From the NCBI GenBank assembly GCA_910578255.1, contig CAJTQM010000001.1, positions 27,488 to 91,487 on the forward strand: a stretch of 64,000 nucleotides of DNA. Direction: 5' to 3'. The notes under the pieces were generated by a model. That model was not told the DNA's origin and did no database searches. It saw only the letters and a program-made list of their open reading frames with translations. Position numbers and translations under genes: made by a program. Source of the stretch: an uncultured Oscillospiraceae bacterium. Its GTDB lineage: Bacteria; Bacillota; Clostridia; Oscillospirales; Ruminococcaceae. Shown piece by piece: positions 1 through 64,000 of the stretch; position 1 is the first letter of the stretch, and each line of letters starts with the position of its first letter.

Positions 1-34
1 GACATTTGAGCGGCCTCGAATAAACAAGACTTTC

Positions 35-1339
35 CTATTCGCCTAAAACATAGGGCACCGTACTGCCGCCGTGGGGCATGACGATCACGTCTTTCCCGGT
101 AAAATCCACTTGGGAAAGAAGTGCCGCCGGATCGGTATAGCCCTCGATGCCCATATCCTTTAGGGTTTCGGGGGAAAGCTCGGTGAGCATCAGCACCCGG
201 CCCTTTCGGATGGTTTCGCAGCCGGCGTAGAAGATATAGCCCGCGATGGTAAAGCCCGCCCGCAGGTCCGCGTCCAGCGAATCGGTTTTTAAAGAACGGC
301 TCCAGTCAAAAAAGTCCGGCGCGCCGCCGCCGTCCTGGCATTGGGCCAGAAAAATCATGGTCCCGCCGGGCTTTACCGCCTGCCCCATATTCAAAAGGGT
401 CTTGATGCCCTGGTAGAGGTTGATATCTTTGGGGTACCCACCGCAGCTGGCGATGACGATATCCGCCTTTTCCCGGATGGGAACGCCGGCGACCTCTTGA
501 ACGATCCGGCAGCTTTCCTCCCAGGCCTTCAGCCAGTGGCCGCAGACCAGCCGGCACTGGCGTCCGTCCTTGTTCATGACGATGTTGATCCCGAAGACCG
601 GATTCACCATCGCCGCCGCCTCCACCATGTCCAGATGGACCGGGTTATCTTCCAGCTTTCCCATGCCGATGCGGCCGGAGGATTGGGGCTTTTGGGGGTC
701 CAGGCACATCATGTGGTTGTGAAGAATGGTTTCCTTGCCGCTGATGCCGGGCAGAATGCTCTTTCGGCCGCCGCCGTACCCGGACATAAGGTGGTGGACC
801 GTGGCGCCGATGGTGATCACCTTGCGGTCCCCCGCCAGGGGGTTCACCCAAACCGGGGTGCCGAAGCTGGTTTTCCCCAGAAAGACAAGTTCCCCTTCGC
901 AGTCGTGGCAGACCACCTGTACCTTTTCGTAGACTTCTTGAGACGCGATTTTTTTCAGTTCCTCCTGGCTTTGCCCCCGGTGGGTACCCAGTGCCACCAG
1001 CACCGCCATATTTTCATAAGGAACGCCGCAGCTTTGATGCAGAAAGTCCACAAGTTCCCGGCAGACCAGATCCTGCCGGGACCAAAAACGGGTAATGTCG
1101 CTGATGACGATGGTCACCCGGTCATCCTTTCCCACCAGCCGGTCCAGCGGCTCGCTGCCCACCGGACGGACCACCGCCTCGCGATAAAAGGCCGCCTTGA
1201 TGTCCGCAATCGCCGGCCGGTCCGCCGGTTCTAAATAGGTCACCGATTTGGCACCGTCAAAGGCCGCCTCCACCCGAGTCTGGCCGTAATCCAGCAAAAT
1301 TCTTTCCAAATCATCCGCCCCGCTTTCCCAAAAATCCAA
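35..1339 (-). CDS. LarA-like nickel-dependent lactate racemase family protein (DUF2088)
   Basis: 434-aa ORF. The motif HHLMSGYGGGRKSILPG matches the LarA-family H-x-GfsGGrKsilPG core. Length is typical of LarA homologues. Confidence 0.7.
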   Translation of the reverse strand: MDFWESGADDLERILLDYGQTRVEAAFDGAKSVTYLEPADRPAIADIKAAFYREAVVRPVGSEPLDRLVGKDDRVTIVISDITRFWSRQDLVCRELVDFLHQSCGVPYENMAVLVALGTHRGQSQEELKKIASQEVYEKVQVVCHDCEGELVFLGKTSFGTPVWVNPLAGDRKVITIGATVHHLMSGYGGGRKSILPGISGKETILHNHMMCLDPQKPQSSGRIGMGKLEDNPVHLDMVEAAAMVNPVFGINIVMNKDGRQCRLVCGHWLKAWEESCRIVQEVAGVPIREKADIVIASCGGYPKDINLYQGIKTLLNMGQAVKPGGTMIFLAQCQDGGGAPDFFDWSRSLKTDSLDADLRAGFTIAGYIFYAGCETIRKGRVLMLTELSPETLKDMGIEGYTDPAALLSQVDFTGKDVIVMPHGGSTVPYVLGE

Positions 1340-1434
1340 TTTCCCGAATCTGCCGGGATTCTATGTTTTTCTATGATACGCTTCTTTTTTTTCGCTGTCA
1401 ATTGTGCTATACTCCTTGCAAAGGAGGAGTCGTT

Positions 1435-1734
1435 ATGTTTAAGCATCTGGTATTGTGGAAGTTTTCCCCCGAGATCCCCCGGGAAGAGTGGGGCGGACTG
1501 GTGGAAAAACTCAACCGGCAGTTCGGCGATATGGTCGGGCAGGTGCCGGGCCTTTTAAAAGCGGAAACCGGCCTGAATCTCGCGCCGGACGGGGATCATC
1601 ACATGGTCCTTTACACGGAATTCGTAAGCCGGGAAGCGATGGAGGCTTACCAGACCCATCCGCTGCATCTGGCGGTAAAGGAGAAGATGAAGGATGCGGT
1701 TGCCGGCCGTGAGGTCTTAGACTACTGGATTTGA
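1435..1734 (+). CDS. Dabb (stress-responsive A/B barrel) family protein
   Basis: Start moved to the internal ATG at 1435, which follows AAGGAGGA. The ~99-aa product begins MFKHLVLWKF and has the typical Dabb size and N-terminus. Confidence 0.7.
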   Translation: MFKHLVLWKFSPEIPREEWGGLVEKLNRQFGDMVGQVPGLLKAETGLNLAPDGDHHMVLYTEFVSREAMEAYQTHPLHLAVKEKMKDAVAGREVLDYWI

Positions 1735-1788
1735 TTTTTCGTATCGCCGCTTTTTTGCAGTTTCTTAACATTTTTGCCCCCGACCTTA

Positions 1789-1797
1789 TGCTATACT
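1789..1797 (+). promoter_or_regulatory. Extended -10 element (TGcTATACT) upstream of the DUF1538/P-II-like operon
   Basis: TGCTATACT lies ~140 nt upstream of the TTG start. There is no good -35. Confidence 0.4.
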
Positions 1798-1936
1798 GGT
1801 AAAGGAAAGCATTTGATTTGTCCGGGGCCGCCATCCTCTCTCGCTCCGGCCGCGCCTTTTGGGCGGGTGTACAGGTCCTTATGCTTACAGGGGAGTTTTC
1901 CCGGCTATCTGGACATTAGGAGGGGCGTGGTACAAA

Positions 1937-3466
1937 TTGAATAAGAAACTCAAGGAAAAAATTTACGAATCTCTTTCGTCGGTGATTCCCATTACGCTGA
2001 TCGTTCTGGCCCTGAGCACAACGGTGGCGCCGATGCCGCTGGAAACGATGATGCTTTTTCTCACCGGCGCGGTGCTTTTGGTAGTGGGCATGGGCTTTTT
2101 TTCACTGGGGGCGGATATGGCGATGATGCCCATCGGTCAGCAGGCAGGCGAGCATCTGACCCGTACAAAAAAGCTGTGGCTGATTGTGATCGCCTGCTTT
2201 GTGGTGGGGATTGTGGTGACCATTGCGGAGCCGGATCTTCAGGTTTTGGCCCGGCAGACCCCCGCGGTACCGGACATGGTGCTGATTTTGACGGTGGCGG
2301 CAGGGGTGGGCCTGTTTCTGGTCCTGGCCTTTCTGCGGATTTTGTTTTGCTGGAAGCTTTCGTATCTTCTGCTTTTTTTCTACGCCGTGGTTTTCCTTTT
2401 GGCGTTTTTTGTGCCGGATTCTTTCTTGGCCGTCGCCTTTGATTCCGGCGGCGTGACCACCGGCCCGATTACGGTGCCGTTTATCATGGCGCTGGGCCTG
2501 GGCCTTACATCGGTGCGAAGCGACAAAGACGCCCAGGACGACAGCTTTGGTCTGGTTGCCCTGTGCTCCATCGGGCCGATTCTGTCGGTGCTGATTCTGG
2601 GCTTTTTGTACAACCCCTCCGGCTCCAGCTATACGCCGCTGCAAATTCCGGCAATCGGGAGTACCAAGGAGTTGTTTTTGGAATTCGGCCGGGCCCTTCC
2701 CAGCTACGCCAAAGAGGTGGTGCTGGCGCTGACGCCGATTCTTTTACTGTTTTTGCTGTTGCGGGTCTTTTTCCTCAAGCTGCGCCGCCGCCAGCTGATC
2801 AAAATCCTCATCGGCATTCTTTACACCTTTGTGGGGCTGACGCTGTTTCTGACCGGGGTCAACGTGGGCTTTATGCCCGCCGGCAATTCCCTGGGCGGGG
2901 AGATCGCCGGACTTTCTTACCGCTGGATCTTGATCCCGCTGGCAATGGTTGTAGGTTACTACATTGTCAAGGCCGAACCGGCGGTGCTGGTATTAAATAA
3001 GCAGGTGGAGAACATCACCGGCGGCGCCATCTCTCAGCGGGCCATGATGACGGCTTTATCCATCGGCATGGCGGTTTCTCTGGGCCTTTCCATGACGCGG
3101 GTGCTTACCGGCCTTTCGGTGCTGTGGTTTCTGCTTCCCGGCTATGGACTGGCGTTGGGGCTTTCCTTCGTCACGCCGCATATTTTTACCGCCATCGCCT
3201 TTGACTCCGGCGGCGTGGCCTCCGGACCCATGACCGCCACCTTTTTGTTGCCCTTTGCCATGGGCGCCTGCGACGCGGTGGGCGGCAATATTTTAACCGA
3301 CGCATTTGGCATCGTGGCCATGGTGGCCATGACGCCCCTGATTACCATCCAGCTTTTAGGACTTTTGTACCGGCTGAAAACCCGCGGCGTCCCCGAAGAG
3401 AAGACGCAAAAACCCGTCGAGGACGAGATCATTGATTTTCACCAGGAGGAAGCGGAAAATGTCTGA
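1937..3466 (+). CDS. DUF1538 family membrane protein
   Basis: Polytopic membrane ORF with the duplicated motif FDSGGV(T/A)(T/S)GP(I/M)T characteristic of DUF1538. TTG at 1937 follows AGGAGG. The upstream part of the ORF is non-hydrophobic and probably untranslated. Confidence 0.7.
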   Translation: MNKKLKEKIYESLSSVIPITLIVLALSTTVAPMPLETMMLFLTGAVLLVVGMGFFSLGADMAMMPIGQQAGEHLTRTKKLWLIVIACFVVGIVVTIAEPDLQVLARQTPAVPDMVLILTVAAGVGLFLVLAFLRILFCWKLSYLLLFFYAVVFLLAFFVPDSFLAVAFDSGGVTTGPITVPFIMALGLGLTSVRSDKDAQDDSFGLVALCSIGPILSVLILGFLYNPSGSSYTPLQIPAIGSTKELFLEFGRALPSYAKEVVLALTPILLLFLLLRVFFLKLRRRQLIKILIGILYTFVGLTLFLTGVNVGFMPAGNSLGGEIAGLSYRWILIPLAMVVGYYIVKAEPAVLVLNKQVENITGGAISQRAMMTALSIGMAVSLGLSMTRVLTGLSVLWFLLPGYGLALGLSFVTPHIFTAIAFDSGGVASGPMTATFLLPFAMGACDAVGGNILTDAFGIVAMVAMTPLITIQLLGLLYRLKTRGVPEEKTQKPVEDEIIDFHQEEAENV

Positions 3467-4202
3467 ACAGAAAATGGGCCAATTCCCGGTAAAATGGCTC
3501 GTTACCATTGTGGACCGGGGCAAAGGGGAGGCGGCGGTGGAAACGCTGAACCAAATCCATAAAAGCATCCATATGATCAGCCTTGGAAAGGGCACCGCCA
3601 GTTCAGAGGTAATGGACTATCTGGGCCTGGACGAGCCGGAGAAGGATATTGTCATGAGCCTGATCCCCCAATCGCTGGAAAAAAGGTTTTTGTGGGCGCT
3701 GGGGGAACGTCTGTCCCTTTCGGCCCCCGGCAAGGGGATTGCGTTTACCCTTTCTTTAGACAGCATCAGCGCGGCCGTAAGCCGCCATGCCGACCCGCAA
3801 AACAGCGTACAAACCATGATGCAGAAGGAGGCTGTACCCGCCATGCCGGAAAATAGACAATTCGCCTTAATTGCCGCCGTTATCCCCCATGGGGAATCGG
3901 ACCTGGTTGTAGATGCAACTCGAGCGGCAGGCGCCCGGGGCGGGACGATGGTCCGCGCCCGCGCGGCAGGTGCCGAAGAGGCCAGCCGTTTTTTTCATAT
4001 TACCATCCAGCCGGAAAAAGAGGTGGTTTTCACCATCGTCCCGTTGTCGATGAAGAAAACGGTCATGCAGTCCATCTGCAGCCGGATCCTGGAAAAAAGC
4101 GGTGAGCACGCAATTGTATTTTCTCTGCCGGTAGATGAGGCTTTGGGTCTTCGAATGCCCGATCCGGCGAAGGAACCGGAGGAACCCGGCATTCCTTCTT
4201 AA
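3459..4202 (+). CDS. P-II-like signalling protein with two tandem P-II-like halves
   Basis: ATG at 3459 follows AGGAGGA and overlaps the stop of the DUF1538 gene by 8 nt. It has two ~100-aa halves with a P-II-like pattern (second half AAGARGGTMVRARAAG). DUF1538 plus P-II-like is a recurrent gene pair. Confidence 0.6.
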   Translation: MSEQKMGQFPVKWLVTIVDRGKGEAAVETLNQIHKSIHMISLGKGTASSEVMDYLGLDEPEKDIVMSLIPQSLEKRFLWALGERLSLSAPGKGIAFTLSLDSISAAVSRHADPQNSVQTMMQKEAVPAMPENRQFALIAAVIPHGESDLVVDATRAAGARGGTMVRARAAGAEEASRFFHITIQPEKEVVFTIVPLSMKKTVMQSICSRILEKSGEHAIVFSLPVDEALGLRMPDPAKEPEEPGIPS

Positions 4203-4220
4203 AACGCGGGGTTTTACCCT

Positions 4221-4260
4221 GGGCGCCTGTCCTTTTATGCGCAAAAGGGACAGGCGCCCC
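4221..4260 (+). terminator. Hairpin terminator after the P-II-like gene
   Basis: GGGCGCCTGTCCTTTT / AAAAGGGACAGGCGCCC stem with one bulge, followed by a short T run. Confidence 0.6.
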
Positions 4261-4423
4261 TTTATGCGCTGAATTCTAGATAAAAACGGCTCCTTTTTTT
4301 CACTGTGCAGAAAAGTACTGTTAAGTTTGTATAAATTCGCTATAGGAAATTTTGTCAGTTTTTGTTACAATATCAGGCAGTGGTGTTCTTTCCACTAGGA
4401 ATTTTTGAAGAAGGAGAAAAAGA

Positions 4424-5845
4424 ATGGAGAAATTTTTTAAGCTGAAGGAAAACGGTACGAATGTCAAGACCGAGCTCCTGGCCGGCCTGACCACATTCAT
4501 GACGATGGCCTATATCATCGCCCTAAACCCCAATCTGCTTACCGGCTTTGACGTTGGCAGTCAGCTGTGGAACGGCGTGTTTCTGGCCACCTGTATCGCC
4601 TCGGCCGTGGCGATGTTCGTCATGGCGTTTCTGGCCAATAAGCCTTTTGCGCTGGCGCCCGGCATGGGGCTCAACAGCTTCTTTGCGATTGTGGTCGCCA
4701 ACATCGCGGGGCTTGCCGGGGTTTCCTACCTGCAATCCTTCCAGGCGGCGTTGTGCATTATTCTTATTGAGGGAATTCTTTTCCTGATCCTGTCGCTGTT
4801 AAACATCCGCGAAAAGATTGTGGATTCGATCCCCCTGGGCGTGCGGATGGGGATTGCCCCTGGTATTGGGCTGATGCTGATGAATATCGGCTTAGGCTCT
4901 AACGTGGGCATCTACTCGGCGGACGGCGGCCCGTTTTATGTGATGCGCGACTTTTTCGGCGCGTTGACCCCCTCGGTCATCAAGGGCAGCATGGGCGACG
5001 CTTACCCCGAAATGGTCCTGACCGTCGTGACTATGTTTGTCGGGCTGTTTGCCATCTGCGTTCTGGCAAAGCTGGGCGTGAAAGGCGCGGTGCTTTTGGG
5101 GATGCTCGTTTCCTGCGTGATCTATTGGGCGGGAGAGGCGATCTTTTTGGGCAACAACCCGTTTGCCTCGCTGGCGAGCGCTTCTTTTGTGCCGCCTTTC
5201 GCCGACATGGCCGCAACCACCCTGTTTAAATTTGATTTTGCCACCTTCTTTTCCATCGGCTGGTTTACGGTGATCACCCTGATCATTACCTTCTGCATGA
5301 TCGACATGTTTGATACCATCGGCACCTTTGTGGGAACCGCTTCCCGCGCGGGTATGCTGGACAAAGAAGGGAAAATGCCCAAGATGAAAGAGGCGCTGAT
5401 TGCCGATGCCGTTGGGACCATCGCCGGCGCCGCCACCGGCACCTCGACGGTTACCACCTTTGTGGAATCGGCCTCCGGCGTTGAGGCGGGTGGACGCACC
5501 GGTCTGACCGCGCTGACCACCGGCGTGCTCTTTTTAGCCTGCATGTTTATCGCGCCGATTGCCGCGATTATCCCCGCCGCCGCTACCTCTGCCGCGTTGA
5601 TCTACGTGGGCGTTTTGATGCTCGGCGGACTGAAAAATGTACATTTTGACGATATGACCGAAATTGTCCCCGTTGCGCTGATGCTGATTTCCATGCCGAT
5701 CTCCGGCTCTATCGGCCACGGCATCGGTCTGGGCCTGATTGCCTATACGGTCATTAAGGTCTTCACCGGAAAAGCCAAGGATGTGTCGGTTGTAACCTAT
5801 ATTATTTCCGCTTTGTTCCTGGTGAAATTTTTCCTGGTCGTGTAA
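4424..5845 (+). CDS. NCS2 family permease (adenine/guanine/hypoxanthine, AzgA/PbuG type)
   Basis: The N-terminus MEKFFKLKENGTNVKTELLAGLTTFMTMAYIIALNP is the canonical AzgA-type start. The 473-aa product is polytopic. RBS is GAAGGAG. Confidence 0.85.
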   Translation: MEKFFKLKENGTNVKTELLAGLTTFMTMAYIIALNPNLLTGFDVGSQLWNGVFLATCIASAVAMFVMAFLANKPFALAPGMGLNSFFAIVVANIAGLAGVSYLQSFQAALCIILIEGILFLILSLLNIREKIVDSIPLGVRMGIAPGIGLMLMNIGLGSNVGIYSADGGPFYVMRDFFGALTPSVIKGSMGDAYPEMVLTVVTMFVGLFAICVLAKLGVKGAVLLGMLVSCVIYWAGEAIFLGNNPFASLASASFVPPFADMAATTLFKFDFATFFSIGWFTVITLIITFCMIDMFDTIGTFVGTASRAGMLDKEGKMPKMKEALIADAVGTIAGAATGTSTVTTFVESASGVEAGGRTGLTALTTGVLFLACMFIAPIAAIIPAAATSAALIYVGVLMLGGLKNVHFDDMTEIVPVALMLISMPISGSIGHGIGLGLIAYTVIKVFTGKAKDVSVVTYIISALFLVKFFLVV

Positions 5846-5860
5846 AAAAACATAAAATGA

Positions 5861-5895
5861 AACCAGCCGTCTTTTTGGGGCGGCTGGTTTTTTTG
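5861..5895. terminator. Terminator between convergent genes
   Basis: AACCAGCCG ... CGGCTGGTT stem followed by TTTTTTT. Confidence 0.7.
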
Positions 5896-5934
5896 TGGAC
5901 AAAAAAGCCTTTTTGGCAAAACAAAGGAACGAGG

Positions 5935-6267
5935 CTATCCCCTCAGATTTTTTAAAGCGTCGGGATGATTTGAGAAAATCGTTTCGACCGTCCGGCATTT
6001 TTTAAGATCCGGACAGCTGCCGCAGCTTGCCACAGCCTTTTTTAACGCGCACCGGCGAATTTCACAAAGATGGTCGCAATACACCGTTTTAACCCCACCG
6101 GTACGGCATCCTTCGCAGTTGATATGTTCGGGCAGGATCGGCGCGTTGTTTAACGCGGCCCATTGCTTGGCGGTTTTCTCACGCAGCGCCTGGTCGTTGT
6201 TGACGGTTGCAAGATATGCGTCACATTTTTCGCAGTCCAGTCCGCAATAACCGATCATATCCTTCAT
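5935..6267 (-). CDS. DUF3795 domain Cys-rich protein
   Basis: 110 aa with GLDCEKCDAY, CEGCR and CGSCPDLKKC cysteine clusters typical of DUF3795. It starts 4 nt after the WYL regulator stop, so the two are probably one operon. Confidence 0.65.
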   Translation of the reverse strand: MKDMIGYCGLDCEKCDAYLATVNNDQALREKTAKQWAALNNAPILPEHINCEGCRTGGVKTVYCDHLCEIRRCALKKAVASCGSCPDLKKCRTVETIFSNHPDALKNLRG

Positions 6268-6271
6268 GGTT

Positions 6272-7288
6272 TTATACCCCCTTAAAAAATCCGATTGGGT
6301 TGTCGGGCTGATTGTAAAGCGGCAGCGCTTTTTGCAGCTGTTTTTCCATGCCGCGCACCGCCGTTTCCGGCGACAGGATCCGCACCCCGTCTCCCAGAGC
6401 GAAAATCCACCCGTAAAATTGGGGGCTCAGCACCACCCGGGTATAGATTTCGAAGGTTTCGTCCTCTTTGGGAAAAACGGTGACATCCTTGCCGAATCGG
6501 TCCATCGCTACGCCGATGAGCCGGTTTTGAAAGCGCAGCTGGACCAGTTCTTCCTCTCCGCCGAACATGGAAAAAACCTTGCGGGTGTAATCGGCCGTAT
6601 CCAGCTGCCGAAACTGCTCGCCGCCTTCCCGGGGAAGCGCCAGAAGGGAGATATCGCTCATTTTGTCTACCCGGTAATGCTTTAAAATGCCCGCCTGAGA
6701 ATCAAAACCCAGCATATAGTAGTTTTCGTCTTCCCAGGCCAGGGCAAAGGGGCTGATCCGGTATTGGGCTCCGTCGTGCCGGAAGCGGCGCTTTTTTTCT
6801 ACGGTGTATTCAAAATAGCGAAAGCCGATCTGCCGGTTTTGGCCGATTGCCGCGTGAATCTGGTCGATGTTGTAATAAACGCTTTCGTTCATTGTCTTGA
6901 CCCGTCCTGCCACGAAAACCTGACGCTGCAGCTGCTGCGCCTGGTAGACGCTGGTGAGGCTTTCCAGCTTTTTTATTAACTCCATAGATTTTTTGTAGGT
7001 GATAAATTTCGACGCCTGCACACTGTCCACCAAAAGCTTCAACTCCGCCAGCTGGAACAGGCGGTTTGGCACATGGTAGCCTTTGCCTCTGACAAACTCC
7101 ACGTCCAGCCCCATTTGGCGAAGATGGGCCAGATCGTTATAAAGGCTTTTTCGTTCGCCGTCCAGCCCCTGCTGGGCCAGCAGCTGGGAAAGCTGGACCT
7201 GGCTGAGGTAGTGGTTTTCGTCGGTCTGTTTCAGCAAAAGCTGCGCCAGGTAGAGAATCCTTCTTTTCTGGTTGGACGATTTTGGCAT
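6272..7288 (-). CDS. HTH plus WYL domain transcriptional regulator
   Basis: 338 aa with an N-terminal winged HTH (RRILYLAQLLLKQTDENHYLSQVQLSQLL) and a central WYL-type region (YYMLGFD, HYRVDKM). Confidence 0.75.
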   Translation of the reverse strand: MPKSSNQKRRILYLAQLLLKQTDENHYLSQVQLSQLLAQQGLDGERKSLYNDLAHLRQMGLDVEFVRGKGYHVPNRLFQLAELKLLVDSVQASKFITYKKSMELIKKLESLTSVYQAQQLQRQVFVAGRVKTMNESVYYNIDQIHAAIGQNRQIGFRYFEYTVEKKRRFRHDGAQYRISPFALAWEDENYYMLGFDSQAGILKHYRVDKMSDISLLALPREGGEQFRQLDTADYTRKVFSMFGGEEELVQLRFQNRLIGVAMDRFGKDVTVFPKEDETFEIYTRVVLSPQFYGWIFALGDGVRILSPETAVRGMEKQLQKALPLYNQPDNPIGFFKGV

Positions 7289-7321
7289 TCGGGCGCCTTC
7301 CTTCTTTTTGTTGTACCGGAT

Positions 7322-8257
7322 TTACCGGTTTTTGCCGCTTTCTTTTTTTGCGGCCAACCTTTCCCGTACCCGCTTTAACATCTCGTCATACCGCTCGGAC
7401 CGGGCGTTGGGGAAAGCCTTGAGCAGACGAACCGGCATTTTTTCCTGCATGATTTTTTCGTATTCCAAAGAAAGCTGGGACAGCCGGGCTTTCTTCTCTT
7501 CGAGCGACTCGAAAAGGGCCTGTTTTCTCTGTTCGGCGTTTTGGACAAGTTCCTCCCCTTTGCTCTCAAGCCGGTCGCGCAACGCTTCCCGCCGCTGCTG
7601 GGCCTGCTCCTTCCACTGGGCGGAGGATTCCTTCACCTTTTCGCCGGTCTGGGCCAGCTTTAAGGCGCTTTGAGCCAGGCCGCCGCCGATCTCCTCCGAA
7701 AGCTGGAACATTAAGCCGCTGACCTCATCCAGCCTTTTCAGGCGGCGGTTCAGCTTCAGGATATTGGCTACCGTCACATAGAAATCGCACGCGAAGCACA
7801 AAAGGCAGACGCCGACCACAATCTCCCCGGCCAGAAGCGGGATCCAGCGGACAAACCGCACAATCGGCGGATGGATCAGATCCATCACCAGCACGCAGCC
7901 AAAGCCCCAGAGAATGGAAAAACGCAGGCAGATGTAGCCGCCCAGATTAAACGGCTGGTCGGAATAGTCCCACCAGCTGGTGTGAAACACTTTTTTGAGT
8001 ATGTATCCGGTGATCCCCTCCAGCACGCTGGTTAAAATCATCGATCCCACAAACAGAAAAAACCAGTTTTCCTGAAGGGGGGTTAGGCAAAACACGACGA
8101 TCACCATACCAAAACCATAGATGGGGCAGACCGGACCTTTTAAAAATCCCCGGTTGACAAAATGGCCGGTGCTAAGGGTGTTAAAGATTACCTCGGCGCA
8201 CCAGCCCAAAAAGGCGTAGATGACAAAAAACGCCAGATATTCGTAAAAAGAATACAT
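7322..8257 (-). CDS. Putative ABC-transporter type IV (PF06541-like) membrane protein with a C-terminal coiled coil
   Basis: The N-terminus FFVIYAFLGWCAEVIF...GPVCPIYGFG is typical of PF06541. The C-terminal ~130 aa are charged heptad-like sequence. Confidence 0.6.
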   Translation of the reverse strand: MYSFYEYLAFFVIYAFLGWCAEVIFNTLSTGHFVNRGFLKGPVCPIYGFGMVIVVFCLTPLQENWFFLFVGSMILTSVLEGITGYILKKVFHTSWWDYSDQPFNLGGYICLRFSILWGFGCVLVMDLIHPPIVRFVRWIPLLAGEIVVGVCLLCFACDFYVTVANILKLNRRLKRLDEVSGLMFQLSEEIGGGLAQSALKLAQTGEKVKESSAQWKEQAQQRREALRDRLESKGEELVQNAEQRKQALFESLEEKKARLSQLSLEYEKIMQEKMPVRLLKAFPNARSERYDEMLKRVRERLAAKKESGKNR

Positions 8258-8362
8258 AAAACTCCCTCTTTTTTATGGAATGCCCTTATTATAATGCACA
8301 TTTAAAAGGACTGCAAGGGCTTTTGGCAGAAGGCAAAAAATGATCTCCGCCAGCCGGGGAAG

Positions 8363-8407
8363 AAACAGGCGGCACGGATCCAAAATGGTCCGCGCCGCCT
8401 GTTTTTG
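8363..8407. terminator. Long hairpin downstream of the ECF S-component gene
   Basis: AAACAGGCGGCACGGA ... TCCGCGCCGCCTGTTT stem. Confidence 0.5.
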
Positions 8408-8444
8408 TTGCTGTTACAGCATTTTTACCATGCGAAAAAGTCCG

Positions 8445-8978
8445 TTATTTTTGGGGGATCAGCTTGGCTTTTTGCAGTACGATCACCACAACCGGAACCA
8501 GCACCAGCTGCAAAATAATGCCGGGGATGGCGCTTAACACGGCGCCGGATAAAAAGGCCGCCCAGGTAAAGGCACCGCCGTTTACGCCAAGGCAGATCAT
8601 CATGGCGATTCCCCAGACAACGCGGCCGCCGATCATGGCGATCAGCAGGTCGGCGTAAAGGAAAAGCGGCTTTTTCGGCAGCTTTTTGTAGCAGATACCG
8701 GTAATCGCGCCGTAGGCCGCCAACTCAAAGGCCATGGCCACCGCGGTGGGGAAAATCGGGGGCATCCCCAATGTCAGAGAGCGAAGCAGCGGCGCTACCA
8801 ATCCCACACTCAGGCCGTAGGGCCATCCGCAGACAAAGCCGCACAGCAGCACCGGCAGATGCATCGGCAAAAGCATGCTGCCGATCTCCGGGATCTGGCC
8901 GGTCAAAAAGGGCAAAAGATAGCAAAGGGCCAGAAACAGCGCTGCCAGAATCATTTTTTTGGTGGACTGATTTTTCAT
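8445..8978 (-). CDS. ECF transporter S component (substrate unknown)
   Basis: Start moved to the ATG at 8978, which follows AGGAGGG. The ~177-aa six-TM protein has a PMHLPVLLCGF..GP..G..VG motif typical of PF12822 S components. Confidence 0.7.
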   Translation of the reverse strand: MKNQSTKKMILAALFLALCYLLPFLTGQIPEIGSMLLPMHLPVLLCGFVCGWPYGLSVGLVAPLLRSLTLGMPPIFPTAVAMAFELAAYGAITGICYKKLPKKPLFLYADLLIAMIGGRVVWGIAMMICLGVNGGAFTWAAFLSGAVLSAIPGIILQLVLVPVVVIVLQKAKLIPQK

Positions 8979-9082
8979 ATGTACCCTCCTTCTGGAAACG
9001 ACAAAGCAATGGCCGGGATCTGCCCGGCCAGGGTGAAACCGACAAAGAGAAGGGGGAACCGGAAAGGTTCTCCCCAAAGCCA

Positions 9083-9286
9083 TTACGCTTGCTCGGACAG
9101 ATATTCGTTGATTTTTTGGACCAGCTCGTCCACATCCGCGCCGTGAACCGCACAGGCCTCCTCCAGACTCTCCATCGCGGAGGCCGGGCAGCCGACGCAG
9201 TGCATCCCCATTTCAAACAGGAAGCGGGCGGTGTTTTGATCGTTTGCCAGCAAATCGCCGATCAGGGTGTTTTTTGTTACGGTCAT
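9083..9286 (-). CDS. DUF1858 / hybrid-cluster-protein-associated redox disulfide protein
   Basis: 67 aa with MGMHCVGCPAS, the signature CxxC of this small family. Strong RBS AGGAGGAG. Confidence 0.75.
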   Translation of the reverse strand: MTVTKNTLIGDLLANDQNTARFLFEMGMHCVGCPASAMESLEEACAVHGADVDELVQKINEYLSEQA

Positions 9287-9424
9287 CGAAAACTCCTCCT
9301 AACTGATTGATGATAAAATTATACCCGTTTTGCCGCCGTTTAGCAATACCGGCGGTTTTGCCGCTCTTTTCGGGGAGAGAAAGGGCGGACAATACGTTGT
9401 CCTCGCCTTGCCAGACCGGTGGAA

Positions 9425-9502
9425 ATGTGATAGAATAACCACAGAAGCGGCTATTGTACCGAATTTCTGTGGCCGCTTTATGGGTATGGCCGATTCCGCC
9501 AT
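9425..9502 (+). repeat. Structured interspersed repeat, copy 4 (most diverged)
   Basis: ATGTGATAGAATAACCACAGAAGCGGCTATTGTACCGAATTTCTGTGGCCGCTTTATGGGTATGGCCGATTCCGCCAT aligns end to end with copies 1-3. Confidence 0.7.
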
Positions 9503-9671
9503 GAAGGCAAGGCCGTACAGGATATCATAACCCGAAATTTTTTATAAAGGAGAACGAGTGGATGTTAAGAGCATTTGAGTCGGTGATCGCAGCAAACCGG
9601 GAGGCTTATGCGAACTGATTTTTGCAAAACCTCCCATAGAAGATTTTTTTAAATTTCGGGAGGACTTTTTC

Positions 9672-10079
9672 GTGAACCAACCAGCTAAGAAAGAAGACAA
9701 AAGCGATTTTGGAGCAAAGGAGTTTGTCTGCAAGGTGTGCGGCGCGCTTGTCGGCCCCGTTTTTGACGGAGGCCGCCAGCGCAATCATTGTCCGGTATGC
9801 CTGTCCAGCATCCATCTGGACGACTTACCGGGGGACCGGTCGGCTGGTTGCGGCGGCATTATGGACCCGGTGGGCGTATGGGTGCGCAAAAACGGCGAAT
9901 GGGCGATCATCCACCGATGCCGCCGGTGCGGCGTTTTCCATTCCAATCGCGTCGCCGCTGACGACAATCCGTTAAAGCTGATGTCTATCGCGGTAAAACC
10001 GCTGGCCTCTCCGCCTTTTCCAATGGAGCGAATGGAGGAAATGGCAAGAGGAGAACAACTTTTGCCCAAAGAAAAATAG
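9672..10079 (+). CDS. RNHCP domain protein
   Basis: Contains the literal RNHCPVC motif plus further CxxC pairs (CKVCG, CRRCG). GTG start lies 8 nt after GGGAGG. Confidence 0.75.
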   Translation: MNQPAKKEDKSDFGAKEFVCKVCGALVGPVFDGGRQRNHCPVCLSSIHLDDLPGDRSAGCGGIMDPVGVWVRKNGEWAIIHRCRRCGVFHSNRVAADDNPLKLMSIAVKPLASPPFPMERMEEMARGEQLLPKEK

Positions 10080-10094
10080 GAGGGATTTTTCCCC

Positions 10095-10130
10095 AAAAAA
10101 AGCCGGCTATTTTTATAGCCGGCTTTTTTT
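10095..10130. terminator. Bidirectional terminator
   Basis: A7-GCCGGCTAT-TTTT-ATAGCCGGC-T7 between convergent genes. Confidence 0.85.
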
Positions 10131-10161
10131 GTCCTCTATGTATAAGGGTATAAGGGGAAAA

Positions 10162-11532
10162 TCAGGTCATGGCATAAGGATCCAGCAGCTTATTGATCTC
10201 CTCTTCGGTCAGCAGATTGCGGCCTAACAGCACATCCTTAACCGATTCCCCGGTACGGATAGCTGTTTTGGCGATATCCGCCGCCACCGAATAGCCTACC
10301 CGCGGGCAGATGGCGGTGATGATGCCCACGCTGTGGTCTACCAGTTCTTTACAATGGGCCTCGTTGGCGGTGATGTCGCAGATGCAGTTGTCGGTAAAGG
10401 TCTGGATTCCGCCGGTGAGGGTGTTGATGGATTCGAACAGCTTATAGAAAATGACCGGCTCAAAGGCGTTGAGTTCCAGCTGGCCCGCCTCTGCCGCCAT
10501 GGTGACGGTTACGTCGTTGCCGATGATGTTAAAGGCCACCTGGCTCATCACCTCGGGGATGACCGGGTTTACCTTACCGGGCATAATCGAGGAGCCGTTC
10601 TGCTTGGGCGGCAGGTTGATCTCGTGGAAGCCGGTACGGGGGCCTGAGGACATCATCCGCAGGTCGTTGGAGATTTTCGACAGGTTCACCGCGCAGGTCT
10701 TCATGGTAGCCGAAGCGGTGACAAAGCAGTCCAGATTCTGGGTGGAGTCGATCAGGTTTTTCGCCTGGCGCAGATCCAGCCCGGTAACGGTGGACAGATT
10801 GGACACGATGGCGCTGACATAGCTTTCGTCGGCGTTGATACAGGTGCCGATGGCGGTGCCGCCCATGTTGACATACATTAACTCATCGGTAATATGGGTC
10901 ATGCGGCCCAGATCCCGTTCCACTACCGCCCGGTAAGCGCCGAATTCCTGGCCCAGCCGAATCGGCACCGCGTCCTGCATCTGGGTGCGGCCCATTTTTA
11001 AGATGTGGTCAAATTCCTTTTCCTTTTTGCGCAGAGCGCCGATTAACCGGGTCAGCTGGAAGTTTGCCCCCTGCAAAAGCTTGATGGCAGTGATTTTGCC
11101 TGCGGTGGGGATTACGTCGTTGGTGGACTGGGACATATTGACATGGTCGTTGGGGTGAACGATGCTGTAATCGCCCTTTTCGCCGCCTAAAATTTCAATG
11201 GCCCGATTGGCAATCACCTCGTTGGCGTTCATGTTAAAGGAGGTTCCGGCGCCGCCCTGAATCGAGTCGGTGACAAAGGCGTCGTGCAATTTTCCCGCGA
11301 GAATTTCGTCGCAGGCCTCTACAATCGCGTCCTTGATTTTCTCCGGCAACTCACCGGTCTGGCAGTTGGTGATGGCCGCCGCCTTTTTCACCGCGGCCAG
11401 AGAGCGGATAAATTCCGGCTGTGCCCGCCGACCGGTGATGTTGAAGTTTTCATAGGCGCGCAACGTCTGTAAGCCGTAATACGCGTCCTTTTCAATTTCT
11501 TTGCTTCCAATTAAATCGGTTTCCACACGCAT
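10162..11532 (-). CDS. aspA: Aspartate ammonia-lyase
   Basis: 456 aa with the fumarate-lyase signature GSSIMPGKVNPVIPE. The VIPE variant is aspartase-like rather than fumarase TQCE. The N-terminus MRVETDLIG..YYG.QT.RA.ENF is aspartase-like. Confidence 0.85.
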   Translation of the reverse strand: MRVETDLIGSKEIEKDAYYGLQTLRAYENFNITGRRAQPEFIRSLAAVKKAAAITNCQTGELPEKIKDAIVEACDEILAGKLHDAFVTDSIQGGAGTSFNMNANEVIANRAIEILGGEKGDYSIVHPNDHVNMSQSTNDVIPTAGKITAIKLLQGANFQLTRLIGALRKKEKEFDHILKMGRTQMQDAVPIRLGQEFGAYRAVVERDLGRMTHITDELMYVNMGGTAIGTCINADESYVSAIVSNLSTVTGLDLRQAKNLIDSTQNLDCFVTASATMKTCAVNLSKISNDLRMMSSGPRTGFHEINLPPKQNGSSIMPGKVNPVIPEVMSQVAFNIIGNDVTVTMAAEAGQLELNAFEPVIFYKLFESINTLTGGIQTFTDNCICDITANEAHCKELVDHSVGIITAICPRVGYSVAADIAKTAIRTGESVKDVLLGRNLLTEEEINKLLDPYAMT

Positions 11533-11776
11533 GGTTTTTCCTCCCGCAAAAAAGATGTCTTATTTGTTGACAAAAACGGCTTTTTCCAATGGATCGAAGA
11601 GATCCGCCGGTAAAGCAGAATTCTTTGCGCCCTTGTATAAAAGACGCAATTCCTGCATCTTTTACAAATTATAGACCGGGAACTGGAAAAATGCAAGAAA
11701 AAAATGAAAGTTTTCCGTTTTTTTGCAGGGCCAAAAGAAAAGCCGGACTGGGGATGGATTCCAAAGCGGCCGCGCA

Positions 11777-12268
11777 TCAGCGGAAAAACCGCGCAAAGAC
11801 GGCTATTTTGTAATCTTCTTCGGGAAATATACCAATTGTATCGAATCCTGCCGAAGTGTAGAACCGGCGCAGGGTGTCGTTGCCCGCCCAGCAGTCCAGG
11901 TACAGGTCCTTTTTTGCCGCTTCGGCCAGCCGGGAAGCAAACCGGACCAGCGTCCGCCCCTCTCCTTTTCCCTGGCGGGCGGGGTGCAGCGCCACCCGGT
12001 ACAGATACCATTGGCCGCCGGGCTTCGCATCGCCGGGCAGCCAATGGGCGGATTCCAAGGGCCTTAGCGAAAAGGTCCCGGCCAAAGCGCCGCCGCCCCA
12101 GGCGGACCAGACCCGCCCCCCGGTGATTTCCCGGCGGATCTCCTCCGGGTCCCAGGGGGTTTCCCATTGGCGGATTCCCCGCCGGTGCAGATCTGCCGTC
12201 GCCTCATTTAACAGTTCTGTGAGGGCGCAGGCGTCTGAAAATACTGCTTTTTGGATGGAAAGGTCCAT
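11777..12268 (-). CDS. GNAT family N-acetyltransferase
   Basis: Start moved to the ATG at 12268, which follows AAGGAGG. Acetyl-CoA motif is HPARQGKGEGRTLV. Confidence 0.75.
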   Translation of the reverse strand: MDLSIQKAVFSDACALTELLNEATADLHRRGIRQWETPWDPEEIRREITGGRVWSAWGGGALAGTFSLRPLESAHWLPGDAKPGGQWYLYRVALHPARQGKGEGRTLVRFASRLAEAAKKDLYLDCWAGNDTLRRFYTSAGFDTIGIFPEEDYKIAVFARFFR

Positions 12269-12303
12269 AGCTTGCCTCCTTTGCCGCATATGAGCGGAAG
12301 GGA

Positions 12304-12822
12304 TTAAAGTTCGTCGTAAGAAACCAGTTCCTTTAAAGGAATACGGGTCTTCTGGTGGCGTTCTGGATCGGCAAGGGGCTTATCGGCGTATCCAACAGCC
12401 AGAATATTGACCGGCTCCAGATGGTCGGGAAGCTGGAACTCCTGACGCAGAACGTCCGGTTTAAAATAGCAGATCCATACGCTGCCCAATCCCAGTTCTG
12501 TGGCCTGCAGCATCATGTGGTCGGTCAGAATAGAAGCGTCGATATCCCCCGTCTGTTTTTGGTCATAGGAACGCACCCACGCCTTATTGCGGTCGGCGCA
12601 GACGATCACCGCTAAAGGCGCGCCGTAAATATTGGCGGCTTTGCCGATTTTTGTAAGGCCGTTCTCGCTTTGAACGGCGATCAGATGGATCGGCTGAAGG
12701 TTTGCGGCGGTAGGGGCGACATGGGCCGCCTGTAAAATTTTCTCCAATTTCTCCGGCTCCACCTTTTTGTCCGAATAGCTGCGAACGGAGCAGCGCTGTT
12801 TTGCCATTGTGATGAAATCCAT
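12304..12822 (-). CDS. Nitroreductase family protein
   Basis: Start moved to the ATG at 12822, which follows AAGGAG. RCSVRSY...AP(T/S)AANLQP is the nitroreductase N-terminal signature. Confidence 0.8.
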   Translation of the reverse strand: MDFITMAKQRCSVRSYSDKKVEPEKLEKILQAAHVAPTAANLQPIHLIAVQSENGLTKIGKAANIYGAPLAVIVCADRNKAWVRSYDQKQTGDIDASILTDHMMLQATELGLGSVWICYFKPDVLRQEFQLPDHLEPVNILAVGYADKPLADPERHQKTRIPLKELVSYDEL

Positions 12823-12975
12823 CCTGTTCAGCTCCTTGATTTTATTTTTTTGTGGTTTATAATAAATGTATCCTTTATCAAAAACCGCTGATTTTATTCT
12901 AGCAAGCTTTCGGTATATCCGCAAGATTGCACTTTTGGGGTAGATACTTTCCAAAAGAATAGGGGGCAAAACGCG

Positions 12976-13353
12976 ATGGAGAGAAAGCCTGTATGTGAAA
13001 AAGCAAGATTCGATTGCCCGGTGGAAGCCGCGCTTTCTTTTATCGGCGGAAAATATAAACCGCTTATTCTATGGTATTTGAAGGAAAACGCGCTGTACTA
13101 TATGCAGCTGCAGCGCCTGATTCCAAAAGCGACGCCCAAAATGCTTTCCCAGCAGCTTCACAGCCTGGAAAGCTGCGGAATGGTCCGCCGGGAGGTAATC
13201 CCGGAAAAGCCGCCGAGAACCAGGTATTCTCTTACGCCGTTTGGACAAAGCGTGATCCCGGTAATCGACGCGATGTGCGATTGGGGGGCGCTTTATATGA
13301 ATCAGCAGCTTGGCCGGTCCCCCTGCGGACGGGCTGTACTGCGGAAAAAATAG
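12976..13353 (+). CDS. HxlR family winged-helix transcriptional regulator
   Basis: CPVEAALSFIGGKYKPLILWYL...RYSLTPFG is the HxlR pattern. It is divergent from the nitroreductase gene, a common pairing. Confidence 0.85.
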   Translation: MERKPVCEKARFDCPVEAALSFIGGKYKPLILWYLKENALYYMQLQRLIPKATPKMLSQQLHSLESCGMVRREVIPEKPPRTRYSLTPFGQSVIPVIDAMCDWGALYMNQQLGRSPCGRAVLRKK

Positions 13354-13399
13354 CCTTGCGGACGAACGTATAGGGTCAGACAAGAAAGGGGGCAGGCGA

Positions 13400-13861
13400 A
13401 TGGAAATTCGCAGATACGATCCGGTGAATCTGCCGGAGATTTACCGGCTGTTTTACGATACGGTCCACCAGGTCAACCGAGCGGACTACACCCAGGCCCA
13501 GGTGGACGCCTGGGCCCCGGCGGAAATGGACCGCGCCCGGTGGGAAACCTCGCTGGCGGCTCACGAAACCTGGGTCGCGTGGGAGGGCGGCGAAATTGCC
13601 GGCTTCGGCGATTTGGGGGAGGAGGGCTACCTGGACCGGCTGTATGTGCAAAAGGATTTTTTGCGCCGGGGGGTCGCCTCCGCGATTTTGGACCGTCTGG
13701 AACAGTCGGCCTTACGGCAGAGATGCCGGCGCATGTATACCGAGGCGTCCATTACTGCCCGGCCATTTTTTGAGCGCCGGGGATACCAGGTGGTGAAAAA
13801 GCAGGAAAAACCCCTGCGCGGTCAGGTGTTTATCAATTTCGTCATGGAAAAAATACTGTAG
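13400..13861 (+). CDS. GNAT family N-acetyltransferase
   Basis: Internal ATG at 13400. The product is ~153 aa with the motif RRGVASAILDRLE and a C-terminal FFERRGY. Confidence 0.75.
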   Translation: MEIRRYDPVNLPEIYRLFYDTVHQVNRADYTQAQVDAWAPAEMDRARWETSLAAHETWVAWEGGEIAGFGDLGEEGYLDRLYVQKDFLRRGVASAILDRLEQSALRQRCRRMYTEASITARPFFERRGYQVVKKQEKPLRGQVFINFVMEKIL

Positions 13862-13887
13862 GAATAGAACAAAGGAGGAATTTGCCC

Positions 13888-14406
13888 ATGAAAAACCCAG
13901 TTGTAACAATTCAAATGGAAAACGGCAACCAGATGAAGGTGGAATTGTATCCGGAAATTGCGCCGAACACGGTGAAGAATTTTGTCTCCCTTGTAAAAAA
14001 GGGATTCTATGACGGCGTGATCTTCCACCGGGTGATTCCCGGCTTTATGATCCAGGGCGGGGATCCGGAAGGGGTCGGGACCGGCGGTCCCGGCTACAGC
14101 ATCAAAGGAGAGTTTGCGGCCAACGGCTTTCCCAACGATTTAAAGCACACAAAGGGCGTTATTTCCATGGCCCGGTCCTCCCGGCCGGACAGCGCTGGCA
14201 GCCAGTTCTTTATCATGGTGGACGACGCGCCCCATTTAGACGGCAGCTATGCGGCTTTCGGCAAGGTGATTGAGGGCATTGAGGAGGCGGACCGGATCGT
14301 ATCGGTCAAGCGGAATCTCTCGGACAAGCCGCTGGAGGATCAGCGGATGGCCAAGGTGACGGTGGAGACCTTCAGCGAGGAAGTCGGCGAGCCGGACACG
14401 CTGTAG
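13888..14406 (+). CDS. Cyclophilin-type peptidyl-prolyl cis-trans isomerase
   Basis: FHRVIPGFMIQGGDP and GSQFFI...APHLDG are cyclophilin signatures. ATG follows AAAGGAGGA. Confidence 0.9.
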   Translation: MKNPVVTIQMENGNQMKVELYPEIAPNTVKNFVSLVKKGFYDGVIFHRVIPGFMIQGGDPEGVGTGGPGYSIKGEFAANGFPNDLKHTKGVISMARSSRPDSAGSQFFIMVDDAPHLDGSYAAFGKVIEGIEEADRIVSVKRNLSDKPLEDQRMAKVTVETFSEEVGEPDTL

Positions 14407-14446
14407 CGTATCCCTGGTAGCTGGAAAAAGGAAGCTTTTACAAAGG

Positions 14447-14487
14447 GTACGGTATAACTCGGTAAAATGGGTTATACCGTATTTTTT
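14447..14487 (+). terminator. Terminator after the PPIase gene
   Basis: TACGGTATAAC ... GTTATACCGTA stem followed by TTTTTT. Confidence 0.8.
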
Positions 14488-14545
14488 GTTATGATGCAAA
14501 GAAAAAGTCCTGTGGGTTTTGCGCATTTCTCTTTTCTAAAACTCC

Positions 14546-14574
14546 TTGACAAACCGACCGGTTTTCTTCATACT
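14546..14574 (+). promoter_or_regulatory. Sigma-70-like promoter TTGACA-17-CATACT
   Basis: Consensus -35 with exact 17-nt spacing, ~110 nt upstream of the lipoprotein gene. Confidence 0.5.
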
Positions 14575-14681
14575 GTGTATAGTTTTTCCTGCCGTTTGCA
14601 CATTAAAAGCGCTTGCGTTTTTTAAACAGAGCAAAAAACGGCCGGCAGGACTTCGGGAAATTTTTCAAAGGAGTGGATCTT

Positions 14682-15443
14682 ATGAAAAAACTGTTGGTGG
14701 CAGTTCTGGCGCTGGCCCTTTTGGCCGGCTGTTCCTCCGCACCGCCGAAGGAGGATGCGGGTACCGCGTCCTCTGCGCCGGGCGAGGTGTCCGAGCCGGC
14801 CGCGTCTTCTTCCGAATCGGTCGCGCCATCCGAGCCAGATGAGGAACCCCAACCGGCGGCGGACTGGTTTTCGAGCAACGGCCTTCAGGTCATGCCGCAG
14901 GGTGGTTATACCATCCCCCTTCAGAGTGTGGAGTCTCTTGGCGATGCGGAAGGAATTGATTTTGACGCGGATTTTACAGTTAGCATTACCGAAACCCGTG
15001 AGGGAGTGGGGCCAAACGAAAAGATGGTAACCTGTCTGTTTACCTTTGATTTTTCCAACAATCCTCTCTCTGTTGTGAATTACTGGACCAGTGCGTTTGA
15101 CCGGTACACCGGCACCAGCTTTGAGTTCACTTCCGGCGTTACGTATGCTGACCGGGGAGAGACCAAAACCAAAAACGGTTACGCGCAAATCCCCCTGGAA
15201 GATGGCGGCTATGCCGATGTTTCCATCGACTTTACCGTCGACAGCGACTATCCGATTGTAGAAAAGACCATTTCGGTCATCTGCCCGGCCGACTACGACG
15301 GCGCGGTGTTCCAGATCGGGTACGACTGTGCGGCGAAGGTCGAAGCGACTACCAGTATTATGGCCGAGGAAAAGCTGCACCGTGTGGAGGAGTTGCCCTA
15401 CATCGGAGATGGCTACATGTACTTTTCGGCGACAGATCGCTGA
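14682..15443 (+). CDS. Lipoprotein, function unknown
   Basis: MKKLLVAVLALALLAGCSS is a signal peptide plus lipobox. A Ser/Pro/Glu-rich linker follows. RBS is AAAGGAG. Confidence 0.7.
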   Translation: MKKLLVAVLALALLAGCSSAPPKEDAGTASSAPGEVSEPAASSSESVAPSEPDEEPQPAADWFSSNGLQVMPQGGYTIPLQSVESLGDAEGIDFDADFTVSITETREGVGPNEKMVTCLFTFDFSNNPLSVVNYWTSAFDRYTGTSFEFTSGVTYADRGETKTKNGYAQIPLEDGGYADVSIDFTVDSDYPIVEKTISVICPADYDGAVFQIGYDCAAKVEATTSIMAEEKLHRVEELPYIGDGYMYFSATDR

Positions 15444-15452
15444 GTTTTTTCG

Positions 15453-15536
15453 ATGGCTCGGTCCTTCCGGTCGGCCGGCACCGGCAGCCAGTTTTCGATC
15501 ATGGTGGGCGACGCGCCCCATTTAGACGGCAGCTAA
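15453..15536 (+). pseudogene. Cyclophilin gene relic (27 codons plus stop) duplicating 14167-14249
   Basis: Translates to MARSFRSAGTGSQFSIMVGDAPHLDGS*, against MARSSRPDSAGSQFFIMVDDAPHLDGSY inside the intact PPIase gene. The last ~37 nt are nearly identical at the DNA level. Confidence 0.8.
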
Positions 15537-15571
15537 GAAAAAAGAGGCTTCGTAAAGAAGCCTCTTTTTTA
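15537..15571. terminator. Bidirectional terminator
   Basis: AAAAAAGAGGCTTC ... GAAGCCTCTTTTTT directly after the cyclophilin relic stop. Confidence 0.85.
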
Positions 15572-15579
15572 TCGCTTTT

Positions 15580-16356
15580 CTAAACCGCCGATGCTCCAGC
15601 AGATCGCTCGGCCAGCAGCTTTTCGAATTTCTTTTCGGAAAGGATTTCGTGGGTCACAAACTGTCCTTCATAAAATAAAGAAAAGGTGGTGAAAGGCGAC
15701 GGCGCGTTTTGGGCCGCTTCTCTTGTGTCCAGGTGGATGGCCTGGAACGCGGCGCCCTTTTCCCGGGCGAGTGCTTCTAAAAGCGGCACGTATTTGGCGG
15801 TGAAGGGACATTGATTCGTATAATACAGGGTAAATCCTTTGGCATCGCCATTCAGCTGCGGATTTTTTACCGCGTCTTTAAAGCGGGGCTTTTCACAATC
15901 CGGGTCAAACGGCAAATATAAAAGTTCGAAATACGGGTCCGCTTCGTCGGCGAGGAAAAACCCTTTATACCGCATATATTTTGGGTCGGAAAGAAAGCCC
16001 GTCTTCTTTTTGGAGGATAGGCAGACCAGCCCCTTTTTCCCCTTTGCTTTGCTGTCGTTGATACATTCATCCAGCAAAAGGCTGGAATATCCATGGCCCT
16101 TAAACTGCCCGGATACCCATAAGCAGTCGATGTACATAAACCCGTCCGCCTTTACCGGCGCCCAGGCGTATTCGGCGGGGATGTACTCGATAAAGCATTT
16201 GCCGCGCACATTCCCCTTTAAAAAGACAAGCCCCTCGTCCAACCGTTTTTCCAGCCAGGCCTTCTTCGACACCACCTGTACATCCTTATCGTTGGAAATG
16301 GCGCAGCAGATGTGTTCCTTCGAAAGATTCTCCCGGGTGATTTTGATAAACTCCAT
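15580..16356 (-). CDS. GNAT acetyltransferase with a YoaP-like C-terminal domain
   Basis: 258 aa. The N-terminal half MEFIKITRENLSKEHICCAISN...GHGYSSLLL and the thioredoxin-like C-terminal half (YYTNQCPF) match the YoaP architecture. Confidence 0.7.
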   Translation of the reverse strand: MEFIKITRENLSKEHICCAISNDKDVQVVSKKAWLEKRLDEGLVFLKGNVRGKCFIEYIPAEYAWAPVKADGFMYIDCLWVSGQFKGHGYSSLLLDECINDSKAKGKKGLVCLSSKKKTGFLSDPKYMRYKGFFLADEADPYFELLYLPFDPDCEKPRFKDAVKNPQLNGDAKGFTLYYTNQCPFTAKYVPLLEALAREKGAAFQAIHLDTREAAQNAPSPFTTFSLFYEGQFVTHEILSEKKFEKLLAERSAGASAV

Positions 16357-16407
16357 TTTTTGCTCCTCATATCATGCTGAAAGGTTCGGATCGCCCACCC
16401 GGACGCT

Positions 16408-16998
16408 TTACTCCTCGATGATCTTTTCCACCTTGACATGGTCGGAATACCCTGCGGTGACGATTTCCACAAAGGTATTTTTTTCGTGCAGGTAGTAGTA
16501 TTTAAAACGGATAGTGGAATCCTTGGGGATCGCGCTGATCGCGTAGCCCTTGTGGTTTTTGGTGTTCCAGCTTTGGGGCAGCGAAATCTGGTCCATATCC
16601 GCCTGCATTTTGTCGAACAGGTTAGAGGCAAAGCTTTCCAGACTATAAGTATTGGTATCTTCTTTGACCGAGATCCGGCAGGTTTCCAGCGTTTTTCCGT
16701 TGAGCAGGAAGATTTTTTCCGCCGTATAGGTCTCCGGCTGGGAATTGACCAGGTTCCCATCTTCGTCCACATAATTTTTTAACAACTCGGGGTCCTGAAA
16801 AATGGCGTCGGCTTCCTCTTCTGTCGTTACAAACCAAGGGGCGGGGAAGGAATAGGACAGACGCATAGACGGGATGGAAACCGTGTCTCCCTCTACCTTG
16901 ACGCAACGGTCTTCGGGGGATCCGGCACAGCCTGCCAGCAGCGCGGCGGCCATAACCAAGACCAAAAACAGAGAAAGCATCCGATTGGATTTTATCAT
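16408..16998 (-). CDS. Lipoprotein, function unknown
   Basis: Signal peptide with lipobox LLAGCAG. I recognise no family. Confidence 0.6.
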   Translation of the reverse strand: MIKSNRMLSLFLVLVMAAALLAGCAGSPEDRCVKVEGDTVSIPSMRLSYSFPAPWFVTTEEEADAIFQDPELLKNYVDEDGNLVNSQPETYTAEKIFLLNGKTLETCRISVKEDTNTYSLESFASNLFDKMQADMDQISLPQSWNTKNHKGYAISAIPKDSTIRFKYYYLHEKNTFVEIVTAGYSDHVKVEKIIEE

Positions 16999-17041
16999 AC
17001 GAAAAAAGGTCCTTTCTTGTTATGAATTTGCCGGAAGGCGG

Positions 17042-17833
17042 CTAAAGCTTGGACAAGGCCTCCCGCCGGCCGGGGAAGAAAAATTCCAGCGCGTACTGAA
17101 GGGATTGGTCCCAGAAGCCCCATTCATGAACGCCGGGCCATTCCCGGTAAGCAAATTCATAGGGCAGAGCCTGGATCGTATCCCGGAAGCGAACGTTGTG
17201 GGCATACAAAAAATCCTCACAGCCGCAGGTGACCATCACCTTAGGGCGCTGGCTCTTGGGCAGCCGCGCGGTCTTTTCTACCAGATAAAACAAATTATCC
17301 TCCGGTTTTATTACAAGATCTTCGCCGAAAATCGCCCTGGCCTCTCCCAGCAGGGCGGGGTCGGACTCGGACAGGGTGGCGCGCAGCGCCTCGATATCCA
17401 AACAGCCGGAGAATCCGGCACAGCCGGCGAACAGGTCCGGCCGGCGCAGCCCCAGTTTCACAGCGCCGTAGCCGCCCATGGAAAGACCCGCCGCAAAGCG
17501 GCCCTCCCGCCGTGAGGCGACCGAAAAAAGCCGCGCGCACAGCTGGGGAAGTTCCTCGGAAACATAAGAAAAATAGGCAAGGCCCGCCGCCATATCGGTA
17601 TAAAAGCTTCGCTGCACCTCCGGCATAATCAGCGCGACGCCATAGGCGTTGGCATACCGTTCCGCCGAGGTCATGCGGCACCAGACGTCCGCGTTTTCTC
17701 CGTGGCCGTGCAGCAGATAAACCACCGGGCACTCCTTTTCCGGCACCGCCGCCCGATCAATGGGGAGCACGACCGTCAGGCCGGTATCCATCCCCAGAAT
17801 CTTTGAACGGATTGAACCTTTAAAAAAAGCCAT
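17042..17833 (-). CDS. Esterase family protein (PF00756, tributyrin esterase / S-formylglutathione hydrolase-like)
   Basis: Start moved to the ATG at 17833, which follows AAGGAGG. Motifs are VVYLLHGHGENADVW and the nucleophile elbow GLSMGGYGA. Confidence 0.8.
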   Translation of the reverse strand: MAFFKGSIRSKILGMDTGLTVVLPIDRAAVPEKECPVVYLLHGHGENADVWCRMTSAERYANAYGVALIMPEVQRSFYTDMAAGLAYFSYVSEELPQLCARLFSVASRREGRFAAGLSMGGYGAVKLGLRRPDLFAGCAGFSGCLDIEALRATLSESDPALLGEARAIFGEDLVIKPEDNLFYLVEKTARLPKSQRPKVMVTCGCEDFLYAHNVRFRDTIQALPYEFAYREWPGVHEWGFWDQSLQYALEFFFPGRREALSKL

Positions 17834-17917
17834 AAGGCGCCTCCTTTTTTCAAGCGGCCGCTTTGCCGGCCGGCAGATACAGACACATTCTAACACCTTA
17901 TGATGAAAAAAACAACC

Positions 17918-18706
17918 TTACTGCGCCAAAAGCCGGAGGATGTTTTTGGAAAAGATGGACTCCATTTCCCCGCTGGACAGGCCGGATCTTTCAATCATCG
18001 CCTTTTCCTGCCGAGGATAGCTCCAGGGGCAGTCACTGGCAAAAAGAATCCGGTCGGCGCCGTGCTTTTGGATCAGCCGCTTTAGCTGGGCAGGATCCAT
18101 GGCCCCGGCACAGCAGGCAGTGTCCAGCCAAACAGGCTGCCCCGCCAGATACTCCTCCACCTCGTCCCACAGCCGCATACCGCCCATGTGGGCCAAAATC
18201 AGCTTTACTCCCGGGCAGTCCTCCAAAAGCTGGCGGCAGGCCCGGGGCCGGCAGTGGATGTGATCGGGGGAGAGGGGATCAAAGCCTGCGTGGACGACGA
18301 CGCAAAGCCCCAGGTCCCGGATCTTTCGGAAAATGGGCAGAATTCGGGGTTCGTCCATGTCAAAGCCCTGATAGTCCGGATGCAGCTTAACGCCCCGAAG
18401 CCCCAAACCGGCGATCCGTTCCAGTTCCGGCTCCCAGTCCGGCGCGTCCGGATGGACCGAGCCGAAGGGGATCACCCGCTCTGCGGCGATGGCGGCGCAG
18501 AAATCGTTGATGGATTTTTGCTGGGAGGGCTTGGTGGCAATGCTTAAAAAGACCCCTTTGTCCACCCCCCAGGCATCCATTTTTTTTAGCGTATCGGCCA
18601 GGGTCCCGTCGGTTTGGTTGACATAGCCGGAAATACTTGCCAGATGGGGGATAGCCTTCGGGGCCAGTGCGTCAGGGAAAATATGAATATGAGAATCAAT
18701 CAGCAT
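17918..18706 (-). CDS. Amidohydrolase family (PF04909-type TIM-barrel metal hydrolase)
   Basis: MLIDSHIHIFPD is the metal-binding start. HMGG and a DxPW-like motif occur later (SDCPW). Confidence 0.75.
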   Translation of the reverse strand: MLIDSHIHIFPDALAPKAIPHLASISGYVNQTDGTLADTLKKMDAWGVDKGVFLSIATKPSQQKSINDFCAAIAAERVIPFGSVHPDAPDWEPELERIAGLGLRGVKLHPDYQGFDMDEPRILPIFRKIRDLGLCVVVHAGFDPLSPDHIHCRPRACRQLLEDCPGVKLILAHMGGMRLWDEVEEYLAGQPVWLDTACCAGAMDPAQLKRLIQKHGADRILFASDCPWSYPRQEKAMIERSGLSSGEMESIFSKNILRLLAQ

Positions 18707-18826
18707 AATACAACATCCTTTCCAAACTAGGAGGAATATGGCAGTATTATACTAGCCTTTTTTGCCGCTGGCAAGGGCGGTAGGGGAAAAACGTCCGGCA
18801 TCTTTACACCAGGGCGGTTTTATGCT

Positions 18827-18901
18827 ATGGTAGAATAACGACAGAATCGTTATTCTACTGGATTTCTATGGCCGTCCTACGGACATGGCCAATTCTGCCA
18901 T
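18827..18901 (+). repeat. Structured interspersed repeat, copy 1 of 4
   Basis: ATGGTAGAATAACGACAGAATCGTTATTCTACTGGATTTCTATGGCCGTCCTACGGACATGGCCAATTCTGCCAT. It has terminal inverted repeats, an internal 10-5-10 palindrome and a GGCC-flanked hairpin. Confidence 0.85.
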
Positions 18902-18917
18902 TGGCGGCTTCGCCTCC

Positions 18918-18991
18918 ATGGCAGAATAACGACAGAATCGTTAATCTACAGATTTCTATGGCCGTCCTGGAGACATGGCCCACTATACCAT
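18918..18991 (+). repeat. Structured interspersed repeat, copy 2 of 4 (tandem to copy 1)
   Basis: It differs from copy 1 at about 11 of 75 hand-aligned positions. A 16-nt spacer, TGGCGGCTTCGCCTCC, separates the two. Confidence 0.85.
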
Positions 18992-19029
18992 TATGGGTTT
19001 CGCTTTGCAATGGGAAAGAGGGGACGCAT

Positions 19030-19767
19030 ATGACAAAAAACTTCGCGCACCGGGGATTTTCCGCCGCTTATCCGGAAAATACAATGCTGGCGTTTCAAAA
19101 GGCCGAGGAGGTGGGCTGCGACGGCATTGAGATGGACCTGCACCTGAGCGCCGACGGGGTGCCGGTAATCATCCACGACGAAACGCTGGAACGCACCACC
19201 GGCGAGACCGGCTGGGTGGGGGATACCTCTTTTGCCCAGCTACGCCGGCTGGACGCGTCCTACCGGTTTGCCGGCAAAACCCGGGAAAACCCTATTCCGG
19301 CGCTGGAAGAGGTGCTGGAATGGTGCAAAGAAACCGGCCTGCGGCTGAATCTGGAACTGAAGACCAACGTCCGGGAATATCCGGGCATCGAACAGAAGGC
19401 TGTTGATCTTGTGGCCCGTATGGGGATGGAAGAGCGGGTCATTTTTTCCTCCTTTAACCATTACACGCTGCTGCGGTTAAAAGAAATCGCGCCGTCCATT
19501 CCCTGCGGCGCGCTGGTGGAAAGCTGGATTGTGGGTTTTGGCGAATATCTGCAAGGGTTGGGGCTGGAGTGTGCCCATCCGCTGTACAGCTATCTGACCG
19601 AGGAAAACTTGGCGGATCTAAAAGGGCGCGGGCTTCGGGTCCACACCTGGACGGTGAATCAGCCCGAGCAGATGCGCTGGTTGATCCGGTTGGGCGCCGA
19701 TATTTTAATCACCAACCATCCGGACGTGCTGGCAAAGATTTTGCAAAAAGAAGAAGCCTGCCGGTGA
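19030..19767 (+). CDS. Glycerophosphodiester phosphodiesterase
   Basis: The internal ATG at 19030 gives MTKNFAHRGFSAAYPENT...IEMDLHLSADGVPVIIHDETL, the GDPD HR..E.D.H signature. Confidence 0.85.
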   Translation: MTKNFAHRGFSAAYPENTMLAFQKAEEVGCDGIEMDLHLSADGVPVIIHDETLERTTGETGWVGDTSFAQLRRLDASYRFAGKTRENPIPALEEVLEWCKETGLRLNLELKTNVREYPGIEQKAVDLVARMGMEERVIFSSFNHYTLLRLKEIAPSIPCGALVESWIVGFGEYLQGLGLECAHPLYSYLTEENLADLKGRGLRVHTWTVNQPEQMRWLIRLGADILITNHPDVLAKILQKEEACR

Positions 19768-19842
19768 GAACGTCCCGGCGGGGCTCTATAAAATCCTGCG
19801 TTTTTTGCCGGACCCGTCTGGGAAAGAGGCAAAAATGGGCAG

Positions 19843-19877
19843 AAAAAAAGGCTGATTGATGAGGTCAGCCCTTTTTC
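19843..19877 (+). terminator. Terminator after the GDPD gene
   Basis: GGCTGA ... TCAGCC stem followed by CTTTTT. Confidence 0.6.
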
Positions 19878-20112
19878 CCGGTTAAAATTATCTATTAGGA
19901 GAAGCAATAAGATGAGGAATCAATTAAATGTTGTTATCCTGATGAACCTATTATAGCAAGAGAAGGCGCATTTGTAAATGAATTTTTGTGCAAAAACACA
20001 AAAATCGGGATTAGCAACGAAAAAGATCTCGTCTTTTTGTGCCTTTCCCCCAGGATTTTGCAGGGCGCCTTATAAATATTGCGGTCGTTTTTCAAATAAG
20101 GAGTCGAAAAGA

Positions 20113-20829
20113 TTGGAATATCAGCAGATTTTTCCCGCTGTTTTTTTGGAGCGCCCCAACCGGTTCACAGCGGTCTGCTCTCTGGACGGGGCCCAAGTGC
20201 TAGCCCATGTGAAAAACACCGGCCGGTGCCGGGAATTGCTCACCCCAGACGCGCGAGTGTTTTTGCAGCACAATTCGGCGCCGGGCCGAAAGACCCGGTA
20301 CACCCTGACCCATGTGCAGAAGGGGGAAAGGCTGGTGCATATTGATTCTCAGGCGCCCAACCGTCTGGTGGAGGAGGCGCTGCGAAACGGCTCCCTATCG
20401 CTGCCGGGGCTGGGAAAGCCGCAGATCATCCGGCCGGAGACCTTTTATGGAGATTCCCGCTTCGACTTTTATCTGGAGGGGCCGGGGACCAGGGGCTTTG
20501 CCGAGATCAAGGGGGTGACCCTGGAGGAGGACGGCTGGGCCCGTTTTCCCGACGCGCCCACCGAACGGGGGGTCAAGCATCTGGAGCATCTTGCCCGGGC
20601 GGCGGGGGAAGGCTATTTGTGCTATGTCATCTTTGTCATCCAAATGGGCGGGATCCGCCTGTTTTCCCCTAACTGGCAGACCCATCCGGCTTTTGGTCAG
20701 GCGCTTGTGTCCGCGCAGAATGCGGGGGTGCGCCTAATGGCCTTTCAAACAAACGTGACGCCGCTGTGGGTGGAACTGGCCGGCCCGGTGCCCATTGATT
20801 TAGAAAAAGGGAGAAACGAACCATGCTGA
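20113..20829 (+). CDS. sfsA: Sugar fermentation stimulation protein SfsA
   Basis: The in-frame TTG at 20113 lies 9 nt after AAGGAG. FLERPNRF...AHV.NTGR..ELL and VKGVTLE are SfsA-family motifs. Confidence 0.8.
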   Translation: MEYQQIFPAVFLERPNRFTAVCSLDGAQVLAHVKNTGRCRELLTPDARVFLQHNSAPGRKTRYTLTHVQKGERLVHIDSQAPNRLVEEALRNGSLSLPGLGKPQIIRPETFYGDSRFDFYLEGPGTRGFAEIKGVTLEEDGWARFPDAPTERGVKHLEHLARAAGEGYLCYVIFVIQMGGIRLFSPNWQTHPAFGQALVSAQNAGVRLMAFQTNVTPLWVELAGPVPIDLEKGRNEPC

Positions 20830-21668
20830 CAAGTACGAAAGAAATGCTGGCAAAAGCCAGGGACGGCGGGTATGCCGTTGGCGCGTTTAACGTGGAAAAC
20901 GCCGAGATGGTGTTTTCCGTTGTGGCGGCGGCGGAAAAATGCAAAGCGCCGGTGATCCTTCAGACGACGCCTTCGACCCTTCGCTACCTGCCGCCGGCCT
21001 GCTTTGCCGGAATGGTGCAGGCCGCGGCGGACAAAGCTTCGGTGCCGGTGGCGCTGCATCTTGACCACGGCGACAGTCTGGAACTGGTGCGCGCCTGTCT
21101 GGAGGCCGGGTATACGTCGGTGATGTTCGACGGCTCCGGTCTGCCCTTTGAGGAAAATGCCGCCCAAACCGCCCAGGCGGTGCAGATGGCCCGGTCCTTC
21201 GGCGCCTGCTGCGAAGGGGAATTGGGCGCCATCGGCGGAAAGGAGGATTCCCGGCAGGCGCAGGCCGGCGAGTATACCGACCCGGATCAGGCGGCCCAGT
21301 TCGCCAGCCTTTGCGGTGTGGACAGTCTGGCGGTGGCCATCGGCACTGCCCACGGCGTTTATCATTCGCCGCCCCGGCTGGATCTGGGACGCATCCCCCT
21401 TCTGGAGGCCAAAACCGGCCTGCCGCTGGTGCTGCACGGCGCTTCCGGGCTTTCGGACGCAACGGTCCGGGAGGCAGTGGCCAAGGGAATGGCGAAGGTC
21501 AACTTCGCCACCGAACTGCGGCAGGCGTTTACCAAAGGCGTGCGGACCGCTCTGGCGGCCCAGCCCCAAGCTTTCGACCCCAAAAAGTACCTGTCCCAGG
21601 GCCAGAAGTGCGTCCAGCAGCTGACCGAGCATAAAATTCAGGTCTGCGGCGGGATCGGGCAGGCGTAA
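20823..21668 (+). CDS. Class II fructose/tagatose-bisphosphate aldolase family protein
   Basis: GYAVGAFNV.N.E, ALHLDHG, EGELG.IGG and GTAHG are class II aldolase motifs. It overlaps sfsA by 7 nt. Confidence 0.85.
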   Translation: MLTSTKEMLAKARDGGYAVGAFNVENAEMVFSVVAAAEKCKAPVILQTTPSTLRYLPPACFAGMVQAAADKASVPVALHLDHGDSLELVRACLEAGYTSVMFDGSGLPFEENAAQTAQAVQMARSFGACCEGELGAIGGKEDSRQAQAGEYTDPDQAAQFASLCGVDSLAVAIGTAHGVYHSPPRLDLGRIPLLEAKTGLPLVLHGASGLSDATVREAVAKGMAKVNFATELRQAFTKGVRTALAAQPQAFDPKKYLSQGQKCVQQLTEHKIQVCGGIGQA

Positions 21669-21733
21669 GGGCCCGCTGCCAGACGAACCCATCGCCGGGA
21701 AAAACGAAATCGAAAGATTCCCTTTTCCGCCGG

Positions 21734-21762
21734 TTGACGGGAACCCTTCTTTGTGCTATGTT
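21734..21762 (+). promoter_or_regulatory. Promoter TTGACG-17-TATGTT with a TG extension
   Basis: It lies upstream of degV. The TGc immediately precedes the -10. Confidence 0.5.
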
Positions 21763-21855
21763 AAAAATGAATCGGACATCGACCGTTTAAAGGGAAAAAT
21801 CTGTTTTTTCGCATGGGCGCGGCAAAACAGACCACAGCAGAGGGGAAGCGTTTTT

Positions 21856-22713
21856 ATGCATATCAAAATTACGGCGGACAGCACCTGTGATCTGTCCCGG
21901 GAACTGTTGGACCAGTACCAGATTGAAATTCTGCCGCTTTATGTGGTAAAAGACGGCGTCTCTTACCGGGACGGGCTGGAAATCATCCCCCAGGATATTT
22001 TTGATTTTGTGGCTCAGGGCAACGATCCGTGCAAGACCGCGGCGGTCAGCGTGGCGGACTACGAGGCCTGCTTTGCCCGCCTTTCTCCCCTGTACGACGC
22101 GGTGATCCATGTAAATATCAGCGCGGAATTTTCCAGCTGCTACCAAAACGCGTCCTTGGCGGCGCAGCAGTTTTCCAACGTTTACGCGGTGGATTCCCGC
22201 AACCTTTCCACCGGCAGCGGCCATGTGGTGTTGGAGGCGGCACAGCTGGCGGAGCAGGGTTTTGAGGCGGAGGAAATCGTCCGCCGCTTGCAGGATCTGG
22301 CCGGCCGGGTGGAGGCCAGCTTTGTCATCGACAGTCTGGAATATCTGCATAAGGGAGGGCGCTGCTCTTCGCTGGCGGCTTTAGGCGCCAATCTTTTGCA
22401 CCTAAAGCCCTGTATCGAGGTGGTGGACGGCCGGATGAAGGTGGGAAAGAAGTACCGCGGTCCGTTTGAAAAATGTCTGCTTTCTTATGTGGAGGAGCGG
22501 CTGAAGGATCGGAAGGACCTTTTGGACGACCGGATTTTTGTCACCCACACCCCCTGCGATCCAAAGACGGTGGAAGCGGTGAAAAAAAGCGTGAAGCGCT
22601 ATGGCCGGTTCAGCCGGATTTTCGAGACCGAGGCGGGATGTACCGTGTCCAGCCATTGCGGGCCGAACACGCTGGGAATCCTTTTTATCCGCAGGCAAAA
22701 AAAAGGCGCTTAA
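21856..22713 (+). CDS. DegV family fatty-acid-binding protein
   Basis: The internal ATG at 21856 gives MHIKITADSTCDL. The later LEYLHKGGR motif is typical of DegV. Confidence 0.85.
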   Translation: MHIKITADSTCDLSRELLDQYQIEILPLYVVKDGVSYRDGLEIIPQDIFDFVAQGNDPCKTAAVSVADYEACFARLSPLYDAVIHVNISAEFSSCYQNASLAAQQFSNVYAVDSRNLSTGSGHVVLEAAQLAEQGFEAEEIVRRLQDLAGRVEASFVIDSLEYLHKGGRCSSLAALGANLLHLKPCIEVVDGRMKVGKKYRGPFEKCLLSYVEERLKDRKDLLDDRIFVTHTPCDPKTVEAVKKSVKRYGRFSRIFETEAGCTVSSHCGPNTLGILFIRRQKKGA

Positions 22714-23037
22714 AAAAACAAAAACACGAAAGGGGACGGAGAACCGGCGGTCGGTTTTTCCGTCTTTTTTGCATACCGAAAAAAAGAAAGAGGGAAAAGC
22801 AAAAGCGGCTTTTTTCGACAGGGATGACGGCTATAATAAAAAGAAATGAAAGCGGAAAAATTTTTTCTGCTTTCTGTAGCAAAATCCCTGTTCGGCGCGT
22901 TTTACTTTGTAGAGAGAAAAAACGCAAGACCACAAAGGAGGAAGGAAAATGGATGGACTGAAAAAATGGATGATTTCGATGCTTTTATACTTATTTTAAG
23001 CGTTCTGGCAGCGGATCCTCCTCGAACAGTACCCCTG

Positions 23038-23066
23038 CAAAAAAAGAGCCGGAAGGCTCTTTTTTT
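23038..23066 (+). terminator. Terminator
   Basis: A-run, AGAGCC-GGAA-GGCTCT, then T7. Confidence 0.8.
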
Positions 23067-23068
23067 GC

Positions 23069-23097
23069 GTTGCGCACAAAACGGATTTCTGCTATAA
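23069..23097 (+). promoter_or_regulatory. Promoter TTGCGC-17-TATAAT with a TG extension
   Basis: It lies ~50 nt upstream of the GNAT gene at 23149. Confidence 0.55.
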
Positions 23098-23148
23098 TGG
23101 GAAAATCCTACAATAAAACGAAAGCAGCGGTTAAAGGGGAGTGTTTGT

Positions 23149-23715
23149 ATGCGCCATCAAGGAACGGTCAAAATCGAAACCGAGCGGCTGACTCTGCGAA
23201 GATTTACCCTGGAGGACGCGCCGGCGGCCTTTCGAAATTGGGAGAGCGACCAGCGGGTGACAAAATTTCTGACCTGGTCCCATTATACGGCCTTAGAGGA
23301 TACGAGAAAGGGCCTGGCCAAATGGGTTGATTCCTACCAGAAGCCGGATTTTTACCAATGGGCCATTGTGCCCAAGGACGGCCGGGACGAGCCGGTGGGC
23401 TCCATCAGTGCCGTAGAGATTCACGAGAAAACCAAAGAGGTGGAAATCGGCTACTGCATCGGCGTGGACTGGTGGGGAAAAGGAATCATGACCGAGGCGT
23501 TTCGGGGAATCATACCATTCTTTTTTGAGCAGGTAGGGGCCAGGCGCATCTGCGCCCGGCACGATCCGGAAAATCCCGCTTCCGGGCGGGTAATGGAAAA
23601 ATGCGGCTTACAATATGAGGGGACGCTGCGGCAGGCGGATTACAATAACCGCGGCATCGTGGACGTGGCGGTCTGGGGCCTTTTGGCCAGCGAATACCAG
23701 GCGGATAAAAAATAA
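23149..23715 (+). CDS. GNAT family N-acetyltransferase (RimJ/RimL-like)
   Basis: The opening TERLTLRRFTLEDA and the motif GYCIGVDWWGKGIMTEA fit the RimJ/RimL-like group. Confidence 0.8.
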   Translation: MRHQGTVKIETERLTLRRFTLEDAPAAFRNWESDQRVTKFLTWSHYTALEDTRKGLAKWVDSYQKPDFYQWAIVPKDGRDEPVGSISAVEIHEKTKEVEIGYCIGVDWWGKGIMTEAFRGIIPFFFEQVGARRICARHDPENPASGRVMEKCGLQYEGTLRQADYNNRGIVDVAVWGLLASEYQADKK

Positions 23716-23774
23716 AAAAGAGACGGCGATTGGGGCACCCTCCGTAAAGAAGTATATGGCTTTCTGGAATACAC

Positions 23775-23803
23775 TTGTTCTCTGCAAGAACTTTTAGTAT
23801 AAT
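23775..23803 (+). promoter_or_regulatory. Promoter TTGTTC-17-TATAAT of the AT-rich islet gene
   Basis: Consensus -10 with 17-nt spacing, 35 nt upstream of the 23839 ATG. Confidence 0.5.
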
Positions 23804-23838
23804 GTAAGTAATGAATTATTAATCAACAAGGAGGTTTT

Positions 23839-24171
23839 ATGAAGATCGTGGTAAAACAAAATAGTGTTTGGTATCACGGTTCGGATAAAATCTTTTCCGA
23901 ACTGAAAGCCGGCAGTACAATAACACAATGGAGGGAATTAGCCGAAGCATTTTCACATAAGCCGACGATACTCAGTTATGATGATAATGGAATAATTAAA
24001 CATAACGGCATTAAAAATGGCTATCTATATATCATCGATGAACCAATTGAAGTAGGCGTAGACATATATCAACACCCTAATACATCCATGGATGATGGTG
24101 TGGAGTTTTTAACAAAAAGGGTTTTAAAAGTCAAGCTGATTGAAGGAATTGAAGATTTGTTATCTGAGTAA
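23839..24171 (+). CDS. Hypothetical 110-aa protein in an AT-rich islet (YHGS-motif, possible small ART-like fold)
   Basis: Strong RBS AAGGAGG, its own promoter-like TTGTTC-17-TATAAT, and a perfect 13-bp hairpin after the stop. Composition differs visibly from the flanks. Confidence 0.65.
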   Translation: MKIVVKQNSVWYHGSDKIFSELKAGSTITQWRELAEAFSHKPTILSYDDNGIIKHNGIKNGYLYIIDEPIEVGVDIYQHPNTSMDDGVEFLTKRVLKVKLIEGIEDLLSE

Positions 24172-24174
24172 AAT

Positions 24175-24201
24175 TGACACTTTCAAAGTTTGAAAGTGTC
24201 A
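24175..24201 (+). terminator. Perfect 13-bp hairpin after the AT-rich islet gene
   Basis: TGACACTTTCAAA-G-TTTGAAAGTGTCA. There is no T run, so it may be a terminator or a boundary structure. Confidence 0.5.
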
Positions 24202-24263
24202 TAGTGGGTTATATTGTTTCGGTTGTTCATAAATGAAGTAGAAAAATATAGTAACGATACATT

Positions 24264-24295
24264 AAGGGCGACCTTCCTTACGGATGGTCGCCCTT
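24264..24295. terminator. Hairpin downstream of ychF
   Basis: AAGGGCGACC ... GGTCGCCCTT stem. Confidence 0.55.
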
Positions 24296-24329
24296 TGCCG
24301 TCTCTTTTTTATCGGATATCCGGGGCGCT

Positions 24330-25403
24330 TTACACGTTAAAGCGAAACAGCACCACGTCCCCGTCCTGGAACACATATTCTTTGCCCTCGGAGCGGACCA
24401 GCCCCTTTTCCTTGGCGGCGGCCATGGAGCCGCAGGCCTCCAGGTCGCTGAAGGCCACCACCTCCGCCCGAATAAAGCCCTTTTCAAAATCCGAGTGGAT
24501 TTTGCCCGCCGCCTGGGGTGCCTTGGTCCCCTTTTTGATGGTCCAAGCCCGCACCTCCTGCTTGCCGGCGGTCAGATAGGAGATGAGCCCCAAAAGTTCG
24601 TAGCCCTTTTGAATCAGCCGGTCCAGCCCGGAGGACGCAAGCCCCAATTCGTCTAAAAACAGCTGCTTGTCCTCCCGGGACATGTCGGCGATCTCCTCTT
24701 CGATTTTGGCGCAGATGGGCAGCACCAGCGACCCCTCCGCCTGGGCGATTTGGCAGACCTCTTGATAAAAGGGGTTCTCGTCCAAGGAGCCCATAAAATC
24801 GTCCTCGCTTAAATTGGCGGCGTAAATCACCGGCTTGGCAGACAAAAGAGAAACGGTGGAGAGAATCTCCGCCTCCTCGTCGCTTCCCACCGGGAAGGAG
24901 CGGGCCGGCTTTCCCTCCTCCAGATGGGCCTTCAGCCGCTGCAGAAGTTCCACCTCGGCCAGATATTTTTTGTCCGCCTTGGCCGCTTTCTGGGATTTGT
25001 CAATCCGCCGGTCTAAAATATCCAGATCGGAGAAAATCAGTTCCAGATTGATCGTTTCAATATCCCGAGCGGGGCCGATCTGCCCGTCCACATGGATGAT
25101 TTCGGTGCTTTCAAAGCAGCGCACCACATGGATAATGGCGTCCACCTCCCGGATGTGGGAGAGAAATTTGTTGCCCAGCCCTTCCCCCTTGGAAGCGCCC
25201 TTTACCAATCCGGCAATGTCCACAAACTCAATGACGGCGGGGGTGTATTTGTCCGGGAGCCGTGGGTCGGGCACGGCGACGCGGCCGACATTGGGCTCGA
25301 TGGTGCAGAACGGATAGTTGGCCGACTCGGCGCCGGCGTTGGTGATAGCGTTAAAAAGGGTGCTTTTGCCCACGTTGGGCAGCCCTACGATGCCTAATTT
25401 CAT
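24330..25403 (-). CDS. ychF: Redox-regulated ribosome-binding ATPase YchF
   Basis: [19 protein letters not shown]...[10 protein letters not shown]...[16 protein letters not shown].FL, with a C-terminal TGS-like region ending [11 protein letters not shown]. Only the last 357 codons of the 644-aa track ORF belong to the gene. Confidence 0.92.
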   Translation of the reverse strand: [357 protein letters not shown]

Positions 25404-25667
25404 ATGAAAGCTTCGTCCTTTCCGAAAAACTGGGTCCCGCGCCCCGGATTCTGCCGGGTAAAAACGCGCCCTTATCCCCGGCGGCCTCTGTACAAACGGC
25501 CGCCCATAGACTATAATTATACATAGAAAAAACGGGATCGGCAAGAGCGGTTTCAGAATATCCCCAAAAGGTTTATAAATTTGTAACCTTTCGCGCTTTT
25601 TTTCGGGTATAATGGTATGGTAGAAGGCGGCGGCAGCCCGTTTTGGTACTGGCAAGGAGGTAAAAAG

Positions 25668-26360
25668 ATGGCGATGGGAAAGGTCCTGGTTGCGGACGAC
25701 GATAAAAATATCTGCGAATTGTTGCGGCTTTACCTGGTGAAGGAAGGGTTCCAGGTGGTGCTGGCTGGAGATGGAGAGGAGGCGCTGGCCCGCTTTTCGG
25801 CGGAAGCCCCTGACATCATCCTGCTGGATGTGATGATGCCCCGGCTGGACGGCTGGCAGGTCTGCCGGGAGATCCGAAAAAAATCCGAATGCCCGATTAT
25901 CATGATCACCGCCAAGGGCGAAACCTTTGACAAGGTGCTTGGGCTGGAGTTGGGGGCCGACGATTATGTGGTCAAGCCCTTTGAGACCAAGGAAATTGTC
26001 GCCCGGATTAAGGCGGTGATGCGCCGCACCGGCAAAAGCGCTTCGGAAAACGACGTGAAAGAGGTCAGCTACGACAAACTGGTGGTCAATATGACCAAAT
26101 ATGAACTGAAGGTAGACGGCAAGGTGGTGGATACGCCGCCCAAGGAACTGGAACTTTTGTACCATCTGGCCAGCAATCCCAACCGGGTGTACACCCGCGA
26201 CCAGCTGCTGGACGAGGTCTGGGGATTTGAGTATTACGGCGATTCCAGAACGGTGGATGTACATGTCAAGCGCCTTCGGGAAAAGCTGGAGGGCGTTTCG
26301 GACAAATGGGTGTTAAAAACCGTCTGGGGCGTAGGCTATAAGTTTGAGGTAAAAGAATAG
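25668..26360 (+). CDS. OmpR-family response regulator
   Basis: The receiver domain has DDD and a D in ILLDVMMP. The C-terminal winged helix reads RVYTRDQLL...VDVHV.RLR.KL. ATG follows AAGGAGG. Confidence 0.9.
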   Translation: MAMGKVLVADDDKNICELLRLYLVKEGFQVVLAGDGEEALARFSAEAPDIILLDVMMPRLDGWQVCREIRKKSECPIIMITAKGETFDKVLGLELGADDYVVKPFETKEIVARIKAVMRRTGKSASENDVKEVSYDKLVVNMTKYELKVDGKVVDTPPKELELLYHLASNPNRVYTRDQLLDEVWGFEYYGDSRTVDVHVKRLREKLEGVSDKWVLKTVWGVGYKFEVKE

Positions 26361-26450
26361 TCCGCAAAAAACGATGGAAACTTTTCGCGGCGGATTGCCC
26401 GGGCCTTGTTGGGCAGTCCGCCGCGGTTTTCTCTTTGAGGAGGGCTAAAA

Positions 26451-27908
26451 ATGCAGAAAAACCTTTTCACCAAGTATTTTACCATCTGCGTTGGGATCAT
26501 TTTAGCCAGCATCACCGTTTTGGGGGCATTGCTGATGGGCTTTGCCTCTCAGTATTTTCGGGGCGATAAACTGAAGGTGCTGGACCGCTACGTCGATCAG
26601 GCGACCGTTTTAACTCTGACCGACTATCAGAAAAACAACTATTTATATATTGATGAAACCACCCTCGATTCGGTGTATACCGTATTGGCCGACGCCATTG
26701 AGGCGACGATTTTTCTCTCCGACACCGAGGGGAAGATTTTAATCTGCACCAATGAGGAAATTTTTGCCGCGTCGCCGGCGAAGATCCCGGAGGCGGTGCT
26801 CAAGCAGGCAGCGTCCGGCAGCTTTCAGGATACCGGACGGTTAGGCGGCGCTTATAAAAAGCGAAATTACACCGTGGCGCGCCCCATCGGTCTTCCCAAC
26901 GGGCAGATTACCGGCTTTGTTTTCGTCAGCGCCTCTTCCAAAAGCCTAAGCGTATTTTTGGGCCAGCTTTTAAATATGTTCCTGTTAAGTTCTTTGACCA
27001 TGGTGGTCATCGCGTTTATCGTCATCTATTTTGTCACCGCCCGGATGGTCAAGCCCCTAAGAGATATGCTGGCGGCGACCCAAAGCTTTTCCAGGGGAGA
27101 CTATACGGTCCGGGTGCAGGTGGGCAGCAGCGATGAAATCGGACAGCTGGCCCAGGAGTTTAACGATATGGCCCAGGCGCTGGCCCGCAACGAGGCCATG
27201 AACCGCAGCTTTGTGGCCAACGTCTCCCACGAGTTAAAAACGCCTATGACCACCATCGGCGGCTTTGTGGACGGAATTTTAGACGGGACCATCCCGGAGG
27301 AAAAGCACCGGCAGTATCTGGCAATTGTGTCCGAGGAGGTCAAGCGCCTGTCGAGGATGGTGCGTTCTATGCTGGATCTGGCGAAAATTGAGGCGGGAGA
27401 GATGAAGCTGAACCCTTCCCAATTCGATTTAAACAACACGGTCTGCCAGGTGATTTTCAGCTTCGAGCAGGCCATCGAGGCCAAGCATCTGGATATTATC
27501 GGCCTGGATGTGGACAAGGTCTTGGTCAGCGCCGACCCGGATTTGATCCATCAGGTGATTTATAACCTGATTGAAAACGCGGTGAAGTTTGTCAACGACG
27601 GCGGTTATATCGAGGTCAAATACCACACGGACAGCGCACGGACCTTGGTGGCCATCCGCAATTCCGGCGCGGGTATCGCCCCGCAGGATTTATCCAACGT
27701 GTTCGAGCGCTTTTACAAAACCGACCGGTCCCGCAGCCAGGACAAAAGCGGTGTAGGTCTTGGCCTTTACATTGTGCGCACGGTGATTCAGCTGCACGGC
27801 GGAGAAATCCACGCCAACTCCAAAGAAGGGGAGTACACCGAGTTCGCTTTCTCCCTCCCCCACGCCGGCACAAAAAATTCACAGAATTTATTTAGAAAAA
27901 ACGGATAA
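26451..27908 (+). CDS. Sensor histidine kinase (2 TM, HAMP, HisKA, HATPase_c)
   Basis: H-box FVANVSHELKTP, N-box NLIENAVKF, G-boxes RNSGAGI and GVGLGL. Confidence 0.9.
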   Translation: MQKNLFTKYFTICVGIILASITVLGALLMGFASQYFRGDKLKVLDRYVDQATVLTLTDYQKNNYLYIDETTLDSVYTVLADAIEATIFLSDTEGKILICTNEEIFAASPAKIPEAVLKQAASGSFQDTGRLGGAYKKRNYTVARPIGLPNGQITGFVFVSASSKSLSVFLGQLLNMFLLSSLTMVVIAFIVIYFVTARMVKPLRDMLAATQSFSRGDYTVRVQVGSSDEIGQLAQEFNDMAQALARNEAMNRSFVANVSHELKTPMTTIGGFVDGILDGTIPEEKHRQYLAIVSEEVKRLSRMVRSMLDLAKIEAGEMKLNPSQFDLNNTVCQVIFSFEQAIEAKHLDIIGLDVDKVLVSADPDLIHQVIYNLIENAVKFVNDGGYIEVKYHTDSARTLVAIRNSGAGIAPQDLSNVFERFYKTDRSRSQDKSGVGLGLYIVRTVIQLHGGEIHANSKEGEYTEFAFSLPHAGTKNSQNLFRKNG

Positions 27909-28032
27909 TTCCCCAAGTTTTTTAAAATGTCCGTTACGTAATGGACACAATTGTTTTTTATAATGGGGGCAATAAAAAAACAGCCGGGTCTTTAAGACCC
28001 AGGGCTTTTCCCGGATAAAAGGAGGAAGAAGT

Positions 28033-29529
28033 ATGAATGATATGGAAAGAAACGGCATGGACGGCACTTTCGAGGAGAACGGCCCGGCACAGTCCTCAGA
28101 GCCTGAGCGGCAGCCGGAATCCGCCGCCGGCGATCCGGCCGCCAATTCCCAGCCCTACCGCTACCAGCCGCCGGCCGGCGCGCCGCAGAATCCGCCGCTT
28201 TACGGCGGCTATGGCCAGGCGCAGCCGCCCTATACCGATCAATGGACTTTTCCGGAATACGCCGCGCCCCAAAAGCCTAAGGAAAAAAAGAAAGGCAGAG
28301 GTCTTAAAATCTTCGCTGGAATCATCGGCGCCGTTTTGGGACTGGCTTTGGTGAGTTTTGCGGCGTTCGGGATCTACAGCTTTGTCATGCAGCCCGGCGA
28401 TCTCTCGGAGCCGCCGTCTCAGTCGCAGCAGGGCAGCACCGGCCCCCAGGTGAATGGGAATGTACCGGAGCTTGAGAAAAACTCGAAGCCGTCGGATAAT
28501 ACCGTATCCGCCGACGGAATTCTGACGACGGCCCAGATCAACAAAAAGGTTTCGCCGTCGGTGGTGGGGATTGTCCAATATCGGTCTAATTATTTCCAGC
28601 CAACCGGCCAGGGCTCTGGTATCATCCTGTCGGAGGATGGCTACATCGCCACCAATGCGCATGTCATTGAAAACGCCGATAGTCTGGAGGTCGTTTTAAG
28701 CAACGGAGAGACCTATAAGGGCACCGTTGTGGGTTACGACAAAAAAACCGACCTGGCGGTGGTGAAGATCGACGCTTCCGGCCTGACCGCGGCGGAACTG
28801 GGCGTATCCGGCGAACTGGAGGTAGGGGAAAAGGCCATCGTCATCGGCAACCCCGGCGGCCTGACCTACGCGGGCTCTGTTTCCGAAGGGATCATCTCCG
28901 GGCTGAACCGGTCTTTGCGGGCGGCCAATGAAGGGTACACCATGAACTTTATCCAGACCGATGCGGCAATAAGCCCCGGCAACTCCGGCGGCGCGTTGGT
29001 CAATGAATTCGGTCAGGTGGTGGGGATCAACTCCCAGAAGCTGGCGGAGGACGGTTACGAGGGCATCGGTTTTGCCATTCCCATCGACGAGGCGCTGCCG
29101 GTTTTGGAGGACCTGATGCGGTATGGCCGGGTCACCGGCCGGGTGAAGCTGGGCGTTACCGCCTACGCGGTCAATGAGTATGTGGCCAGCGTCAACGGGA
29201 TCCCCAGCGGCATTTTAATCGACACCATTGAGTCAGACTCCTCTCTGCTGGCCGCCGGGATCCAGTCCGGCGACATCATCACCCAGGTGGAGGGCACGCC
29301 AGTCAACAGCTTTATCGGCCTGTCCGACCTGCTGCGCGGGTATAAGCCCGGCGACCAGGTGACCATGACCATCTTCCGCGCCAGCCAGTCCATCGGCGGC
29401 TCCCGCTATGGCTATTCCTACGGCGGGCAGACGGTGCAGGGCACCACCTTCGAGGTGAAGGTGACCCTGATGGAGGATACGGGAACCACCGCCTCTTCCG
29501 GACTGCAGAGCAACAGCACCCAGGGATAG
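28033..29529 (+). CDS. HtrA/DegP-type S1C serine protease with PDZ domain
   Basis: Catalytic triad context TNAHV, DLAVVK and GNSGGAL. The N-terminus is Pro/Gln-rich, followed by one TM helix, and the C-terminus is a PDZ domain. Confidence 0.88.
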   Translation: MNDMERNGMDGTFEENGPAQSSEPERQPESAAGDPAANSQPYRYQPPAGAPQNPPLYGGYGQAQPPYTDQWTFPEYAAPQKPKEKKKGRGLKIFAGIIGAVLGLALVSFAAFGIYSFVMQPGDLSEPPSQSQQGSTGPQVNGNVPELEKNSKPSDNTVSADGILTTAQINKKVSPSVVGIVQYRSNYFQPTGQGSGIILSEDGYIATNAHVIENADSLEVVLSNGETYKGTVVGYDKKTDLAVVKIDASGLTAAELGVSGELEVGEKAIVIGNPGGLTYAGSVSEGIISGLNRSLRAANEGYTMNFIQTDAAISPGNSGGALVNEFGQVVGINSQKLAEDGYEGIGFAIPIDEALPVLEDLMRYGRVTGRVKLGVTAYAVNEYVASVNGIPSGILIDTIESDSSLLAAGIQSGDIITQVEGTPVNSFIGLSDLLRGYKPGDQVTMTIFRASQSIGGSRYGYSYGGQTVQGTTFEVKVTLMEDTGTTASSGLQSNSTQG

Positions 29530-29535
29530 ACAAGT

Positions 29536-29571
29536 AAAAAAAGGACCCGGCAATCTGCCGGGTCCTTTTTC
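29536..29571. terminator. Bidirectional terminator
   Basis: A7-GGACCCGGC ... GCCGGGTCC-T5 between convergent genes. Confidence 0.85.
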
Positions 29572-29573
29572 GT

Positions 29574-30332
29574 TTATTCCGGAAGGGGATACAGCATTTT
29601 CATCCCTTCTTCGCTATGCAGTAAAAAAACCAGGTTGGAACACGGGTAATCCTCCGGGGAAAACGGACGGCTGCCCCCTTCGGTCACCGAAAAAATATGA
29701 GAAAAGTGAGGGAAAAATCGGTTCATTTCCGGATCAATCCCGTCGTTTTGCGGGTTGTAGATGGAATAGTAAAAGGCGAAATTGGTCAGAGGGGCTAGGC
29801 TATGGATTCTCTCGTCGGTCGTAAACATTTTTTCGGCTTTTTTCTCCGGGATAAAAAACCGGTAAACGGTGCCCTCCGAAAGAAAATAAAGCAGATACCG
29901 GTCATTGTAGGTATAGCCTTCGATGGGCGCGGTGTGCTGGTAGTATACCTCGTCCTCCCCGTTTGCAAGATGCCGGTAAATGATGTCCCGATCCCATTCA
30001 TTGTGACCCTTCGAATATAAGACGTTCCACGGGCTGCCCGGGTTAAAGTAGCGTTCCTCGGAAAAATATTCTTCGTAGGTCATGTCGTATGGGGATTGGA
30101 AGGAGGCGTTGTTTCGCTCCCCTGCGCTTTCCTCGGGCGAAGAGACGGCAGAAACGTTTTCCTCGGGCGGGGAGGAGGCGGAAGAACTTTCTTCGGCGGG
30201 AAGAGAGACGCTCTGCTCCGGGACGGAATCCTCGGGCAGGGAAAAGTCATCGGAGGAAAGTCCGGACGACGCCTGGCATCCGGCAAAAAGCAGAGCCAGA
30301 GAAAAAAGAAAGGCGTACACGGTCTTTTTCAT
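29574..30332 (-). CDS. Lipoprotein, function unknown (shares an N-terminal module with the 30384-31391 product)
   Basis: Lipobox LLFAGCQ followed by a Ser/Pro/Glu linker. RBS is AAAGGAG. Confidence 0.65.
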   Translation of the reverse strand: MKKTVYAFLFSLALLFAGCQASSGLSSDDFSLPEDSVPEQSVSLPAEESSSASSPPEENVSAVSSPEESAGERNNASFQSPYDMTYEEYFSEERYFNPGSPWNVLYSKGHNEWDRDIIYRHLANGEDEVYYQHTAPIEGYTYNDRYLLYFLSEGTVYRFFIPEKKAEKMFTTDERIHSLAPLTNFAFYYSIYNPQNDGIDPEMNRFFPHFSHIFSVTEGGSRPFSPEDYPCSNLVFLLHSEEGMKMLYPLPE

Positions 30333-30383
30333 GCTTAAAGCTCCTTTCTTAAGGGCAAAGGCCAGCGCGCAATGGCCTTTTGG

Positions 30384-31391
30384 TTACCGATAATATGCAA
30401 TATGGTCTATTGAATAAGTTTCAAACATTTGCTTTTTTGTCAACTGCCGGATATACACTTTTTGATCGCCAAAAATATTGGAATCATAAAGAATATATGC
30501 TGTGGAATACCATCCAGCTACTATCACAGTATGCTGATTCCCAAGTTTCTTGTCTTTGAAGTTGAGACGGAGCAAACTTCCTCTGGGATAATATGTTATA
30601 ATGTTATACATTTCATCTTCACTTGTAGTGGATGGGTATACTCGATAGTACCACCTGTTGTAATAAGTTGACGGTGCACGATTATGAATACGAGAGAATA
30701 CAACAATTGCAAAATTTTGGCAGAATTGCGCACTAACACTAGGATCATCTATATATCTATCTCCATACCGAAAACCAGATTCGTTAATGGGTATAGATGT
30801 ACTCCCAATAGTAGTACTGTACGCGGGTAATAATAGGCCCCCATCAACTGCCGTACGAGCTAATAACATTTCAGGGTTTTTGGCTATTTCGGATTTCCCT
30901 TCATTTGCATCAAATAAATAATATGTGCCGTTATGAATTTCTTCGATGCAAAAAGTTACAGCAGACGACTTGGCTGTTGCTTTTTTCCAGAGAATTTTAT
31001 GAGATGTAATAGGATAAAATTCTTCCATATCTGGTGCGTAAAACATAAAATCTATTTTTTGAGATTTTACATGGTACCGATAAACAGAATGATTTATCGA
31101 AAAGAACATTAACTCGGAATTACCAACAGAATCATCCACTTTGTTATTATTATAGAATAAATCTGAGTTGCGTTTTTGAAGTGAATATGCAGAAGTTGAT
31201 GCCCTAAAGTTCATAAATGATTTAGATTTTGTAATCTCATCCTTATAAAAGAAATGTTCATACTGGAAATAGTCCTCATAATTTAGTTGATTTTGTGGCA
31301 AAAGAGTTTTATCTACCTCATTTGCAACGGCAAATCCAATAGATGAAAGAACCATTAAAATTGCACAACAAAGAGAGATAAACTTTTTCAT
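30384..31391 (-). CDS. Secreted protein with a C-terminal CHAP/NlpC-P60-like cysteine peptidase pattern, in an AT-rich islet
   Basis: Signal peptide MKKFISLCCAILMVLSSIGFAVA. The C-terminal ~130 aa show SAQFCQNF ... GSLLRLNF ... GNQHTVIVAG ... ILYDSN, a Cys, His, Asp/Asn order as in CHAP domains. RBS is AAGGAGG. Confidence 0.6.
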   Translation of the reverse strand: MKKFISLCCAILMVLSSIGFAVANEVDKTLLPQNQLNYEDYFQYEHFFYKDEITKSKSFMNFRASTSAYSLQKRNSDLFYNNNKVDDSVGNSELMFFSINHSVYRYHVKSQKIDFMFYAPDMEEFYPITSHKILWKKATAKSSAVTFCIEEIHNGTYYLFDANEGKSEIAKNPEMLLARTAVDGGLLLPAYSTTIGSTSIPINESGFRYGDRYIDDPSVSAQFCQNFAIVVFSRIHNRAPSTYYNRWYYRVYPSTTSEDEMYNIITYYPRGSLLRLNFKDKKLGNQHTVIVAGWYSTAYILYDSNIFGDQKVYIRQLTKKQMFETYSIDHIAYYR

Positions 31392-31639
31392 GATGAAACC
31401 TCCTTATTTTTTTACAGCGAAAAGAAATGTGCGCGCTTCATTTCTTTTGTTAAAATACGTAAATTCTATAAAAATATTATATAATCTATAGAAATGTTTT
31501 CCAATCTTTTCTTTTGTTGCAAACGCCGCTCTTTTCCGATACAATAAAAACAACAGAATTGCCGCTCTTGTCTTTGCTTTGACAAAGGGGGCGGGCGGCT
31601 TTTGTCCCGACCGGTGTTTTTTGTGAGGAGGCGCGTTTT

Positions 31640-32578
31640 ATGTTTGCCATCGTGTTCCAGCAGGTTTTCATCATGTTTTTGCTGATGCTCATCGGCTTTG
31701 TTTACGCAAAGGCCACCCGGATGAAAAAAGAGGAGTGCAACCGCATCTGCAACATCCTTTTGATGATCGTCACCCCCTGCCTTTTGTTAAGCAATCTCCA
31801 GCGGCCGTTCCAACAAGAAATCCTCTGGCAGATGCTTTTTTCTCTGGCACTGGCTCTCGCTTCCTCCTTTATCGCGATTTTGGTGGCGCGTTTTTTGTTT
31901 CTGCCCGGGCAGAAGGGGGAAAACCGCCGGATCGAGCGGTACGGCGCCAGCTTTGGCAACGTGGGCTTTATCGGCATCCCGCTGGTCACCGGCATTTTCG
32001 GCGCGGAATACGCGGTGTACGCCGTGGTTTTTGTGGTGGCTTTTCACGTGCTGTCCTGGACGGTGGGGGTAGGCATCCTCAAGGGATCCTTTAAACAGAT
32101 GTCCTGGAAAGAAGCGCTGATCAATCCCGGGGTACTCAGCTGCCTGGTGGCGGTGCCGCTGTTTGTTTTGAACATTACGCTTCCTTCCCCCATCGGACCG
32201 GCGGTCAACTATCTTTCTTCGTTAAACACGCCGCTGGCCATGCTGGTATGCGGATTTTTCATCGCCGGCGTGGACTGGAAGCGGTTTGGGGAAAAGGGAG
32301 TGCTGTACACCGCCCTCATCCGGCTGGTGCTGATCCCCCTTTTGACCATGCTTTTATACTGGGCGCTGGGGGTTCACCGCTGGCTGGCGGATGGTCCGAC
32401 CCTGGTGCTGGTCAACCTGATCGCCGGCGCCTGTCCGTCGGCCATCGCCACCAGCATGATGGCCGCCCGCTACGGGCTGGACGGGGAATACGCCTCGGTG
32501 ATTGTGGCGGTGACGACGGTAGGCTGCCTTATTACCGTGCCGCTGATCGCCATGGCGGGCCAGTTCATCTTTGTCTGA
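31640..32578 (+). CDS. AEC (auxin efflux carrier) family transporter
   Basis: 312-aa, 10-TM-like protein. The N-terminus FQQVFIMFLLMLIGF and the overall pattern are typical of the AEC family. RBS is GAGGAGG. Confidence 0.75.
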   Translation: MFAIVFQQVFIMFLLMLIGFVYAKATRMKKEECNRICNILLMIVTPCLLLSNLQRPFQQEILWQMLFSLALALASSFIAILVARFLFLPGQKGENRRIERYGASFGNVGFIGIPLVTGIFGAEYAVYAVVFVVAFHVLSWTVGVGILKGSFKQMSWKEALINPGVLSCLVAVPLFVLNITLPSPIGPAVNYLSSLNTPLAMLVCGFFIAGVDWKRFGEKGVLYTALIRLVLIPLLTMLLYWALGVHRWLADGPTLVLVNLIAGACPSAIATSMMAARYGLDGEYASVIVAVTTVGCLITVPLIAMAGQFIFV

Positions 32579-32710
32579 TTCGCCTCCCTTTTGTACAGCG
32601 GGATGGCGGAAAATCTTCTGTAAAGCCTGCGTGTTTTTTGGGATTCTGCACAGAATTACCCCGGAAATCACGCAGGTTTTTTCTGGATTGGGAAAAAATG
32701 CGCAAAGTGG

Positions 32711-32739
32711 TTGACAAATTGAGTTAGCGGAAGTAAACT
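32711..32739 (+). promoter_or_regulatory. Promoter TTGACA-17-TAAACT of the feo operon
   Basis: Consensus -35. An 18-bp perfect palindrome follows immediately downstream. Confidence 0.5.
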
Positions 32740-32753
32740 ATAGTCAGTCAAAC

Positions 32754-32771
32754 AGTTAGATCATGCTAACT
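32754..32771. promoter_or_regulatory. 18-bp perfect palindrome AGTTAGATCATGCTAACT (candidate operator)
   Basis: It sits between the feo promoter and feoA. A related half-site, AGTTAGC, lies in the promoter spacer at 32722-32728. Confidence 0.45.
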
Positions 32772-32815
32772 AAAAGAGCAAGCACCTGAATCAGATGCGA
32801 GAGGAGAGGTTGGAT

Positions 32816-33025
32816 ATGCCGTTGACCATGGCTGCGTCCGGCGAAATCAACACGGTTAAAAGGATTAATGGAAAGGATGAAACCAGACGCTTTTTGGAAA
32901 ATCTGGGATTTGTAAAGGGCGGACAGGTGCAGGTGATTGCAAAAATCAGCGGAAATCTGATCGTCAATGTCAAAGACACCAGAATCGCGTTAAGCCAAAG
33001 CATGGCCAACCGGATTCTGGTTTAA
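32816..33025 (+). CDS. feoA: FeoA family protein
   Basis: ~69 aa with an SH3-like FeoA pattern (RRFLENLGFVKGGQVQVI) at the head of the feo operon. Confidence 0.8.
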   Translation: MPLTMAASGEINTVKRINGKDETRRFLENLGFVKGGQVQVIAKISGNLIVNVKDTRIALSQSMANRILV

Positions 33026-33069
33026 AACGCCGGATCCCGGCGGTTTACATCGAAGAAAGAAGGGGTAAG

Positions 33070-33291
33070 ATGAAAACACTCAAGCAGACCAAATGCGGCG
33101 AAACGGTCACGGTTGCCCGGCTGGACGGGGAAGGGGCTTTAAAGCGCCGGATCATGGACATGGGCATCACCAAGGGAACCGCTGTTTATGTGCGCAAGGT
33201 GGCCCCCTTAGGCGACCCGGTGGAAATTACCGTCCGCGGCTACGAGTTGTCCATCCGCAAATCGGACGCGGAAAATATTTTGGTAGAGTAA
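33070..33291 (+). CDS. feoA: FeoA family protein (second copy)
   Basis: 73 aa with G..V.V.RL.GEG..KRRIMDMGITKG..V.V, the classic FeoA pattern. Confidence 0.85.
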   Translation: MKTLKQTKCGETVTVARLDGEGALKRRIMDMGITKGTAVYVRKVAPLGDPVEITVRGYELSIRKSDAENILVE

Positions 33292-33321
33292 ACGGCGGCT
33301 GTTTATTTTTTTCACCATTGG

Positions 33322-33335
33322 TTAGCGAATGCTAA
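33322..33335. promoter_or_regulatory. Palindrome TTAGCGAATGCTAA between feoA2 and feoB (candidate operator)
   Basis: It has the same TTAGC/GCTAA arms as the upstream site. Confidence 0.35.
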
Positions 33336-33383
33336 TTAAAAAACTGCGCAGCCGTTTCAGGCGGCGAAAGGAGTTTGAGGAAT

Positions 33384-35561
33384 ATGGCGATTAAAATCGC
33401 GCTTGCAGGAAATCCCAACTGCGGCAAAACCACCCTATTTAACAGTCTGACGGGGGCCAATCAGTTCGTGGGAAACTGGCCCGGCGTGACGGTGGAGAAA
33501 AAAGAGGGAAAACTCAAAGGCCATAAAGATATCATCGTCACCGACCTGCCCGGCATTTATTCTCTGTCCCCCTATACGCTGGAGGAGGTGGTGACCCGAA
33601 ACTACCTGATCGAGGAAAAGCCGGATGTGATTTTAAACCTGGTGGATGCTTCCAACATCGAGCGAAACCTCTATCTGACCACCCAGCTGGCTGAAATGGG
33701 CGTTCCGATGGTGGTCGCCTTAAACATGATGGACGTGGTCCGCAAAAACGGCGATCAGATTGATACCAAAAAGCTGTCCGAGGCGCTGGGCTGCCCGGTA
33801 ATCGAGACGGCGGCGGTCAAGGGCGAAGGATGTATGCAGGCGGCAGAGGCAGCGATTGCCGCGGCCCAATCCGGCGGCGTCTTCCGGCACTGCCACGCTT
33901 TCGACGATGCGGTGGAAAACGCCCTGTCCGAAATCGAGTCGCTGATGGCCGGGCTGATCCCCCAGACGAGCGCCCGCTGGTTTGCGGTCAAGCTTTTGGA
34001 GCGGGACGAAAAGGTATTGGCGTCCCTTTCCTTGGCGGAAAATCTGCAAATTCAGCTGGAGGAGATCATCTCCAAACTGGAGAAGGAAAAGGAGGACGAC
34101 AGCGAGAGCATCATCACCAACGAGCGGTACGACGCCATTGCCAAGCTGGTGAAACGCTGTGTCAAAAAGAAAGAATCCGGCTTGAGCGTTTCGGATAAAA
34201 TCGACCGGATTGTCACCAACCGCTGGCTGGGCCTGCCAATTTTCGCGGCGGTGATGACGCTGGTATACTTTATCTCCTGGACCACCGTCGGCACCCTGGT
34301 CACCGATTTTACCAACGATACCCTGTTCGGTGAGTGGATCAGCCCCGCGGTGGAGAATTTCCTGGTCAGCCTGGGCACCGCCGACTGGCTGGTGGGGCTG
34401 GTAGTCGAGGGCGTTGTAGGCGGCGTTGGCGCGGTATTGGGCTTTGTCCCCCAGATGCTGGTGCTTTTCCTGCTTTTGTGCCTGTTGGAGGACTGCGGCT
34501 ATATGGCCCGCATCGCCTTTATGATGGACCGGATCTTCCGCCGCTTCGGCCTGTCCGGCAAATCCTTTATCCCGATGCTTATCGGTACCGGCTGCGGCGT
34601 TCCCGGGGTCATGGCCTCCCGAACCATCGAACAGGACCGGGATCGGAAAATGACCGTTATGACCACCACCTTTATCCCCTGCGGCGCAAAAATGCCCATT
34701 GTGGGGCTGATCGCCGGCGCCATCTTCGGCGGCGCCTGGTGGGTGGCGCCCTCCGCTTACTTTATCGGCGTCGGGGCCATCGTCGTTTCCGGCATCCTTT
34801 TAAAGAAAACCAAACTGTTTGCGGGAGATCCGGCTCCCTTTGTGATGGAGCTGCCCGCCTACCATGCGCCTACGCTGGTTAACACCCTGCGCGGTACCTG
34901 GGAACGGGGCTGGTCCTTCATAAAAAAAGCCGGCACCATCATCCTGCTGGCCAGTATCCTTGTCTGGTTCGGTAAGAGCTTCGGCTTTGTGGACGGCTCC
35001 TTCGGTATGGTAGAGGATATGGACGCTTCGCTGCTGGCGGCGGTGGGCAGCTTTGTGGCCCCTCTTTTCGCGCCTTTGGGCTTTGGCAACTGGCAGTCCA
35101 CCGTCGCGACGGTTCTGGGCCTGGTGGCCAAAGAAGAGGTGGTCGGTGTGTTCGGCGTTTTGTACGGTGTTTCCGGCAACGCGCTGGAACTGGTGGAGGA
35201 AGGCGCCTTCAACGAACTGGGTCCCATCGCCCAGCATTTTACCGCCCTTTCCGCCTATTCGTTTTTAATCTTTAATCTTCTGTGCGCCCCCTGCTTCGCC
35301 GCTATGGGCGCCATCAAGCGGGAAATGAACAACGCCAAGTGGACCTGGTTTGCCATCGGCTACCAGACGGTATTCGCCTATACGATTTCGCTGATTGTTT
35401 ACCAGCTGGGATTGCTGTTTACCGGCGGCAGCTTCGGCGTCGGGACCCTGGCCGCCCTGATTCTGGTGGTGGGATACATCTGGCTTTTGGCCCGCAAGGG
35501 TCAGGAAGGCGCGGAAAAATCCGCCCGCTCGGTTCAGGCGGTGGGCGCGGGTGCTGACTAA
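33384..35561 (+). CDS. feoB: Ferrous iron transporter FeoB
   Basis: G-domain IALAGNPNCGKTTLFN and DLPG.YSL, followed by the polytopic gate-motif region. ATG lies 10 nt after AAAGGAG. Confidence 0.93.
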   Translation: MAIKIALAGNPNCGKTTLFNSLTGANQFVGNWPGVTVEKKEGKLKGHKDIIVTDLPGIYSLSPYTLEEVVTRNYLIEEKPDVILNLVDASNIERNLYLTTQLAEMGVPMVVALNMMDVVRKNGDQIDTKKLSEALGCPVIETAAVKGEGCMQAAEAAIAAAQSGGVFRHCHAFDDAVENALSEIESLMAGLIPQTSARWFAVKLLERDEKVLASLSLAENLQIQLEEIISKLEKEKEDDSESIITNERYDAIAKLVKRCVKKKESGLSVSDKIDRIVTNRWLGLPIFAAVMTLVYFISWTTVGTLVTDFTNDTLFGEWISPAVENFLVSLGTADWLVGLVVEGVVGGVGAVLGFVPQMLVLFLLLCLLEDCGYMARIAFMMDRIFRRFGLSGKSFIPMLIGTGCGVPGVMASRTIEQDRDRKMTVMTTTFIPCGAKMPIVGLIAGAIFGGAWWVAPSAYFIGVGAIVVSGILLKKTKLFAGDPAPFVMELPAYHAPTLVNTLRGTWERGWSFIKKAGTIILLASILVWFGKSFGFVDGSFGMVEDMDASLLAAVGSFVAPLFAPLGFGNWQSTVATVLGLVAKEEVVGVFGVLYGVSGNALELVEEGAFNELGPIAQHFTALSAYSFLIFNLLCAPCFAAMGAIKREMNNAKWTWFAIGYQTVFAYTISLIVYQLGLLFTGGSFGVGTLAALILVVGYIWLLARKGQEGAEKSARSVQAVGAGAD

Positions 35562-35591
35562 AAGCTTTTGCGAAAGAAAGGAGCGCGGATC

Positions 35592-35768
35592 ATGGGTACA
35601 TGGATTGTTCTGGGCATCTTGGCCGCCGGCGTTGTGCTGGCCCTGCGGTCGGTTCGAAAAAGCGTTCGGGATGGCGGATGCCCCGGCGGCTGTTCCGGCT
35701 GCTCGGGCGGTTGCCACTGCCATTCGGCAGAGTTGGAGGCCCGGCGCGCAAAAAACCGTAGTTTTTGA
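35592..35768 (+). CDS. FeoB-associated Cys-rich membrane peptide
   Basis: 58 aa with one TM helix followed by GGCPGGCSGCSGGCHCH. It sits immediately after feoB, the usual position. Confidence 0.75.
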   Translation: MGTWIVLGILAAGVVLALRSVRKSVRDGGCPGGCSGCSGGCHCHSAELEARRAKNRSF

Positions 35769-35811
35769 TTCCCTCTTATTTCCTCCCCTTACAAATAAAG
35801 TGACCTTAAGG

Positions 35812-35842
35812 AAAAAAGGCGGCCGACAGGACGCCTTTTTTC
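35812..35842 (+). terminator. Terminator after the feo operon
   Basis: AAGGCG ... CGCCTT short stem followed by TTTTTT. Confidence 0.5.
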
Positions 35843-36001
35843 TGTTAAAATCGCCGCACAGAAAAACAAAAAATGGAAATTTTGAAAAATATCTGGAAAC
35901 TCTCCGGCTTTTTTGCTATTATAAAGATAGCTAATCTGCGGCCTTTGGCAAAACCGTTCGTGGCTGTCCGGCGATTTAAGTGCTAAGAAGGAGGGGGAAG
36001 G

Positions 36002-37279
36002 ATGAAAGGAAAACGGCACATTCTTATGCTGGTGTGTGTTCTGCTGTTGGGAAGCTTTTTTTGCTTGTTCTCCGGTTCTAGAAAAGCCGGTCGAACCGAA
36101 AGGGACGCCGATGGAAACATTGTGATTTTAGACGACAAACTGGTTTTACCGGACATGTCGCCCGAAGCGCAACTTCGGCGATTGAGAGAGTCCGGCAGAA
36201 CAGAAGAGCAGATCCGGCAGGCAGAAGAAAAGTTGGGATTGACGCCGTCCTCCGCTTCGTCCGAGGAAGAAAGGCCCTGGTCGTCCAAAGCCAGTATCAG
36301 CAATTTCGCCGCCTTTGACGGATATTTTGTGGTCGAAATCCTCGATCCCGGCACCTCGGGCATTACTCTGGGCTGGATTGAGCGGGAGGAGGGGAAAGAC
36401 GCTTACACCCTGGAGGACGTTCAGCCTTACCCCTTTGGACAGGTGGAGCGGGCCACCTGCTTTGAAGCCTATGAAAAGGGCGGCGAGGATTACCTTTTTA
36501 CCCGCGCCGGCTTTTACAAGGTGTCTATGGGCGTGGTGGAGGAACTTCGCGCCTTTCCGACCCAGCGCTATTCCAGGGTTCAGTATGACCATTCGCTGGG
36601 GGCCTTTTTGTATGTGGACCTTCAAGACCGAAGCCTGTACCTGTCGCCGCTGGAGGGGGAATCCCGTTGCATCTGCCAGGGCCAGTTTATTGAGGAAGGC
36701 TCCTCGCAGCAGGGCAAGGACATGCACAACCCCGATCTGCTGGCGTATCCGATAGAGTCCCGCCTGTCCGGCCAGCGGATCCTCTACTGGTATTTTCACG
36801 CCGACGGAAAACGCACCCTGCGGGTCTGCGATTTGGAAGGGAACCTTCTGTCCGAAACGGACGGCGGCGATCAGTACCCGTTTTCCTTTCACCCGGACTG
36901 GCTGGGAAGCGGCTTTGCCGGGGAGGATACCTTCCTGCTCTGGTGGATGGAAAGGTCGGTGGACGAAAACCGAAATTACCGCTACACCACCCATCTTACC
37001 CTGTACGACCAGAACTTTCAGGCCCTGCGGGAAATGGACCTTCCCTACGGAATTGACACGTTTTTGCCGCCGTACCGCGGCGAGGAGGGGACCGTCTACT
37101 TTGTGGGCGGCTCCAGCCATGAGGGGGCGACCGAAATCAAAAGCCATTTAATCGAACTGCGCCCCGACGAGGGGACCTATAAGGTGCTGGCAGAGGATGA
37201 ATTCATCGACCAAGTGAGTGCAGCAGAGGAGGGGCTTTATTATCTTAACGCGAAGGATGTCATACAAAAGATCGGGTAA
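36002..37279 (+). CDS. Hypothetical membrane-anchored or secreted protein
   Basis: 425 aa with the N-terminal hydrophobic segment ILMLVCVLLLGSFFCLF. Strong RBS AAGGAGGGGG. I recognise no family. The Tyr/Asp/Gly-rich repeats could form a beta-propeller. Confidence 0.55.
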   Translation: MKGKRHILMLVCVLLLGSFFCLFSGSRKAGRTERDADGNIVILDDKLVLPDMSPEAQLRRLRESGRTEEQIRQAEEKLGLTPSSASSEEERPWSSKASISNFAAFDGYFVVEILDPGTSGITLGWIEREEGKDAYTLEDVQPYPFGQVERATCFEAYEKGGEDYLFTRAGFYKVSMGVVEELRAFPTQRYSRVQYDHSLGAFLYVDLQDRSLYLSPLEGESRCICQGQFIEEGSSQQGKDMHNPDLLAYPIESRLSGQRILYWYFHADGKRTLRVCDLEGNLLSETDGGDQYPFSFHPDWLGSGFAGEDTFLLWWMERSVDENRNYRYTTHLTLYDQNFQALREMDLPYGIDTFLPPYRGEEGTVYFVGGSSHEGATEIKSHLIELRPDEGTYKVLAEDEFIDQVSAAEEGLYYLNAKDVIQKIG

Positions 37280-37303
37280 AAATGAGTGCAAATAAGGGCG
37301 GGA

Positions 37304-37336
37304 AAAATCCCGCCCTTGCTTTTTTGGGCCCGGCGG
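37304..37336 (+). terminator. Terminator
   Basis: AAGGGCGGGA-AAAA-TCCCGCCCTT followed by GCTTTTTT. Confidence 0.8.
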
Positions 37337-37368
37337 GTTACCATAGGAAAAAAGGAGGGTGCGCGAGG

Positions 37369-38622
37369 ATGACGGGAGAAATTTTGTGCGTAGGCACCGA
37401 ACTTTTGTTAGGAGATATCGTCAATACCAACGGGGCTTTTCTGGCCCGGGAACTGGCGGCGCTGGGGATCGGCGTCTACCATCAGACGGTGGTGGGGGAT
37501 AATGCCGGAAGACTGCGGGAGGCCATCGAACTGGCCCTTTCCCGCAGCGATTTACTGATCATGACCGGCGGGCTGGGCCCCACCTGCGACGATCTCACCA
37601 AAGAGACCGCCGCCGCGGCGCTGGGCAAGTCCCTTTGCTGGAACCAGCAGGTCTACGACCGGATGGCGGCCTATTTTGCCCGCACCGGCCGGGAGATGAG
37701 CGAAAACAACCGCAAGCAGGCTATGATTCCCCAGGGCGCGGCGGTGTTCCAAAACGAAAACGGCACCGCCCCCGGCGTCGGGATAGAGGAAAATGGAAAA
37801 ATTTTGATCCTTCTGCCTGGGCCCCCTTCCGAAATGGAGCCCATGTTTTTGGCCCAGGTCCGCCCGTATCTGGCGGGAAGAACCGGCATGACCTTTTTTT
37901 CCCGGACGGTCCATCTGTTTGGAATCGGGGAGTCGGCGGCGGAGCAGGCGTTGCGGGATCTGATGGAATCGGGGATCAATCCGACCATCGCGCCCTACGC
38001 CAAAACCGGGGAGGTGCTTTTGCGGGTCACCGCCGCGGCGGCGGACCGGCAGAAAGCCGAAGCGCTTTTGGCGCCGGCGGTGGAGGAAATCCGCCGCCGG
38101 TTGGGACGGTATATCTATGGCGTGGACGTGGGTACCCTGGAAAAAGCAGCGGTGCTGGCCCTGGGGGAAGAGGGACTTACCCTGGCTGCCGCCGAATCCT
38201 GTACCGGCGGCGGGGTGGCCCGGCGGATTACCGACGTACCCGGCGCGTCGCTGGTGTTTCGGGCGGGGCTTTGCACCTATACCAATGAGATGAAGCGTTC
38301 GCTTTTGGGCGTTCGCAAGGATACGCTGGAGATTCACGGCGCGGTTTCCGCCGACGCGGCGCTGGAAATGGCCCGGGGTGCCCGGGCGAAAACCGGAGCG
38401 GACGTAGGCGTCGCCGTCACCGGTGTGGCGGGGCCCGGCCGGTCGGAGGGAAAGCCGGTGGGCCTTGTGTTTGTGGCGGTGTCCAGCGCGTGGAAGGAAG
38501 AGATCAAGGAACTGCACCTGGCCCGGGGCAGCGGCAACGAGCGGGAGCGGGTGCGCCGTCTGGCGGAAAACCACGCCCTGTACGCGGTGCTGCAGCTGAT
38601 CCAAAAGCGCGGCCCAAGGTAA
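37369..38622 (+). CDS. cinA: Competence/damage-inducible protein CinA (MoCF-binding plus nicotinamide-nucleotide amidase domains)
   Basis: MTGEILCVGTELLLGDIVNTN...GGLGPT.DDLTKE. The C-terminal half has AESCTGG. Confidence 0.9.
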   Translation: MTGEILCVGTELLLGDIVNTNGAFLARELAALGIGVYHQTVVGDNAGRLREAIELALSRSDLLIMTGGLGPTCDDLTKETAAAALGKSLCWNQQVYDRMAAYFARTGREMSENNRKQAMIPQGAAVFQNENGTAPGVGIEENGKILILLPGPPSEMEPMFLAQVRPYLAGRTGMTFFSRTVHLFGIGESAAEQALRDLMESGINPTIAPYAKTGEVLLRVTAAAADRQKAEALLAPAVEEIRRRLGRYIYGVDVGTLEKAAVLALGEEGLTLAAAESCTGGGVARRITDVPGASLVFRAGLCTYTNEMKRSLLGVRKDTLEIHGAVSADAALEMARGARAKTGADVGVAVTGVAGPGRSEGKPVGLVFVAVSSAWKEEIKELHLARGSGNERERVRRLAENHALYAVLQLIQKRGPR

Positions 38623-38650
38623 TGTCCCGCCCGGATAAAGGAGGAAACGG

Positions 38651-39451
38651 ATGAGAAAGGTCTACAAAATCGGAGAAGTGGCGAATATCCTGGGCGTTTC
38701 CGCCGACACCATCCGGTATTACGAAAAAAACGGGATCGTCTATTCCCATAAGGACGCAGCAAACGGCTACCGGTATTTTACCTCGGCGGATATCTACGCG
38801 TTGCTGGACGTGCTTTTTTACCGCAGCATGGATATTCCGGTAGAAGAGGTCTGCAAAATCATGAATTCCTACCAGCACAAGGATGTGAAAAAGCTGCTGG
38901 AGCAAAAGGAGAAGCAGGTGGAGGCCAAAATCCGCGAGCAGCGGATTTTGCTGGGCCAGATCCGCGCGACCATCGAGGATTACCGGATTATGGAGGAGGG
39001 CCTGGATGTGCTCAAGGTCTGCCCCATGCCTCAGATGGCGCTTTTGTACGAGTCCGCCGCCGACAATCAGGCTTACTTTCACGGCATGATGGAGCAGGAG
39101 GATCCCGGCGCCGTTCAGCCGGCGGGGTCGCTGATCGAGGCGGGTTTTATTGCAGGCCGTACTGCCGGCGGCTGGGAGATGACCCGCCTGTTTACGGCGG
39201 CGATTCTCCCCCCGGAGGGGGGAAAGGCGCCCCCCGAGGAGGGGCGGCTGGTCAGCGCGCCCAAGGCGGTCTATACGGTGGTGCGCTCCCCCTGGGGCCT
39301 TGGGATAGAGGAAATGCTGGCCCCAGTGCTGGATTTTGCGGCGGCCCAAAAGCTCACCGTAAAGGGCGAGGCGTTCGGACTTTATATTTTTACCGACTAC
39401 AGCCAGCCAACGCCGCTGGACTACATTGCCTTATATCTGCTGGTGGATTAG
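38651..39451 (+). CDS. MerR family transcriptional regulator
   Basis: YKIGEVANILGVSADTIRYYEKNGI is the MerR HTH. It is followed by a coiled coil and a ~120-aa effector-type C-terminal domain. Confidence 0.85.
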   Translation: MRKVYKIGEVANILGVSADTIRYYEKNGIVYSHKDAANGYRYFTSADIYALLDVLFYRSMDIPVEEVCKIMNSYQHKDVKKLLEQKEKQVEAKIREQRILLGQIRATIEDYRIMEEGLDVLKVCPMPQMALLYESAADNQAYFHGMMEQEDPGAVQPAGSLIEAGFIAGRTAGGWEMTRLFTAAILPPEGGKAPPEEGRLVSAPKAVYTVVRSPWGLGIEEMLAPVLDFAAAQKLTVKGEAFGLYIFTDYSQPTPLDYIALYLLVD

Positions 39452-39468
39452 CGGCCGGTGTCCTTTTC

Positions 39469-39497
39469 TTGACATCGCCCCGGGAAAAAGGTAAGAT
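39469..39497 (+). promoter_or_regulatory. Promoter TTGACA-17-TAAGAT upstream of ridA
   Basis: Consensus -35 with exact 17-nt spacing. Confidence 0.55.
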
Positions 39498-39555
39498 AAA
39501 GCGGTAGAGCATGCGTTTTTGTTCGTGTGCAAAAAACAGAAAGGATGACATCTTT

Positions 39556-39936
39556 ATGAAACAGATTATCGCTACCAATAAAGCGCCGGGCGCCATCGGC
39601 CCTTACTCCCAGGGGACTGTCGGCGGTCAGATGGTGTTCACCTCCGGTCAGCTGGGAATCAATCCAGCTACCGGCAAGCTGGCGGGCCAGTCGGTGGAGG
39701 AGCAGACCATGCAGGCTTTAAAGAATCTGGGCGAGGTGCTCAAGGCCGGCGGCGCGGATTACGACACAGTGTTAAAAACCACCGTATATCTGAAGAATAT
39801 CGGCGATTTTGCCTCGGTCAACAGCATTTACGCGACCTATTTTAAGACCGATTGCCCGGCCAGAAGCTGCTTTGAGGTGGCGAATCTGCCTATGGGCGGC
39901 CTGGTGGAGATCGAAGCAGTGGCGCTGAAAAAATAG
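39556..39936 (+). CDS. ridA: RidA family reactive enamine/imine deaminase
   Basis: KAP.AIGPYSQ...SGQ(L/I)...P.TG and PARS.(F/V)EVA.LP are YjgF/RidA motifs. Confidence 0.88.
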
Positions 39937-39955
39937 CACGCCAAAACATTTTTTC

Positions 39956-39992
39956 AAAAAGGATCTGCAAAGCGCTTTGCGGATCCTTTTTT
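39956..39992 (+). terminator. Terminator after ridA
   Basis: AAAAAGGATCTGCAAAG ... CTTTGCGGATCC followed by TTTTTT. Confidence 0.85.
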
Positions 39993-40015
39993 CGTGGGTT
40001 TTTCCCGCAAACCTT

Positions 40016-40044
40016 GTTGTAGAAAAGGCAAAAAGCGTGTATAA
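40016..40044 (+). promoter_or_regulatory. Promoter TTGTAG-17-TATAAT upstream of lepB
   Basis: Consensus -10 with 17-nt spacing, downstream of the ridA terminator. Confidence 0.5.
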
Positions 40045-40131
40045 TAATATCCGCTGATACGCTTACCCGCGCCGACCGGCCGTGCGGACAAGGACCCGCT
40101 GGTTTGGCCAGACAGCGCCTGGAAAGGATCG

Positions 40132-40659
40132 ATGGAAAAAATGGACGGATGGAAAAAATTCCTCAAGGAATGGGTCCTTCCGCTGGGAGCGGAGGTCCTT
40201 GTGATCGTGTTTTTGTTAAAGGTCGTGTTCATGCTGGTGCTGGTTCCCTCTGGCTCCATGCTGCCGACCATTCAAAAAACCAGCGTGCTGTTTTGCACCT
40301 ATGTCCACAATACGGACAAGCTGGAGCGGGGACAGATTCTGGTTTTTGACTCGGACGAATTGGACAAGACGCTGATTAAAAGACTGGTGGGTCTGCCCGG
40401 CGAAACGGTCGTCATCGGGGAGGACGGCAGCATCACGGTGGACGGTCAGCCTCTGGAGGAGCCGTATGTGGTCTATCCTGCCGGCGGCGACGAAATGGAG
40501 TTTGAGATTCCCCAGGGGCACTACCTGTTTTTGGGGGACAACCGGGCCGGCTCCGAGGACGCCCGCTATTGGGCGGAACCGTTTATCCCGGCGGAAAAAA
40601 TCAAGGCCAGAGCCCGTTTTACCCTGTGGCCCTTCAGCCATTTCGGCGGCCTGCGTTAG
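40132..40659 (+). CDS. lepB: Signal peptidase I
   Basis: SGSMLPT (catalytic Ser box), KRLVGLPGE and GDNRAGSEDARYW boxes. Confidence 0.88.
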   Translation: MEKMDGWKKFLKEWVLPLGAEVLVIVFLLKVVFMLVLVPSGSMLPTIQKTSVLFCTYVHNTDKLERGQILVFDSDELDKTLIKRLVGLPGETVVIGEDGSITVDGQPLEEPYVVYPAGGDEMEFEIPQGHYLFLGDNRAGSEDARYWAEPFIPAEKIKARARFTLWPFSHFGGLR

Positions 40660-40677
40660 AAAAAAGGAGGAAGCAGT

Positions 40678-41817
40678 ATGCTTTTGTGTGTAAAAAACGC
40701 GGATGTCTACAGTCCCGCTCCGTTGGGCAGAAACGATATCCTCATCTGCAACGACAGAATTCTTGCCATCCAGCCGGATATCGACGGTCTGCCCCAAAAC
40801 TGCCGGATCATCGACGCCGCCGGCCACCGGGTGATTCCGGGCTTAATTGACCAGCATGTGCACATTACCGGAGGCGGCGGGGAAAGCGGCTTTACCAGCC
40901 GGGTGCCGGAACTTCGCTTCTCCGACAGCGTCAGGGCCGGGGTCACTACCCTGGTGGGCCTTTTGGGCACCGACTCACGGACCCGCAGCGTCCAGAACCT
41001 GCTGGCTAAGACCAAGGCACTTAACGAAGAAGGGATCACCGCCTACTGCCTGACCGGCGCGTATGAAATTCCGTCGCCCACCCTCACCGGCTCGGTAGGG
41101 GACGATATTATGTTTTTACAGGAGGTCATCGGCGTAAAGGTGGCCATCTCCGACCACCGCAGTTCGAACCTCACCAAGGAGGAGATGATCAAGCTGGCCA
41201 GCGAGGCCCGAATCGCCGGCCTTTTGAGCAAAAAGCCCGGCGTGGTTCATATGCACACCGGCTCAGGCCGCCAGGGCCTTGGGATGATTTTGGATATTGT
41301 AAAAACCACCGACATCCCCATTAAACACTTCCGCCCCACCCATATGCGAAAGATGCTGGAGGACGACGTGGTGGAATTCGCCGGCTTAGGCGGGTATGTG
41401 GATTATACCAGCAGCGAGGAGCCGGACGAAAAGTCCCAGGAGATTTTGGATGTGCTGGCCCGGGGAATCCCCGAGGACCATCTGACCATCAGTTCCGACT
41501 CTAACGGCAGTATGCCCAAATGGGGTCCCAACCGGGAACTGATCGGCATCACCTATGCCAAAATGACCAGCCTGTTCGGCCAGATCCGCTCGCTGGTACA
41601 GGTCAAGGGACTGCCGCTGGAGCGAGCGCTGTGCTTTGTGACCCAAAACGTGGCTCAGGCTCTGGAAATCTACCCCCGCAAGGGCTGCTTGGCGCCGGAC
41701 AGTGACGCGGACCTGGTGATCCTTGGCCCCCAAATGGAGATCGAAACGGTGCTGGCCAAAGGGCAGGTGCTGATGGAAGAGGGAAAAGTTTTAAAAAAAG
41801 GACTGTTTGAGGATTAG
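40678..41817 (+). CDS. iadA: Isoaspartyl dipeptidase (beta-aspartyl peptidase)
   Basis: GLIDQHVHITGGGGE is the IadA-specific HxH-GGGGE motif. The 379-aa product has an amidohydrolase fold. Confidence 0.85.
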   Translation: MLLCVKNADVYSPAPLGRNDILICNDRILAIQPDIDGLPQNCRIIDAAGHRVIPGLIDQHVHITGGGGESGFTSRVPELRFSDSVRAGVTTLVGLLGTDSRTRSVQNLLAKTKALNEEGITAYCLTGAYEIPSPTLTGSVGDDIMFLQEVIGVKVAISDHRSSNLTKEEMIKLASEARIAGLLSKKPGVVHMHTGSGRQGLGMILDIVKTTDIPIKHFRPTHMRKMLEDDVVEFAGLGGYVDYTSSEEPDEKSQEILDVLARGIPEDHLTISSDSNGSMPKWGPNRELIGITYAKMTSLFGQIRSLVQVKGLPLERALCFVTQNVAQALEIYPRKGCLAPDSDADLVILGPQMEIETVLAKGQVLMEEGKVLKKGLFED

Positions 41818-41846
41818 TTGACAGCTTTCAGGGAAAAGGCTACAAT
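41818..41846 (+). promoter_or_regulatory. Promoter TTGACA-17-TACAAT upstream of mrp
   Basis: Near-consensus hexamers with exact spacing, 37 nt upstream of the TTG start. Confidence 0.65.
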
Positions 41847-41882
41847 AAGAGTAGGATAAATTTTGATTGGAGTTGAATCGCT

Positions 41883-42788
41883 TTGGCTGAAAATTGTAAT
41901 CACGATTGCGCCTCCTGCGGCGAGGAATGCGCTTCCCGGGAGGTCCCGGAAAACTGCACCCACGATTGCAGCAGCTGCGGGGAAAACTGCCCTTCCAGAA
42001 CCAAAAGCCTAAAGGATTTTCTGGAAGCGCCCCATGAGATGAGTTCGGTGCGCAAGGTCATCGCGGTGGCCAGCGGCAAGGGCGGGGTGGGCAAATCTTT
42101 GGTCACCTCTTTGCTGGCGATTGCCATGAACCGGCTGGGCTACCGGGTGGGTATTCTGGATTCGGATATCACCGGCCCGTCGATCCCCCGGGCGTTTGGC
42201 GCAACCGGCCGGGCCATGTCGGACGAGGCGGGCATTTACCCGGCGGAAACCCCTGCCGGAATCAGCATCATCTCCGCTAACATGCTTTTGGAGGAGGAGA
42301 CCGCCCCCATCATCTGGCGCGGACCGATGATCGCCGGCGTGGTCAAGCAGTTCTGGACCGACGTGATCTGGAACGACATCGACTTTTTGTTTGTGGACAT
42401 GCCTCCGGGAACCGGCGACGTGCCGATCACCGTTTTCCAGTCCATTCCGGTGGACGGGGTGGTGGTTGTGGCCTCTCCCCAAGAATTGGTGGGCATGGTG
42501 GTGGAAAAGGCGCTTAACATGGCCAACGCCATGCAGGTCAACGTTATTGGCCTGGTGGAGAACATGAGTTATGTGGAGTGCCCGGACTGTCATAAAAAAC
42601 TGAAAGTCTTCGGCGAAAGCCACATCGACCGAATCGGCGAGGAATTTAATCTGCCGGTGCTGGCCAAAATGCCCATTGATCCGGAACTGGCCCAGCTGTG
42701 CGACCAGGGAAAGATCGAACAGGCCCAGGCGGATTATCTGGCCGATGCCTGCCGCAAGATTGTGGAATACTGCGAAAAAGAAAACTGA
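41883..42788 (+). CDS. Mrp/NBP35 (ApbC) family Fe-S cluster carrier ATPase with a duplicated N-terminal Cys motif
   Basis: Deviant Walker A VASGKGGVGKS and a C-terminal CPDC. TTG start lies 10 nt after GGAG, downstream of a consensus promoter. Confidence 0.85.
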   Translation: MAENCNHDCASCGEECASREVPENCTHDCSSCGENCPSRTKSLKDFLEAPHEMSSVRKVIAVASGKGGVGKSLVTSLLAIAMNRLGYRVGILDSDITGPSIPRAFGATGRAMSDEAGIYPAETPAGISIISANMLLEEETAPIIWRGPMIAGVVKQFWTDVIWNDIDFLFVDMPPGTGDVPITVFQSIPVDGVVVVASPQELVGMVVEKALNMANAMQVNVIGLVENMSYVECPDCHKKLKVFGESHIDRIGEEFNLPVLAKMPIDPELAQLCDQGKIEQAQADYLADACRKIVEYCEKEN

Positions 42789-42801
42789 TGGCGCTTTTCA
42801 T

Positions 42802-42831
42802 ACCGGCAGCGGCTGCTGCCGGTCTTTTTTT
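42802..42831 (+). terminator. Terminator after mrp
   Basis: ACCGGCAGC ... GCTGCCGGT stem followed by CTTTTTTT. Confidence 0.85.
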
Positions 42832-43098
42832 GCGCAGACACGGCATGGATGCGGGAAAACAAATCCAAACGAATTTTCGTTTTTTTCTTGTTTTTTTTTC
42901 GGTTGATGCTACAATAAGAAAGGACTGTTTTTCATAAGCGGGATTGTGAAAATCCGCTTTTATTGCGCATCGATAAAAAATAATGACAAAACAGTGAAAA
43001 TTCGTTCGTTCCTGCAACAAATCCGTTTTTAATGGGTACTTATTATGCGAGACTTATGCGAACGCATAAGAGGAATACACAAAAAAGGGGATGCGTAC

Positions 43099-45390
43099 AT
43101 GCTTCCAAACCATAGAAAACCTTACAGCAGAACCCAAAAGGCGCCGGCCCGGTCTGCTGCGTATTCTGCCGGCCCGGCGGCGCCGGCGCCCCGGCGGAAA
43201 AAGAAAATCCCCTGGTACAAAAAGCTTCTTCGCATGATGGTGCCGACCAAAAAGGACAGCACGATAGATAAGGCCCGCAAGATCATTTTCGATCTGGCGA
43301 TTTTGGTCTTCATCGGCTCGTGTACCTACCTGGTCAGCTATTACGGCGAATCGGACCGCAACGCCAAGTTTTACGACGGCGTTGCTGGCATGCTGGGCAA
43401 GGGCGAGGTCAGCGAGAATTATCCCCGGGCCTATCTGACCAAATTCGCCTCCCTGTGGGAGATGAACGAGGATATCGTCGGGTGGCTTTCCATCGACGGG
43501 ACAAAGGTCAATTACCCGGTGGTTCAAAGCGACGATAACGAATACTATCTGCACAAGGACTTTTCCAAGGCGGACAACAAGCACGGCATCCCCTTTGCCG
43601 ACTGCCGGGTGGACATTTCCCTCCCCAGCACCAACATCCCCATTTACAGCCACAATATGAAGGATGGGCAGATGTTCGGCGAACTGATCAATTACCAGGA
43701 CTTAAACTACTATAAGCAGCATCCGGTGATTAATTTCGACAGCCTCTACGAAGAGGGAAAATACAAGATCGTGGCCATGTTTATCGCCTCGACCCTACCG
43801 GAGCACGCGCCCAACTTCGAATACCACAACTTTATCCAGGCCAATTCTGACGAAGAGCTGATGAATTTTGCCAACGAGGTTCTCTCCCGTTCGCTGATCG
43901 TCACCGGCGTGGATATTCAGCCGGGCGACCAGCTGATCACCCTTTCTACCTGTACCTACGATTTTAAAGAGGCCCGCTTTGCCATGGTGGCCCGACGGGT
44001 GCGGGAGGGCGAATCGGAGACGGTGGACACCTCCACCGCCCACATTAACCCCAATCCGGTGATGCCCAAGGCCTGGTACGAAGCCAAAAAGATCGCCGCG
44101 CTGGTGGCCGGTGTCTCCCTCTCCCCGGAGAATCTGAACCTGAAGCCGGGCGAAACCGCCACCCTGACCGCCACGGTGCTGCCCAATACGGCGGTTAACC
44201 GCAACGTCCGCTGGGATTCCAGCGACTCGTCGGTGGCCAGCGTGGACCAGACCGGTACCGTCACCGCCCACCGCAGCGGTACGGCGGTGATTACCGTCAC
44301 CACCGAAGAAAGCAGCTTTACCGCCTCCGCCACCGTAACGGTAGGCGCCGGACCCATTACGTCCATGTATTTTGCCAGCGAAGGAATCAGCGTCCAGGCG
44401 GGCGGCGGCGCGGATCTTGCCAGTCTGCTGGTGGTGGAGCCGGAGGGGGCCAATCTGGATGAGTTGCAGTGGTCCTCCAGCGACCCGTCGGTGGCCAGCG
44501 TTTCCGGCGGAGGTGTAACCGGCAAAAAGATGGGCACCGCGACCATTACCGTCACCGCGCCCAGCGGCGCTTCCGCGTCCATCACCGTGCAGGTGGGCAG
44601 TTATGTGCCTATTGATTACATGAGCATTGCGGGCAGCGGCACGGTCACCGTCGGCGGCAGCACCAGCTTAAGCTTGGTCATCAACCCGGACAACGCCACC
44701 AACCGGAACGTGGAGTGGTCGACCGACCGCGCCGGCGGCAAGATCATCTCTTTAAGCGGAAGCGGCACCTCTGCTACTGTCACCGGCAAAAAACCGGGCA
44801 CCGCGAAGGTTACGGCCACCATCAACGACAACGGTCAGGTTCAAGAGGCGTCTATCACTATTACCGTCACCGACAAGGCGGTTGCTCCCTCCGAGTTGGA
44901 ATTTGTGGACGGCAACGGCAACCCGGTAGAAGGGTATAATATTGCTGTCGGCAATGGAGACAGTTTGCTCAAATATCTGCGGGTTGATCCCGTCGGCGCC
45001 GATACGAGCCAACTGGTTTGGTCCTCCTCCGACGAGGATGTGGCGACCGTTGAGGGCGGGCACCTGCAGGGCCTTACCGATGGGGTGGTAACCATTACGG
45101 TCAAAACATCCGACGGCAGTGTTGTCAAAAAAGTGCAGGTCACCGTCGGCAATGGAAATACGGTAAAGCCGTCCAGTAAGCCTTCCAGTAGCAGTTCTGT
45201 CCCGGAGCAGTCCTCTTCCTCGAAAGCGGATGAACAGTCCTCCTCCGTTCCGGAGCAATCCTCATCTAAAGCGGAGGACCCCAATCCGCCGGAGGAAACC
45301 CCCGATCCTGATACCCCCGACCCGGAGAATCCCGGCGGTGAGGGCGAAGGAGAAGGCGGCGAAGAGCCGCCAGCCAATATCTGGGGTTAG
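43099..45390 (+). CDS. Class B sortase fused to four Big_2 (Ig-like) domains and an acidic low-complexity tail
   Basis: N-terminal TM helix. Sortase B motifs are VNYPVVQ..DN.YYL, IYSHNMKDGQMFGEL and the catalytic TLSTC. Four ~80-aa repeats with the L.P......V.W.SSD..VA.V...G.VT....G.A.ITV pattern follow. Confidence 0.8.
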   Translation: MLPNHRKPYSRTQKAPARSAAYSAGPAAPAPRRKKKIPWYKKLLRMMVPTKKDSTIDKARKIIFDLAILVFIGSCTYLVSYYGESDRNAKFYDGVAGMLGKGEVSENYPRAYLTKFASLWEMNEDIVGWLSIDGTKVNYPVVQSDDNEYYLHKDFSKADNKHGIPFADCRVDISLPSTNIPIYSHNMKDGQMFGELINYQDLNYYKQHPVINFDSLYEEGKYKIVAMFIASTLPEHAPNFEYHNFIQANSDEELMNFANEVLSRSLIVTGVDIQPGDQLITLSTCTYDFKEARFAMVARRVREGESETVDTSTAHINPNPVMPKAWYEAKKIAALVAGVSLSPENLNLKPGETATLTATVLPNTAVNRNVRWDSSDSSVASVDQTGTVTAHRSGTAVITVTTEESSFTASATVTVGAGPITSMYFASEGISVQAGGGADLASLLVVEPEGANLDELQWSSSDPSVASVSGGGVTGKKMGTATITVTAPSGASASITVQVGSYVPIDYMSIAGSGTVTVGGSTSLSLVINPDNATNRNVEWSTDRAGGKIISLSGSGTSATVTGKKPGTAKVTATINDNGQVQEASITITVTDKAVAPSELEFVDGNGNPVEGYNIAVGNGDSLLKYLRVDPVGADTSQLVWSSSDEDVATVEGGHLQGLTDGVVTITVKTSDGSVVKKVQVTVGNGNTVKPSSKPSSSSSVPEQSSSSKADEQSSSVPEQSSSKAEDPNPPEETPDPDTPDPENPGGEGEGEGGEEPPANIWG

Positions 45391-45430
45391 CGTGTTGTGT
45401 TTAACAGTGTGGCAAAATGCAATTGAATCG

Positions 45431-45466
45431 AAAACCCCCGGCGCAAAATCGCGCCGGGGGTTTTTC
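45431..45466. terminator. Bidirectional terminator
   Basis: AAAA-CCCCCGGCGC-AAAATC-GCGCCGGGGG-TTTTT between convergent genes. Confidence 0.9.
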
Positions 45467-45479
45467 TGGCTGTTTCGAC

Positions 45480-45983
45480 TTATGTCCGGCTCTTTTTGGG
45501 CCGGGGCGGCAGCTTACCGCCGCTGGGAGCGCTTGCTCCCGGCTTTGGGTGGTCGGGACGGTGGTTGGACCTGTTTCCGCCAGGACCCGCCTTTTTGGCT
45601 TCTGCGGCTTTTGCCCCGCCGGCCGGCGTCCGCCCCTTCTTTTGGACCGGCGGCAGATTTTTGGACCGGTCAAAAAACAGCGGGGTCCAGCCCAGCAGTT
45701 CGCCGTCGCCGTATTCCCCGTCCGGCCGAACCAAAACCTGGACCACCTCCGCCCAACGCTCTTTGGGATTGCCCAGGGTGTGGTACTTTCCCTCGCCGGC
45801 AACGGCCAGCGTCACCCCGTTGTCCAGCTGCACCCGGGTGTTCCCCAGCTCCATGCCGTCGACAATCCGGATTTTTCGCGGGTCCACCTCCCGCTCTTCG
45901 CCGGTAAAGCAGTCGATTACAACCGTCTTTTTGACCGTCTTTTGACCGGCGCCATTTCTTGGTTGGGAAGAATTCTTTTTCAT
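45480..45983 (-). CDS. Hypothetical protein with a basic Pro/Gly/Lys-rich C-terminal tail
   Basis: The ATG at 45983 lies 9 nt after AAGGAG. I recognise no family. Confidence 0.5.
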   Translation of the reverse strand: MKKNSSQPRNGAGQKTVKKTVVIDCFTGEEREVDPRKIRIVDGMELGNTRVQLDNGVTLAVAGEGKYHTLGNPKERWAEVVQVLVRPDGEYGDGELLGWTPLFFDRSKNLPPVQKKGRTPAGGAKAAEAKKAGPGGNRSNHRPDHPKPGASAPSGGKLPPRPKKSRT

Positions 45984-46093
45984 TTGTCCCGCGCTCCTTA
46001 TACTTTCTTTTTCTATCATACTGCGGAAGAGAAAATTTGGCAACCGAAGGTTCGCTGCCGCTTCCGGCTAGGACCCTTGGGTAAGGGGGAAAA

Positions 46094-46714
46094 TCACCGC
46101 GCCGCCTTTTCCATCCAGCTATCCAAAAAAGCAAGCTGTTCCTTGGTGTGGAACCAATGTTCCCCCTGTTTCAGAACCGTGAGGCCCGCAGGGTGATGGC
46201 GGATAAAGTTTTCGACGGTCTGAAAAGAGACGAGACGGTCGTTTTCCCCATAGAGGATTTCTGTGGGAACCTCCCATACGATAGGGTGTTCCCGGACAAA
46301 GCATAGATACTCCCAGGATAAGGTCTCCCCAAAATCCGTAAGGATTTCCCCCCGCTGGCGCAGTTTCTGTTCCGATACGTTCGCCCAGCCCATCATGTCC
46401 TTTATCAGCCGTTCCATATCCAGCACCGGCGAGATGAACAAGGCTTTTTCTATGGGGCGGTCCTGCAGCGCGAACATGGCAAAGTAGGCACCGATGCTGT
46501 TGGCGAGCACGAAAATACGCCCATATTTCTCCCGCGCCTGATCGTAAGCGGCCCAAATGGGATCCTGCACGGTCCAGGGAGGCCCGTCCCGGTAATCGAC
46601 CCCAATCATCGCAAAATCCGGGCAGCTTTTTTGGTATTGCTGGGCCTCCAAGGAATTTCCGCCCTTGCCGTGGATATAAAGCATCGCCTTTTTCAAAAAA
46701 CCGCCTCCCGTCAT
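46094..46714 (-). CDS. Alpha/beta hydrolase family protein
   Basis: LYIHGKGG, the nucleophile-elbow-like LANSIGAY, and a C-terminal GEHWF. The start is uncertain (46714 or 46684). Confidence 0.65.
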   Translation of the reverse strand: MTGGGFLKKAMLYIHGKGGNSLEAQQYQKSCPDFAMIGVDYRDGPPWTVQDPIWAAYDQAREKYGRIFVLANSIGAYFAMFALQDRPIEKALFISPVLDMERLIKDMMGWANVSEQKLRQRGEILTDFGETLSWEYLCFVREHPIVWEVPTEILYGENDRLVSFQTVENFIRHHPAGLTVLKQGEHWFHTKEQLAFLDSWMEKAAR

Positions 46715-46857
46715 TCTTTGTCAGGTCCATTGTATCTTCGTTTTTTCAAAATGTCAAAAATTTTTCAGCTTCCGGCGCCAAAAGCGCAAAATGGACTTTT
46801 CTTGCGGGCCGATCAATGGTATACTAAAACCAACGATTTACCGCAAGGAGGATTTTT

Positions 46858-48093
46858 ATGACCCCGGTTTTAGACAGATTTTTAAAGTATGTTAGCTTTG
46901 ATACCCAGTCCGCTCCCGGTGCGGACTGCTTCCCCAGTACGGAAAAGCAGAAGACGCTGGCCCGGTATCTGGTGGAGGAGCTCAAGGGCATCGGCATTGC
47001 CGACGCGGCCATGGACGAATTCGGTTACGTCACCGGAACACTGCCCTCCAACGTGGACTTTGACGTTCCGGTTTTCGGCTTTATTTCCCATATGGATACC
47101 TCTCCAGACATGCCCGGCAACAACATCAAGCCCCAGGTGATCAAAAACTACGACGGTGGCGACATTGTGTTAAATAAGGAATTGGGCATTGTGCTAAGCC
47201 CCAAAAACTTCCCCAAAATGCTGATGTATAAGGGAAAGGACCTGATCACCACCGACGGCACCACCCTGTTAGGGGCCGACAATAAGGCGGGCGTCACCGC
47301 GATTGTGGGGATGGCGGAGTATCTGCTGGAGCATCCGGAAATAAAACACGGCACCATTAAAATCGGCTTTACGCCGGACGAAGAGGTAGGCACCGGCGTG
47401 GACCACTTCGACGTGGAGAAGTTCGGCGCGCAGTTTGCCTACACGGTGGACGGCGGCACCATCGGCAGCCTGGAGTACGACAACTTCAACGCCTCCTCCG
47501 CCAAGGTGCATATTAACGGACAGAGCGTTCATCCCGGCTCGGCCAAGGGAAAGCTGGTCAGCGCCCTTTTGGTGGGCATGGAATTTCAGGGGATGCTGCC
47601 GGTCTTCGAAAACCCCGCCTATACCGAAGGGCACGAGGGCTTCAGCCACCTAGGCTCTATGAAGGGCAATGTGGAAACAGCGGATCTGTCCTACATCCTG
47701 CGCGACCATGACTCGGCCAAGCTGGAAAAGAAGAAGGAGACCTTCCGCAAAATCGCCGCTTACTTAAACGATAAATACGGCGAAAACACCGTTGAGGTGA
47801 CCATCACCGACTCCTACCGCAACATGAAAGAGCAGATTCTCAACAACATGTATATTGTAGACGCAGCCAAGGAGGCTATTGAGCGGGTTGGCGTCCAGGT
47901 GATCAGCGGTCCGGTCCGCGGCGGCACCGACGGCGCGCGCCTTTCGTTTATGGGACTGCCCTGCCCCAATCTGGGGGCGGCCAGCCACAGCGCCCATGGA
48001 AAATATGAATACACCTGCGTACAGGCGATGGAAAAGAATATCGAAATTCTGACCAGCATCGCCACCCGCATTTGTGAAATCCACGCAAAATAA
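46858..48093 (+). CDS. pepT: Peptidase T (tripeptide aminopeptidase)
   Basis: RFLKYV.FDTQS, ISHMDTSPD, GADNKAG and TPDEE(V/I)G are M20B PepT motifs. Confidence 0.9.
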   Translation: MTPVLDRFLKYVSFDTQSAPGADCFPSTEKQKTLARYLVEELKGIGIADAAMDEFGYVTGTLPSNVDFDVPVFGFISHMDTSPDMPGNNIKPQVIKNYDGGDIVLNKELGIVLSPKNFPKMLMYKGKDLITTDGTTLLGADNKAGVTAIVGMAEYLLEHPEIKHGTIKIGFTPDEEVGTGVDHFDVEKFGAQFAYTVDGGTIGSLEYDNFNASSAKVHINGQSVHPGSAKGKLVSALLVGMEFQGMLPVFENPAYTEGHEGFSHLGSMKGNVETADLSYILRDHDSAKLEKKKETFRKIAAYLNDKYGENTVEVTITDSYRNMKEQILNNMYIVDAAKEAIERVGVQVISGPVRGGTDGARLSFMGLPCPNLGAASHSAHGKYEYTCVQAMEKNIEILTSIATRICEIHAK

Positions 48094-48109
48094 CCGGCAA
48101 AACGCAGGG

Positions 48110-48140
48110 AAAAAACAGTCTGGAAACGGGCTGTTTTTTC
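48110..48140 (+). terminator. Terminator after pepT
   Basis: AACAGTC ... GGCTGTT stem (with a wobble pair) followed by TTTTTT. Confidence 0.55.
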
Positions 48141-48254
48141 TTGTTTTTCACCGGCTTTTGCCGGGTCTTTCAATCGCCGGCGGAGATACCCTTGACCAAC
48201 CGCCCAAAGGGCGGTACAATTTACGGTAAAACAAATGGGAAGGCGGCAAAACGG

Positions 48255-49421
48255 ATGACGGACCTTCTGGTAAGACTTTTTGTAAAGAACGCGGATCAGA
48301 CAGGGTCCCCCAAGGTGCGGGAACGGTACGGAATGCTTAGCAGCTGGGTGGCGATTGTCTGCAATCTTCTTTTGTTCACGGCAAAATTCATTCTGGGCAT
48401 GATTTCCAACTCCATCGCCATCACCGGCGACGCGTTTAACAACCTGTCGGACGTGGGCAGCGGCGCGGCGACCTTCATCGGGTTTAAAGCGGCCTCCGTC
48501 CCGGCGGACGAGGACCATCCCTTTGGGCATGGGCGGATTGAGTACGTCAGCGGACTGGTCATCACCTTTCTGGTGTTTTTGGTGGGGATCGACGTGATCC
48601 AAAGCGCCTTTGGCAAGATCCTGCACCCGGAGCCGGTGGAGTTCAGCGTCTTTGTCATCGCCGGTCTGGCTTTATCCATTCTGGTCAAGCTGTGGATGAG
48701 CGCTTTTAACCGCAAGCTGGATAAAAAAATTGATTCCGGCGCTCTGCGGGCGGCGGCGCAGGACAGTCTGAACGACTGCATTTCCACCGGCGCCACTACC
48801 CTGGGAATTTTGATCGCCCGATTTTTGCCCTTTTCCATCGACGGATACCTGGGACTGATGGTGGGCGGATTCATCCTCTATTCGGGCTATGGACTGGCCA
48901 AGGATACCATCAGCCCGCTTTTGGGGCAGAAGCCGGACCCGGAACTGGTCCACCGGCTGTACGACATGATTTTGGGCTATCCCGAGATCACCGGCGTACA
49001 CGATTTGGTCCTGCACGACTACGGCCCCGGGCGGATGATGGGCAGCGCCCATGTGGAGGTATCCCGCACCATCGACGTGATGCAGGCCCACGACGCGATC
49101 GACAACGCGGAAAAGCATGTACAGGCGGTTTTGCATATGCCGTTTGTGCTGCATTACGATCCCATTGCCGACGACTGCGAGGAGACGATCGCCATGCGCA
49201 AAAGGGTTGAGGAGATCGCCTCCCAGGTAAACCGGGAAATGACCATCCACGATTTTCGGATGGTGCCGGGTCCCACCCACACCAATCTGATTTTCGATTT
49301 GGTGGTCCCTCAGGGGGAGAACCGGAAAAATGGGGAACTGAAAAAGGAGATCGACAGCCGTCTGCAAGGAGAAAAGGAAACCTACTTTACAGTGATTACC
49401 TTTGACCGTAATTATATTTAA
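48255..49421 (+). CDS. Cation diffusion facilitator family transporter
   Basis: The internal ATG at 48255 is used. SIAITGDAFNNLSD and DHPFGHGRIEY are CDF motifs. A cytoplasmic C-terminal domain follows. Confidence 0.85.
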   Translation: MTDLLVRLFVKNADQTGSPKVRERYGMLSSWVAIVCNLLLFTAKFILGMISNSIAITGDAFNNLSDVGSGAATFIGFKAASVPADEDHPFGHGRIEYVSGLVITFLVFLVGIDVIQSAFGKILHPEPVEFSVFVIAGLALSILVKLWMSAFNRKLDKKIDSGALRAAAQDSLNDCISTGATTLGILIARFLPFSIDGYLGLMVGGFILYSGYGLAKDTISPLLGQKPDPELVHRLYDMILGYPEITGVHDLVLHDYGPGRMMGSAHVEVSRTIDVMQAHDAIDNAEKHVQAVLHMPFVLHYDPIADDCEETIAMRKRVEEIASQVNREMTIHDFRMVPGPTHTNLIFDLVVPQGENRKNGELKKEIDSRLQGEKETYFTVITFDRNYI

Positions 49422-49454
49422 GGCGGACCTTTTGGCGCGCCGTATAACCGTATA

Positions 49455-49487
49455 AAAACGCCGGTAAGATTTTTTGCCGGCGTTTTG
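49455..49487 (+). terminator. Terminator after the CDF transporter gene
   Basis: AACGCCGG ... CCGGCGTT stem followed by TTTT. Confidence 0.65.
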
Positions 49488-49836
49488 CCGCTTGTTTGGG
49501 GCCGGGATTTTCTGTGATACCGGCCTTGGCGACGCAGCAAACCGCCTTTGGATACTGTCCAAAGGCGGTTTGTGCAAATTGCGGACCATCCATCCGGGAA
49601 GGGGCTGTTGGGAAAAGCGCCATCCCCAAAAAGGCGGCCATGCCCGCCGGTGAAGCCGGCGTTTTATAAAAGAAAACAGCCGCCGGCCTGAACAGCACCG
49701 GCAGGCGTGCAATTTCGAAAAAATCAAGACGCAAAGGGAAAAAAGAGGCGCAGGGACGGTTCTCTTTTTGCGTCCGGCGCGACAGTTCGCTTCCGCCCCC
49801 AATTTTTATAAAAAAACGCATTTTCTCTCTTATTAT

Positions 49837-49879
49837 AGTAAAGATATTTACTAAAAGCAATAGTAAATATCTTTACTAT
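49837..49879. promoter_or_regulatory. Twin palindromic operator-like sites TAGTAAAGATATTTACTA / TAGTAAATATCTTTACTA
   Basis: Two 18-bp 7-4-7 palindromes separated by 7 nt. They are exact reverse complements of each other and end ~20-35 nt upstream of the XRE gene start. Confidence 0.6.
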
Positions 49880-49913
49880 GCTAACATTTTGAAAAAGAAT
49901 GTTGGTGAGAGAA

Positions 49914-50150
49914 ATGTCTTCTTATATGCAGCGTCTGCGCAACCTGCGGGAGGATCATGACCTGACCCAGGCGCAGGTGGCGAAGGTTTTGGGAACCTCC
50001 CAGACCATGTATGCCCGCTATGAAAGAGGGGCCAGCGAACTGCCCATCCGGCACCTGATCGCCTTATGCCGCCATTACCAGGTTTCGGCGGACTTTGTGC
50101 TGGGGCTGAAGCCGCCTGAGAACCGTTTGGGTCAAAAGCGCGGGGGATAA
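49914..50150 (+). CDS. XRE family helix-turn-helix transcriptional regulator
   Basis: RLRNLREDHDLTQAQVAKVLGTSQTMYARYERG is the Cro/C1 HTH. The start could be 49899 or 49914. I prefer 49914 because it follows GGTGAGAG. Confidence 0.75.
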   Translation: MSSYMQRLRNLREDHDLTQAQVAKVLGTSQTMYARYERGASELPIRHLIALCRHYQVSADFVLGLKPPENRLGQKRGG

Positions 50151-50239
50151 GTCCTGCGGGGAAGAGCCGCCAGGTCCTGGCGAGGGGAAAAAGAATCCCC
50201 GGGGAAGGAGCGTCCTTCTCCGGGGGAGAGAGTTGGCGG

Positions 50240-51283
50240 TTAAAGAATCTGACTTTGGATGTATCCGCCGCCCAGGACCCAGTCCCCATCGTACAAAACG
50301 CAGGACTGGCCGGGGGCAGGAGCGCGCTGGGGGGTATCGAATAGCACCTGGGCCCCGCCGTTTTCCAAAGGGGTGACAGTGGCCGGGGCTTCTTTGGCGG
50401 CGGAGCGGATTTTGGCTCCGGCCCGCAGCGGTCCGTCCGGCCGGTCGAAGGGAATCCAACGGCAGTCCCGCAGAAGAACGCCGGCGGCAAATTCTTCTCC
50501 GGACTCGCCCAAATAGATGCGGTTGGTCTGCGGGTCCATGGACCGGATAAACACCGGCCTGCCCAGGGCGATGCCCAGACCCTTTCGCTGGCCTACGGTG
50601 TAATGCAAAAGACCTTTATGCCGCCCGCAGATCGCGCCGTCCGGGCCGATAAAATCCCCCTGGGGCATGGGGCCGAATTGCTTTTCGATGTAGGCCGGAT
50701 AGTCGTTGTCCGGGATAAAGCAGATCTCCTGGCTGTCCGGCGCGTTGGCGCAGGGGAGTCCTTCCCGGGCGGCGATGGCGCGCACCTCGTCTTTAGAAAG
50801 GACCTCCAGCGGCAGAGACAGTAAAGAAAGCTGTTCCTGGCTTAACCGGTACAGCATGTAGGATTGATCCCGGGGGAGAAACGCCGCCTTTTTCAGTAAG
50901 TACCGCCCCTCCCGCTGCCGGACGCCGGCGTAATGACCGGTGACCACCTGGCAAAAGCCCCGGGCTTTCGCCTCCCGATAAAGAAGGGCGAATTTGGTGG
51001 AGGGATTGCAAAGGATGCAGGGATTGGGCGTTTCCCCCCGGCGATAGGCTTCGGCCCAGGGGCAGACCACCTCCCGCTGGAACCACTCCTCCTCCCGGGC
51101 CACGATCAAGGGGATATCCATGGCCCGGGCCACGGATTCGGCAGCCCGGACGGTCCCTTCATGGGCAGGGGAGAGACTGAGCACCAGGCCGGTGACGTCG
51201 CAGCCCTGCCGCTTCATCAAGGAGACGCAGACCGAGGAATCCACCCCGCCGGAAAGGGCCACCAGCACTTTTTTACCGTTCAC
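50240..51283 (-). CDS. mnmA: tRNA 2-thiouridine(34) synthase
   Basis: PP-loop VALSGGVDSSV, NPCI.CN, and a typical MnmA C-terminus. Confidence 0.9.
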   Translation of the reverse strand: MNGKKVLVALSGGVDSSVCVSLMKRQGCDVTGLVLSLSPAHEGTVRAAESVARAMDIPLIVAREEEWFQREVVCPWAEAYRRGETPNPCILCNPSTKFALLYREAKARGFCQVVTGHYAGVRQREGRYLLKKAAFLPRDQSYMLYRLSQEQLSLLSLPLEVLSKDEVRAIAAREGLPCANAPDSQEICFIPDNDYPAYIEKQFGPMPQGDFIGPDGAICGRHKGLLHYTVGQRKGLGIALGRPVFIRSMDPQTNRIYLGESGEEFAAGVLLRDCRWIPFDRPDGPLRAGAKIRSAAKEAPATVTPLENGGAQVLFDTPQRAPAPGQSCVLYDGDWVLGGGYIQSQIL

Positions 51284-51710
51284 AGGCCAGATGCTCCTCG
51301 TCCGGGTCCTTCAATTCGCCAACAAAGGGGGTGGGGTCGATCCCCTGGCGGGTATAGTAGTCGGCCAGGGCGGTTTTGATCGCCTGCTCCGCCAGCACCG
51401 AGCAATGGATTTTTACCGGCGGCAGACCCTCCAGCGCCTCGACCACCGCGCTGTTGGTCAGCTTGAGCGCATCCTCCACCGTTTTGCCCTTGATCATTTC
51501 GGTGGCCATGGAACTGGTGGCGATGGCCGCGCCGCAGCCGAAGGTTTTAAACTTCACGTCCTCGATGACGCCGTTTTCAATTTTCAGATACATTTTCATA
51601 ATATCGCCGCATTTGGCGTTGCCCACTTCACCTACGCCGTTGGCGTCCGGGATTTCCCCCACGTTGCGGGGATTGGTGAAATGATCCATTACTTTTTCCG
51701 AGTACAGCAT
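51273..51710 (-). CDS. nifU: NifU/IscU-type Fe-S cluster scaffold
   Basis: HF.NPRNVG, CGD and FGCGAAIA.SS are scaffold cysteine motifs. Confidence 0.9.
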   Translation of the reverse strand: MLYSEKVMDHFTNPRNVGEIPDANGVGEVGNAKCGDIMKMYLKIENGVIEDVKFKTFGCGAAIATSSMATEMIKGKTVEDALKLTNSAVVEALEGLPPVKIHCSVLAEQAIKTALADYYTRQGIDPTPFVGELKDPDEEHLACER

Positions 51711-51725
51711 GGCAAAAAATCCTCC

Positions 51726-52919
51726 TTACGCTTTTGTAATCCGTTCCCACAAGGGGGACATGGCCCGCAGCCGGCTGATGACGCCGGGCAGGACCTCCAG
51801 GATATAATCTACGTCCTCCATGGTGTTTTCGTCGCTGAGACTCAGCCGCAGGGAGCCGTGGGCCACCTCGTGCGCCAGACCGATGCCCAAAAGCACGTGG
51901 CTGGGGTCCAGGGAGCCGGAGGTACAGGCGGAGCCGGAGGAGGCGCAGACGCCCAGGGTGTCCAGCGACAGAAGCAGAGCCTCGCCCTCCACCCCCTCGA
52001 AGGAGAAGTTGACGTTGCCGGGCAGCCGGCGGACCGGGTCGCCGTTTAAGCGCGCCCGCTCGATGGGCGAAATCCCCGCGATCAGCCGGTCGCGCATGGC
52101 GGTCAGCCGGGCGGCCCGGCCGGGGATGTCGGCGCAGGCGGCCTCGATGGCCGTACCCAGTCCCACGATGGCGGCGATGTTTTCGGTGCCGGCCCGGCGG
52201 CCCCGCTCCTGGGCACCGCCGTCGATCAGGTTGGGAAGGCGGATGCCTTTGCGGCAGTATAGGGCGCCGATGCCTTTCTGGGCGTGGATTTTGTGGCCGG
52301 ACAAGGAAAGCAGGTCGATATTCTGCTCGACCACATTGATGGGAACGCTGCCCACGGCCTGGACCGCGTCGGTGTGAAACAGTACCCCGTGCTTTCGGCA
52401 TACGGCGCCGATTTGGGGAATGGGCTGGATGGTGCCGATTTCGTTGTTGGCATACATGATGCTGACCAGCGCCGTGTCCTCCCGCAGGGCGGCCTCTACC
52501 TGCTCGGCGGTGACCAGTCCCTGTTCGCTGACCGGCAGGTAGGTGACCGAAAAGCCCTCCTTTTCCAGGGCGTCGCAGGTGTGCAGCACCGCGTGATGCT
52601 CAAACACGGTGGTGACGATGTGCTTTTTTCCCTCTTTGGCCATCAGGTGAGCGGCGCCTTTAATCGCCCAGTTGTCCGCCTCGGAGCCGCCGGAGGTAAA
52701 ATAGACCTCCACCGGGTAGTCTGGGCGGGACTGGGGGACGCCCAGGGCCTTTTCCACCTGGTGACGGGCGTTTTCCATGGCAAGACGGGCCTCCCGGCCC
52801 TTTTGATAGATGCTGGAGGCGTTGCCGTACCCGTCGGTGAGCCAGGGCATCATGGCCTCGAGTACCGCCGGGGAGATTTTCGTGGTGGCCGCGTTGTCCG
52901 CGTACACAAATCGTTTCAT
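51726..52919 (-). CDS. nifS: Cysteine desulfurase NifS/IscS type
   Basis: Start moved to the ATG at 52919 ([13 protein letters not shown]). Also [17 protein letters not shown] (PLP Lys) and SSGSACTS (catalytic Cys). Confidence 0.9.
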
Positions 52920-52998
52920 GCTTTTCTCATCCTTTTTGCAATGGCATTGGATTTCATTTTTTCGGGAAGGTCTGGGAGACTTTCCCGTTTCCGACTTT

Positions 52999-53027
52999 AT
53001 AATATAGTAAATTGGTAGGAAATGCAA
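52999..53027 (-). promoter_or_regulatory. Promoter TTGCAT-17-TATTAT (minus strand) for nifS-nifU-mnmA
   Basis: The reverse complement of 52999-53027 reads TTGCAT, then 17 nt, then TATTAT, ~80 nt upstream of the nifS ATG. Confidence 0.5.
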
Positions 53028-53083
53028 GGGGCCTGGACAAATTTTTCCGCCGGTCCCGCCCGGGGGGGCGCGAAGATGCCTTT

Positions 53084-53527
53084 TTACCGGGAAAAATGAG
53101 AGGTGTAGTAGTCGACGGCCAGCCGGTCGCACAGCTCGTTTTCCGGATGGCCCGCATGGCCCTTGACCCAGCGGAAGGTGACGGTATGCCGGTCGCACAA
53201 ATCCAGCAGCGCCTGCCATAAATCGGCGTTGAGCGCGGGGGTTTTGTCGCTTTTGCGCCAGCCGTTGGCCCGCCATTTTTTGGCCCAGCCCTTTTCGATG
53301 CCGTTGACCACGTACTGGGAGTCGGTGGTCAGGGTAACCCGGCAGGGCTCTTTGAGGGCCGATAGGGCAAAGATGGCGGCCGAGAGTTCCATCCGGTTAT
53401 TGGTGGTTTTCTCTTCGCCGCCGCACAGCTGTTTTTCGGCGCCGCCAAAGCGCAGAAGCGCTCCCCACCCGCCGGGACCGGGGTTGCCGGAGCAAGCGCC
53501 GTCGGTAAAAATTTCGACCTGTTTCAT
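53084..53527 (-). CDS. rnhA: Ribonuclease HI
   Basis: The internal ATG at 53527 is used. [27 protein letters not shown] and KGHAGH.ENE.CD are RNase H motifs. Confidence 0.9.
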
Positions 53528-53732
53528 CTTTTGGCCATCCCTTTCATTGTTGCCGCCCATTCCTTTTCTCATGCGGAAAAAATTTCGACAAACGATTCTA
53601 CCAAATGATTATACAATGAAAATATGCCCAGAACAAGAAAAATCCTTTTTGCCAAGCTTAAAGGGGGCGGCAAAGCGCCATACTAAAAAGAAAGAGCCTG
53701 CCGGTTGGCGGCGGTGTTCGCGCAAGGGGGGC

Positions 53733-53761
53733 TTGACAGCACCCGCGCCAGCGGTTACACT
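53733..53761 (+). promoter_or_regulatory. Promoter TTGACA-17-TACACT, ~0.5 kb upstream of rnj
   Basis: Consensus -35 with exact spacing. There is no convincing coding ORF between it and the rnj GTG. Confidence 0.5.
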
Positions 53762-54275
53762 GGATAGAAAGATTGTGTTCGTGTTTTCTTTCTGAAAGTC
53801 TTTCCCTTTTTCTAAGAAGGGGAGAGCGGGCCGTTCACGTTAAATAAGAGTTTATGGACGGTTTTGTTTTTCAAAAGGACGCCGCGAAAGGACGCCGCGA
53901 AAATCTCCTTGGGCCTGGGGGCGGAAAAGGGCGCGGGGAAACAAGTTTGCAGGCGGAACGTCCGGCGATTGGTCAAACAAAAAAGGAGAAACGGCTGCTA
54001 AAAAAGCGCCGCCGCAAAGGGCGGACGTTTTTTAAAGTGCGGCGTACCGGCGGGGAGGACCCCGAGATCCGGCGGAAAGGGATTGTGCGCTTTTTAGAAA
54101 AGGCACCGGGAAAACAACAATCGGATAGAAAATCCGCAAAGGCAAAAACTTTGGAAAAACCGGCGGGCGCGGGGATTTTTCCTGTTCCAGCGCTTTTTAA
54201 AGGGCCGGGGAGATTTTCCCGGCTTTCGGCGGGGAAACCAAAGGCAGAAAACAACGAAAATTCGGAGGTAGTATT

Positions 54276-56333
54276 GTGTCAGCAAATCTGGAAGAAAAAA
54301 TCAAGAAAGAAAATGAGCAGCTGGAAAAAAGTGAGAGCCTTTTGGAAAAAACCGTAAAAAAAGCGATGAATTTTGGCAGAAAGCCTAAGAACGTCCCGAA
54401 GAAGGCAGCCGGGGATGGCGAAAAAAAACAGGCTGAGCAGAAAAAGGAAGAGGTCAAGGGCGCGGCGAAGGAGTCGGCCAGAAAGAAAGGCCAGCCGGCC
54501 AAGCGCACCGGAGGCAAAAAGCCGTCTCAGGGGCAGACAGAGTCGGCGGCGGCAAAGCAGACCGCGGCCGCCAAAAGCCCCGCCAAGTCCCGCCAGGGGA
54601 CCGGAAAGGCCGCCTCCAAATCCCAGACCGGGACCCGGGGCAGAAAGGCCGCGCCCAAGAGCGAAAAAAAGCAGCCGGTGCGGATTATCTCGTTAGGCGG
54701 GCTGGGGGAAATCGGCAAAAACGTCACGGTTTACGAGTCGGGCAACGACATGTTTGTGGTGGACTGCGGCCTGGCTTTCCCGGAGGCGGATATGCCGGGG
54801 GTGGATCTGGTAATCCCGGACTTTACCTATCTTATAAAAAACAAGGATAAGCTGCGGGGGATAGTGATCACCCACGGCCACGAAGACCATATCGGGTCGC
54901 TGCCCTATCTTCTCAAAGAACTGAACGTGCCGCTGTACGGCACCCGCCTGACCCTGGGCCTTGTGGAGGGAAAGCTGCGGGAGCACGGGCTTTTGTCCCG
55001 AACCAAGCTGCATGTGATCTCTCCCGGCGACGTGGTGAAAATGGGCTGCATGTCGGTGGAGGCCATCCGGGTGAACCACTCGATTCCCGACGCGGTGGCC
55101 TTTGCCATCCACACGCCGGCGGGGGTCATCGTCCACACCGGGGACTTTAAAATCGACTACAACCCCATCGAGGGGGAGGTCATCGACCTGGGCCGTTTCG
55201 GCGAGTTGGGCAAGCAGGGGGTCCTGGCGCTTTTGCAGGATTCCACCAATGTGGAAAAGCCCGGCAGCACCCCCAGCGAAAGCAAGGTGGGAGAATCCTT
55301 TAACATGCTGTTCGCCAGAGGGGAAAACAAGCGAATTATTGTGGCCAGCTTTTCCTCCAACATCCACCGCATTCAGCAGATTGTGGATTTGTGCCACAAG
55401 CTGGGGCGCAAGGTGGCGGTATCCGGCCGCAGCATGATCAATGTGGTGACCAAGGCCATTGAATTGGGATATCTGCACGTGCCCAAGGGCCTTTTGATCG
55501 ACATCGACGACATTCGCCGGTATCCAGCCTCGAAAATTACGGTCATCACCACCGGCAGCCAGGGGGAGCCTATGTCCGCCCTGACGCGGATGGCGGGCGG
55601 CGACCACCGGCAGGTCCAGGTAACCGAGGACGACCTGATCATCATCTCGGCGACCCCCATCCCCGGCAATGAAAAGCTGGTGGGCCGGGTGGTCAATGAA
55701 CTGCTGAAGCTGGGCGCCGATGTGGTATACGAAAAAATGTACGAGGTGCATGTGTCCGGCCACGCCTGCCAGGATGAGTTAAAGCTGATGATGAACCTGG
55801 TGCGGCCCCAATTTTTTATCCCGGTGCATGGCGAGTATAAGCATCTTCGCAAACACGCGGATTTGGCTGTGGCCATGGGGATTCCGGCCAAAAATGTGCA
55901 CATAAGCGAAATCGGCGAGGTAATGGAGTTGGACGGCCAGTCCTTAAAGGTGGTAGGCTCGGTGCCCTCAGGCCAGGTACTGGTCGACGGGCTGGGCGTA
56001 GGCGATGTGGGCAGCATTGTGCTGCGGGACCGCAAGCATCTGGCGGAGGATGGGCTAATTATTCTGGTGGCGGCCATCGACGGGAACTCGGGCGCGCTGC
56101 TGTCCGGGCCGGATATCGTCTCCCGCGGGTTTGTGTATGTGCGGGAGGCGGAGGATTTGATGAACGAGACCCGCCGGATCGCCAAAAAGACCATCGAGGA
56201 ATGCCGGGCGGGCAACATCCGGGAATGGGGCACCATGAAAAACCGGCTGCGGGACGAAGTCGGCGGCTTTTTATTCCAGAAGACCCGCCGCTCTCCCATG
56301 ATTCTGCCGATCATCCAGGAAATCCGGCAATAA
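54276..56333 (+). CDS. rnj: Ribonuclease J with a ~130-aa Lys/Ala/Glu-rich N-terminal extension
   Basis: GTG start lies 8 nt after GGAGG. The core begins at IISLGGLGEIGKN and contains HGHEDHIG. The beta-CASP and C-terminal domains are present. Confidence 0.85.
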   Translation: MSANLEEKIKKENEQLEKSESLLEKTVKKAMNFGRKPKNVPKKAAGDGEKKQAEQKKEEVKGAAKESARKKGQPAKRTGGKKPSQGQTESAAAKQTAAAKSPAKSRQGTGKAASKSQTGTRGRKAAPKSEKKQPVRIISLGGLGEIGKNVTVYESGNDMFVVDCGLAFPEADMPGVDLVIPDFTYLIKNKDKLRGIVITHGHEDHIGSLPYLLKELNVPLYGTRLTLGLVEGKLREHGLLSRTKLHVISPGDVVKMGCMSVEAIRVNHSIPDAVAFAIHTPAGVIVHTGDFKIDYNPIEGEVIDLGRFGELGKQGVLALLQDSTNVEKPGSTPSESKVGESFNMLFARGENKRIIVASFSSNIHRIQQIVDLCHKLGRKVAVSGRSMINVVTKAIELGYLHVPKGLLIDIDDIRRYPASKITVITTGSQGEPMSALTRMAGGDHRQVQVTEDDLIIISATPIPGNEKLVGRVVNELLKLGADVVYEKMYEVHVSGHACQDELKLMMNLVRPQFFIPVHGEYKHLRKHADLAVAMGIPAKNVHISEIGEVMELDGQSLKVVGSVPSGQVLVDGLGVGDVGSIVLRDRKHLAEDGLIILVAAIDGNSGALLSGPDIVSRGFVYVREAEDLMNETRRIAKKTIEECRAGNIREWGTMKNRLRDEVGGFLFQKTRRSPMILPIIQEIRQ

Positions 56334-56347
56334 ACCGAAAAAACCAG

Positions 56348-56383
56348 GGCCGTCCGTGTATGCGGGCGGCCATCGGCGTTTTT
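56348..56383 (+). terminator. Terminator after rnj
   Basis: GGCCGTCCG ... CGGGCGGCC stem, with a T5 run a few nt downstream. Confidence 0.5.
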
Positions 56384-56420
56384 GGGCGAAAGGGGACGGG
56401 AGAAATCTTTTGCCGGATGG

Positions 56421-56450
56421 TTGAGATTCCCTATAAGGTTATGGTATAAT
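56421..56450 (+). promoter_or_regulatory. Promoter TTGAGA-18-TGgTATAAT whose -10 is the left end of repeat copy 3
   Basis: The extended -10 is perfect. It lies downstream of the rnj terminator and upstream of gdpP. Confidence 0.5.
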
Positions 56451-56516
56451 AACAACAAGATCGTTATTATACCCGGATTTTCATGGCCGCCCTATGGGCA
56501 TGGCCAATTATACCAT
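56441..56516 (+). repeat. Structured interspersed repeat, copy 3 of 4
   Basis: ATGGTATAATAACAACAAGATCGTTATTATACCCGGATTTTCATGGCCGCCCTATGGGCATGGCCAATTATACCAT. It differs from copy 1 at about 14 positions, several of them compensatory. Confidence 0.85.
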
Positions 56517-56612
56517 CTGACATACAAAATCCATACGGTCACTCTGTGCAGGATGACCGCGTGGAAAGACGACAGAATTTCCAGACGAAATTTTTGCAAA
56601 AGGAGAGGCGGT

Positions 56613-58601
56613 ATGGAGAAAAAATATTGGTGGCTCAGACCCGTTTTGGCGGCGCCATTGGCCCTTGGTGCTTTGTTGACCCTCTTATCCGCTTTTGTGA
56701 ATATCTACCTTTTTTATCTGGAGGCGCTGCTGTTAATCTGCGTGACCATGTACGTGCTGTTTAAGCTGCGGGGCTTTCAGCAGGATATGTACGCGTTTTT
56801 GTCCTATTTAAGCGACAATCTGACCCTGACCCGCCGGGAGAGTCTGGAAAACATCCCGTTCCCAATTCTTGTGGCGGACAAAAACGGGAAAATCGTCTGG
56901 TACAACCGCAGGTGCAAGGACGATGTATTGCAGGGCGAGGACCTGTTCGGCCTGCCGGTTTCGGATGTGGTGGCCGGGGCGGACCCGGCGGATCCGGCCC
57001 GGGTACAAGGCAGCGGAATCCGCTATAAAAACAAGCTGTACACGGTACATGTAAGCACGGTTGTGTCCGAAGAGGGCGCGCCGGTCAGCGTATATTTTTT
57101 AATCGACGACACCACCTTGAAAAAATACATGTTCGAATACAAGGAATCCCGTCCGTCGGTGGGCATTGTGGTGATTGACAACTATCAGGAGATCATGCAG
57201 GACGCCAAGGAGAGCGAGAAGGCCCAGACCATCGGCCAGCTGGAGACCATCATCGAAAACTATATGGCCCAGGGCAACTGCCTTTTGCGGCGGCTGGACC
57301 GGGACCGGTTTTTATTGGTGGCCGAGGAGCGGCAGCTGCGCAAGATGATTGAGCGGCGGTTCGACATCTTAGATCAGGTGCGGCAGGTATCCCTAAGCGA
57401 CAACGTGCCGTCGACCTTGTCCATCGGCATCGGTCAGGGGGCCGCCAGCTTGCAGGAGAGCGAGAAAATGGCCCGGCAAGCGCTGGAGATGGCGTTGGGC
57501 CGGGGCGGCGACCAGGTGGCGATCAAGTCCGGCAGCAGCTTCTCCTTTTACGGCGGCACCTCCAAGGGGGTGGAGAAACGGACCAAGGTCAAGACCCGAA
57601 TTATGGCTTCGGCGCTGGCGGAGTTAATCGGCACAGCGGAAAACGTGCTGATTATGGGACATCAGTTCGCCGATTTGGACTGTTTGGGCTCCGCCGTGGG
57701 CATGTACCGGGCGGTCCGGCAGATGGGCAAGCCGGCGTCGATTGTGTTAAACCGCCAGCGGAACCTGGCCTTCCCCTTATACAATCTGCTGGCCCAAAAC
57801 GGGTACGCCGAGGCGTTTGTGGAGCCGGAATCCGCAGTCGATCTGATCGGGAAGAAAACCCTTTTGATTGTGGTGGACACCCATCTGCCCCATATTCTGG
57901 AATCCCGGGAGGTGTACAACGCCTGTAAGACGGTGGTTGTCATCGACCATCACCGCAAGATGGTGGGACACATCGACAACGCGGTGATTTTTTACCACGA
58001 GCCTTACGCGTCCTCCGCGTCGGAGATGGTCACAGAACTGGTGCAGTATTTCGGCGACCATGTGAAAATCGGCAAGCTGGAGGCTGAGTCCCTTTTGTCC
58101 GGCATTATGCTGGACACCAAAAATTTTGTGATGAAAACCGGCGTGCGGACCTTTGAGGCGGCGGCCTATCTGCGCAAGCAGGGGGCGGACACGGTGGAAG
58201 TGCGGGGGCTGTTCTCCAACTCTATGGACGATTACCAGAAAAAGACCCGGCTGGTGTCTTCGGCGGAGGTTTACCGGGGCTGCGCCATTGCCGCCGGCGA
58301 ATACACCGAGGATATTAAGCTGATCGCGCCCCAGGCGGCGGATGAACTTTTGGGCATCAACGACGTGACCGCTTCGTTTGTTTTGTATGAGTATGACGGC
58401 GGGGTATCCTTCTCGGCCCGGAGCATGGGCGGCATGAACGTTCAGGTGATTATGGAGGCCTTAGGCGGTGGCGGACACATGACCATGGCCGGCGCCCAGA
58501 TGAAGGACGTGAACATGGAATCGGCCCGGCAGAAGCTGTTGGAGGCCATCGACCAGTATTTTGAGCAGCAGCCTAAAGAGAAAGTAAGACAAAAGCCCTG
58601 A
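56613..58601 (+). CDS. gdpP: GdpP-type DHH/DHHA1 cyclic-di-AMP phosphodiesterase
   Basis: ATG at 56613 follows AAAGGAGAGG. It has two N-terminal TM helices, PAS-like and degenerate GGDEF regions, DHH (VVIDHHR) and GGGH. Its position upstream of rplI-dnaB matches B. subtilis yybT. Confidence 0.88.
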
Positions 58602-58627
58602 AAGGGGCGTTTAGGAGGAGAAATGCA

Positions 58628-59074
58628 ATGAAGGTTATTTTGCAACAGGATGTGAAGGGATCTGGGAAAAAAGGACAGCTGATCCAGGTATCGGACGGGT
58701 ACGCCAGAAATTTTCTTTTGCCCAAGGGGCTGGCGATTGAGGCCACCGCTCAGGCGATGAACGATCTGAAGACCCGGGCGGCGGCGGCGCAGCACAAGGC
58801 CGACGTGGAAAAGGAAGCGGCGGTAGAGTTGGGCAAAAAGATTGAGGGGAAAACGGTGAAGCGCACCGCCAAGGCGGGCACCGGCGGCCGGCTGTTCGGC
58901 GCGGTGACCACCAAGGAAATCGCCGAGGACCTGCAAAAGCAGTTCGGCACCGCCATCGACAAAAAGAAAATCACGCTGGAAGGCGAGATCAAGGCCTTTG
59001 GTACCTACAAGGCAGAGGTACGCTTACATCCGGAGGTCAAGGCGAATTTTTACGTGACCATCAGCGAAGAATAG
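58628..59074 (+). CDS. rplI: 50S ribosomal protein L9
   Basis: [36 protein letters not shown] is the canonical L9 N-terminus. Confidence 0.95.
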
Positions 59075-59081
59075 TCGAAGG

Positions 59082-59113
59082 GACGGCCGCTTAAAAGGGC
59101 GGCTGTCTTTTTC
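59082..59113 (+). terminator. Hairpin plus T-run between rplI and dnaB (terminator or attenuator)
   Basis: GACGGCCGC ... GCGGCTGTC stem followed by TTTTT. Confidence 0.6.
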
Positions 59114-59148
59114 ATCCCAACAAGAAAAAACAAAGGGAGGGACGCAAA

Positions 59149-60504
59149 ATGCCGCAGGACACGCTTTACACCGGGGAACAAAACGCCGCGCCGCCTTTTA
59201 GCATGGAGGCGGAACAGTCGGTGCTGGGGGCGGTGCTGGCCGATTCCTCCTGCCTTTCCACCGTGATGGAGTACATCCGGCCCGAATGCTTTTACGACAA
59301 GCGCCATCAGGGGATTTTTTCGGTGATGCTGCGCTTTTTCGGCGCGGGCCAGCCCATTGATTTTGTAACGGTGCTGGACGGGGTGATTTCCGAGGAGATT
59401 TTTCCCACGCAGGAAGACGCCAAGGTCTATTTGGCGCGTCTGGTGGAGGTAGTTCCCACCATCTCTAACGTGGAGGCTTACGCGCGGATCATTCAGGAAA
59501 AGCATTATCTTCGCAGCCTGATCGAAACGGCCCAGGGCATTATCGAGAACGCCAGGGATCCGCAAAACGAGGCCAAGAGTCTTTTGGATTCGGCGGAGCA
59601 GCGGATTTTCGAGATCCGGCAGGGGCGGGAAGGCCGGGGCCTGCAGCGGATTGACGAGATTATTATCGATACCTACGACCGGCTGCAAAAGCTTTCCAGC
59701 GCCGACCGGGAGCAGTATCTGGGCCTTCCCACCGGATTTACCATGCTGGACCAGATCACCACCGGTCTTAACAAAACTGATCTGATTTTTGTGGCGGCCC
59801 GGCCCGGTATGGGGAAAACCGCCTTCGCCTTAAATGTGGCCACCCATGTGGCCAAAAAGGGGAAGCGGGTGGCGATTTTTAATCTGGAGATGAGCAAGGA
59901 CCAGCTGGCGGGCCGCATCCTTTCGGGGGAAGCACGGATTCCGGGAAACGCTCTGCGCACCGGCAACCTTTCCGCCGAGGATTGGAACCGGCTGGCGGAG
60001 GCGGCGGGCTATCTTTCCAAAGCGGAAATTTACATCGACGACGCCACCGGCATCTCTCCTGGGGAGATTAAGGCGCGGCTGCGGCGGATGCGGGAGGTGG
60101 ATCTGGTGATCATCGACTATTTGCAGCTGATGACCACCGGCCGGCGGATTGACAACCGGGTACAGGAGGTTTCGGAAATGACCCGGTCGTTAAAGGTGAT
60201 GGCCAAGGAACTGCAGGTACCGGTGATGACCTTGTCTCAGCTGTCCCGCGGACCGGAAAGCCGCCGGGACAACCATCGGCCCATGCTGTCCGATCTGCGC
60301 GAGTCCGGCTCGATTGAGCAGGACGCCGACGCGGTCTGGTTTTTATACCGGGACGCTTACTACAACAAGGACTCGGACGAGCAGAACATCGCCGAATGTA
60401 TCGTGGCCAAAAACCGCCATGGGGAAACGGATACGGTAAAGCTTGCCTGGGACGGCGCCTATACCCGATTCGGCAATCTGGAGATGTACCGCAATGAGGG
60501 ATAA
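59149..60504 (+). CDS. dnaB: Replicative DNA helicase (DnaB family)
   Basis: PPFSMEAEQSVLGA, Walker A ARPGMGKTAF, DYLQLM and SQLSR are DnaB motifs. Confidence 0.95.
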   Translation: MPQDTLYTGEQNAAPPFSMEAEQSVLGAVLADSSCLSTVMEYIRPECFYDKRHQGIFSVMLRFFGAGQPIDFVTVLDGVISEEIFPTQEDAKVYLARLVEVVPTISNVEAYARIIQEKHYLRSLIETAQGIIENARDPQNEAKSLLDSAEQRIFEIRQGREGRGLQRIDEIIIDTYDRLQKLSSADREQYLGLPTGFTMLDQITTGLNKTDLIFVAARPGMGKTAFALNVATHVAKKGKRVAIFNLEMSKDQLAGRILSGEARIPGNALRTGNLSAEDWNRLAEAAGYLSKAEIYIDDATGISPGEIKARLRRMREVDLVIIDYLQLMTTGRRIDNRVQEVSEMTRSLKVMAKELQVPVMTLSQLSRGPESRRDNHRPMLSDLRESGSIEQDADAVWFLYRDAYYNKDSDEQNIAECIVAKNRHGETDTVKLAWDGAYTRFGNLEMYRNEG

Positions 60505-61843
60505 GGCGCTGCGGGCGCTGGAAGAATACAAAATGCTCCCGCCCGGCAGCCGGGTGACGGTAGCCGTCTCCGGCGGGGCGGATTCGGCGGCGCTTTTGCA
60601 TTTTTTATGCGGCCTGCGCCGGGAAAAGGACCTGACCGTTACGACCTGCCATGTCAACCATCTGCTGCGGGGAGAGGAAAGCCAGCGGGACGAGGATTTT
60701 GTCCGGGAACTGTGCCGGAAATGGCAGGTGCCTTTACAGGTGTTTCGGGAGGATGTGTCCGCCGGGGCGGCGGCCGCTGGGGAATCGGTGGAACTGTACG
60801 GCCGGCGGGTGCGGTACAGCCGGCTGGAGCAGGCGGCCCGGGGAGGGCGGATCGCCACCGCCCACACCTTAAGCGACCGGGCGGAGACCACCCTTTTGAA
60901 CCTTTTGCGGGGAACGGGGCTCAAGGGCCTTTGCTCCATCCCGCCGGTACAGGGGCGGGTGATCCGGCCGCTGATTTTTTGCACCCGGGAGGAGGTGGAG
61001 GACTACTGCCGGGAAAACCGGATCGGCTATGTGACCGATTCCAGCAATTTAAGCGACGCGTATACGCGAAACCGCGTCCGGCAGACGGTGATTCCCCCCC
61101 TGCGCGCGTTGCAGCCTGCTTTTTACACGGTCTATGGGCGGATGCTGGAAAATTTAGGCCAGGACGAGGATTTTTTGCAAAGCCAAGCGGACGAGGCGCT
61201 GGACCGGGCGACGGATCCGCCGGGACTTCAGGCGCAGGTTCTGGCCGGGCTGCATCCGGCGATTTTGTTTCGGGTGCTGCGGCGCTTTTTTGACCGGGAG
61301 GGTCTTCCCTGCGAGGAGACCGGCATAAAAGGGGTGCAGCGGCTTTTGCAGGCGAAAAGCGGGCAGTTTCAGCTAAAGAAGGACGTCTGGATCATTCTGC
61401 GCGGCGGGCGCCTTACGGTCCTGCAGGACCCGGGAAGGCTGGTTTTTGAGCCGCTGGCGGTAGAACCCGGCCCGCTGCCGCCCAATCCGCTGGCAAAGGG
61501 GCGCCTTCGGCTGGTCAATTATGAACAATTTACAAATTTACAGAAACTTGGGTGTAACATCTTAAAAAAAACGATTGACTATGATAAAATATACGGTAGA
61601 CTTTTCCTAAGGCAGAGAAAAGAAGGGGATTATCTGCGCTGCGCCCGGCGGGGCGTGGGAAAGCCGCTGCGAAAATGGTGGAATGAGCAGAAGATCCCTC
61701 CCCAGCGTCGGGATCGGATTCCGGTTCTGGCCGACGAACGCTCACCGGTCTGGGTTTGGGGACTGGGAGCGGACGAAAGGGTGTGTCCGACAGAGGTGAC
61801 CACCCGTTTTTTGGTGATTGACATTGAGGAGGATAACGCATGA
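60494..61843 (+). CDS. tilS: tRNA(Ile)-lysidine synthase
   Basis: The internal ATG at 60494 overlaps the end of dnaB. PP-loop VAVSGGADS is present. Position upstream of hpt-ftsH matches other Bacillota. Confidence 0.88.
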   Translation: MRDKALRALEEYKMLPPGSRVTVAVSGGADSAALLHFLCGLRREKDLTVTTCHVNHLLRGEESQRDEDFVRELCRKWQVPLQVFREDVSAGAAAAGESVELYGRRVRYSRLEQAARGGRIATAHTLSDRAETTLLNLLRGTGLKGLCSIPPVQGRVIRPLIFCTREEVEDYCRENRIGYVTDSSNLSDAYTRNRVRQTVIPPLRALQPAFYTVYGRMLENLGQDEDFLQSQADEALDRATDPPGLQAQVLAGLHPAILFRVLRRFFDREGLPCEETGIKGVQRLLQAKSGQFQLKKDVWIILRGGRLTVLQDPGRLVFEPLAVEPGPLPPNPLAKGRLRLVNYEQFTNLQKLGCNILKKTIDYDKIYGRLFLRQRKEGDYLRCARRGVGKPLRKWWNEQKIPPQRRDRIPVLADERSPVWVWGLGADERVCPTEVTTRFLVIDIEEDNA

Positions 61844-62379
61844 AGGAAGACATCCAGTCGGTTTTGTATTCAAAAGAGCAGCTGGCCCAAAAGGTCCGGC
61901 AGCTGGGACAGGAGATTTCGCGGGACTACGCGGGAAAAAATCCGCTTCTGGTCAGCGTGCTCAAGGGCTCGGTGGTTTTTATGAGCGATTTGATGCGCGC
62001 CATTGACATCCCCTGCCAGATTGATTTTATGATGGTTTCCAGTTATGGGTCCGGGGTAAAAACCTCCGGCGTGGTTAAAATAATGAAGGATCTGGATACC
62101 CCTCTGGAAGGACGCGACCTGATTATTGTAGAGGATATTCTCGACAGCGGGAAGACGCTTTACTATCTGAAGGGGATGCTCTCTGACCGGCAGCCCAAAA
62201 GTATTCGCATCGCCGCGCTGTTGGATAAGCCGGACCGCAGGGAAGCGCCTGTGTCGGCAGACTACTGCGGCTTTGTGGTGCCGGACCAGTTCATTGTAGG
62301 GTATGGGCTGGACTATGCGGAAAAGTACAGAAATTTGCCTTATATCGGCGTGTTAAAGCCGGAAATCTACAGCGAATAG
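61840..62379 (+). CDS. hpt: Hypoxanthine phosphoribosyltransferase
   Basis: PRPP loop [13 protein letters not shown] and the C-terminal GYGLDY...YRNLPYIG. Confidence 0.93.
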
Positions 62380-62413
62380 CCCTTCTCGGCAAAAAGGACA
62401 AGGAGTGAAACGT

Positions 62414-64000
62414 TTGAACAGAAAACCGTCCAGAGGAATTGGCGTATATATTGTCATTTTGGCCATGCTGATGATGACGATCTATTTTGCCGTATCCATG
62501 ATGTCGGACCAGGAGCAGCCCAAGTATTACGAAATAATCTCCTATTTTGAAAAGGAGCAGGTGCAGGAATTCACCCTGAATGTCAGCAGCGGTGAGATGA
62601 GCATGCGCATTCAAAACGACGGCGGCCAGACGGCGATGATCAACTATCGGGTGGCCAGCGTAAACATGTTTTACGAGGACACCAAGGATCTGATCCAGGC
62701 TTATAACGAAAAGCATCCGGATGCGGTGATGAAAACCGATTTTATCCGGCCCAAAGACGCGCCCTGGTGGCTGAGTATGCTGCCGTATCTTCTGCTCATT
62801 GGCGCGATGGTGTTTTTGTGGTTTATGATGATGCGTCAGGCCGGCGGAGGCACCGGCAAGGCCATGAGTTTTGCCAAGGCCAAGGTGCGCACGGCGGAGG
62901 ACGGCAAAAAGACCACCTTTGCGGATGTGGCCGGCGCGGACGAGGAAAAGGCCGAGTTGGTGGAAATCGTGGAGTTTTTGAAAAATCCCAAAAAGTTTAA
63001 CGAGTTGGGCGCGCGCATCCCTAAGGGCGTGATGCTCATGGGCCCTCCCGGAACCGGTAAGACCCTGCTGGCCCGGGCGGTGGCGGGGGAAGCGGGCGTT
63101 CCCTTCTTCTCCATTTCCGGCTCGGATTTTGTGGAGATGTTCGTGGGCGTCGGCGCCTCCCGTGTGCGGGATCTGTTCGAACAGGCCAAGAAAAACGCCC
63201 CTTCCATTGTGTTTATCGACGAAATCGATGCGGTGGGCCGCCATCGGGGCGCCGGCCTTGGCGGCGGTCACGACGAGCGCGAGCAGACCTTAAACCAGCT
63301 GCTGGTAGAAATGGACGGGTTCGGCAACAATTCCGGGGTCATTATCCTGGCGGCCACCAACCGAATCGACATTCTGGACCCGGCGCTGCTGCGTCCCGGA
63401 CGGTTTGACCGGCAGATCGTGGTAGGGCGGCCGGATGTGGGCGGCCGTGAGGAGATCTTAAAGGTTCACACCCGCAATAAGCCCATTGGCCCGGATGTGG
63501 ATTTATCGGTGATTGCCAAAACAACGGTGGGCTTTACCGGCGCGGATCTGGAAAATTTGATGAACGAGGCGGCGCTTTTGGCTGCACGGCGCAACCGCAA
63601 GGCCATCACCATGCAGGAAATCGAGGAGGCGACCATCAAGGTCGTGGCGGGGCCGGAGAAAAAGTCCCACAAGGTGTCGGACAAAGACAAAAAACTCACC
63701 GCCTATCACGAGGCGGGGCACGCGGTCTGCACCTACTACTGTCCCACCCAGGACCCGGTACACATGGTCTCCATTATCCCCCGGGGCATGGCGGGCGGTT
63801 TTACCATGTCCTTGCCCATTGAGGACAGCGGATACGAGACCAAACGGCACATGAACGAAAATCTGGTGGTGCTTTTAGGCGGCCGGATGGCGGAAAAGCT
63901 GGTACTGGATGACATTTCCACCGGCGCTTCCAACGATCTGGAGCGCGCTTCCAAGATCGCCCGCAACATGGTCACCCGCTACGGCTTCAGCGAGAAGCTG
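62414..64000 (+). CDS. ftsH: ATP-dependent zinc metalloprotease FtsH (3' end outside the window)
   Basis: It is absent from the ORF track because no stop occurs before the window edge. TTG at 62414 lies 9 nt after AAGGAG. Walker [12 protein letters not shown], Walker [12 protein letters not shown] region [19 protein letters not shown] and zinc site HEAGHA are all in frame. Confidence 0.93.

Follow-up and report, generated by a model that had tools for sequence, protein, structure and literature searches.

A probable family of small mobile promoter elements that begins at −10 boxes in an Oscillospiraceae group

Correia elements of Neisseria (CREE/NEMIS) end in inverted repeats of 26 bp, carry an IHF site, duplicate a TA target and insert in either orientation. 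BOX elements are not known to be anchored on a −10 box or to be uniformly oriented toward the downstream gene. Correia, ERIC and REPIN elements and the "putative mobile promoters" are precedents for the repeat described here (PMC3575422, PMC10969869). Putative mobile promoters, a descriptive category, were defined by stretches of 50 nt or more that are 80% or more identical and lie upstream of non-homologous genes of one genome (Matus-Garcia, Nijveen and van Passel, 2012), and were sampled from −150 to −50, mostly without the −10 box (PMC3575422). SPRITE elements are terminator-like (PMC10969869), and the left end of IS200 contains a terminator hairpin at nt 12–34, tnpA starting near nt 40 (PMC4513863).

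We analysed a 64,000-nt stretch of Oscillospiraceae DNA (the window) and a set of related loci. The window contains four copies of an intergenic repeat, all on the + strand, at 18827–18901, 18917–18991, 9425–9502 and 56441–56516, as the earlier note had described, and the differences that it had counted by hand are exact (copy 1 versus copy 2, 11/75; versus the 56441 copy, 14/76); copy 1 and the 9425 copy differ at 21/76 positions. A chance origin of the four copies is excluded. An 18-nt core pattern had 3 matches in the window against 0.2 expected, a number reached by 0/100 shuffles, and a covariance model run over the 64 kb with filters off retrieved only the four copies, with E = 4e-19 (first unit of the tandem pair), 2e-12 (56441 copy), 7e-9 (9425 copy) and 3e-4 (second unit of the pair), the remaining matches (E > 0.07) being reverse-strand echoes of the palindrome. 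The repeats do not look like a riboswitch, but like a new family of small mobile promoter elements.

The three structural elements previously noticed in each copy (terminal inverted repeats, a palindrome and a GGCC-closed hairpin) are found in the window copies. The palindrome, described as 10-5-10, is present and has a true length of 13–14 bp, and the 75-nt unit is incomplete: the true period is 90 nt, and the unit goes on over a small GC-rich hairpin tip and enters the 5′ box that follows. Each unit has four parts: hairpin A, a U-rich linker, hairpin B and hairpin C. Hairpin A pairs a box of 13 nt (ATGGTATAATAAC), readable as an extended −10, with an inverted copy of that box, its 5′ arm being the extended −10 box (TGGTATAAT); hairpin B is GC-rich and highly conserved; and hairpin C pairs the 3′ box, a second inverted copy of the box, with the 5′ box of the next unit across a small GC-rich tip. 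Subterminal hairpins (A and C, each backed by covariation) are present on the same strand at both ends, and, although inverted box copies exist, the units repeat head to tail, in arrays of 1–3 units followed by a partial unit. A motif TGnTAKAAT had been read at the left end of all copies; it is present in three of the four, copy 2 having TGGCAGAAT.

Pairing is maintained across the family, with 91% of 1466 pair cells paired, versus 30–42% in slid controls, and double changes in 20 pairs, a count reached by 0/500 shuffles; the compensatory changes previously noted between copies are real. Hairpin B is 99.4% paired, GCCC/GGGC being replaced by GGCC/GGCC, ACCT/AGGT or GTCC/GGAC, and hairpin C covaries, for example at column pair 74:110 (UA 20, GC 14). 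The terminal inverted repeats turned out to be the weaker pairing: unpaired cells amount to 14/42 when the 3′ box is paired with its own 5′ box (column pair 12:74) and to 6/42 when it is paired with the next one (74:110). Since the 3′ box favours the next box over its own, hairpin C is preferred to the closing stem formed by terminal inverted repeats, and the comparative data agree better with a 90-nt unit that includes hairpin C than with a 75-nt unit. The G–U pairs cited earlier as a sign of RNA-level pairing are indeed required by the stem of the 9425 copy (GCUU/GGGU), but the argument fails across the family. In hairpin A, mispairs are A·C in 25 cases and G·U in 6, mostly at helix ends, and in hairpin B G·U in 5 and A·C in 2; the count is not decisive as a test of strand or RNA. 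A hand tally of conservation in the box halves (5′, 3′) gave 0.79 and 0.89 for first boxes and about 0.87 and 0.75 for last boxes, a weak trend that we do not rely on.

The tandem pair lies at the gene of glycerophosphodiester phosphodiesterase (GDPD), whose native promoter (18803..18831, +; promoter scan) is kept in relatives and consists of a −35 TTTACA, a 17-nt spacer and the extended −10 TGcTATGGT, the element beginning directly 3′ of ..ATGGT. Unit 1 (18827..18917, +; 109 bits with the covariance model) is composed of the box ATGGTAGAATAAC (18827–18839), hairpin A (18829–18841 pairing with 18847–18859), the U-rich linker GGATTTCTAT (18860–18869), hairpin B GGCCGTCC-TAC-GGAC-AT-GGCC (18870–18890), the 3′ box AATTCTGCCAT (18891–18901) and the GC-rich tip TGGCGGCTTCGCCTCC (18902–18917), all on the + strand; its hairpin A and T-rich tail were flagged as terminator-like by the terminator scan. 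Hairpin C (18891..18927, +), supported by covariation and MFE folds, comprises the 3′ box and tip of unit 1 and the 5′ box of unit 2 (ATTCTGCCAT / ATGGCAGAAT). Unit 2 (18918..19013, +) is partly decayed, with a box ATGGCAGAATAAC, a hairpin A with one mismatch, a linker, a hairpin B whose inner stem is broken (GTCC/GAGA), the 3′ box CACTATACCAT (18981–18991) and a degenerate tail ending in ..CAATGG (18992–19013). The remnant of the native GDPD leader, the ribosome-binding site and the ATG follow (GAAAGAGGGGACGCAT-ATG; 19014..19032, +), and this stretch is homologous to the sequence found right after the −10 box in element-free relatives. In four of these (L057, L058, L037 and L059), TTTACA-17-TATGGT is conserved and the site is a bare TTTACA-17-TGcTATGGT|G.. 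promoter where the window has two units; in L035 there is a 55–66-nt remnant with ATGGT on both flanks. The insertion can be written as empty TGcTATGGT|G.. becoming ATGGT|element..ATGGT|, and this is the sole site with an unambiguous left junction. No locus-specific target duplication was seen, the only flanking direct repeat being the conserved ATGGT/box itself, at the GDPD site.

The copy upstream of a uORF and the RNHCP gene is an old, decayed single unit (9427..9531, +) whose hairpin A is mostly gone, and in which we recognized the linker (9461–9470), a hairpin B with three G·U pairs (9471–9491), the 3′ box (9492–9502), the tip (9503–9518) and a right-hand partial box AGGATATCATAAC (9519–9531), all on the + strand. 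Its promoter (9408..9436, +; promoter scan) has a −35 TTGCCA, 17 nt and TGa-TAGAAT, of which the −35, the spacer and TGTGA are native; the element comes after them. Empty orthologous promoters have TTGCCA-17-TGgTAAAGT (L073) and TTGTCA-17-TGaTAGAGT (L068), and L070, like the window, is occupied. Of seven conspecific strains, 6 have an identical copy and the seventh differs by 1 SNP; a relative at 84% amino-acid identity also has the copy, in a decayed state. Since no presence/absence polymorphism was found at this locus among the seven conspecific contigs, and the window's own copies are mutually only 66% alike, the element seems old and inactive in the window genome.

Between rnj (RNase J) and gdpP there is a single unit (56441..56516, +), with hairpin A (56443–56456 / 56460–56473), a linker, hairpin B (56485–56505) and the 3′ box (56506–56516), all on the + strand; hairpin C and a right-hand box are not recognisable. 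The gdpP promoter (56421..56450, +; 11/12 matches with TG in the promoter scan) is formed by a −35 TTGAGA, 18 nt and TGG-TATAAT, the 5′ box of the element being its −10, and relatives at 90% amino-acid identity keep TTGAGA-18-TATAATAA and differ in their leaders. At polA the site is empty in L076 (TGTGGTATAAT) and L078 (TGTGCTATAAT) and occupied in L023, L074 and L009. Occupancy is seen in genomes only 64% identical and is lacking in closer ones, a patchiness that requires repeated insertion or repeated loss. The junctions at RNHCP, polA and gdpP are compatible with insertion 3′ of a specific short sequence, but they are ambiguous, because the native −10 and the element box are alike and the exact junction cannot be fixed. 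In sum, at the orthologous promoters of GDPD, RNHCP and polA some related species have the element and others lack it, and the bare promoters have a −10 box where the box of the element sits in occupied genomes.

Promoter scanning predicted sigma-70 matches with TG at all three window loci. Across the family, TGn is present in 26/32 first units, and TTG occurs 16–18 nt upstream of the −10 of the first unit, in unique DNA, in 13/32 arrays, compared with 4.5% of control positions (p = 5e-10). The left end of the element always coincides with the −10 of a pre-existing predicted sigma-70 promoter, and the element faces the gene that lies downstream. For hairpin A the free energy is −14 to −21 kcal/mol, and 5–7 U come within the next 10 nt in most units; AUUUnUAU begins 2–3 nt after it, the U-tract is interrupted and the base of the stem is AU-rich. 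The terminator scan flagged copy 1 only, and a crude count of our own flagged 21/62 boxes. In MFE folds of RNA beginning at the predicted start, hairpins B and C form and the next hairpin A is absent, and in folds of read-through RNA hairpin A forms. The terminator, promoter and antiterminator roles considered below are predictions from sequence and from these folds.

An exact-pattern scan over one genome per species identified 34 loci, of which 32 belong to Oscillospiraceae MAGs and 2 are chance matches, and profile and covariance-model searches recovered about 60 units, which come from no fewer than 7 genomes of Oscillospiraceae (Provencibacterium, Angelakisella, Fimivivens and other MAGs), with at least 17 loci in one MAG. 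Several contigs break off within an array. In at least 30/34 arrays the gene downstream has the same orientation as the element (p = 6e-6), with a ribosome-binding site and start codon 27–300 nt beyond the array; the upstream gene is divergent in 17/29 arrays and no array beside a convergent gene was confirmed. Replication strand was rejected as the main cause of this orientation: at L004 two opposed arrays, 900 nt apart, each face their own gene, and neighbouring coding DNA is co-oriented with the element at a mean of only 53%. GC skew, a noisy measure here, is positive at 24/33 loci. The downstream genes are unrelated and can be described as housekeeping (recJ, lepA, polA, recX, deoD, gcvT, ilvB, rluD, a PBP1 gene, tex, rpsU, gdpP and the GDPD gene).

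Units in the same array are 92% identical, units at different loci of a genome 81% (Provencibacterium ABMPRH_177_1, 92%; Fimivivens, 98%) and units of different genomes 72%; the element has multiplied within genomes and has grown locally into direct arrays. Units of one array have common, array-specific hairpin-A tops, which disfavours an origin of arrays by repeated independent insertion. Within one genome these tops include CAC/GTG, TAC/GTA, CGC/GCG and TGC/GCA, all perfectly paired, and so many perfectly paired tops per genome could also mean selection for a function, locus by locus, and not for mobility. We also observed unrelated non-coding repeat families, the AACCTCAC family and the L031 family, that start at the same box.

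Probably, these repeats constitute a previously undescribed, non-autonomous MITE/REP/BOX-like family, found in one Oscillospiraceae group, whose members insert into the −10 boxes of promoters and rebuild them. The earlier note had offered a REP/MITE-like element, a shared promoter-leader module and a small cis-regulatory RNA without choosing among them, and is partly supported. The first two options hold jointly: the repeat is interspersed, homogenised by lineage and present or absent at orthologous sites, and its left end lies on the −10 box, with the −35 in unique flanking DNA and an orientation that follows the downstream gene. A gene-specific form of the third is unlikely, given that the genes downstream have no relation to one another, that copy number is variable and that the element is absent from close relatives. 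As the earlier note held, the repeat corresponds to no known RNA family or IS end: nothing was found in Rfam, nor an IS match in plasmid, phage and viral collections. Orientation is non-random and covariation is present, so that neither of the observations named in the note as contrary to its view was made.

According to this reading, the element would insert in or just after a −10 hexamer (TGnT|ATAAT, or the look-alike ATGGT|). We suppose that what inserts is a circularly permuted 90-nt period, by which a TGGTATAAT-type box would be regenerated at both junctions. The native −35 would stay with the left box and the native leader with the right box; the gene would therefore still be expressed, and only co-oriented promoter insertions would survive. 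Hairpin A and the U-rich linker may approximate an intrinsic terminator that stops upstream read-through, and transcripts starting from the −10 in the 5′ arm of hairpin A would not have that arm and would escape termination; with the next box sequestered by hairpin C, such transcripts would pass later units too. Each unit may in this way act as a terminator-plus-promoter ("insulator") module, by analogy with the IS200 left end. The subterminal hairpins, the strand specificity and the lack of a conventional target duplication suggest mobilisation by a single-strand (HUH-type) or site-specific recombination mechanism.

Like Correia elements, the present element is small (about 100–150 bp), non-coding, multi-copy, capable of forming stable hairpins when transcribed, placed mostly just upstream of genes, and carries or creates sigma-70 promoters, here predicted ones, for the neighbouring gene (PMC10969869, PMC3575422). 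Unlike them, it has no TA duplication, forms direct 90-nt arrays, is anchored on a native −10 and is oriented with the gene in at least 30/34 arrays. With the Streptococcus pneumoniae elements BOX (boxA-boxB(n)-boxC) and SPRITE it has in common a hairpin-rich, intergenic nature, a modular build with a variable number of direct internal modules and a co-transcription with neighbouring genes that is here predicted (PMC10969869), whereas a relation in sequence is not expected. Hairpin B, a 21-nt GC-rich imperfect palindrome with a bulge, is REP-like as in REP/BIME/REPIN, and homogenisation within genomes with a lineage-specific consensus is also seen in REPIN populations (PMC3575422). Nevertheless, the element differs from REP/REPIN in that hairpin B is preceded by ATTTnTAT and not by a GTAG-type 5′ tetranucleotide, in that pairs are direct and not inverted, and in that it is located 5′, at promoters, and not 3′ of genes.

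Subterminal hairpins on one strand are also found in PATEs, the non-autonomous derivatives of IS200/IS605, and at the left end of IS200/IS605, where that of IS200 is a terminator against incoming transcription and a transcript starts shortly after it (PMC4513863), and insertion 3′ of a short specific sequence without conventional duplication is likewise suggested here at one site (..ATGGT|, GDPD). However, the presumed joining site is inside the hairpin stems and not outside, orientation follows the neighbouring gene and not one replication strand, a 90-nt tandem period is atypical, and a tblastn search for the Y1 transposase TnpA of IS200 had no match in 620 kb, a small fraction of the host genomes. 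Nor did a RAYT gene come to light in the DNA sampled, and no match to the element was found in plasmids and phages by sensitive blastn (11-base words) or in viral contigs by pattern scan. By the definition of putative mobile promoters, copy 1 and the 56441 copy (62/76 positions identical) and the loci of Provencibacterium (92%) and Fimivivens (98%) belong to that category, from which the present element is distinguished by having the −10 itself as anchor and a defined structure and empty sites.

A related possibility, which we regard as doubtful, is that the element finds promoters through base pairing or through a site-specific recombination whose core would be the extended −10, and that unrelated cassettes form an integron-like system. 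A single-stranded or circular 90-nt intermediate would align with strong sigma-70 promoters at their −10 region, perhaps while this is melted in the open complex, the internal inverted boxes (3′ arm of hairpin A, 5′ arm of hairpin C) would serve as guides or as a folded double-stranded core, and integration would restore the promoter on both sides. The present family, the AACCTCAC family and the L031 family would then be exchangeable non-coding terminator/promoter/leader cassettes, joined at the common box, at housekeeping promoters.

It is unlikely that the element is instead a conserved cis-regulatory 5′ leader RNA, with switching between hairpins A and C (an attenuator or a protein or ligand switch) responding to one global signal, and with its spread secondary. 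The strong covariation in three hairpins, the invariant hairpin B, the conserved single-stranded linker, the mutually exclusive pairings (A versus C, own box versus next box), the location in the 5′ region of a co-oriented gene and the several perfectly compensated hairpin-A variants in one genome would all suit such an RNA, as would the RNHCP copy, where hairpin B has changed from C to U at positions that still pair only as G·U on the + strand. But no function is common to the downstream genes, arrays range between 1 and 3 copies and have ragged partial units, close relatives have a bare promoter at the same housekeeping genes (polA, GDPD, RNHCP, gdpP), copies are homogenised within genomes, and the expression platform is not conserved, the sequence from the element to the ribosome-binding site being unique per locus. 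Furthermore, transcripts starting at the −10 box, which is the 5′ arm of hairpin A, would lack that arm, and Rfam has no gathering-score match in the whole window or at 8 related loci and none even at E ≤ 10 in 18700–19100. A riboswitch or regulon was rejected, given the unrelated downstream genes and the relatives without the element.

About equally improbable is an origin with no dedicated mobility, by convergent or recombinational copying of a strong TGGTATAAT promoter and its leader through duplication, gene conversion and local slippage. Microhomology-driven events predict a left junction within a stretch common with the native −10, as observed; array-specific hairpin-A tops would reflect local tandem duplication, orthologous polA arrays bear genome-specific signatures, as expected from gene conversion, and other unrelated repeat families begin at the same box. 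Against it, homologies of 5–13 bp are too short for RecA-dependent conversion, conserved right-hand homology is absent, at least 17 loci in one MAG and at least 7 genomes with lineage-specific consensus are a scale usual for a dedicated mechanism, and neutral copying does not explain the compensatory maintenance of the hairpins. Small-RNA genes, single or in tandem sets, in which the box is the promoter, hairpin B and the linker the body and the next hairpin A with its U-tract the terminator of a trans-acting RNA of about 90–115 nt, made in many copies, are very improbable: the commonest array (a full unit and a partial one ending after hairpin A/linker or hairpin B, model positions about 50–70) does read as promoter, body and terminator, every unit has a −10 box, and hairpin B and the linker hardly vary from genus to genus, but MFE folds from the box favour hairpin C without the next hairpin A, so that termination there is not predicted, many arrays (L007, L008, L013, L019 and L030) end in a bare box with no terminator, placement and orientation follow the downstream gene, needlessly for a free-standing gene, individual copies are missing in relatives without replacement, and no known small-RNA family was matched in Rfam.

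If a mobile element landing in −10 boxes is the right explanation, gut Oscillospiraceae, which are abundant and mostly uncultured, carry repeats that rebuild the −10 boxes of housekeeping genes (polA, recJ, lepA, rpsU, gdpP). Annotation would gain, as conserved intergenic structures otherwise mistakable for riboswitch candidates would be explained, and the arrays would be recognized as a practical nuisance, because assemblies break at them. The compact natural terminator-plus-promoter module would be a candidate insulator part, and the question would be raised of which enzyme recognises a promoter-like core. The family would provide a clean natural case of "mobile promoters" with defined insertion sites, and of the turnover of promoters and leaders between closely related species.

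The four copies described in the earlier note (the tandem pair at 18827-18901 and 18917-18991, and the copies at 9425-9502 and 56441-56516) were all found in place and on the + strand, and its hand counts proved exact, the tandem copies differing at 11 of 75 positions and the first of them differing from the copy at 56441 at 14 of 76. An 18-nt core pattern matched three times in the window (0.2 expected), and a covariance model run with filters off returned exactly the four copies in 64 kb (E = 4e-19, 2e-12, 7e-9 and 3e-4), the remaining matches (E > 0.07) all being reverse-strand echoes of the palindrome. Rfam gave no match to the element over the whole window at the gathering score, over the tandem-pair locus at E <= 10, or on eight related loci, and no sequence match was found in plasmids, phages or viral contigs.

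The 75-nt unit initially proposed is truncated, as alignment of relatives gives a 90-nt period. Each unit opens with a box (ATGGTATAATAAC) that, with a variable top and loop and an inverted box (GTTATTATACC), makes up hairpin A; a U-rich linker (GATTTnTAT), the nearly invariant hairpin B (GGCCGCCC-TAC-GGGC-AT-GGCC), a second inverted box (AATgATACCAT) and a small GC-rich tip (e.g. GCGCTTCGCGC or GAAAAC-GCT-GTTTTC) then lead to the next box, and second inverted box, tip and next box form the long hairpin C. Arrays contain one to three full units, then a terminal partial unit, which is a bare box, a box with hairpin A and linker, or a stretch extending through hairpin B. Across 42 full units, pairing holds in 91% of pair cells (30-42% in slid controls), with two-sided changes at 20 pairs, a value attained in 0/500 shuffles. 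Covariation is seen at the top of hairpin A (CG 23, UA 10, GC 5 at one pair; GC 22, AU 16 at the adjacent pair) and between the -10 hexamer and the 3' arm (TATAAT/ATTATA, TATCAT/ATGATA, TAGAAT/ATTCTA, TAAAAT/ATTTTA). The closing stem formerly drawn between terminal inverted repeats (column pair 12:74, 14 unpaired) is weaker than hairpin C (column pair 74:110: UA 20, GC 14, unpaired 6), and G.U versus A.C counts do not separate RNA from DNA.

We also noticed other repeats. A second family begins at the same box (TAATAACCTCAC, with a long imperfect hairpin around AATCAAAGATT, ..GGGAGAAC) in related loci (L011 ~1091(-), L020 (-), L024 64 and 263 (+), L039 2721, L041 2300, L046 2779); it has no Rfam match, comes after family-1 units in three MAGs, and, in relatives of the window organism, sits at the gdpP promoter, which in the window carries a family-1 unit. 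A third box-anchored repeat occurs in Fimivivens (L031 4417-4500 and 4580-4665, two copies 160 nt apart), with three hairpins after ATGGTATAATAACCGCAGGG (GAAAACAGC/GCTGTTTTC, GGCCGCC/GGCGGCC and ATGCCG/CGGCAT), its first copy lying directly 3' of a family-1 unit. In the window, a 92-nt direct repeat (family D3; 14158-14249, in a peptidyl-prolyl isomerase gene region, and 15444-15535; copies 86% identical and separated by 1.3 kb) could represent a gene segment that is duplicated or paralogous.

The next downstream gene is co-oriented in at least 30 of 34 arrays (p = 6e-6), the apparent exceptions being ORF-calling artefacts, with the RBS and start codon 27-300 nt past the array; the upstream gene is divergent in 17/29 cases. 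Since two opposed arrays lying 900 nt apart in one related locus (L004) each face their own gene, orientation tracks the gene and not the replication strand. Downstream are RNHCP, GDPD and gdpP in the window, and unrelated housekeeping genes (recJ, lepA, polA in two genomes, recX, deoD, gcvT, ilvB, rluD, a PBP1 gene, tex, rpsU); we consider it unlikely that the element is a global cis-regulatory leader RNA. A promoter scan predicted a sigma-70 promoter with TG at each of the three window loci (TTTACA-17-TATGGT for GDPD, TTGCCA-17-TAGAAT for RNHCP, TTGAGA-18-TATAAT for gdpP), the -35 hexamers lying outside the repeat, in unique DNA, and 13 of 32 arrays have TTG 16-18 nt 5' of the -10 of their first unit, as do 4.5% of control positions (p = 5e-10). 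Box-like sites are not all occupied, since TGGTAGAAT at window 53603 (-) and TGGTATAAT at 41410 (-) are free. In another related locus, L030, one unit (212-299, -) lies directly 5' of an IS5/IS1182-like transposase N-terminus (MQLKYHMVTIEELVPAEHFLRKLE...), with a perfect TTGACA-17-TGGAAT promoter 8 nt 5' of the unit.

Orthologous sites were found empty and occupied (^ marks the junction). At GDPD, four relatives (84-69% amino-acid identity) have a bare promoter, TTTACA-17-TGcTATGGT^GrAA..GGAAAGAGGGG..ATG, the sister species L035 has ATGGT^AGAATAAC..hairpin A..linker..ATGGT^TAGTGGGGAAAGAGGGG, and the window has two units at the matching point. At RNHCP, the element is present in the window and one relative (L070) and absent from another (L073: TTGCCA-17-TGgTAAAGT, then a 16-nt leader up to the RBS); at polA, it is present in three loci (L023, L074, L009), and two (L076, L078) are empty, with TGTGGTATAAT and TGTGCTATAAT exactly where the box sits; at gdpP, relatives at 90% identity retain TTGAGA-18-TATAATAA with different leaders. 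In every case compared, the native -35 and spacer are kept together with some or all of the -10, and the element starts inside the -10 hexamer or immediately 3' of it; the insert spans whole 90-nt periods and a remainder. Given the likeness of box and native -10, the junction register is certain at GDPD only (after ATGGT).

The RNHCP locus has further features. A synteny break adjoins the copy (window 5853-10159, compared with L035 and L037): L035 is without a 4.3-kb segment (DUF1858, repeat, RNHCP region) at this place, and L037 has an inverted fumarase gene and no RNHCP gene. Between repeat and gene (9562-9671) lies an 18-codon uORF (MLRAFESVIAANREAYAN-stop) whose peptide is conserved in L070, L073 and L068; after it come an anti-SD/SD pair (AACCTCCC ... 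GGGAGG), a T-run and a GTG start at 9672, an arrangement that resembles leader-peptide-coupled translational attenuation of RNHCP.

An exact-pattern search in which each bacterial species was represented by one genome gave 34 loci, 32 of them in Oscillospiraceae MAGs (Provencibacterium, Angelakisella, Fimivivens, others) and at least 17 in a single MAG; contig ends fall inside arrays in several cases. Units are 92% identical within an array, 81% when loci of one genome are compared and 72% across genomes, and stems, linker and tip carry a signature particular to each genome. Hairpin-A tops are array-specific and common to the units of an array; arrays therefore expand by local duplication. The element appears old in the window genome, because its copies are just 66% alike and, at RNHCP, six of seven conspecific strains carry an identical copy, the seventh differs by one SNP, and a decayed form is shared with a relative at 84% amino-acid identity. 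Copying without any dedicated mechanism seems to us improbable.

We hypothesize that insertion at TGnT^ATAAT, or at the look-alike ATGGT^, would rebuild a TGGTATAAT box at each junction, with the native -35 kept by the left one and the native leader by the right one. Such insertions would be harmless, and the terminal partial box would be accounted for; those at other places or reversed would create strong rogue promoters and hence be lost. Hairpin A (-14 to -21 kcal/mol) with the U-rich linker would resemble an intrinsic terminator, and a transcript starting 6-8 nt past the -10 would lack the 5' arm, so that hairpin A could not form. In MFE folds, RNA from the predicted start forms B and C and not the next hairpin A, and read-through RNA forms hairpin A. 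The element may thus combine terminator and promoter in one module, like the one reported at the left end of IS200 (PMC4513863). That the copies are multi-copy small-RNA genes is very improbable.

In how it works, the element resembles small repeats that bear promoters (Correia, ERIC, REPIN, 'putative mobile promoters'; PMC3575422, PMC10969869); it is modular like pneumococcal BOX elements, has a REP-like hairpin B, and recalls IS200/IS605 derivatives in its hairpin ends and apparent lack of target duplication; a search of 620 kb, a small fraction of the host genomes, gave no Y1 transposase. With direct arrays and no variable target duplication, it does not qualify as a classical MITE, and with neither GTAG nor inverted pairs it does not qualify as REP/REPIN. 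The comparisons show a repeat family that sits on promoter -10 boxes, is oriented with the downstream gene, is gained or lost between related species and is homogenised within genomes.
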